DNA of 35,923 bases, taken from positions 1 through 35,923 of the forward strand of contig JBJOKS010000040.1 of assembly GCA_046045965.1 (NCBI GenBank), written 5' to 3'. Source of the stretch: Cyanobacteriota bacterium (GTDB lineage Bacteria > Cyanobacteriota > Cyanobacteriia > Cyanobacteriales > Nostocaceae). The notes under the pieces are model-generated. The model was not told the origin of the DNA. It did not search any database and was given only the letters and a program-made list of their open reading frames with translations. The position numbers and the translations under genes were made by a program. Below, in pieces: positions 1-35,923 of the stretch. Position 1 is the stretch's first letter; each line of letters starts with the position of its first letter.

Positions 1-2
1 GT

Positions 3-260
3 TCTGCTCTTGATCCCATTTCTACTTTACGGGTGGAAGAACTAATTCACGAACTCAAAAAACAATACACTATTGTGATCGTTACTCACAATATGCAACA
101 AGCAGCGCGGGTTTCTGATAAAACAGCTTTCTTCAATGTCAAAACTTCGGAAAAAGGTGGACGTACAGGTTATTTAGTAGAATACGCGCCAACAGAATTA
201 ATTTTCAATGATCCGCAACAAGAAGATACCAAAGCTTATATCAGCGGTAGATTTGGGTAA
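3..260 (+). CDS. pstB: Phosphate ABC transporter ATP-binding protein, C-terminal part (5' truncated by the window)
   Basis: The frame reads [18 protein letters not shown]...[23 protein letters not shown]...YISGRFG, containing the D-loop, H-switch and typical PstB C-terminus. Confidence 0.95.
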
Positions 261-272
261 ATAGTATAGTTA

Positions 273-299
273 TGTCACAGTTTTTCTCTTCATGTGACA
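273..299. terminator. Possible stem-loop between convergent pstB and tRNA-Gly
   Basis: TGTCACA (273-279) and TGTGACA (293-299) form an inverted repeat just after the pstB stop; no strong U tract. Confidence 0.3.
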
Positions 300-415
300 G
301 CTATCTATTAGCTATAACCCAAATCTACTTATCACTGGAAAACTTGTACAGTGATATTTTTTTCAGCATTTCTAGCTTTCTTGCTTGCTAGGAACTTTCA
401 CTTATTTTACCATTA

Positions 416-486
416 AGCGGGTGGCGGGAATCGAACCCGCATTATTAGCTTGGAAGGCTAAAGTTTTACCACTAAACTACACCCGC
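416..486 (-). tRNA. trnG: tRNA-Gly (anticodon TCC), CCA not encoded
   Basis: Reverse complement GCGGGTGTAGTTTAGTGGTAAAACTTTAGCCTTCCAAGCTAATAATGCGGGTTCGATTCCCGCCACCCGCT folds as a full cloverleaf with anticodon arm TTAGC-CTTCCAA-GCTAA and U73. Confidence 0.97.
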
Positions 487-536
487 AAATTTCCAACTAT
501 TTAAATATAGCACAGCCTTCCTGAAATTACAAGTCC

Positions 537-1628
537 TTATTGAGAATTTATTGGCTCAATTCTGATCCGCACATATAAATTACTCAACTCTGGTTGTGAG
601 CCATCCTGATTATAAGCACCCACAAAGCTCTCTTGCTTAAAAATATCATTCAGTGCTTGCTCATAGATGCTTTTTTCACTGCGGAGTGTCTCCGGATCAA
701 TACTGATAACTATCGCTTGTTGAAAGTTGCCATTTTTATCAATTACTAAACTAGCTAGTATATTTGCTGGCTTCAGTCCAGAATCACTGGGAAGAAAACT
801 AAAGTCCAATTCCTTACTACGACTCCCTTCGTATTCTGCCAAAACATCAGGTAAAGCATCAACTCTTAATTTTTGTTGTTGTCTTAATTGCTCTACTTCA
901 TCTTTCAGTATTGGAGTAACATTAGCCAATGCACCCCCTCGTGTTGGTTCTGGTGAAGTTTCTGGAGTTGGTTCTGGTGAAGGTTCTGAAGTTGGTTCTG
1001 GAGTTGGTTCTGGTGAATCTGAGGGAATATCGTTTGGTAATAAGGTTCCTTTTCCGAGCTTAACTTCTTGACGACGATTCCAGGGAAGATCATCTAATGG
1101 AATAGTTTCTGTAAATGTGGGTTTAGGTGTAAATTGTTCTTGAGGTGTAAATGTGGGTGTGGGTTCTGGTGTGGGTTCGGGTGTAAATTGTTCTTGAGGT
1201 GTAAATGTGGGTCTTGGTTGAGGATCTATTGGTGGATTATTAAACTGACTATTATTACTTTCATTCTGCTGGGAGAGATTAAAGTCAGAATTTATAAATT
1301 CATCCTCTAGTTTTTCAGGAGTGCTGGCAGTAGTTTCTGGTAAAGTTGCCGTTACAGACCTTTCAGTTGAGGAAGAAACTTTCGGTTTAACAGTTGTAGT
1401 TGTTGATTCTTCTTCAGGTACAATATCAATCAACTCAATCACAATCTCATCTTGACCAGACTGAGGAATCCAAGGTCTAAATTGATCAGATGATCGTAAA
1501 AACCAAAATACCAATAAATGTAGGGAAATTGAACCTATAAATACAGCTATCCACAACCAAGGTGGATCGGTATGCCTATAATTGATGTTATCATCATCGA
1601 GTTTAAAACTGGATTTAACACTGTTCAT
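537..1628 (-). CDS. Hypothetical membrane-anchored Pro/Thr/Glu-rich protein (TonB-like layout)
   Basis: N-terminal hydrophobic helix (WLWIAVFIGSISLHLLVFWFL), EPTP and PTFTPQEQFTP repeats, globular C-terminus; starts 26 bp after the cyaC stop. Confidence 0.75.
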   Translation of the reverse strand: MNSVKSSFKLDDDNINYRHTDPPWLWIAVFIGSISLHLLVFWFLRSSDQFRPWIPQSGQDEIVIELIDIVPEEESTTTTVKPKVSSSTERSVTATLPETTASTPEKLEDEFINSDFNLSQQNESNNSQFNNPPIDPQPRPTFTPQEQFTPEPTPEPTPTFTPQEQFTPKPTFTETIPLDDLPWNRRQEVKLGKGTLLPNDIPSDSPEPTPEPTSEPSPEPTPETSPEPTRGGALANVTPILKDEVEQLRQQQKLRVDALPDVLAEYEGSRSKELDFSFLPSDSGLKPANILASLVIDKNGNFQQAIVISIDPETLRSEKSIYEQALNDIFKQESFVGAYNQDGSQPELSNLYVRIRIEPINSQ

Positions 1629-1654
1629 GCTTGGTCATCCAGTAGCACTTTACT

Positions 1655-4600
1655 TTACACATTAGCTATAGAAGTATCTGCTTCTGTTCTGACTACAAAG
1701 GTGAGAACTGTTTCATCTATTCCTTTCAATTCCAAGGGACTACCTTTAGTAATTTCTTCTTCCTGCAAATAATCTGCTACAGCCGCAGAGACTAAAATAG
1801 TACCAGGTATAGCAGCAGCTTGCAACCTAGCAGCAATATTCACACTAGGTCCAATCGCTGTATAATCAGCACGTTCCTCACTACCAAACATTCCCACAAC
1901 TGCTGTACCTTGGTGGATACCACAGCGAAACTGTACACCTTTACGCCCATCAGTTTCAAATATACCCTGTTCTAACCAACGGCGATTTAAATTAACCAGA
2001 GCGCGTTGCATTCCCCTAGCAGTACCGATAGCACGACGCACCTGTTCATTTGGTGTGAGTTCTTCTGGCGCTCCGTACAAGGCTAAGATAGCATCTCCCA
2101 TAAATTTATCGACAGTACCGCCATTGTTAAAAACTACTTTGGTCATAGTTTCTAAATATTCATTCAGCACTTCTGCGACTTTTCGGGATCTGAGGGTATT
2201 GGATAGCTGGGTAAAACCAACAATGTCACTAAACAACACTGTGACTAAGCGCGGTTCTGGCCGCAAATCTAGGGACAAAGTTCCAGACGCTGCTTTCTTG
2301 ACTAAGGCAGATGGCAAAAAGCGTTTGAGTACCGATTCTGTCAGGTAGGTGTTTAATTCCAAGACGCGTTTTTCATTTTCTTTCAAGGCTAAAAGATTCC
2401 TGGCTTCTGCTAAAAGTTCCCGGTCATTAAATGGTTTAGCTAAATAAGCATCAGCACCATGTTCTGTTCCTTCAATGCGAGTTTCTTCATCAGCCTTTGC
2501 TGTGAGAAGAATCAAGGGTATACCTCGCATTAGCTCATCACTGCGGATCATCTGAATCATTTCTAGTCCTGTGACTAAGGGCATCATTAAGTCAGTGATG
2601 ATGAGGCTGGGAAGAATTTCTCGTGCCAAATTATATCCTTCGTAACCATTACGAGCAGTAGCTACTTGATAGCCGCTGTGACGCAGAATCTCGGCTACAT
2701 AGGATCGCATATCTCGGTTGTCGTCTACGACTAAGATTAATTGCTCAGTAGATGGGTGAGTATGAACTTGTCCGTTAGAGTCTACAATTTGTAAATTTGG
2801 TGACACATCTCTGGTAATAAATTCTCTGTTGTCAGATGCTGATTCTACCTGTTCTAAATCCGCTAATTCTACACTGGCGCGGTTGAGATTTAATTCACAG
2901 GGTGTATCTAGTACCTGTTCTGGAGGTAGGTGATCTGCTCCAGTCAACAGGCGGATGTTAAATTGAGTCCCTTGTCCATAAACTGATTGGACTGTGACTT
3001 CGCCTCCGTGCAGTTCTACTAATTCTTTAACCAGGGATAAACCTAATCCACTACCTTCATAGGAGCGGTTTTCTGAGCCTTCAGCCTGACGAAAGCGTTC
3101 AAATAGGTGAGGAATTTGTTCTGGAAGAATACCAATTCCTGTATCTTGGATTTGCAAGATGCAGCCATTACCGTCATTGAACAATCTGACAATGATTTTA
3201 CCTCCATCGGGAGTAAATTTCATAGCATTTGATAACAGGTTGTAAAGTACCTTGTCAAATTTTTCTATATCCAGGTAGACTGTCGGACATTCAAACAAAT
3301 CCGTAGTCACTCTCAGCCCCTTTTTCTCACAGTAGAGGCGAAATGAATCGACAATTTGGTTAACAAATTCGACGAGATCGCAAGGGCGGAAACTAGGCTG
3401 CATTCTGCCAGCGTCTAGGCGTTGTAAATCTAGTAGTTGATTTACCAGTCGTAGGAGACGGCGAGAATTGCGGAGGGCGATCGCACATTGGGCGTGGGAT
3501 AATCCTTCACCTATTTCCACTGCTGACTCTAATGGTCCTTGAATCAAGGTGATAGGTGTCCGAAATTCATGGGAGATATTTTGGAAAAATTCGGTTTTTT
3601 GTCGATCTAGCTGGATTAATCGTTCTGCTTGTTCACGGGTTGTTTGATATAAACGTGATTGTTGGACGGCGATCGCTGCTTGTGCTGCTACTGCTTTAGC
3701 CAGTTCAATTTCTGATGGTAGCCACTTACGGATTTTATCACCTTCTCTTAGGGTGATACTACCGATACATTGGCCATCAATTAGTAGGGGAACGACCATG
3801 AGCGATCGCGGTCGCATTTTCAACGGTAAATCAAAAGCCTGGACATCTGCGGGCGAGTGAGTAATATCCGTAATTACCACCGGCTCTTTTGTCTTTAATA
3901 TTTCTTTTAAAATCGGATTTTTCTGGATCGGGGCTTGGGAACTAGATAAATGCTGAGTTAAAGCACGCCTATTCCTACCCAGGCTATTTTGTGAGAAAGT
4001 ATCCAAATGTTTAGAACTGTCATACAAACCTACACATTGGACATATTCATCTTCCTGAGTCCATAAAGACAGAACACAGCCATCTACTTGTAAAGCTTGT
4101 CCTAATCGTTGGGTTATAGCTGCAAATATATCTTGTGGGTCTAGACTAGAACGAATTTCCCTAGTTATTGTATTTATTAAAGCTTCCCTTTTTGCTAAAG
4201 CTTCTACTTGCTCATAAGCATAGGCTTGAGACAAAGCCAGAGCCGCCTGATCAGCGACAATTGATACCAGCTGTACCTCTTCTTCTTCCCATACACGTCC
4301 TTGGTTGCACTGGTGCAAGGCTAACACCGCTCTTAATTCTTGTTGACAAATCAGTGGCACAATTAAACTAGAGCAGATATTAGCATCATTAAAAGCCGCA
4401 GCACGTTCTTCATCACCTTGGATGCGATTATCACCTGCTACATTGGAAATTACCTGCACTTCGCCAATTTCCCACACCGTCTGAGCTAAAAGAGGTAATG
4501 GGGTGATAGAGTCAATATTCTCTGGGGATGAATTTTCTTTACCTTCAGATATTCGGGGCAAAGAAGAATTATTTTTCCCCTCAGCCCATGTCTGTTGCCC

Positions 4601-5221
4601 TTCAGATGGTTCTTGATCAGATTTTTGGTAGATAAATCCTTCATCTGCCAATTGCTCATCTTGGAAGGGACGTAACAGGCACACATCCACTTCCAACATA
4701 TGTCCCACTGTATCGACAATGGTTTGTAAAATTTGCCGATAGTCTAAGGCGCTACGAATAGTATTGGTGACAGTATTAAGCAGAGATTCTCTACGCAATG
4801 TCCGAGTCAGTTCGCGGGTTCTGGCTTTGAGGACATTATGGGTATCCAAAGCCTGGCGGACTACAGCTTTAAGTTCTTCAGCTTCCCAAGGTTTTGTAAC
4901 ATATTTAAATACCTTGCCAGAGTTAATAGCTTCCACCAAGTCTTCGACATCGGTGTAGCCAGTTAAAATAATCCGAATAATATCTGGGTATTGAGTTGCT
5001 GTGAGACTCAAAAATTCTGTACCGCTCATCATCGGCATCCGTTGATCAGAGATGATCACCGCAATGTCTCCTTCTTGTGCCAGCAATTCCAGAGCCGCAG
5101 GGCCAGAGTTGGCTCTTAGCACCTGATACTCCCGATAGAAACTGCGGTAAAGCAAGTCTAGGTTGTCTGGTTCATCATCGACAACCAAAATTTTTGGCTT
5201 TTTGTTGGCTTGTAATGTCAT
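1655..5221 (-). CDS. cyaC: Hybrid sensor adenylate cyclase CyaC (REC-GAF-GAF-HisKA-HATPase-REC-class III cyclase)
   Basis: ILVVDDEPDN receiver, two GAF domains, H-box SHEFRTP, NLLSNAMKFT and GSGLGL motifs, second receiver, cyclase motifs VLFSDIVGFT, VDKFMGDAI and VNIAARL. Confidence 0.93.
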   Translation of the reverse strand: MTLQANKKPKILVVDDEPDNLDLLYRSFYREYQVLRANSGPAALELLAQEGDIAVIISDQRMPMMSGTEFLSLTATQYPDIIRIILTGYTDVEDLVEAINSGKVFKYVTKPWEAEELKAVVRQALDTHNVLKARTRELTRTLRRESLLNTVTNTIRSALDYRQILQTIVDTVGHMLEVDVCLLRPFQDEQLADEGFIYQKSDQEPSEGQQTWAEGKNNSSLPRISEGKENSSPENIDSITPLPLLAQTVWEIGEVQVISNVAGDNRIQGDEERAAAFNDANICSSLIVPLICQQELRAVLALHQCNQGRVWEEEEVQLVSIVADQAALALSQAYAYEQVEALAKREALINTITREIRSSLDPQDIFAAITQRLGQALQVDGCVLSLWTQEDEYVQCVGLYDSSKHLDTFSQNSLGRNRRALTQHLSSSQAPIQKNPILKEILKTKEPVVITDITHSPADVQAFDLPLKMRPRSLMVVPLLIDGQCIGSITLREGDKIRKWLPSEIELAKAVAAQAAIAVQQSRLYQTTREQAERLIQLDRQKTEFFQNISHEFRTPITLIQGPLESAVEIGEGLSHAQCAIALRNSRRLLRLVNQLLDLQRLDAGRMQPSFRPCDLVEFVNQIVDSFRLYCEKKGLRVTTDLFECPTVYLDIEKFDKVLYNLLSNAMKFTPDGGKIIVRLFNDGNGCILQIQDTGIGILPEQIPHLFERFRQAEGSENRSYEGSGLGLSLVKELVELHGGEVTVQSVYGQGTQFNIRLLTGADHLPPEQVLDTPCELNLNRASVELADLEQVESASDNREFITRDVSPNLQIVDSNGQVHTHPSTEQLILVVDDNRDMRSYVAEILRHSGYQVATARNGYEGYNLAREILPSLIITDLMMPLVTGLEMIQMIRSDELMRGIPLILLTAKADEETRIEGTEHGADAYLAKPFNDRELLAEARNLLALKENEKRVLELNTYLTESVLKRFLPSALVKKAASGTLSLDLRPEPRLVTVLFSDIVGFTQLSNTLRSRKVAEVLNEYLETMTKVVFNNGGTVDKFMGDAILALYGAPEELTPNEQVRRAIGTARGMQRALVNLNRRWLEQGIFETDGRKGVQFRCGIHQGTAVVGMFGSEERADYTAIGPSVNIAARLQAAAIPGTILVSAAVADYLQEEEITKGSPLELKGIDETVLTFVVRTEADTSIANV

Positions 5222-5810
5222 GCACCGCTTTCCTGCTGCAACGGCAGTCGGATAAAGAATAATCTGCTCAGATTAAGATATTTCTGAATCAGGCAAGGCT
5301 CAAGCATTTCGACCAATATACTGTTAGGCCACATGACGGCTGGGTATAGGAATGTTTACTCAAAGTGATGGAAATTGATTTATGGTATTAAAATTGTTTA
5401 TCAGTTACGCAGGGCAATTGATTTTATCGTCACTTTTGATTCATCGTCTTGACCTCGACTGACCAAATCTGTTGTCACCTCCTTTTATAACCTGCTGGTG
5501 CTGCATAAAACCCTTTCATCTGGATAAAACAACATCATGAAACTGTATATTGATTTTTCCCATTCCAGCCGTGATACTAACACTTGCAGGTGATTTTTTG
5601 TGATCCTGGTCATGATAGAATCATTTATATGACATATAATAGCTATATTTAACGATAAAGTATACTATTAAACAAGTACCTATTGCTAATTTAGCAATCA
5701 GAATCAGGTGACAGGTGACAGAGGAGATGGAAAGAAAATCAATAATTACGAATTACAAAAGCTATACTTAAGCAAATTTTCGTTAAATCAACTTAAATCC
5801 TAAACTAGCT

Positions 5811-6440
5811 TTGAAATCCTGGTTTTTTCACCCACATCATCAACAATCAGTTACAGATGCACGCCTCCCCAATTCCTGTCAATTTCAAATCCGTGCAGCT
5901 ACATCCACTGATTTGCCTGGTATTGCCCAAATAATTGCTGAAAGCTTTCACTCCCAAAAAGGTTTATGGGGATGGGCTTTTCCATTATTTCGTTTGGGTA
6001 TTTATGAAGATTTAAGGTATCGTCTAGCGTCAAGGATACCTCATCAGGTTTGTCTAGTAGCTGTTAACACCGATATAAGTGGCACTGATCAAGTCCTGGG
6101 AACTGTAGAACTAGGTTTGCGTTTTGGCGATCACTGGGCAAATGCTCACAAGCGTTTTCCCTACTTGTCTAATTTAGCTATTCACCCAAAATACCGTAGG
6201 TATGGCTTGGCTTCTAGTCTATTGACTGGTTGTGAACAAGTTTGTCAAGACTGGGGATTTGAAGATTTATATCTCCATGTCTTGGAAAATAACCATCAAG
6301 CTAGACAACTGTATTTCAAGCTAGGATATCGGGTGTATAAAGTTGAATCTTATTGGCACAGCTTTTTCTTCCACCCCTCACGGCAGATTTTCCTGCATAA
6401 ACACCTGACGAATGACAGGGGTGTAGGGTCGAGGGTGTAG
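5811..6440 (+). CDS. GNAT family N-acetyltransferase
   Basis: YLSNLAIHPKYRRYGLA acetyl-CoA motif A and NHQARQLYFKLGY motif B; TTG start uncertain. Confidence 0.88.
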   Translation: MKSWFFHPHHQQSVTDARLPNSCQFQIRAATSTDLPGIAQIIAESFHSQKGLWGWAFPLFRLGIYEDLRYRLASRIPHQVCLVAVNTDISGTDQVLGTVELGLRFGDHWANAHKRFPYLSNLAIHPKYRRYGLASSLLTGCEQVCQDWGFEDLYLHVLENNHQARQLYFKLGYRVYKVESYWHSFFFHPSRQIFLHKHLTNDRGVGSRV

Positions 6441-6743
6441 AAATGAAGATGGTTAGGTAGTACGATTTTTTAACCAGTCCTCATCCTGGGTTTTTAAGGC
6501 AAATTTTATCTTTATAAAAACTTTAAAGAAAGATTCCTAGAGTGAGAGACAAATTCGCCTTAATCCCATAAAATATGATTATTCATTTGACAACAACACT
6601 GTTTTATTGATCGATTTAGTTGGGGTTTGTATAAAATTCTTAATCAGACAAACATATTGAGAAACTTGATTTAATTAAAAAGCTAGTTAATTGACGTATT
6701 GAAGTGCATTTCTATACCACCTTCATTAAAAGTTTGAAAAAAC

Positions 6744-7301
6744 ATGGATAGCGAACAACGCCGACGCTATCAGGCTGCTATGATATCAACTTATTGCCCT
6801 GAAAATATTTTCCTGGACAACCTGACCATGCAAGATGGAACTGAGCGATCGCACAGATCGGAAATTCTCGCGTCTTTGCATAGCGGAAAAGTTTTGATAG
6901 TTAATAGTCGTAAGCGCAATGGGTTAATAGTATTTAAACGCTATCATGCAGAGTTTGCAGGTCCTGGAGCAGTGGTAGGTGGGGATTATGATCGGGATTG
7001 TCAATGTGTACTCCCTGTAGGTAATCTCTCTTTATTAACTCCTGAATCTCATGAAGATCGTCAGAAAGCCTACTTGATCAGAAGACAATGGATTCGCTTA
7101 ATCAAACAAATTACAGAAAATTCAGTTCCCGCACAAAGAGTACAGAAAATTCTTGAACAATTTGAACAGTATTTTCCAGCAGAAATGGTTGCTAGTCTGC
7201 CAGATGTTACCTTTGCTATGTTAGTGGGTGTGTTGCCGCAAACGGTGGCAAAAGTGCGCCGTCTGGGCAATGATATGGACGAATGTTTTGATTATGAATA
7301 G
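6744..7301 (+). CDS. Hypothetical protein, possibly a degenerate Crp-like regulator with a C-terminal HTH
   Basis: 185-aa ORF; the C-terminal FAMLVGVLPQTVAKVR segment is HTH-like; the true start may be a later Met. Confidence 0.6.
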   Translation: MDSEQRRRYQAAMISTYCPENIFLDNLTMQDGTERSHRSEILASLHSGKVLIVNSRKRNGLIVFKRYHAEFAGPGAVVGGDYDRDCQCVLPVGNLSLLTPESHEDRQKAYLIRRQWIRLIKQITENSVPAQRVQKILEQFEQYFPAEMVASLPDVTFAMLVGVLPQTVAKVRRLGNDMDECFDYE

Positions 7302-7303
7302 TG

Positions 7304-7625
<322 letters not shown>

Positions 7626-7627
7626 AG

Positions 7628-8776
7628 TTAATATTTCTGGTTTGCTAAAGCAGTTTGTAACCGCGTCAGCGTACGAGTGTTTTCTGCTGGTGTTCCTACG
7701 GTAATTCTTAACGCCCCAGGAAGTAACCGGACAAGAGTTCCTTCGTTTCTCAGTTTTTGGTTGAGAATGTTTAACGCTGCATCTATTGGTTGATCAGCAT
7801 TGGGTTTAAGACGCAGGTAAATAAAGTTAGTATCACTAGCTGTAATTTCTAGTGCTGGGTGTGAGGATAAAGCCATGATCAGTTTACTTCGTTCACTTAG
7901 AGTTTGGGGAATGGAACTCAGCAAAAGTTGGCGATTTTGTAAAGCAACTAAAGCGGAAGCAAGGGAAAAACTGGGTAAATTGTAGGGGAGACGAACTTTT
8001 TCTAAAATGGCGATCGCATCGGGATGGCCTACACAATAACCTACTCGCATGGCTGCTAATCGAAAAGCTTTGGAAAAAGTCCGCAGCACTACCCAGTTTG
8101 GATGCTGTGCTAATTCCCCAACCAAAGTAGTTTGGCTAAATTCAAAGTAAGCTTCATCAATAACTACCAAAATCTCCTCTGGTAGACTTTTCAACCATGC
8201 TAATTCTGCCGCAGTTAAGCAATTAGCAGTTGGGGAATTGGGATGAACAACAAAAACCACACGAATAGGCGGATTTTGAGTTTGTTCAATGGCAGATTGT
8301 GCAGCTTTTAAATCTGTTTCAAAATTGCTTTCATTTCTACCCACACTTACCACAGGAATACCCAATGTTTGCGCCAAAATCCCGTACATGGAAAAAGTGG
8401 GATTGGCAACTAAAATAGAACCTTCTCCCCCCAAACAGGTGGCAATTAATAAAGAACGAATCAGTTCATCTGAACCGTTACCGACGGAAATATTAGCAGC
8501 AGTGAAACCAGAGGATGAAAGGTTAGCTGATTCATTGACATATTCGGCGATCGCTTCTTTAAGTGTTTCATGTCCACCATCAGGATAACGATTACTTTCT
8601 ATAACTTGTTGAAAATTCCACGCCAATTTTTCTTTGATTTCTGGTGGCAAATCATAGGGACTTTCATTAGTATCCAGCCGATCAAATTGCATGGCAACTG
8701 GTTCTGCTGTATTACTACTGGGGTGAGGTTTATAAGCAGTAAATTGAGATAAATCGGAACGGATAAATGGAAGCAT
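7628..8776 (-). CDS. hisC: Histidinol-phosphate aminotransferase
   Basis: [31 protein letters not shown] and the PLP lysine motif [17 protein letters not shown]. Confidence 0.95.
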
Positions 8777-8790
8777 AATTTATCAGTTTT

Positions 8791-8868
8791 CAGGGAATAG
8801 GGAACAGGGAACAGGGAACAGGGAGATGGGGGGAAAAGATGTTTCCCAATCACCAATCACCATTACCC
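8791..8868. repeat. STRR-type heptamer repeats (CAGGGAA)n and (CCAATCA)n
   Basis: CAGGGAATAGGGAACAGGGAACAGGGAACAGGGA followed by CCAATCACCAATCACCATTACC. Confidence 0.8.
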
Positions 8869-9500
8869 AGTTGGCAAAATGAGCGAATGGCTTGCCAAAT
8901 CTCGACTGTAACATTTGCCAAAGCGTGATCACTGTCTAATTCTATTAATTTTACCCAAGGACGGGAAACAGCAAAGTCTCGACTAGCTTGAATGGGGATG
9001 ACTTCATCTTGTTTACCGTGCAGAATCAGGGTAGGAATGGGACGTTGTAACAAATTTTCCTGGTATTGGGCAGCATCTGTGACGAAATCACAACTTAAAG
9101 GCAATTCTCTTCCTTCGCCATAGTGATACACCAACATATATTTTTCTTGCTGCCAACGTTGGATTTTTTCTGATCCTAACTTGGGCAACCAATGGGATAA
9201 AAACCCAAAAGCTGGTGCTAGTAAAACTAAGCATTGCACTTGTGGGTTTTGTTGTGCCAAATGAGCAGATGTCAAACCACCCAAACTAGAACCAATCAGA
9301 GTTACAGGTACAGAATTATCAGGAAATTCAGCCGTGACTTGATTTATCTGACTGGTAATTGTCAGATGGGAAAAATCACCAGCATTTAAATCGGGAATTT
9401 TCAGTGTGATCTGAATTTGGGCAAAGCGATCGCTCAAATCCTGTGCTTTTTTGGATTTAGGACCAGACGCAAAGCCGTGAAGATATATGTATGAATTCAA
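8850..9500 (-). CDS. YqiA/YcfP-like alpha/beta hydrolase (esterase)
   Basis: YLHGFASGP, nucleophile elbow GSSLGG, HGKQDEVIP and DH catalytic residues. Confidence 0.9.
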   Translation of the reverse strand: MNSYIYLHGFASGPKSKKAQDLSDRFAQIQITLKIPDLNAGDFSHLTITSQINQVTAEFPDNSVPVTLIGSSLGGLTSAHLAQQNPQVQCLVLLAPAFGFLSHWLPKLGSEKIQRWQQEKYMLVYHYGEGRELPLSCDFVTDAAQYQENLLQRPIPTLILHGKQDEVIPIQASRDFAVSRPWVKLIELDSDHALANVTVEIWQAIRSFCQLGNGDW

Positions 9501-9524
9501 AATGAACTACTGTAATTACCTTAG

Positions 9525-11060
9525 TTAATTGTTGCCGTTGCCCCCGCCTTGGTTGCCCCCGCCTTGGTTGCCCCCACCTTGATTTCCCCCACCTTGATTT
9601 CCACCGCCTTGGTTGCCACCACCTTGGTTGCCACCACCTTGATTTCCACCGCCTTGGTTGCCACCACCTTGGTTGCCACCACCTTGGTTGCCACCACCTT
9701 GGTTGCCACCGCCTTGGTTGCCCCCACCTTGATTTCCACCGCCTTGGTTGCCACCGCCTTGGTTGCCCCCACCTTGGTTGCCACCACCTTGGTTGCCACC
9801 ACCTTGGTTGCCACCACCTTGGTTGCCACCACCTTGGTTGCCACCACCTTGGTTGCCACCACCTTGGTTGCCACCACCTTGGTTGCCCCCGCCTTGGTTG
9901 CCACCACCTTGGTTGCCACCACCTTGGTTGCCACCACCTTGGTTGCCACCACCTTGGTTGCCCCCACCTTGATTTCCACCGCCTTGGTTGCCCCCGCCTT
10001 GGTTGCCACCACCTTGGTTGCCACCACCTTGGTTGCCACCACCTTGACCAGGGTTGTTACTTTGTCTATTTTCGCGGATGACTTCTCCGGTTGTGACAAA
10101 AGAATCTATGGGAACACGAGGATTGTTTCCAATAGTACCTCTTCCTAAATTATCTCTAGAAGGACGGTTAATAGATTTTTGTTCTCGTCCAAAATCTCTA
10201 TTGTTGGAGTTATTGTTGGAGTTATTATTGGAGTTATTATTGGAGTTATTGTTGGAGTTATTATTGGCGTTATTGTTAGAACGATTAGAAGAACCAAGGG
10301 CATTAGCATTTTTATTTAAAAAAGATGGGTTGTCAATTGTACCCTGACCCCTGATTGGTTTTTGTTTTGCTACAGCTGCGGCTGTTTCCGCTTGAACACT
10401 GGCTAATTCTGGATCTGCGGCAGAGGAGTTTTGGTTAGTTAAATCAAAACCTTGTACCAAGTTGCTTTGTTCATAAAAATCTCTCAGGTCAAAATCATAT
10501 AACCCCTGAAATTCACCTTTAACTACAACCATTAATTGTCCGGCTTCCAGAACTAACCTTTGGGAAGCTTGCTGGTTAGCAACTTCAATACCGCTATTTG
10601 TCAAAGCACCAACAATTGTAGTTTCAGTTTCCGGGTCATAACGAACAAACAATGCTGAACCGCGAATTGCTGCTGCTGCATTTGGTGTCTTAATCTGTGT
10701 TTGTCCCCTTCCAGGTGGAATCAGTAACAAAACAGTCCCGTTAGATAAGGTAAAATCTCGTGTTTGTGGCAAAAATTGAAATACGGCTTGTTCTCCCACC
10801 CGTGCTACAGAACCATCATTAAAGCGCAAATCTGCAAGGGAAGAACGACCAGTAGATACACCATCACCAGGAGTTATTGTATCTAATCGACGTGCTGGAC
10901 GTGTCTGAGAATTATTTTTAGGTATCAGCTGCACCATATTACGGAGTTCTTGAATCTCCGCTTGCGTTAGAGGAGTTCTGGCATTTGCTCTATTGGTAAC
11001 AGAAAAGGCTGTAACTATACATAATCCCAACAGCACCCGTGGTAAAAATTTATTCAACAT
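9525..11060 (-). CDS. Secreted FecR-domain protein with an Asn-rich linker and a (GGGNQ)x33 tail
   Basis: Signal peptide ending ANA; FecR-like GDGVSTGRSSLADLRFNDGSVARVG and TPNAAAAIRGS segments; low-complexity C-terminus. Confidence 0.85.
   Translation of the reverse strand: MLNKFLPRVLLGLCIVTAFSVTNRANARTPLTQAEIQELRNMVQLIPKNNSQTRPARRLDTITPGDGVSTGRSSLADLRFNDGSVARVGEQAVFQFLPQTRDFTLSNGTVLLLIPPGRGQTQIKTPNAAAAIRGSALFVRYDPETETTIVGALTNSGIEVANQQASQRLVLEAGQLMVVVKGEFQGLYDFDLRDFYEQSNLVQGFDLTNQNSSAADPELASVQAETAAAVAKQKPIRGQGTIDNPSFLNKNANALGSSNRSNNNANNNSNNNSNNNSNNNSNNNSNNRDFGREQKSINRPSRDNLGRGTIGNNPRVPIDSFVTTGEVIRENRQSNNPGQGGGNQGGGNQGGGNQGGGNQGGGNQGGGNQGGGNQGGGNQGGGNQGGGNQGGGNQGGGNQGGGNQGGGNQGGGNQGGGNQGGGNQGGGNQGGGNQGGGNQGGGNQGGGNQGGGNQGGGNQGGGNQGGGNQGGGNQGGGNQGGGNQGGGNQGGGNQGGGNQGGGNQGGGNGNN
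9549..10043 (-). repeat. 15-bp coding tandem repeat, 33 units encoding GGGNQ
   Basis: 495 bp of TTGGTTGCCACCACC variants on the + strand; variation only at synonymous positions of the GGGNQ frame. Confidence 0.95.
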
Positions 11061-11324
11061 AACTGATGTTCCTTGTATTCACATGGTAATGAATATCTGT
11101 CAATCTTGTAATATTTTGGTGAATTATTGTGGTATTTTGTAGTACGCTTAACTATCTTATTATATTCATGGTAAGCTTATTTACATCAAAAAAAATAGTT
11201 GAATTTACTGAATTTTTACTTAAAAAAATGTGAAGCACAAAAAATGTACCATAGGTTGTGTATAAAATTAAATTGAATAGGGGATTCGGTTTTATCAATA
11301 TCTATCATTAACCGATTTTGCTAA

Positions 11325-12674
11325 ATGCTATTAATACCAGAGATGCAACCCAAGAACAGAAAAAATTTGTTGCTGGCAATTTTGTTAGCTTCTAGTGCTG
11401 GACAATGGTATTGCATGGGTATCAACAAAGTCTGGTCTGCTCCATCACAGACAATATCCCATCAAGATAACTCAGCATCAAATCTAATATATTTAACCTC
11501 AGTAGAAGCGACTCAGGAAAAAACTGAGTTACCCATTTTATACTTAGAGACACCAAAACCTATAGACAAAGTACCAAATAAAACTAATGTAACTTTAGCA
11601 GAAGCAACTCCCAAAATTAATCTGTCACAAATTATACTGTTAGAAATACCTGCAAATATAGAATCACTAACGGATCAAATCTACCGAGAGCAAACGAACT
11701 CAGTACAACCTACAATTGAGACTGAAGATATTCCCCCATCATTTTCTCCATCAGCAGCGCAGTTGTTAAATGAACCGATTATCATCAGTGATGCTGAAAA
11801 TGCCAAGAGGTTTGCCCAGCAATCATCAGAGCAAGAAGAGTCTCCTTCTCAACCAAATGAAGAGCAGGAGTTGAGGTTAAGAGTAAGACCAAGACCCTTA
11901 GAAGAAATACCGCCTCCTACACAAGAAAAACCAGTAGAACAGTTTCAACCTATAGGCTATTTAAGAGGTTATGTTGGCTACTTTCATTCAAGTAATATTT
12001 TTGCTGCAAATGAAAATCAGATCAATGATGGTTTAATTTATTCTGGACTGACACTAGCTTCAGCGTATTTTCCTTTGAGTCCTACTACCTATTTAAACGC
12101 CTCTATTGATGGTAGTTTGATTTACTATCTTGATCAATCACAGTTCGATTACAACCAGGTGAGCTTTAACCTGGGTATTTATCAACAACTTTCGCAGGAA
12201 ATGTATGCAGAATTGAATTTTAGTAATCAACAGTTATTCTATGCTAATAATGGTGATTTCTTTGCGGCTGGCGATCGCTTTCTCAATGAAAATTCTGTAC
12301 AGCTATCTTTAGGAAGAAGGGACAACCTTACAGATAAGTTGATATTAGATAGTCTCTATGAATTCAGTGCGAACTTTTCTGATCCAGAAACAAGAAGTCG
12401 GTTAGTTAATTCTTTGTTGTTTTCTTTAAGTTACTCTTTACAAAAACCGTTACAAGTTGGTGTGAATTACCAGTTCACCTTATCAGACTTTACCCAACGC
12501 GACAGAGAAGATCAGTCTCATCGTTTATTTGCACATTTAAATTATCGCACTTCGGATACAAGTAATATTTATTTACAGGGTGGTGTTAACTTAGGTGGTT
12601 CTACCACCCCTGCTATTGATTTTTCTGGCTGGTATTTTAGTGTAAATTATGGTTTTGAGATAGGTAGGTTTTAA
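11325..12674 (+). CDS. Putative outer-membrane beta-barrel protein with a disordered N-terminal region
   Basis: Signal-like N-terminus, Pro/Glu/Gln-rich linker, alternating aromatic beta strands, C-terminal YFSVNYGFEIGRF ending in Phe. Confidence 0.65.
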   Translation: MLLIPEMQPKNRKNLLLAILLASSAGQWYCMGINKVWSAPSQTISHQDNSASNLIYLTSVEATQEKTELPILYLETPKPIDKVPNKTNVTLAEATPKINLSQIILLEIPANIESLTDQIYREQTNSVQPTIETEDIPPSFSPSAAQLLNEPIIISDAENAKRFAQQSSEQEESPSQPNEEQELRLRVRPRPLEEIPPPTQEKPVEQFQPIGYLRGYVGYFHSSNIFAANENQINDGLIYSGLTLASAYFPLSPTTYLNASIDGSLIYYLDQSQFDYNQVSFNLGIYQQLSQEMYAELNFSNQQLFYANNGDFFAAGDRFLNENSVQLSLGRRDNLTDKLILDSLYEFSANFSDPETRSRLVNSLLFSLSYSLQKPLQVGVNYQFTLSDFTQRDREDQSHRLFAHLNYRTSDTSNIYLQGGVNLGGSTTPAIDFSGWYFSVNYGFEIGRF

Positions 12675-12675
12675 C

Positions 12676-12762
12676 AGGAGGCAGGGGAGGCAGGGGAGCA
12701 GGGGAGGTTAATAACTCAATTACCAATTACCAATTACCAATTACCAATTACTAATTACTAAT
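12676..12762. repeat. Short tandem repeats (GGGGAGGCA-like and CAATTAC) between convergent genes
   Basis: GGCAGGGGAGGCAGGGGAGCAGGGGAGG followed by five copies of CAATTAC. Confidence 0.8.
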
Positions 12763-13569
12763 CCAATCACTCCAACTACCAGCATAAAGCTTACCTGTGG
12801 AAATTCCCGCTAGTTCTAAAGAAAGTAAATTGACACAAGCTGTCACACCTGAACCACAATAAACTATAATTTCTTTGTTTGGTTCTATTTTTGCCCATCT
12901 TTGCTGTTGTTCTGACTGAGGAAGTAAGAAACCGGAAGCGTCGGTTACTTCTTGCCAAGGATAGTTGACAGCACCGGGAATATGACCGGCAATTTTATCA
13001 ATTGGTTCTCGTTCTCCACGATAGCGATCGCTTTCTCTCGAATCTACTAAAATTACATCAGGACTATCTTTGAAATTTTTAACATAACTATAATTTACAA
13101 CTTTTTCAATTTTTGATTCAGGAGTAAATTTTCCTGGTTTTGGTTCAGGAATAATACCAGAAATAGGATAACCTGCTTTTTGCCAACCGGCAAAACCACC
13201 ATCTAAAACAACTACATTATCATGTCCTAAATAACGCAATAACCACCACAAACGAGATGCAAAAGCCAAACGGGAATCATCGTAAGCAACTACTAAAGTT
13301 TGTTGAAAATTAATCCCGATGTTTGCTAACTTATTAGCTAAATCATTAACATCCGGTAAAGGATGTCTTCCCCCATGTTCTTTGACAGGACTGGATAAAT
13401 CTTGATTTAAGTCTAAATAATAAGATCCGGGGATGTGACTTGTTTTATATTGGTTATATCCTAATTGTGGGTCAGCTAAAGAAAAACGACAATCAACAAT
13501 TACAACTTGAGAAGTGTTAAGATTGTCAAATAGCCATTCTGGAGAGACAAAAAATTGATTATTATTCAT
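12751..13569 (-). CDS. Tandem-rhodanese sulfurtransferase (SseA/TST-like)
   Basis: HIPGSYYLDL, GGRHPLP, VLDGGFAGW, GHIPGAVN, active site CGSGVTAC and YAGSWSDW; the ATG at 13569 (MNNNQFF) is preferred because 13626 overlaps the divergent gene. Confidence 0.9.
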   Translation of the reverse strand: MNNNQFFVSPEWLFDNLNTSQVVIVDCRFSLADPQLGYNQYKTSHIPGSYYLDLNQDLSSPVKEHGGRHPLPDVNDLANKLANIGINFQQTLVVAYDDSRLAFASRLWWLLRYLGHDNVVVLDGGFAGWQKAGYPISGIIPEPKPGKFTPESKIEKVVNYSYVKNFKDSPDVILVDSRESDRYRGEREPIDKIAGHIPGAVNYPWQEVTDASGFLLPQSEQQQRWAKIEPNKEIIVYCGSGVTACVNLLSLELAGISTGKLYAGSWSDWISN

Positions 13570-13591
13570 GATTGTATTTTTATAAGAACAA

Positions 13592-14473
13592 ATGTTAGAT
13601 ACAGATAATTTTACACCGCAACCCACGCTAGATGGTTCATTTACTTTCTTTTCTCAAGAATTTAATGAAGCTTTTCATAGTAATTTTGGAGCAAAACAAG
13701 AGAGTTTTCTAAAATTTGCATTTCCTACCCAAGTACAGACAGTAGCTAAGAACGGAAGAGTCAGAATCTTAGATGTTTGTTATGGTCTAGGATACAACAC
13801 AGCAGCCGCTTTAGAAGTAATTTGGCAAGAAAATCCTACTTGTATTGTAGAGATTATGGGTTTAGAACTCAATCCCGAAGTTCCCAAAGCTGCAATTAAT
13901 CAGAATATATTTAATGATTGGGATGACGAGTATAGAAACATTTTAACCGAACTAGCGTTTAAACACCATTTACAAACTAATCGCTTGCAAGCCAAATTAC
14001 TCATAGGTGATGCTAGAAAATCAATTCAGGAAGTACGCGAATATGGTTTTTTAGCTGATGCTATTTTTCTTGATCCCTTTTCACCTCCCCAATGTCCCCA
14101 ATTATGGACAATAGAATTTATCCAAAAAGTAGCCTTATGTTTACATGAAAATGGTTTACTAGCGACTTATTCCTGTGCTGCTGCTGTACGCACGGCGCTT
14201 TTATCTGCTGGGTTGGTCATAGGTTCTACCACACCAGTAGGAAGACGCACTCCTGGTACAATAGCTGCATATTCAAAAAATAGAGAAAAAGACATTATAG
14301 ACATTTATCCTCTTTCGCAAGCAGAAACAGAACATTTACAAACTCGTGCGGCCATTTCTTACCGTGATCCAGAATTAAGTGATTCTGCTGAGGTTATAAT
14401 TAGACGACGACAACAAGAACAACAAACGTCTTCTCTAGAACCTACTTCTCAATGGAGAAAAAGATGGGATTAA
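13592..14473 (+). CDS. MnmC N-terminal-like SAM-dependent methyltransferase (tRNA mnm5s2U34 family)
   Basis: TLDGSFTFFSQEFNEAFHS, ILDVCYGLGYN, AIFLDPFSPPQCPQLWT and LATYSCAAAVR. Confidence 0.85.
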   Translation: MLDTDNFTPQPTLDGSFTFFSQEFNEAFHSNFGAKQESFLKFAFPTQVQTVAKNGRVRILDVCYGLGYNTAAALEVIWQENPTCIVEIMGLELNPEVPKAAINQNIFNDWDDEYRNILTELAFKHHLQTNRLQAKLLIGDARKSIQEVREYGFLADAIFLDPFSPPQCPQLWTIEFIQKVALCLHENGLLATYSCAAAVRTALLSAGLVIGSTTPVGRRTPGTIAAYSKNREKDIIDIYPLSQAETEHLQTRAAISYRDPELSDSAEVIIRRRQQEQQTSSLEPTSQWRKRWD

Positions 14474-14543
14474 CTGATATGATCCAAGGTTGAATCTGAA
14501 AATTCTAAAAACATTGATCATTGAAATTTACTGATAGTTAATT

Positions 14544-15896
14544 ATGGTTGTTGTAGCAATTCTCGCGGCTGGAAAAGGCACAAGAATGAAATCTAATTTA
14601 CCTAAAGTATTACATTCTTTGGGTGGAAAATCGCTAGTTGAGCGTGTTATTGAAAGTGTTGAACCTTTTTCACCTGAACGCAGATTAGTAATTGTTGGGT
14701 ATCAATCTGAAGAAGTAAAAACTGCTTTGAGTGGAAATTCTGATCTGGAGTTTGTGGAACAGACTGTACAATTAGGTACAGGCCATGCTATCCAACAATT
14801 ACTTCCCCATTTAGAAGGTTACACTGGGGATTTATTGATTTTAAATGGTGATGTGCCTTTGTTGCGTACTGAAACTTTAAAAAATCTTTTACAAATTCAC
14901 CAAGAAAATCAAAATTCCTGTACTATTCTCACAGCACATTTAGCAAATCCTCAAGGTTACGGTAGAGTTTTTTGTGATAGTGATGGTGTGGTACAGCAGA
15001 TGGTTGAAGATAAAGATTGTACTGCTGCACAAAGAAAAAATAATCGTGTCAATGCTGGGATTTATTGTTTTCGTTGGTCTGATTTAGCAAAGGTTTTACC
15101 GCATTTAGAAAATAACAATGCCCAAAAAGAATATTATCTCACAGATGCTGTTACTCAAGTAGGAAAAGTAATGGCGATGAATGTGGAAGATGAGCAAGAA
15201 ATTTTGGGAATTAATGATAGATTGCAATTAGCCACAGCTTATGATATTTTGCAACAGCGAATTAAAGAAAAATGGCTTTTGGCTGGTGTAACGATTATTG
15301 ATCCTGCAAGTATTTCAATTGATGAAAGGGTAGAATTACAACCTGATGTAATTATTGAACCCCAAACCCATTTACGGGGTAAAACATTGATTAAATCTGG
15401 TAGTCGTATTGGACCAGGAAGTTTAATTGAAAATAGTCAGTTGGGGGAAAATGTCACTGTTCAATATTCTGTAGTTACAGATAGTTTTGTAGAAGCAGGA
15501 ACAAAAATAGGACCTTTTTCCCATTTGCGTGGCCATGCGGAAGTCGGTACAAATTGTCGCATTGGTAATTTTGTGGAGTTGAAAAATACCCAATTAGGCG
15601 ATCGCACTAATGTCGCACACCTTTCTTATTTAGGTGATGCAACTGCGGGAACTCAAGTCAATATTGGTGCGGGAACCATTACTGCTAATTATGATGGTGT
15701 GAAAAAACATAGAACCAGAATAGGCGATCGCACTAAAACCGGTTCTAATAGTGTTTTAGTTGCACCTATTACCGTGGGGAATGATGTTTATATCGCCGCA
15801 GGTTCAACGGTGACAGAAGATGTGGAAAATGACGCTTTAGTAATTGCGCGGAGTCGTCAGGTAGTTAAACCAGGTTGGCGAAAAAAAACTGAATAA
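14544..15896 (+). CDS. glmU: Bifunctional UDP-GlcNAc pyrophosphorylase / glucosamine-1-P acetyltransferase
   Basis: [29 protein letters not shown], hexapeptide repeats, GNFVELK and NYDGVKKH. Confidence 0.97.
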
Positions 15897-15917
15897 TTCG
15901 TAATTTTTCAACTGAAT

Positions 15918-15956
15918 AACCCCTACTCATTTAAACAATGCAGGGGTTTTTCTTTT
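15918..15956 (+). terminator. Probable intrinsic terminator after glmU
   Basis: AACCCCT...AGGGGTT stem followed by a T-rich run. Confidence 0.5.
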
Positions 15957-16000
15957 GGCAAATCTTAAGTCTCAAGATGAGGTGGTTAAAAAAATCCTCC

Positions 16001-16954
16001 TCAACAATAACCAATTAATTCGCCATCATTCCATTCCAAAGTATCACCGATTTTGTCGCCATTATGAAAAGCAGCGAGTAACACTTCACTGGTTTTACCA
16101 TAGGATATCGTGCCAGTGGCATCAAGAGCGATCGCCCCTAAATCTCGTTCATTCTTACTAGCTTCAGTAAATGAACGCAACATAGCCTCTTTCAAAGACA
16201 TTCCGTCACTAACACGGATAACAATCTTCGCAGCTAAACACTCATCAATGATATCTTCCCCAATACCAGTGCAACTAACCCCTGCATATTTAGTAGCATA
16301 ATTACCTGCTGGCATCGCAGAATCACTGACTCGTCCAATGCGCTCAAAGCCTTTACCACCAGTGGAAGTACCAGCAGCTAATTGACCATAGCCATCTAAA
16401 GCCACTACACCAATTGTACCCCGTCCTGCATTAGAGCTTTCTGCCAGTTCCGGTTCAGCAACAACTCCAGCCATAGTCCGTTTAAAGTTATCTTCCCGTT
16501 CACCCATCCATTCTTTCAGCCGCAAATCAGTTAAAGCATTATAGGTAGGAATTTGTAACTCTCTCGCCAACTCCGCTGAACCGTAATCAGACAATACCCT
16601 ATCTGGGGACTTTTGCAGAAATAGAGCCATTTCAATCGGGTTTTTCACCCGTGAGACATTGATCACACCACTAAACCGCCCTGATGTACCATCCATCAAA
16701 GAAGCACTCATGCGGATTTGACCATCAGATTGAAGTACAGAACCAGTACCAGCATTAAAGCGGGGGTCATCTTCCAACAGTTGACAACCCCGGACTACAG
16801 CCTCAGAAGCGGTTGCACCTGCTACCAAAAGTGAGTATACTTCCTCTATGACAGCATGGAGCGATTTCCTTACAGCCTCTATTCCTCCCTTTCCGTGGAG
16901 AGAACTACCAGCCCCACCATGAATAATTAATTTAGGTTGTACTTGTAAAGTCAT
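16001..16954 (-). CDS. iaaA: Isoaspartyl peptidase / plant-type L-asparaginase (Ntn hydrolase)
   Basis: IIHGGAG, LEDDPRFNAGTGS, nucleophile GTIGVVALD, TSTGG, GRVSDS and SCTGIGE. Confidence 0.9.
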   Translation of the reverse strand: MTLQVQPKLIIHGGAGSSLHGKGGIEAVRKSLHAVIEEVYSLLVAGATASEAVVRGCQLLEDDPRFNAGTGSVLQSDGQIRMSASLMDGTSGRFSGVINVSRVKNPIEMALFLQKSPDRVLSDYGSAELARELQIPTYNALTDLRLKEWMGEREDNFKRTMAGVVAEPELAESSNAGRGTIGVVALDGYGQLAAGTSTGGKGFERIGRVSDSAMPAGNYATKYAGVSCTGIGEDIIDECLAAKIVIRVSDGMSLKEAMLRSFTEASKNERDLGAIALDATGTISYGKTSEVLLAAFHNGDKIGDTLEWNDGELIGYC

Positions 16955-17042
16955 TTATTTGTTTCTGTCTAGCTTTATCAGTTATCAGTTATCAGTTATC
17001 AGTTATCAATTGTCAATTATCTTCCCAGTCATCTATCCCCAG

Positions 17043-17204
17043 TCATTTATCCCCTTGAGCCTGGGAACGGCGACGACGACAGCGTTCTGAGCAATATTTA
17101 ACTTCATCCCAACAATCTTGCCATTTTTTCCGCCAAGTGAAGGGACGTTGACAGACTAGACAGATTTTTTCAGGCAGGTCCGATTTAGAACGAGTACGTC
17201 CCAT
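17043..17204 (-). CDS. Small Cys-rich DUF2256-like protein, 53 aa (absent from the ORF track)
   Basis: MGRTRSKSDLPEKICLVCQRPFTWRKKWQDCWDEVKYCSERCRRRRSQAQGDK with CxxC...CSxxC and the PFTWRKKW motif. Confidence 0.88.
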   Translation of the reverse strand: MGRTRSKSDLPEKICLVCQRPFTWRKKWQDCWDEVKYCSERCRRRRSQAQGDK

Positions 17205-17287
17205 AGCGATTTTAGATTTTAGATTTTAGATTTATATCATGTTTGCCTAATTCCTGAACTCCTGTCACCTGTCACCTTGATTTCCTA

Positions 17288-20209
17288 CTAGCCAAATGAT
17301 GAGGTACTGCCGAAAGTATTCCCAAAAGTATTTCCCTCAGAACTAGGATGCGCTAAAGGCAAGATTAAACGACTGACTACTCGATTATCTGGTAATTGAT
17401 ATATCTGCAATTCACCTCCCAATTGCTTGATTAATTTTTGACAAATTAGCAAATGCAAACCTGGAGGCTGCTTGAGGTGTGTGTAAGAGAGGACATCATT
17501 CAATGTATTTTCATTTAGCTCTGCCACAAGCTGTGAATCAATGGTGCCATTATCTGTAATTGATACTTCCAGTAATCTTTCATCTAATTGCCGACACCAG
17601 ATATCAACTCTGTCACCGATGGGAGAACGTGTACAGGCATGAAGTAACAATTCGTAGACGACTAATTCAATTTTCATAATGTCTCCAGATGTAGCCAATG
17701 GAGATGAAACAGCCGCAGTCACAAGCTCTCCAGATGATGACGTACTTGTGGGAGATTCTGTTTTTTCCATTGGGTTTGCCAAACCATGCACACCTATCCA
17801 CAGTTGTTGCTGCTTGGCAAAATTATCTACTCGTTCAATATTTCGTTTCAATAAGCTGGCAATTGACATAGTTTCCCAACTTAGATGCAACTGCCATTGC
17901 TCCTGTGTGATGACTCCTGTTATAGAGTTGGTAATATAACTTAACTGCCGCAACAAAAGCTTATAACGTGTTTGAGTAAGTTCATTACTGGGAATACCCA
18001 AATCTCGAATCCGAGTCACTACTGTCGCTGACATTCTATGGATTTCTTCTAAGCGCCGATGTTTGTACCAGTTGAGTTCTTGTAATACTTCAGTCTTGTC
18101 TGTGAGTCTTTGGGTGACTTTGTGTTGACTTTGCCACCAAGCCAATTGAGATATCAGGGTAACAGTTGCATTAAGGTTGAGTTCTGACCAATATTTTCCT
18201 CCATGATCTGCCAACAACACTACACCTGTAGGTTGAGAATTCTCTGTGGTACGTAATGCCATGACCAAAATTCGACTATTGTCAGGAACATTTAACCATT
18301 TCTTAGTTTCTGGTGGTAAATCTAATCCTTTGAAAATCACATAACTATTGTGTGCTAATGCCAACTCAATCAGAACATCTTTCTCAATGAAAATCGGTAC
18401 ATCTGCAACAATACCAAACTGATGATTGTTGATGACACCAGGAATAATTTCCGCGATTTCTTCACCCAGATTCCAGGTTAAGATGATGGACAGGGAACAA
18501 TCCAAAACATTTGCTATCTGTTTGAGGGCTGTTGATTCAGTTTTGTCAGTTTCGGATTGAATAAGTATATTCGGGTATTGTTTAAATATTTGGGCAATTT
18601 TTTGCTGTTCTTGACTGATAGTATTTAGCTGGTTGTTGCGGACTATGACACCAAGACACTGACTAACAACCCAGCATAATTCTTTTTGCCAAGTTGTCCA
18701 AGAGCGACTGCTGTCATGAGTAATAACTAGTAACACTTGGGGATTATGACCTTGAATGCAGTTGCAAATCAACAGTGATCGCACACCATTTTCTAGCAAT
18801 TGGGGATGCCAACCGTATAACCTGAGATCATGCTCTAAGGCAGGAATTTCTATTGCTTCTTTGGTATTTTGCAACAAATTAAAATCCATCTCTGAGAGAG
18901 GGGTGGGTGCAAAGTTAAAATAGCGGCGATTATTCGACACGCTTTGGTAAATAACTTGATAAATATCTCGTCCCTGGTCGTACTCTAAAAGTAAAAAGCG
19001 CGTTGCTGCCAGTCGCTCTAAAAGTTCTTTAGCAAAGGGTTGTAAGGTTGATTGTAAATCTTGTTCTTTGTATATAGCTTGGGCAAATTTGTGAGTCAGT
19101 TGATGATTTTGTTGAATTTGTCCAAGAGTAGTTTCTATGTTTTCGGTGGGAACAGCCAAGGAAATTAACCCAGCTGCACCTTGAACAAAACTTTTATCTG
19201 CTTGAGTCCAAATTCGTGGTTCAGTGCTTTCCACAGCTAGAAAACCCAGTAAATCTTTTTGCCAGATAATCGGCGCTGCTAATAGCGATCGCACGCCCAG
19301 ACGTTGTAACAGCTTATCTTGGACATGACTTTTCAGGGAACTGTCAAATTCACTAAGCCAAACTACTTGGTTAACTGCTAAAGCAAAATAAACATCGCTC
19401 AAATCCTGTGCTGTTATCCCCGCTGATGCCCGCTGATCATTCCAGTCTCGACCTATGTTCACCAGCTGGCTACTCATCCGACACCAAAAGTAGTTTCCTT
19501 CCCTTTCAAACCAATAGATATTTGTGCGGGAGGGAGAGATAAATTGATCGGTGGCCTCTACTGCTGCTTCTAGCTTTTTATCGAGGTGGGTGAGGGAGCG
19601 TAAATTTTCCAGGAGTTTCAATAATGACTCGGTGGCTGAGTTGTTGGGGTTGTCCTGGAAATTTTTTTGCTTTTGATGTTGATCAAGCACTACCCCCAGT
19701 TCACCGATCACTATCATTAGTTTTGCTCTTGCGTCTCCAGCCAGTAAGTATCCCCACCGTTGTGAACCGAGTAAAACTACACCCAAACAGTTGTCTTTAT
19801 AGCGAATTGGGAAAATTATTGTTCCCTGAATATCATATTTGGCCGCAACTTCCTGCCATTCCGGTGCGCGGATTTCTCCCCGCAATTTGGCTACACCCAC
19901 AGGACACAGTTGAGTTACTACTTGTCCTACTAAATTTCCGGGATTGAGTAAAACTGATCTTTTTAAATAACTTGTCTCCCCATCTGGTGTTATACCACCC
20001 TTGCCATGTAATTTTTTACTCCCACTGTCATAAAGAGCAAGCCAAATAAATTGGTAGTCAAAATGTTGTCTCAAATAAGCAATTGTCGTTTTGATCAGAA
20101 CTTCAACATCATCTTCCTCTCTGAGGGTTTGGAGAATTTTCCCCAAGGACAGGATTTGTTGTTCGGCGGACGGCTTTTTTGGCTGCCCCATCTGATTATC
20201 CGTGGACAT
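17288..20209 (-). CDS. Multi-GAF sensor protein with a degenerate histidine-kinase-like C-terminus
   Basis: Several GAF-like segments (LGVRSLLAAPIIWQKDLLGFLAVE, GVRSLLICNC); ATPase-like end ITDNG...PGLHLLICQKLIKQLGGEL. Confidence 0.8.
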   Translation of the reverse strand: MSTDNQMGQPKKPSAEQQILSLGKILQTLREEDDVEVLIKTTIAYLRQHFDYQFIWLALYDSGSKKLHGKGGITPDGETSYLKRSVLLNPGNLVGQVVTQLCPVGVAKLRGEIRAPEWQEVAAKYDIQGTIIFPIRYKDNCLGVVLLGSQRWGYLLAGDARAKLMIVIGELGVVLDQHQKQKNFQDNPNNSATESLLKLLENLRSLTHLDKKLEAAVEATDQFISPSRTNIYWFEREGNYFWCRMSSQLVNIGRDWNDQRASAGITAQDLSDVYFALAVNQVVWLSEFDSSLKSHVQDKLLQRLGVRSLLAAPIIWQKDLLGFLAVESTEPRIWTQADKSFVQGAAGLISLAVPTENIETTLGQIQQNHQLTHKFAQAIYKEQDLQSTLQPFAKELLERLAATRFLLLEYDQGRDIYQVIYQSVSNNRRYFNFAPTPLSEMDFNLLQNTKEAIEIPALEHDLRLYGWHPQLLENGVRSLLICNCIQGHNPQVLLVITHDSSRSWTTWQKELCWVVSQCLGVIVRNNQLNTISQEQQKIAQIFKQYPNILIQSETDKTESTALKQIANVLDCSLSIILTWNLGEEIAEIIPGVINNHQFGIVADVPIFIEKDVLIELALAHNSYVIFKGLDLPPETKKWLNVPDNSRILVMALRTTENSQPTGVVLLADHGGKYWSELNLNATVTLISQLAWWQSQHKVTQRLTDKTEVLQELNWYKHRRLEEIHRMSATVVTRIRDLGIPSNELTQTRYKLLLRQLSYITNSITGVITQEQWQLHLSWETMSIASLLKRNIERVDNFAKQQQLWIGVHGLANPMEKTESPTSTSSSGELVTAAVSSPLATSGDIMKIELVVYELLLHACTRSPIGDRVDIWCRQLDERLLEVSITDNGTIDSQLVAELNENTLNDVLSYTHLKQPPGLHLLICQKLIKQLGGELQIYQLPDNRVVSRLILPLAHPSSEGNTFGNTFGSTSSFG

Positions 20210-20311
20210 AGGTTGTAGTAATATTAGTGAAGATGCCCTGAAAAGAATTCGGATTAATCTTGGATTTGGTATCTGGTAATTATTGTAATAATTGGTAGAT
20301 GTTAACCTAGT

Positions 20312-21445
20312 TTGGATATTTATAAAGCAGTAGTTAGTCCTTTTTTATTTTCTCTGGTCAAAACCGATCCAGAGTGGCTACACCAACAAACTATTGGTAG
20401 TTTAAACTGGCTGTCACAAGCCAGCTATAATCAGCCTGTTAAATGGTTGGACTCCCTGATACAGCAGTCTTTTTGCCTCTATGATACACGGTTAGAACAA
20501 AATTTGTTTGGGTTAAATTTTCCTAACCCATTAGGTTTAGCTGCTGGATTTGATAAAGATGGTGTTGGTGCTAATATTTGGTCTAGTTTTGGTTTTGGCT
20601 TTGCTGAGTTGGGTACTGTTACCTATCATGGACAACCAGGTAATCCTCCACCGCGTTTGTTTCGCTTACCTTTAGATCAAGCTGCCCTCAACCGCATGGG
20701 CTTTAATAATTCTGGTGCTGTTGCCATGGCCACGAGATTAACAAGGCTAAACCAGGAACAATCTCGGTTAATACCCATAGGTATAAATTTAGGTAAATCT
20801 AAAATTACACCATTGGAAGCAGCAGCGGAGGATTATCTAGAAAGCTTTCGCTTACTGAAGGATTTAGGTGATTATTTTGTGGTTAATGTTTCTTCTCCCA
20901 ATACACCAGGATTGCGATCGCTCCAGGATGCGTCCATGCTCAGTCAAATCTTGGATGTATTGCAAACAGAAAATAATACACAAAAACCTTTATTTGTCAA
21001 GATAGCACCAGATTTGGAATGGCAAGCGATCGCTGACATTATTCATTTAGCCAAAACCTACAAACTAGCGGGTATTATTGCCACCAACACCACCATCAGC
21101 CGTGAGAAACTAAAAACCCAAATCATTCAAAAAACTGGTAAAACACCCCAAGAAGAAGCCGGAGGAATTAGCGGAGCGCCATTACGCCAACGTTCCACCG
21201 AAGTTATCCAGTTTATTCACCAGCAAACCCAAGGACAGATACCCATAATTGGCGTTGGTGGCATTTTTACCGCTGAAGATGCTTGGGAAAAAATAACAGC
21301 AGGTGCTAGTCTCATCCAAGTTTATACAGGCTGGATTTATGAAGGACCAATGATGGTACGCCGCATTCTTGCAGGTTTGTTGACCAAACTAGAAGAAAAC
21401 GGCTTAAATTACATCAGCGAAGCAGTGGGAATAGGTAATAGGTAA
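20312..21445 (+). CDS. pyrD: Quinone-dependent dihydroorotate dehydrogenase
   Basis: [47 protein letters not shown] and IGVGGI. Confidence 0.97.
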
Positions 21446-21541
21446 TAGGTAATAGGTAATAGGTAATTGGTAATTGGTAATTGGGAAAAATCTTCTACCC
21501 AGTAAAGAGTCCCCAGCAAAGAGTACCCAGTAAAGAGTCCC
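21430..21541. repeat. (GGTAATA/GGTAATT)n heptamers followed by three copies of a 14-bp unit (CCCAGYAAAGAGTM)
   Basis: Tandem copies visible between the convergent stops of pyrD and the next gene. Confidence 0.8.
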
Positions 21542-22287
21542 TATTCCTCAATGGGGAAAAACTCCTTATTCCTGCGAGAATAAGACCAAGCAATGCCATC
21601 AGGATCACGACTTCGACACCACTCAGAAAAATCTGGGTCATTGCGACGTTTGTAAACCGTGCTGGAATAAACACCCAAACGTTTTGCTAGTTCAGATTGG
21701 ATCAAAGAACCAAAAACTAACTGTTCTTCCAGAGGTTTTTTTGCTTCCTCATGGGTAGGTTCGGGTAAAGATTCAGATTTAGACTCAGGTTTTGCTTCTT
21801 CCTCCTCTTCCTTCTCCTGTGGAATTGGTGGAGGTGGAGCTAACAGCGATCGCGCTTCTGTAGTCACAGGTCGAGATGGAAGTTTTTCTACTGAATCACT
21901 ACCATCAAGTATGTCGCCAAGAATACTGGCAGTTATAAAGTAGTAGGAAGGACTCTCACTTTCCGAGTCTATTACACTAGCACCAAATTCCTTGGCTTTC
22001 CCTTCCAAGTAACGTTTTGCCTCATTCCCAGAAAAATTACCCTTGATAGCCAAATCTATTGGTGTAATCTTTCCCTGGTTTGCGCGAATTAACTGATAGA
22101 AAAGCGGGTTAACTTGATCACACCACTTTTCCCATCTGTATTGTTGCCAAAGGTTCAAAGCCATCAGCAGCAACAAGCCTATCAGTAAAATTTTCCAGGT
22201 ATTGACAACGAAAACAATCAAAAACGATATCGGCAAAATGAGAACGAGAAAACTTTTCCCGTAATTTTCTATGGTTTTTTCACTCAT
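21541..22287 (-). CDS. Hypothetical membrane protein with a C-terminal HTH-like segment
   Basis: Two N-terminal hydrophobic helices, acidic/proline linker, QSELAKRLGVYSSTVYKRR; the ATG at 22287 is preferred as start. Confidence 0.75.
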   Translation of the reverse strand: MSEKTIENYGKSFLVLILPISFLIVFVVNTWKILLIGLLLLMALNLWQQYRWEKWCDQVNPLFYQLIRANQGKITPIDLAIKGNFSGNEAKRYLEGKAKEFGASVIDSESESPSYYFITASILGDILDGSDSVEKLPSRPVTTEARSLLAPPPPIPQEKEEEEEAKPESKSESLPEPTHEEAKKPLEEQLVFGSLIQSELAKRLGVYSSTVYKRRNDPDFSEWCRSRDPDGIAWSYSRRNKEFFPIEE

Positions 22288-22458
22288 GCTGATTTTTGCC
22301 AAGTGAACTTTTACAAAATAATATTTCTATCTTGGCAAAAATTTGGACATTTGTTTGTATCCCTTGGCAAAATGGCGGCAAATTATTTGGCAAAAGGAAC
22401 TTACACAGGTAATAGGTAACGGTAAACGGATAACTGAGAAAATTTTTTCTCCAGAGTC

Positions 22459-22487
22459 TTGACATCTGAAAATACAGATACTACATT
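22459..22487 (+). promoter_or_regulatory. Sigma70-type promoter for the tRNA-like RNA array
   Basis: TTGACA (22459-22464), 17-bp spacer, TACATT (22482-22487); 40 bp upstream of unit 1. Confidence 0.75.
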
Positions 22488-22527
22488 AATAATACAAGCG
22501 ACATTCCCAAAGGAGTTAGCTTTCAAC

Positions 22528-22663
22528 GTAGCGGATAGCTCAAATGCTAGAGCGCCCACCTTGCCTTTTTAGGCCGACCTATCGAGGGTTATCGTAATCT
22601 TGTAAATTAAAATACCCTTGGTTAAAATCCCGGAGATGTAGGCTAAATTCCTGCTCCGCTACA
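22528..22663 (+). ncRNA. tRNA-like / putative permuted Y RNA, unit 1 (degenerate D and T loops)
   Basis: Acceptor GTAGCGGA/TCCGCTAC, D arm GCTC-AAATGCTA-GAGC, T arm GTAGG-CTAAATT-CCTGC, conserved module at 22560-22594. Confidence 0.7.
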
Positions 22664-22743
22664 CTCAAAACAATTTTAGATTTTGGATTTTGGATTTTGG
22701 ATTTGCAATAATGTTTTCTAAACTCTAACTTTTGACTTTTTCT

Positions 22744-22881
22744 GCGGGGATAGCTCAGTTTGGTAGAGCATTGAAAGGGGTAAAACCCATAGTCCTTGAT
22801 TAATAAACTTGCCTGAAAAGGCCGACTAATTGAGGGTTATCGTCAATTCATTGGTCATAGGTTCAATTCCTATTCCCCGCG
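22744..22881 (+). ncRNA. tRNA-like / putative permuted Y RNA, unit 2
   Basis: Acceptor GCGGGGA/TCCCCGC, D arm GCTC-AGTTTGGTA-GAGC, T arm ATAGG-TTCAATT-CCTAT; module at 22808-22842 in place of the anticodon loop. Confidence 0.82.
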
Positions 22882-22967
22882 CAAAAAAAAATTTAGATTT
22901 TAGATTTTAGATTTTGGATTAAAAACTTTAATTTCTAAAATCTTACTTTTGACTTTTGAATTGTTAT

Positions 22968-23105
22968 GTAGTGGGTGGCGAAACTGGTAAACGCACCAGA
23001 TTAAATCCTTAATTTATCAACTTGTCTGAAAAGGCCGAAAAGTTGAGGGTTATCGGGTTCTGGCGATGAAAATCTTGTAGGTTCAATTCCTACCCCACTA
23101 CACCA
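22968..23105 (+). ncRNA. tRNA-like / putative permuted Y RNA, unit 3 (Leu-like class II body, encoded CCA)
   Basis: Acceptor GTAGTGGG/CCCACTAC plus A-CCA, D arm GCG-AAACTGGTAAA-CGC, anticodon stem CCAGA/TCTGG, variable arm GAT-GAAA-ATC, T arm GTAGG-TTCAATT-CCTAC, module at 23021-23055. Confidence 0.85.
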
Positions 23106-23136
23106 AACCCATAATTTTGACTTTTGACTTTTGCTT

Positions 23137-23261
23137 GTGGCAGGTAGTTCAATGGTAGAACGCTATTATCCTTATTCACACCTTGCCTTTTAGGCCGAAG
23201 AATTGAGGGTTATCGTCTGATAAACGAGAGGTTGCGGGTTCAAATCCCGCTCTGCCACCCA
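23137..23261 (+). ncRNA. tRNA-like / putative permuted Y RNA, unit 4 (encoded CCA)
   Basis: Acceptor GTGGCAGG/TCTGCCAC plus CCA, D arm GTTC-AATGGTA-GAAC, T arm GCGGG-TTCAAAT-CCCGC, module at 23182-23215. Confidence 0.82.
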
Positions 23262-23333
23262 ATTAATTTTTGATTTTGGATCTTAGATTTGAAACAAGGT
23301 AATTGATGATTGAAATCAGGTAAATAAGTAGAT

Positions 23334-24299
23334 TTAGCTAAACCAAACTAGCCAAAGAGGGAGTGCTAAAAATAACCCCACAAAAGTCAAAGCAATACTA
23401 CTAGATAACAAATCCCGATCCAAATCATAAACTTCCGCCAAAATCAGTACAGAAAGCCCTGTAGGTGTGCCAGACATCAGCACCAGCACTAAACGCTGTT
23501 CCCCTATTATACCTAAATAGGTTGCTCCTAATCCTACCAGCAAAGGTACAATTAAGACTTTAACCGCGCTGGCAATTGAAGCGATCGCTAAACTTTCCCA
23601 TGATCTCATCTTTCCTAGTCGCAAACCAACCAGTAACAAAGCTAAAGCAATGACTACCCAAACAGCTTGATCTAAACCTGACTCAACTACTGCTGGCAAT
23701 GCAATAAACTGGGTATTTAAACCAATCACAAATGTCCATAGACTGGGAACTGTGACTATATCTCGCAACTGCACCCACCAATGGTTTTCGGTTTCTTTTT
23801 GACCAAAATAACTAGCAATTAAAACCGCAATTCCATAAGTACCGACTACATTAGTAGTCACACTAAACAACACTGCCATACCAGTATTTTCTGGGCTAGT
23901 TAGCACTTGTGTGAGCGTTAGTCCTACGAAACCAGTATTCCCTAAAATTGCTGCCAGAATAAAGCTGCCTAAACTAGCTCTGATGACCGATACTGGCACA
24001 TCTACAGTTTCCAGTTCTGACTGCATTTTGGTAGTTATTAACCATTGCCAAGCCCACCAAGTTAACAGTGCTAAAACTAAACTCAGCAGCAAAACTGCGA
24101 TCGCTATTCCGGGGATAAGTCCACCCTCAGATGAGTTTGTATGACGCGCTAATACTAAAAGTTGTAGAGGAACTCCCACCCAGTAAAGTCCCTGACCTAA
24201 CAACCTAAGAAAAATAACTGCGGTGAAGCGAGATAATACAAGTCCTAAACCTATCCAGATAAATAGAGGTGTGTAGGCATGAAATAAGGTATCAATCAT
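23334..24299 (-). CDS. AEC (auxin efflux carrier / malate permease-like) family transporter
   Basis: About 10 hydrophobic helices with GNTGFVGL, ALLLVGL, KVLIVPLL and PTGLSVLILAEVYDLD motifs. Confidence 0.88.
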   Translation of the reverse strand: MIDTLFHAYTPLFIWIGLGLVLSRFTAVIFLRLLGQGLYWVGVPLQLLVLARHTNSSEGGLIPGIAIAVLLLSLVLALLTWWAWQWLITTKMQSELETVDVPVSVIRASLGSFILAAILGNTGFVGLTLTQVLTSPENTGMAVLFSVTTNVVGTYGIAVLIASYFGQKETENHWWVQLRDIVTVPSLWTFVIGLNTQFIALPAVVESGLDQAVWVVIALALLLVGLRLGKMRSWESLAIASIASAVKVLIVPLLVGLGATYLGIIGEQRLVLVLMSGTPTGLSVLILAEVYDLDRDLLSSSIALTFVGLFLALPLWLVWFS

Positions 24300-24385
24300 G
24301 GGCAGAAAAATTAAAAAAATTAATCTTAGTTAGCAATGTATCAAGTCTGACACAACGTATTAATTTACTTTGTGGAATCTCAAAA

Positions 24386-24405
24386 TTGCCTGAAAAGGCC
24401 GAGGA
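24386..24405 (+). promoter_or_regulatory. Bare copy of the putative Ro-binding hairpin overlapping the Shine-Dalgarno sequence of the Ro gene
   Basis: TTGCCT-GAAA-AGGCCGA (24386-24402) is identical to the unit 2 core; GAGGA at 24401-24405 lies 8 nt before ATG 24414. Confidence 0.7.
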
Positions 24406-24413
24406 AAGAAGCA

Positions 24414-26015
24414 ATGAATTACAACTTCTTTACTAAAAAGAAAACAGCTACACCCCAAAATCAGCCTATTCCCGGACGGGAAGCAGAGATGATCAAAGGA
24501 CGTAGTGGCGGCTATATGTTTGATGCTGGTATTTGGAAAATGCTGCGCCGTTGTTTGTTGATAGGAACAGCACAAAGCACATACTACGCTGGTAAACAAG
24601 AATTAACAGAAGAATTTGCCAAAGTTGTCACCCAAGCAGTTGCCGAAAATCCTGGAAAAGTAGCCGAAGAAATTCTCTATGCTAGTGATGGCCGCGCCAT
24701 AAATAACAGTGCGCCAATTCTAGCATTAGTATTACTTTCAATGGGTGAAACTCCAGAAGCAAAAAAAGCATTTGGTGAAATTTTTCCCCAAGTTGTCCGC
24801 ACAGGTAGCCATTTTTATGAATGGTTGAACTACACCAAATCTTTGCGCGGTTTTGGTAAAGTTATCCGCGAAGCTGGTAAAACTTGGCTATCAAGAGAAG
24901 ATGTCAAAAGTTTGGCTTATCAGCTTTTGAAATATCAACAACGTCAAGGTTTTACTCACCGAGATGCTTTGCGATTATTTCATGTTAAACCACCTACAGA
25001 AAATCACCGTCAATTATTTGAATGGGTGGTTAAAGGTTGGGAAGAATTACCAGCAGAAATACCATCGGATGCGTTAGCGCAGATTTGGTGGTATGAATGG
25101 TTAAAACGCAACCCTAGCGAAACTCATACAGCTATTTCTCAAGGACGCTTAACCCATGAAATGGCTGCACCTGTGGGTAACATGGATAAGCAAGCTTGGA
25201 ATTTATTATTTCAAGAAATGCCTATAGGGGCAATGTTGCGGAATTTAGGTTCTTTGACTCAATTAGAGGTTTTGCGGGCTGATGAAGGCGCGAATTTGCA
25301 GCGTGTGGAAGCAGTTCTCAATAACCAAGAACATCTGCGAAAAGGTCGAATTCATCCTATTGATGTGTTGAAAGCACTCAAAACTTATCAGTCTGGAGGT
25401 AGTTTAGGACGTAGCCAAAAAACTTGGAAACCTGTTTCCCGCATTGTGGACATTTTGGAAAAAGCGGTTGAACTGTCTTTTGAGGTGGTAGAACCGACTG
25501 GTAAAGTGTTTATGCACGCCGTCGATATTTCCGGTTCTATGAGTAGCTGGGTTGCAGATATGGGTTTGAGTTGCTGTGAAATTGCCACGACAATGGCGTT
25601 AGTGACAGCAAAAGCCGAGAAAAATTATGAAATTCGTGGTTTTTCGACTAAGTTTAAAGATTTAGAAATTACTGCGAAGGATAGTTTTAGTTCTGCGGTT
25701 CGTAAAACCAGTAACCAGAATTTTGGGGGAACTGATGCGAGTGTAGCTTATGACTGGATGATTGAGAATAAGTTTAAAGCAGATGTGGTCTGTTTTTGGA
25801 CTGACTCGGAAAGTTGGGCGGGTAATAAACATCCTAGTCAAGCATTGAAGGAGTACCGAAAAAAGGTGAATCCTGATGTGAAGGCGGTTTATGTGACTTT
25901 AACACCTTACCGGATTTCTTTGGTAGATCCTCAAGATCCTTTATCTTGGGATTTTGCGGGGTTTGATCCGAGTATTCCTCGCATTATTCAGATGTTAGCT
26001 AATGACGATTTGTAA
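24414..26015 (+). CDS. rsr: Ro60-related RNA-binding protein (TROVE + vWA domains)
   Basis: LRRCLLIGT..STYY, YQLLKYQQRQGFTHRDALRLFH, MPIGAMLRNLGSLT, RIHPIDVLKALKTYQSG, MIDAS DISGS, GGTDAS, WTDSESW and AGFD; the ATG at 24414 has an SD and is preferred over the GTG at 24372. Confidence 0.95.
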   Translation: MNYNFFTKKKTATPQNQPIPGREAEMIKGRSGGYMFDAGIWKMLRRCLLIGTAQSTYYAGKQELTEEFAKVVTQAVAENPGKVAEEILYASDGRAINNSAPILALVLLSMGETPEAKKAFGEIFPQVVRTGSHFYEWLNYTKSLRGFGKVIREAGKTWLSREDVKSLAYQLLKYQQRQGFTHRDALRLFHVKPPTENHRQLFEWVVKGWEELPAEIPSDALAQIWWYEWLKRNPSETHTAISQGRLTHEMAAPVGNMDKQAWNLLFQEMPIGAMLRNLGSLTQLEVLRADEGANLQRVEAVLNNQEHLRKGRIHPIDVLKALKTYQSGGSLGRSQKTWKPVSRIVDILEKAVELSFEVVEPTGKVFMHAVDISGSMSSWVADMGLSCCEIATTMALVTAKAEKNYEIRGFSTKFKDLEITAKDSFSSAVRKTSNQNFGGTDASVAYDWMIENKFKADVVCFWTDSESWAGNKHPSQALKEYRKKVNPDVKAVYVTLTPYRISLVDPQDPLSWDFAGFDPSIPRIIQMLANDDL

Positions 26016-26072
26016 GTGTTGCTGTAGATTGTTTGATGAGGGATAAATACAAGTTTATCCTTTATCTTTCTT

Positions 26073-26176
26073 GGCGGGTTTCCCTTATTCGCAACTTGCC
26101 TTTTTAGGCCGATGAATTTAGGGTTATCGGATGAAGTCTCGAAAGAGATTAGCGGGTTCAAATCCCGCACCCGCCG
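26073..26176 (+). ncRNA. tRNA-like / putative permuted Y RNA, unit 5 (no D arm), downstream of rsr
   Basis: Acceptor GGCGGGT/ACCCGCC, module at 26095-26129, extra arm GTCTC-GAAA-GAGAT, T arm GCGGG-TTCAAAT-CCCGC, followed by a T run. Confidence 0.8.
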
Positions 26177-26197
26177 TTTTTTGTTTGATATTGGGAT

Positions 26198-26226
26198 GTT
26201 GGGTTTTCTTGCGTCAACCCAACCTA
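26198..26226. repeat. REP-like palindromic element
   Basis: GTTGGGTT-TTCTTGCGTC-AACCCAAC-CTAC hairpin between convergent units. Confidence 0.55.
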
Positions 26227-26246
26227 CGTTTTTAGTTAGTTTTGGG

Positions 26247-27017
26247 TTAAATTGTATCGGGATCAATATTTAATTCCCGCAATTTTGCTGCTAAACGTTC
26301 TGCTTTTTTAGCTTCACGTTCTGCTTTTTTAGCTTCACGTTCTGCTCTTTCTGCTTCATGTTCTGCTTTTGCTGCTTCATGTTTTGCTCTTTGTGCTTCA
26401 TGTTCTGCGCTTTCTTCTGGTGTAGGTACTAGTTCTCCTTGTGCTGTGAAATAACGTAATAACCCATCATAAATTCCTAAATATAAACCCAGTTGCTTAC
26501 TCCATAAATGTCCTTTTTCATGTACTTGTAGGGGTTGATATTCTCCATCTATTAAATGAAAACCTGCAAATTCTAAAGTATAGGGATCAAACCAAAAATA
26601 GTCGGGTGTACGGAATTTATTTTGATAAAGTTCTTTTTTTAATCCTCTATCACTTTTCGCTGTTGTTGGTGAAAGAATTTCCACTATTACATGAGGGTAT
26701 TGTCCGTCTTCTTCCCACACTACCCAACTTTTACGGGTTTTTCTGTCAGTTCCTAAAACTACAAAAAAATCTGGTCCTCGATAATCTTCTGATTTTTTCT
26801 GATTAGGACTATAATAAATACTCAGATTTCCCGCAGCATAGAAATCTGTTCTATCTTTCCATAACCATTCTAAACATTTTAAGAGCAAGATAATTTGTCG
26901 TAAATGTAGTTCTGTTTCCACTGGTGGTTCATCACTATATAAGTCACTGGGAGGAAAAATGATCTCTTCATCTTCAGAGATACTTTTTTCTGCTGTTATT
27001 TCTTGAGTAATCATCAT
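26247..27017 (-). CDS. Uma2 (DUF820) family PD-(D/E)XK endonuclease-like protein with a coiled-coil repeat tail
   Basis: SDEPPVETELH, GPDFFVV, SWVVWEED, IVEILSPTT, YFWFDP, (AEREAKK)n tail and LRELNIDPD. Confidence 0.93.
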   Translation of the reverse strand: MMITQEITAEKSISEDEEIIFPPSDLYSDEPPVETELHLRQIILLLKCLEWLWKDRTDFYAAGNLSIYYSPNQKKSEDYRGPDFFVVLGTDRKTRKSWVVWEEDGQYPHVIVEILSPTTAKSDRGLKKELYQNKFRTPDYFWFDPYTLEFAGFHLIDGEYQPLQVHEKGHLWSKQLGLYLGIYDGLLRYFTAQGELVPTPEESAEHEAQRAKHEAAKAEHEAERAEREAKKAEREAKKAERLAAKLRELNIDPDTI

Positions 27018-27178
27018 GATATGATACCAAGTAGTTATTTGTTTATTTTAACATTAATTGTTTGATAGCGTAGCGTGGCCTAAGCCATATCAGGATGTCC
27101 AGGATTTAAGGATTAACAGGATGTTTTTTATTGAACATCTTTTTTGTCTGAATCAGGATGTCCTTACCAATTACTAAA

Positions 27179-29506
27179 TCAATAATCTCCTGACCAATGT
27201 GAAGTAGGAGCATCAGCATCAACTACAGATAAATCATTGAGGGAATAGTCTTTTTCTGAACTCAAAGTTACATCTTGAGGAGTTGGTAATTTATCCAGTG
27301 CTTCTAAAACCTCAAATGCTGATTTATATCGCTTTTTATAATCATCCAAAACCATTTTTTTAATAATGTCGGCTAAAGCATCGCTGACAGTTGCTTTATC
27401 AACCCATTTCACTTCTTCATCACTGTCTCTTTCTAACTCATGGGGAGAAATACCAGTTAAGGCTTTAATACCAATCATCCCTATAGCATAAATATCACTA
27501 TTATATCGAGGACGACCAAAACATTGCTCGTTAGGTGCGTAACCTTTTGTACCAATACCAATAGTAAAAGCGGTTGATTCCAGATTATCCATGATTTGGG
27601 TGCTAACTTCTTTAACAGCACCAAAGTCAATTAATACCAGTTTCCAATCTGAATGACGACGGATGATATTACCAGGTTTAATATCTCGATGAATTACACC
27701 ATTTTCATGGACAAATCTTAATATTTTTAATAGTTCTTTTAACAGTTCAATTACTAAAGTCTCGCTGATAGATTTACCTGAGATTAATTCTTTACTCAGC
27801 GGATGACCCAGGATATATTCTTGTACTAAATAAAATTCTTCATCTTCTTCAAAATAAGCTAAAAGTTGAGGAATTTGGGAATGGTTTCCTAGTTTTTCTA
27901 GAGTTTTTGCTTCTGCACTAAATAAACGCCTAGCAAGTGCTAAACTCTCTGGTTTAGTAGTGGCTGGTTTTAGTTGTTTGACAACACATTGTGGTTGATC
28001 TGGACGTTGTATATCTTCAGCAATATAGGTTTCACTAAATCCACCAGCACCAAGAACTTTGACAATTTTGTAGCGTCCACTCAGGATTTTACCATTCAAT
28101 TCTAAATCTCTTTGTTGAATTAGGTCTTGTAGGTCTTCTTGTTGGCTGATAATTTCTTGAACAACAGCAGAAGATTTATGTTTTTGAAATATCAGTAATA
28201 ATTTTTGTTTGTTGATTTTTTCCCTAGCTATGTCTGTACCTAAATAAGATAAACCAGTGAGAGCGATCGCTATCATTGGGACTGTAGTTGGGAACATCAA
28301 ATGACCATAAATGAAGCTACTATAACTGATTATTCCCCACACACTAGCTAAAGCGATACTTAAGAAAAATCTATGGATACCCTGTTTTTTTCTGGTGATG
28401 ATCACGGCCGTACCGCTAACTAGCATCAGCACAAATAAACCCCGCCATACAGGATTTTTGATGGCTGTAGCGATAGATTTATTTGTCATCAAAGTAGCGA
28501 TCGCATTAGCATGAATTTCTACTCCGGCCATACGTTCATTGGGAGAAATAGCCACCTGATGAAAATCATTGCTTAATTTTGCTGTAGCACCAACGAGAAC
28601 AATTTTATTTTGGAAAAACCTACCTTGCTGCAAAGCATTGTTCCAGTTTGCTGGGTCAAACACATCCAAAATAGGAATTGTCTTAAATGTCTCTCCAGGT
28701 CCCCAAAAATAAATGCGATCGCCTTGAGGTTGAGGATAATTTATTTGTGCTGCTGCTAACACCGCTTCTCCAAAGGAGGGTATTTTAGTGTTGAGAGCAT
28801 TGTTTTGAGATATGGAGTTCAAAAATTTACTACTCAAGCGGTGAATTTTACCATCTACCTCTAGTGCAAAATTTACTGCACCGATGGAAACAGACTCAGA
28901 ACGCAAGCTTTGATGCGGCTCTGTTAGTTGGCGAAATGATCCATGACGAGTTGTAAAATTTTCATAGACTGCGGCCAAGGTAACTTTACTGCCATATTTT
29001 TGTAACACTTCCTGTAATTGGCGATCATCAGCCTCACTGTAGGTACTTGGCTGATCAAAAACCACATCTAAAGCCACTGAACGCGCACCAGCTTCTACCA
29101 ACTTGGTGATCAGTTGAGCATAGGCCGCACGTTTATACGGAAAAGGTTTTAGTGGTTGTAAGTAGCTGTACTGTTGAGAATCGGTCGTATAATACTGTTC
29201 AGGAATTGATATAGACTGATCATCAATTGCCAAAATTACAATATCTTCTGGAGCCACCTTTGACCCACGAATTTGAAAAAAGGCAGTCGCCGCTTGATTT
29301 TCTATCACTTGCACCCTGGTTCCACCAGCAGCACTCAGTAGTCCTGCTACTATGGCCGCAACTCCTGTGAGTAGATGACCCAAGGCCACCATCACTTTAG
29401 GCTTTTGTAAGGATGCTGTTAAATTTCCCTTTGTAAAATTACTTAACTGTTCTTTGGCAGCAGTGAGTGATTTTTTAGTTAAGCTGGATGTAGATTCTTC
29501 TGCCAT
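27179..29506 (-). CDS. CHASE2-domain membrane Ser/Thr protein kinase
   Basis: CHASE2 (IVILAIDD, GARSVALDVVF, MAGVEIHAN), three TM helices, kinase motifs LGAGGFSETY, VVKQL, HRDIKPGN, DFG and GTKGYAPNE. Confidence 0.93.
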   Translation of the reverse strand: MAEESTSSLTKKSLTAAKEQLSNFTKGNLTASLQKPKVMVALGHLLTGVAAIVAGLLSAAGGTRVQVIENQAATAFFQIRGSKVAPEDIVILAIDDQSISIPEQYYTTDSQQYSYLQPLKPFPYKRAAYAQLITKLVEAGARSVALDVVFDQPSTYSEADDRQLQEVLQKYGSKVTLAAVYENFTTRHGSFRQLTEPHQSLRSESVSIGAVNFALEVDGKIHRLSSKFLNSISQNNALNTKIPSFGEAVLAAAQINYPQPQGDRIYFWGPGETFKTIPILDVFDPANWNNALQQGRFFQNKIVLVGATAKLSNDFHQVAISPNERMAGVEIHANAIATLMTNKSIATAIKNPVWRGLFVLMLVSGTAVIITRKKQGIHRFFLSIALASVWGIISYSSFIYGHLMFPTTVPMIAIALTGLSYLGTDIAREKINKQKLLLIFQKHKSSAVVQEIISQQEDLQDLIQQRDLELNGKILSGRYKIVKVLGAGGFSETYIAEDIQRPDQPQCVVKQLKPATTKPESLALARRLFSAEAKTLEKLGNHSQIPQLLAYFEEDEEFYLVQEYILGHPLSKELISGKSISETLVIELLKELLKILRFVHENGVIHRDIKPGNIIRRHSDWKLVLIDFGAVKEVSTQIMDNLESTAFTIGIGTKGYAPNEQCFGRPRYNSDIYAIGMIGIKALTGISPHELERDSDEEVKWVDKATVSDALADIIKKMVLDDYKKRYKSAFEVLEALDKLPTPQDVTLSSEKDYSLNDLSVVDADAPTSHWSGDY

Positions 29507-30295
29507 ATTGTGTTACTCGTTAACTTAAGTACAACACTGCTATTTATTTACACACAGTTTTAACGACATTATCCATTTTGAAATCAAACTTAAATGAAAA
29601 TCCTGTACCTTTGTCAAATATGCTTAAACTACTACCAAACTTGCATTAGTGCATTTGCTCCCCAGCACTACCTATACAAATACGGTCTAATTTTGTGTTT
29701 ACCTAAAATTCCTATTAGTTATTGTTGCACAAATTATCAACCAGAACTGCTACACCTTTGCAATTGGTTACGGTGAGATTATATCCTATCCCTATGATTC
29801 CACTAAAACCAAAGGAAAAAATTTGCCCCGCCTAAAAATACCCGTTTAAATGGGTTTAATAGAGTTTTTGCGAGAAGAGGTGCTACCTAATGCTTATTCT
29901 ACAGTCAAAAGAAATATTTATTATTACCAGACAAAAGCCCTGGTGTTGATGAGAAAATCTATTCATGGGAATCTGCCCAGATCCTAACTAAAGCCCTATA
30001 CCATACCTCTTTAGGAGTAAACTGGACTGATATGCAGATCAGAATGCTACTACTAAGTCAATTTTATTGGTAGATTTTGATCACAGGCTGTATTTGCAAG
30101 AGTCGGAGGTTAAACAGGTTCAGTTACCAGGATCTCACATTTAATGTTTTAGCCAATTTTATGCTTTGCCAGAGGTAAGATACAAGCTATACATGAAAAC
30201 TACCTTTATAGATATTAGCGACCTTGCCAATTAAGAATTGCTATAATCTATTGTTCAATCTTACATTCTTATCTATTATTTAGGTGTAAATTTCT

Positions 30296-30817
30296 ATGGG
30301 TTCGCCAATGAATCGTCTGTCTATTTTCGTAGACGGAAACAATATGTTCTATGCTCAACAAAAAAATGGCTGGTTTTTTGACCCGCGACGAGTGTTAGAA
30401 TATTTTAAGAACGAACAACCTGAGACAACATTAATTAATGCTTTTTGGTACACAGGCTTAAAAGACCCACAAGACCAACGTGGTTTTCGAGATGCACTCA
30501 TTAGTTTGGGATATACAGTACGCACTAAAATCCTCAAAGAATACTATGATGATGTCTCTGGCCGTTACTCACAAAAAGCGAATTTAGATATTGAAATTGT
30601 TGTCGATATGTTCAATACCGTTGACCAGTATGATCGAGTAGTTTTATTTAGTGGAGATGGAGATTTTGAAAGAGCGATAGAGTTATTACGTTCTAAAAAT
30701 ACGCACATTACAGTGGTATCAACTGAAGGGATGATAGCCAGAGAATTGCGTAATGCTACGGATAGATATATAGACTTGAACGATATCAGAGACCAAATAG
30801 AAAAAACCGAAGCTTAG
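30296..30817 (+). CDS. NYN-domain (LabA/DUF88 family) protein
   Basis: IFVDGNNMFY, QKANLDIEIVVDM and LFSGDGDF PIN-like acidic motifs. Confidence 0.92.
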   Translation: MGSPMNRLSIFVDGNNMFYAQQKNGWFFDPRRVLEYFKNEQPETTLINAFWYTGLKDPQDQRGFRDALISLGYTVRTKILKEYYDDVSGRYSQKANLDIEIVVDMFNTVDQYDRVVLFSGDGDFERAIELLRSKNTHITVVSTEGMIARELRNATDRYIDLNDIRDQIEKTEA

Positions 30818-30860
30818 TAAAATTAATAATTATTTACAAAGCAAAAGTTAAAAATAGAAG

Positions 30861-31016
30861 CAGGAGTCCGTCAACAGAAATGAGAATAAATTATGGAGGC
30901 GAAAGCACTACCAAAAGTTAGAACCACCAAATCATAGATTTGCTAGGTATCTTAAACCAACTTATACATAAGCTAGTCGTATATAATTCATTCTAAATTC
31001 TGAATTCTGACTCCTG
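30861..31016. repeat. Degenerate dispersed element with inverted heptamer-repeat ends
   Basis: CAGGAGTC (30861-30868) and GACTCCTG (31009-31016) are inverted ends; internal palindrome CAAATC-ATA-GATTTG. Confidence 0.4.
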
Positions 31017-31093
31017 TATTCTGTTTAATAAAGTTCAAGGTATTTTAAGCCCACAGTCACAACTCAACACACCAAAACCACAACCCAAAACCA

Positions 31094-32686
31094 ATGAGCG
31101 ATCAAGCAGACAGAATTATCATCTTTGATACGACACTGCGAGATGGAGAACAGTGTCCAGGAGCAACCTTAAACATCGAGGAAAAGCTAATTATTGCCAA
31201 ACAATTAGCCCGTTTAGGTGTAGATATCATTGAAGCTGGTTTTGCTTTTGCTAGTCCGGGTGATTTTGAAGCAGTCAGCAAAATTGCTCAGACTGTGGGT
31301 TTAGAAGATGGTCCAGTTATATGTAGTTTAGCTAGAGCTAGACACGATGATATTAAAGCCGCAGCAGAAGCAATCAAACCAGCAGCTAAGGGTAGAATTC
31401 ATACATTTATTGCTACTTCTGATATTCACCTACAATATAAGCTGAAAAAAACCAGACCAGAAGTGATTGCGATCGCTGAGGAAATGGTAGCTTATGCTAA
31501 AAGCTTCACCGATGATGTAGAATTTTCCCCGGAAGATGCTGGACGTTCAGATCCAGAATTTTTGTATGAGGTTTTGGAAAGAGCGATCGCCGCAGGTGCA
31601 ACAACTGTTAACATTCCTGATACCGTAGGTTACACCACCCCCAGCGAATTTGGCGCTATCATCAAAGGTATCAAAGAAAACGTCCCCAACATCGACCAAG
31701 CCATCATTTCCGTCCACGGCCATAATGATTTGGGTTTAGCTGTTGCTAACTTCCTGGAAGCGGTGAAAAATGGCGCAAGACAGCTAGAATGTACCATCAA
31801 TGGTATTGGGGAAAGAGCCGGAAACGCCGCCTTAGAAGAATTAGTCATGGCCTTGCACGTCAGACGGCAATATTTTAACCCCTTCTTTGGTAGACCTGCT
31901 GATTGTGAAGATTCATTAACTAATATTGACACCAAGCAAATTTATAAAACCTCCCGCTTGGTTTCCAGCTTGACAGGAATGCTGGTACAACCCAATAAAG
32001 CTATTGTGGGTGCTAATGCTTTCGCACACGAGTCGGGTATTCATCAAGATGGAGTGTTGAAAAACAAGCTCACCTATGAGATTATGGATGCCCAATTGAT
32101 TGGGTTAACAGACAATCAAATAGTATTGGGTAAACACTCTGGGAGAAATGCGTTCCGTACTCGTTTAAAAGAATTGGGCTTTGATTTGTCAGAGAATGAT
32201 TTGAATAAAGCCTTTATTCGGTTTAAAGAAGTTGCGGACAAAAAGAAAGAAATCTCAGATTGGGATTTAGAGGCGATCGTCAACGACGAAATTAAACAAG
32301 CACCAGATTTATTTAAAATCGAATTGGTGCAAGTTTCCTGTGGTAGCAACGCCAAACCCACCGCAACTGTTACTCTGCGGACACCCGATGGGGAAGAATT
32401 AACCGATGCGGCTATTGGTACAGGTCCAGTGGATGCAGTTTATAAAGCCATCAATCGAGTCGTGAATGTACCGAATGATTTGATTGAATTTTCTGTGCAA
32501 TCTGTAACCGGGGGAATTGATGCTTTAGGAGAAGTAACGATTCGGTTACGTTATGAATCCCGTGTATTTTCGGGTCATGCAGCCAGTACCGACATAATTG
32601 TGGCATCGGCTCAGGCTTATGTGAATGCCCTGAATAGATTGTATGCTGCATTACAGCAAACCGTGAAAGAAGAAGTGACAGCATAG
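31094..32686 (+). CDS. leuA: 2-isopropylmalate synthase
   Basis: [42 protein letters not shown] and regulatory domain GTGPVDA. Confidence 0.97.
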
Positions 32687-32717
32687 ATAGAAGGTGTAAA
32701 AATACCTAATACTTTCG

Positions 32718-32742
32718 AGGGAGGTAAATGTTACACCTCCCT
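32718..32742 (+). terminator. Stem-loop after leuA
   Basis: AGGGAGGT...ACCTCCCT inverted repeat about 30 bp after the stop. Confidence 0.45.
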
Positions 32743-32843
32743 ATATCTTTAGGTAGGTTTTTATGATTTGAAGAATTATGATAGTAACCCGATCAAATAA
32801 AACTTTATACTGCTAAAAGCTGTTTTTGGTCAGTATAAAGTCA

Positions 32844-33506
32844 ATGAGTACCAATTCAACCACAGGCTTACCCCTTTGGGTGCAAGATAGAGAAGTAGTG
32901 CTAGCCCATGATGAGGGTGTACAATGGCGAGAAGGACAAAAGCCAGACTATTCTTTCACTAATGAATATTTGCATCAAGAAAGTAAATATAACCATCCAG
33001 AAGGTTCATTAGAGGCGATCGCTCAAAATTTAGTTCGCACCTTTGAAATGGAAGCATCCCATAAACTTAACCCCGAACAATGGCTTTCTATTGTTGCGGA
33101 TAAGTTTAAAATGAGCAGTAACGGTGGACGAGAATACACAGCAAAGGAAGTAGTTGAACAAGGAACATACAACTTATTTATAGTTGAAAATGAGCATTAT
33201 TGCCCAGCTAAAGAAACTTTTGAATCTTCTTTTGAACTATTTCATAAAGCCTTCCCTAATGGCTTTTTGTGGGAATTAACAGAAGTGCTTTCTGGACCTC
33301 CTAACGTTACCTTTAAATGGCGACATTGGGGAACATTTACCGGCACATATAAAGATTATGCACCCACAGGAGAAACCATAGAAATTACAGGGATGAGTAT
33401 TGCCCGTGTAACTGAAGATTTAAAGATTGAATCTTTAGAGCATTATTTTGATAATAATGCCTTTTTGCAAAAATTAACTGCTGGTGGTTGTCCTTTCCAT
33501 TCTTAA
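32844..33506 (+). CDS. SnoaL/NTF2-like ester-cyclase-fold protein (pathogenesis-related-like family)
   Basis: QNLVRTFEMEASHK, FPNGFLWELTEVLSGPPNVTFKWRHWG and C-terminal GCPF; the ATG at 32844 is preferred. Confidence 0.8.
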   Translation: MSTNSTTGLPLWVQDREVVLAHDEGVQWREGQKPDYSFTNEYLHQESKYNHPEGSLEAIAQNLVRTFEMEASHKLNPEQWLSIVADKFKMSSNGGREYTAKEVVEQGTYNLFIVENEHYCPAKETFESSFELFHKAFPNGFLWELTEVLSGPPNVTFKWRHWGTFTGTYKDYAPTGETIEITGMSIARVTEDLKIESLEHYFDNNAFLQKLTAGGCPFHS

Positions 33507-33515
33507 AATATAGGT

Positions 33516-33542
33516 TAAGGGTTTGGCATTGTTAAACCCTTA
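33516..33542. repeat. Palindromic REP-like hairpin or terminator
   Basis: TAAGGGTTTGGCA-T-TGTTAAACCCTTA with G-U pairs. Confidence 0.5.
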
Positions 33543-33635
33543 CAAAATCATAATTTATTAACCGCAGATAAACGCAGATAAACACAGATAAAATACAAAT
33601 GATGTGAGCAATTTTATATACAAAATTTAAAAAAT

Positions 33636-35081
33636 ATGAATCAACCTAATAATACATCATTAACAGAAATCCGCACTGCATTAAAACAAATCTGGGGTTA
33701 TGATGATTTCCGTCCACCACAGGGAGAAATTGTCAAAAGTTTATTATCCCAAAAAGACGCATTAATTATTATGCCCACAGGAGGGGGAAAATCAATTTGT
33801 TTTCAACTTCCCGCACTACTAAAAACCGGTTTAACTTTAGTAGTTTCTCCCTTGGTTGCATTGATGGAAAACCAAGTAGAAGAACTCAAACAACGAAATC
33901 AAAAAGCTGCTCTTTTGCATAGTGAACTACCTACATATCAACGTCGATCAACATTGCAAGCTTTAGAAAAACAGCAATTAAGATTATTATATTTATCACC
34001 AGAAACTTTATTTAGTCCTCCAGTGTGGGAAAGATTATCTCATCCCCAATTACAAATTAATGGAATTATCCTTGATGAAGCACATTGTTTAGTACAATGG
34101 GGTGATACTTTTCGTCCTGCTTATCGACGTTTGGGTGCTGTTCGTCCAGCGTTATTAAAAACAAAACCACCGGGAACAAAGATTAGTATAGCAGCTTTTA
34201 CTGCCACTGCTGATCCTTCAGCACAAAAGATAATTGCTGATGTTTTACAATTACAGAAACCTGATAGTTATCAACTCAATCCTTACCGTAATAATTTACA
34301 TCTTAGTGTGAAAATTGCTTGGACACCAAAAGGCAGAAAACAACAATTATTAAAGTTTATTCAAAATCATCAAAATCAAGCAGGTTTGATTTATGTGAGA
34401 ACTCGTAAAGATAGCGAAGAATTAGCAGCATGGTTAACAGAATTAGGGTATAATACTGCTAGTTATCATGCGGGTTTAGGTGCAACGGAAAGACGAGCAG
34501 TAGAAGCAAGTTGGTTAAATGGAAAAATGCCATTTGTTGTATGTAATGCTGCTTTTGGTATAGGAATAAATAAAAGTAATGTCCGTTGGGTGATTCATTT
34601 TCAAGCACCACTTTTATTATCAGAATATGTGCAAGAAATTGGACGTGCGGGAAGAGATGGAAAACCAGCGGAAGCTTTAACTTTAATTAGTGAACCGACG
34701 GGATTTTTAGATGCTGAAGATAAACAAAGACAACAGTTTTTTGAACAACAAATGTTGAAACAACAACAAAAAGCGCAACAGTTAGCAAAAAAGTTACCAA
34801 AACAAGGAGAAGTAACATCTGTAATTAAACAATTTCCTGATGGTGCAACGGCGCTTTCTTTACTGCATAGTAGCGGACAATTACAATGGCTTGATCCTTT
34901 TCATTATGCGATTTCTGCGAAGTCGGGAAAACAACCACAAATGCAGTTACAAGCTGCTAAACAAATGAGCGAATATTTGTATAGTAAAAAATGTCGTTGG
35001 CAGTTTTTGTTAACTGCTTTTGGTTTTGGGAAAGAAGCGGAAAATTGGCGTTGTGGACATTGTGATAATTGTAAAAAATAA
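33636..35081 (+). CDS. recQ: RecQ family ATP-dependent DNA helicase (short form, no HRDC domain evident)
   Basis: MPTGGGKS, DEAHC, TATA, YHAGL, QEIGRAGRDG and Zn-binding CR...CGHCDNC. Confidence 0.93.
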   Translation: MNQPNNTSLTEIRTALKQIWGYDDFRPPQGEIVKSLLSQKDALIIMPTGGGKSICFQLPALLKTGLTLVVSPLVALMENQVEELKQRNQKAALLHSELPTYQRRSTLQALEKQQLRLLYLSPETLFSPPVWERLSHPQLQINGIILDEAHCLVQWGDTFRPAYRRLGAVRPALLKTKPPGTKISIAAFTATADPSAQKIIADVLQLQKPDSYQLNPYRNNLHLSVKIAWTPKGRKQQLLKFIQNHQNQAGLIYVRTRKDSEELAAWLTELGYNTASYHAGLGATERRAVEASWLNGKMPFVVCNAAFGIGINKSNVRWVIHFQAPLLLSEYVQEIGRAGRDGKPAEALTLISEPTGFLDAEDKQRQQFFEQQMLKQQQKAQQLAKKLPKQGEVTSVIKQFPDGATALSLLHSSGQLQWLDPFHYAISAKSGKQPQMQLQAAKQMSEYLYSKKCRWQFLLTAFGFGKEAENWRCGHCDNCKK

Positions 35082-35118
35082 TTATTTTTAAGTCAATTTC
35101 AAATTGACATTTATTTGT

Positions 35119-35148
35119 GTGTACATTGTACACCTAAAATGCTATGAT
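35119..35148 (+). promoter_or_regulatory. Putative TA operator palindrome and extended -10 promoter
   Basis: GTGTACA-T-TGTACAC (35119-35133), a perfect 7-bp inverted repeat over the -35 position; TG-C-TATGAT at 35140-35148. Confidence 0.6.
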
Positions 35149-35179
35149 CTCAATTGAAGGTGTTCACTAAATAGCCAAG

Positions 35180-35464
35180 ATGTTAGAAACCTCTTCTCCC
35201 AAAGACAGTAGACTTGATTTGAGAGTTACACAAGAGCAAAAAGAACTCTTAGAACAAGCAGCAGCACTTAAAGGAGTTTCCTTGAGTGCTTATACCCTGT
35301 CGCATCTGCTTCCCATTGCTAGACAGGAAATAGATGCCCATGAAAGGCTGGTTTTATCAAGTCGGGATAGAGATTTATTTATGTCTGTGATGGAAAATCC
35401 CCCAGAACTCAAGGGAAAACTGAAAACTACCTTGAAAAAGTTTAGGGATAAATATGACAAATAG
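35180..35464 (+). CDS. DUF1778 ribbon-helix-helix antitoxin (TacA/AtaR-like)
   Basis: KDSRLDLRVTQEQKELLEQAAALKGVSLSAY...LSSRDRDLFMSVMENPP. Confidence 0.92.
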   Translation: MLETSSPKDSRLDLRVTQEQKELLEQAAALKGVSLSAYTLSHLLPIARQEIDAHERLVLSSRDRDLFMSVMENPPELKGKLKTTLKKFRDKYDK

Positions 35465-35923
35465 TGAAGCAAGATGGAATTTTCTACCGATTGAAAAGAA
35501 ATATAAAAAGGATGCTTTTGACTGTGGTTATCAAGTTCTCAATGACTACCTAAAAAAATATGCTCGACAAAACCATCAAAAAGGTATTGCTAAAACCTTT
35601 GTGGCGGTGAAAGAATCAGGAAGTATGAAAGTTGATGGTTACTATACACTGAGCGCGAGTATTATTGAGTATGAATTCTTGCCTGAATCTTATCAAAAAA
35701 GAATACCTGCTTATCCGATTCCTGCTACTTTAATTGGTAAATTAGCAGTGGATAATTCTGTAAAGGGAAAAGGTTTAGGGGGAGAACTTTTAGCGGATGC
35801 GTTATATCGTATAGTTCGCGCTGCTCAAGAAATTGGTATTTTTGCAGTAAGAGTTGATGCTATAGATTTACAAGCTAGGGAATTTTATCTAAAACATGAG
35901 TTTATTCCTTTTTTAGATAGGGA
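35454..35923 (+). CDS. GNAT toxin of the TacT/AtaT type, 3' truncated (absent from the ORF track)
   Basis: ATG 35454 overlaps the antitoxin end; reads MTNSEARWNFLPIEKKYKKDAFDCGYQVLNDYLKKYARQ...GYYTLSAS...PIPATLIGKLAVDNSVKGKGLGGELLADA...VRVDAID..AREFYLKHEF. Confidence 0.92.
   Translation, partial: MTNSEARWNFLPIEKKYKKDAFDCGYQVLNDYLKKYARQNHQKGIAKTFVAVKESGSMKVDGYYTLSASIIEYEFLPESYQKRIPAYPIPATLIGKLAVDNSVKGKGLGGELLADALYRIVRAAQEIGIFAVRVDAIDLQAREFYLKHEFIPFLDR

Follow-up and report, generated by a model that had tools for sequence, protein, structure and literature searches.

A conserved hairpin resembling the Y RNA stem ahead of cyanobacterial rsr: a candidate operator for autogenous control

Ro60 and its orthologue Rsr, together with Y RNAs, form a field of study that extends from bacteria to human autoimmunity. 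In passages of Chen et al. 2014 (PMC4201824) the likely recognition motif of Rsr is given as GNCGAA(N0-1)G, a sequence similar to the GGUCCGA that Xenopus Ro60 contacts, and passages of PMC4726728 present both bulges as required by vertebrate Ro60. RNAs carrying a CGA(A) motif beside a Ro gene have been described as YrlA and YrlB (RF02553; Chen et al. 2014) and as Yrl1 and Yrl2 of the Thermus phage phiLo, the Ro60 of which binds RNAs from the noncoding region upstream of its own gene (PMC12135203, in part). Such RNAs are treated as free small RNAs in the passages of PMC12135203 considered here, which do not discuss leaders or self-control, and the phiLo paper contains neither 'autoregul' nor 'mRNA' (0 occurrences of each). 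Within the full-text literature covered, no paper was found to describe a Y-RNA-like leader element of rsr.

The window analysed here, a stretch of 35,923 nt from a cyanobacterium of the Nostocaceae, likewise has RNAs with such a motif beside its Ro gene (table 1). The encoded Rsr matches along its full length the Ro60 of X. laevis (1YVP, E 3e-75) and the Rsr of D. radiodurans (2NVO); a genome search with Pfam TROVE at E 1e-8 missed this very gene and thus undercounts cyanobacterial rsr. All five Y-like units carry the GGGUUAUC block of the upper stem, unit 2 aligns to the Rfam tRNA model with 71 nt inserted at the anticodon loop, and unit 5 has its own T arm and acceptor stem, with a run of T behind them; units of this kind lie downstream of rsr in 85 of the 103 cyanobacterial loci. 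In comparison with YrlA, the units of the window keep the normal tRNA order, with their Ro module placed where the anticodon would be, and their best score with the YrlA model was 19.6 vs the gathering score of 69 bits, in a match covering unit 3's T arm and unit 4's D arm. A consensus scan weakly suggests that the promoter-like site ahead of unit 1 could possibly be the start of the transcript of the Y-like array, and the same type of scan found no promoter-like site on the + strand at 24300-24413, which is a weak negative. The locus was also found in two metatranscriptome runs, as contigs lacking information on start, end and strand; a loose end at 24382 (X2) is most simply the contig of unit 2 aligned to the common 17-mer.

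Table 1. Features of the rsr locus, with positions counted along the window.
Feature	Position	Strand	Description
Promoter-like site TTGACA-17 nt-TACATT	22459-22487	+	Ahead of unit 1; consensus scan, 6 sites vs 5.4 expected
Y-like unit 1	22528-22666	+	tRNA-shaped; hairpin TTGCCT-TTTT-AGGCCGA; GAGGGTTATCG block replaces the anticodon loop
Y-like unit 2	22744-22881	+	Identical 17-mer at 22809-22825; Rfam tRNA model 49 bits
Y-like unit 3	22969-23105	+	Hairpin with one mismatch (TTGTCT...); Rfam tRNA model 40.5 bits
Y-like unit 4	23139-23260	+	Hairpin TTGCCT-TTT-AGGCCGA; partial tRNA match, 27.2 bits
Leader hairpin TTGCCTGAAAAGGCCGA	24386-24402	+	Closed copy of the Y-RNA-type lower stem, GAAA loop
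SD-like GAGGA	24401-24405	+	Opens with the two bases that end the 17-mer
rsr, Ro60 orthologue, 533 aa	24414-26015	+	Pfam TROVE and vWA_Ro60
Y-like unit 5, 3' of rsr	26074-26176	+	Hairpin TTGCCT-TTTT-AGGCCGA, AGGGTTATCG block

The leader of rsr contains TTGCCTGAAAAGGCCGA, followed on inspection of the sequence by GGAAAGAAGCA and then by ATG 24414. The first-pass annotation of this DNA had noticed that this 17-mer copies the core of unit 2 exactly, without a tRNA body or block, and that its last two bases open a GAGGA placed 8 nt ahead of the start codon; a repeat search across the window confirmed the identity (17/17), with a second copy bearing one mismatch in unit 3 (23022-23038), and the 8-nt spacer (24406-24413) was confirmed as well. 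Allowing up to three mismatches, 0.17 matches to the 17-mer are expected, and none of 100 shuffles reached three or more. Both strands of the stem, UUG-CCU and AGG-C-CGA, are contained within the 17-mer, with a bulged C and the loop between them: the pairs are U24386:A24402, U24387:G24401, G24388:C24399, C:G, C:G and U24391:A24396, with C24400 bulged and the GAAA loop at 24392-24395. The minimum-energy fold (-5.5 kcal/mol) consists of the four inner pairs and the loop, the outer pairs falling outside the energy prediction. Neither a GGGTTATC block nor a tRNA body was found near the hairpin, the blocks of this type in the window lying at -1367, -1207 and +1707 relative to ATG 24414. Across the assembly, which spans 5.29 Mb and is 92% complete, the version with GGCCGA at its end is confined to this locus, in four Y-like units and the leader, with seven looser GGCTG matches elsewhere; a wider Rsr regulon was rejected given the lack of further strict copies. 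An intrinsic terminator was rejected too, since the hairpin has purines on its 3' side, A/U on its 5' side and no U run; no terminator-like site was found in 22300-24600, and no Rfam family matches the leader.

The proposal that the hairpin might recur upstream of rsr orthologues has been borne out: it was found in all 103 loci of our main set (102 distinct, in 28 versions), at a well-kept distance from the start codon, which is 11 nt in 91 of the 103 (range 8-14). A strict detector recovered it in 99 of these loci, vs a background of 0.36% of 50-nt windows. Beyond the main set it is present in Picosynechococcus PCC 7002, whose rsr lies on pAQ7, in L123 and L119 (67% protein identity) and absent from L124, so that 105 of 106 distinct cyanobacterial loci carry it. 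A purine-rich, SD-like tract follows on the 3' side in 101 of 103 loci. The hairpin is kept in at least nine families with diverged flanks, and its UUGCC and GGC-C/U-G are near-invariant among families with protein identities of ~67-98%.

Evidence for pairing comes from 29 distinct cyanobacterial versions, in which 97.7% of the cells of the six-pair scheme are paired. The pair closing the loop varies in compensating fashion (C:G in 18, U:A in 9, U:G in 2), a G:C pair is replaced by U:A in PCC 7002, and in the covariation test none of 500 shuffles matched the observed score. This covariation is thin, with two-sided changes at only two of the six pairs, and sliding the 3' partners by +1 yields a similar score, 0.253 vs 0.229. 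RNAalifold predicted zero pairs for 52 mixed leaders because MAFFT had misregistered hairpins of differing geometry; the pair counts were hence made on two sets of equal geometry instead of the mixed alignment.

How closely does this element resemble the site at which Ro60 meets its RNAs? Small RNAs beside distant rsr genes (L105) score 37.4 and 31.3 bits with RF01656, the model of nematode stem-bulge RNAs and Y homologues (gathering score 38), and in this alignment a strand CGGGCCGGAG..UGGGUUAUC, with a bulged C, is paired to UUUUGCCCG. Those are both strands of the Nostoc-type leader, UUGCCC-GCAA-GGGCCGG-GAG. Compared with the lower stem found in Y RNAs and stem-bulge RNAs (RF01656; 1YVP), the leader has the same GG(U/C)CCG(A/G) facing UUG(A/C)CC, and the hairpin of the window has the single bulged C on its GG(U/C)CCG strand that characterizes a Y stem. 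It differs from Y RNAs in that the end of the stem which holds the RNA termini is closed by a tetraloop, in having no upper stem, UUAUC block or defined bulge on the opposite strand, and in its location within an mRNA leader, where it runs into the SD. The closest GGGUUAUC blocks lie at -1207 and +1707. There is a U/A-rich run 5' of the stem; for a further helix, which in the Ro60 site comes after an opposite-strand bulge of 3-5 nt, the leaders showed no conserved pairing strand. Nor was a strict GNCGAA(N0-1)G or CGAA present: the window has GCCGAGG, one letter off, and most relatives GCCGGG or GCUGG. At the motif the window thus reads CGAG and most cyanobacteria CGGG or UGGG, with CGA nearly always in their Y units. 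Such departures would probably be tolerable for binding by analogy with the phage Ro60, the affinity of which is reduced only 3- to 4-fold by single U substitutions in CGAA, as reported in part of PMC12135203.

Ro genes far removed from cyanobacteria present a comparable design. Defining the layout as a G-stem, a loop, a stem-C and then CG(A/G), no more than 50 nt from the start, we counted 29 examples among 46 viral Ro loci with relationships to Streptomyces phages, vs a background of 2.8%; it continues with CGA or CGG, a purine-rich ribosome site and ATG, the Ro proteins being ~30% identical. The viral stems differ among themselves (GCCCU/AGGGC, GCCCA/UGGGC, GCCCC/GGGGC, GCCUU/AGGGC, GCUCGUG/CACGAGC and GCUCAU/AUGAGC), and the letters constant across them are those of the Ro type, G...GC-CG(A/G); many phage leaders carry GCCGAAAGG. 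Since the gaps between the coding genes are short, e.g. 36 nt in SaltySpitoon, the phage element is internal to the message rather than 5'-terminal. One Nonomuraea locus shows the design as well, with a leader in which a 10-mer of the small Y-like RNA upstream is repeated beside AAAGGA and ATG. The element is absent from 17 of the 46 viral loci, among them those of three mycobacteriophages and of the Vibrio phage BONAISHI, and the strict detector found it in none of six loci of a distant Ro clade. Other GC-rich hairpins, with the SD directly 3' and no Ro-type letters, occur in a distant Ro clade (L106 and L108).

On balance we lean slightly towards the reading that the hairpin is an autogenous translational operator mimicking Y RNA. 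Free Rsr would bind it at 24386-24402 and block the initiation of rsr translation, and the bound protein would occlude the 30S site, because the Ro-type motif GCCG(A/G)(A/G)G passes straight into the purine-rich SD. The Y-like RNAs, four to five copies of which flank the gene on the same strand and could act as competitors, would offer the full site, i.e., the lower stem plus the upper part with GGGUUAUC; they would bind more tightly and pull Rsr off the leader, and Rsr synthesis would then be paced by their supply, with the logic of ribosomal-protein feedback and of the thrS operator. A weaker site in the leader would suit an operator that has to be outcompeted by the main ligand. More tentatively, and with a chance that we place below even, the Ro-binding motif may double as the ribosome-binding site, the Y RNAs serving as anti-repressors by which the Ro60 dose is adjusted.

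Several other explanations have to be weighed against such an operator. The first-pass annotation had itself considered that rsr might begin at GTG 24372, the match being incidental coding sequence. The reading frame is indeed open from there, but an N-terminus of the MNY.. type at ATG 24414 is common to all 23 loci compared, every locus with a start using the aligned M(N/D/S)Y codon, and the 42 nt upstream are, in most relatives, part of a tRNA-like RNA with its trailer; the conserved start is ATG 24414, and incidental coding sequence is almost certainly the wrong account. That the hairpin is a functionless leftover of a duplicated or truncated Y-like unit we consider very improbable. Some leaders do keep more of the Y module, GGGCUGAAUGAGGUUAAU in L019 and GGCCGUAGAAUU in L016, both 3' of the hairpin, which suggests that the leader descends from a Y unit; a mere remnant, nevertheless, would hardly persist in 105 of 106 loci with diverged flanks, with fixed spacing and a compensating closing pair, or recur in distant lineages.

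Descent enters also into the possibility, which we judge rather unlikely, that the structure acts independently of Rsr, as a signal for processing or stability where the array meets rsr or as a device for ribosome standby or spacing, and that its likeness to the Y stem derives from common ancestry and from gene conversion between adjacent repeats. Apart from its last two bases, the leader hairpin is identical to a Y unit of its own locus in 18 of 101 cases, and the rare loops common to leader and Y units in L041, L044 and L045 indicate that part of the likeness stems from sequence exchange; the modest covariation and the hairpins of L106 and L108 point in the same direction. The letters of a purely structural stem should drift, however, while those of the cyanobacterial stem are near-invariant and those constant among phages are exactly of the Ro type; moreover, the hairpin is retained in six loci without a Y unit directly upstream (the window, L002, L022, L029, L012 and L019) and in phages behind a coding gene. 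The resemblance and conservation would fit equally well with Rsr binding the leader without repressing it, by shielding the mRNA from 5'-to-3' or endonucleolytic decay, a positive feedback like the stabilization of Y RNAs by Ro60, by seeding particles on the polycistronic transcript, or by recruiting PNPase. Ro60 is reported to shield Y RNAs from exonucleases (PMC4726728, in part), and the hairpin follows a tRNA-like unit in about 97 of 103 loci, ~10-30 nt past its 3' end, a place at which processing would make a new 5' end. Against this, the fixed 11-nt distance and the overlap with the SD are needed for repression and not for protection, a 60-kDa ring sitting on the SD would hardly spare initiation, and the phage element is internal to its operon; binding without repression seems to us distinctly unlikely.

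The preferred reading, a Y-RNA-mimicking operator, was already anticipated as self-control in the earlier annotation, to which our analysis adds the conservation, the spacing to the start codon, the choice of ATG 24414 and the design of distant Ro genes; we grade it as partly supported, every part of it that can be checked on sequence having turned out favourably. The missing strict CGAA, the missing upper stem and defined opposite bulge, the thin covariation, the absences and the sequence exchange count against an operator. If true, self-control would provide a simple answer to how Ro60 and Y RNAs are balanced, together with a ready test system, and would define a minimal natural site of the Ro type, 17-25 nt long, for studies of binding and structure. 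It would also explain why a Ro-type GCCG-purine-purine-G merges into the SD across Ro lineages that are ~30% identical, and the few proteins regulated through mimicry of their own RNA ligand would be joined by one that acts in RNA quality control. For annotation, the hairpin flags true start codons of rsr and RNAs linked to Ro.

Among known operators, that of the MS2 coat protein on the replicase gene is also a small bulged hairpin at a ribosome-binding site, to which the protein binds and shuts off translation; unlike the rsr leader, it regulates another gene and mimics no separate partner RNA. Autogenous control by mimicry is already known as a principle, and sequence features of a mimicry operator are found here: a copy of the ligand in the gene's own leader, overlap with the ribosome-binding site and conservation in orthologous leaders. 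Leaders of ribosomal proteins and the thrS operator of E. coli, as described in part in PMC8058203, likewise place a copy of the main ligand at their own ribosome-binding site, and the competition by excess main ligand that operates in those cases is what we would predict for rsr. The rsr case differs from them in that the protein is a ring for RNA quality control and the operator a candidate predicted from sequence, and in that the Y-like RNAs which would compete, unlike the main ligands in those systems, flank the gene on its own strand and, in most relatives, probably share a transcript with it.

The 17-mer TTGCCTGAAAAGGCCGA occupies positions 24386-24402 and is followed by GGAAAGAAGCA and the ATG at 24414 of rsr, whose product combines TROVE and Ro60-type vWA domains and matches over its full length Xenopus Ro60 (1YVP, E 3e-75), human RO60 and Deinococcus Rsr (2NVO). 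Since the Shine-Dalgarno (SD)-like GAGGA lies at 24401-24405, with a gap of 8 nt to the ATG, the final two bases of the 17-mer begin this tract, as the first-pass annotation had read it. Its further claim that the leader repeats the core of Y-like unit 2 is borne out by an exact second copy at 22809-22825; another, with one mismatch, lies at 23022-23038. At up to three mismatches, 0.17 matches were expected and three were reached in none of 100 shuffles. A loose hairpin pattern has 12 matches in the whole 5.29-Mb assembly versus about 3.5 expected, and the five ending in GGCCGA all lie at the rsr locus, namely in four Y-like units and the leader.

Features of the rsr locus in the window, and small RNAs of the distant rsr locus L105
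Feature	Position	Strand	Description
tRNA-Gly(UCC)	416-486	-	neighbour
Y-like unit 1	~22528-22666	+	tRNA-shaped, upstream of rsr
Y-like unit 2	~22744-22881	+	tRNA-shaped; Rfam tRNA model 49 bits
Y-like unit 3	~22969-23105	+	tRNA-shaped; Rfam tRNA model 40.5 bits
Y-like unit 4	~23139-23260	+	tRNA-shaped, upstream of rsr
Mem_trans gene	23334-24299	-	membrane transport (Pfam Mem_trans); between unit 4 and rsr
Leader hairpin, outer pairs	U24386:A24402, U24387:G24401	+	from sequence
Leader hairpin, inner pairs	G24388:C24399, two C:G, U24391:A24396	+	from sequence
Leader hairpin, loop	GAAA	+	closes stem; from sequence
Leader hairpin, bulge	C24400	+	from sequence
rsr	24414-26015		TROVE and vWA domains
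Y-like unit 5	26074-26176	+	directly past rsr stop; acceptor stem, Ro-type hairpin, AGGGTTATCG block, variable arm, T arm
Uma2-family putative endonuclease	26247-27017	-	neighbour
CHASE2 Ser/Thr kinase	27179-29506	-	neighbour
L105 small RNAs	3576-3641 and 3716-3781 (of L105)	-	nematode stem-bulge RNA model (RF01656)

Read as RNA, the 17-mer contains both strands of one helix, the four inner pairs of which are predicted by an energy model (-5.5 kcal/mol). Y RNAs bind Ro60 through a lower stem of this layout, which reviews describe as a helix from which one cytidine bulges out (PMC4726728); for bacteria, GNCGAA(N0-1)G has been named the likely recognition motif, similar to the GGUCCGA contacted by Xenopus Ro60 (Chen et al. 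2014, PMC4201824). At L105, a locus of the same phylum with a Ro protein about 35% identical, the small RNAs adjoining rsr score 37.4 and 31.3 bits with RF01656 against a gathering score of 38, so that a model of eukaryotic Y homologues nearly recognises bacterial Y-like RNAs. In this alignment CGGGCCGGAG...UGGGUUAUC is paired with UUUUGCCCG, leaving a bulged C, and the rsr leader of Nostoc type, UUGCCC-GCAA-GGGCCGG-GAG, has both of these strands. By this comparison, the cyanobacterial Y-like module is a Y stem with its open end closed by a loop and followed by a UUAUC block, and of its parts only the lower stem is present in the rsr leader.

The leader hairpin, which the first-pass annotation proposed as a site of Rsr autoregulation titrated by the Y-like RNAs, is conserved upstream of rsr orthologues. 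Of 61 related genomes searched, 23 yielded rsr (L021, a C-terminal fragment, being excluded), and a related-locus search added 80 named loci, mostly of Nostoc, the closest being Anabaena catenula (96%); as one of these duplicates an earlier locus, the set comprises 103 loci, 102 of them distinct. The hairpin is present in all 103, in 28 versions. A strict detector, which requires a G-stem of four or more pairs, a loop of 3-8 and stem-C with C/U-G-A/G behind it, recovers 99, the four misses being one-letter variants, against a background of 0.36% of 50-nt windows in the window's genome. With its presence in L119 (same class, 67% identical), L123 and Picosynechococcus PCC 7002 plasmid pAQ7, and its absence from L124, the hairpin occurs in 105 of 106 distinct cyanobacterial loci. 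Its end lies 11 nt ahead of the start codon in 91/103 loci (range 8-14), and an SD-like tract follows it in 101. Pairing holds for 97.7% of cells across 29 distinct versions that share one geometry, and neither the observed score nor the paired share was reached in 500 shuffles; the closing pair is C:G in 18, U:A in 9 and U:G in 2, and a change from G:C to U:A occurs once, in PCC 7002. Covariation is thin, with both-sided changes in two of six pairs and a similar score when partners are slid by +1. It is chiefly the sequence of the element that is conserved, as suits a protein site.

Units 1-4 carry at the anticodon position a module in which a short linker joins the hairpin TTGCCT-loop-AGGCCGA to GAGGGTTATCG; the YrlA model gives the units of the window at most 19.6 of 69 bits. 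In unit 5 a D arm is not clearly recognisable, and a T run follows the unit; Y-like units lie downstream of rsr in 85/103 related loci. Upstream, about 97 of the 103 have a tRNA-like unit whose end is some 10-30 nt away (89 by regex, the rest by inspection of loci), and rsr is therefore probably co-transcribed with the array there. The last unit abuts the leader in most relatives, and the hairpin is kept also in six loci where no unit adjoins it (the window, L002, L022, L029, L012 and L019), the first four having no Y unit within 130 nt upstream. In the window the array is parted from rsr by the opposite-strand Mem_trans-family gene, after which comes 24300-24385; a promoter scan gave no site in 24300-24413. 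L022, the one examined among L002, L022 and L029, shows a comparable gene start on the minus strand. The RNA runs contain the locus solely as contigs, and in one contig, from RNA-library run X1, the 3' end of a tRNA-like sequence is joined directly to 24367, which makes the abutting arrangement probable in a co-occurring relative.

Short tandem repeats of GATTTTG/GATTTTA type fill spacers between the window's units (22661-22707, 22885-22925, 23262-23295). Arrays of about 7 to 14 tRNA genes flank the distant rsr loci L106, L107, L109 and L111 at a few kb or less, and YrlA-like matches lie downstream of rsr (55.4, 38.4 and 32.4 bits, below the gathering score). On pAQ7 (L172), three tRNA-like Y units precede rsr at ~1040-1500; their Ro-type strands end in CGC, not CGA, two have A:U where Nostoc has G:C, and the last of them is separated from the leader hairpin by a terminator-like hairpin, CCCC-GCAU-GGGG-UUUU.

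Comparable leaders occur in phages, where tblastn found Ro genes in 368 records. Of six examined, Streptomyces phages Phredrick (AUGCCCA-AAA-UGGGC-CGAAAGGA...AUG) and SaltySpitoon (AUGCCCU-UAA-AGGGC-CGGAAAGGA...AUG, in a 36-nt gap behind a coding gene) have the hairpin; mycobacteriophages JayJay, Myrna and Sparky and Vibrio phage BONAISHI do not. Together with 40 IMG/VR relatives of the SaltySpitoon Ro, the layout lies within 50 nt of the start in 29 of 46 viral loci, which are mutually related and not independent samples, against a background of 2.8% within the same loci. G...GC-CG(A/G) and a purine tract behind it stay constant while the stems vary (GCCCU/AGGGC, GCCCA/UGGGC, GCCCC/GGGGC, GCCUU/AGGGC, GCUCGUG/CACGAGC, GCUCAU/AUGAGC). 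In Nonomuraea, the leader shares with the small Y-like RNA upstream of it a 10-mer that stands just ahead of AAAGGA and ATG. In a Nostocaceae genome (L111), GCUCU-GGAA-GGAGC-CGA lies three bases ahead of the ATG of a second-type TROVE gene. Ro-type letters are absent from six loci of the distant clade L105-L110, where other hairpins adjoin the SD.

How is this hairpin to be understood? The 17-mer would be coding sequence if translation began at GTG 24372, a prospect raised in the first-pass annotation, but this start is ruled out because an aligned M(N/D/S)Y codon is the start in all 23 loci that hold one. Alternatively, it could be a structural element independent of Rsr that resembles the Y units through descent and gene conversion, or else a remnant. 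Leader and same-locus Y unit agree over all 17 nt only in the window and L031, while in 18/101 loci they are identical save the last two bases; together with the rare loops common to both in L041, L044 and L045, this near-identity shows that sequence exchange between them occurs. Despite such exchange, an ending specific to leaders is maintained: Y units almost always end in CCGA, and leaders mostly in CCGG or CUGG, which creates GGAG. The hairpin might also bind Rsr with an outcome other than repression.

The best-supported reading is self-repression of Rsr via the leader mini stem, titrated by the Y-like RNAs. Free Rsr would bind the mini stem and block the 30S subunit, and the Y-like RNAs, having the full site, would take Rsr first. 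Departures of leaders from CGAA need not abolish binding, since single changes in this motif lowered the affinity of a phage Ro60 3- to 4-fold (PMC12135203). In full-text searches and in passages of PMC4201824, bioRxiv 10.1101/312249, PMC4726728, PMC12135203 and PMC8058203, we found neither self-control of Rsr/Ro60 nor such a leader element; the main text of a 2026 RNA-structure survey of 202 cyanobacterial genomes mentions neither TROVE, Ro60 nor Y RNA. Ribosomal-protein feedback and the thrS operator follow the same logic as that proposed for the rsr leader (PMC8058203).
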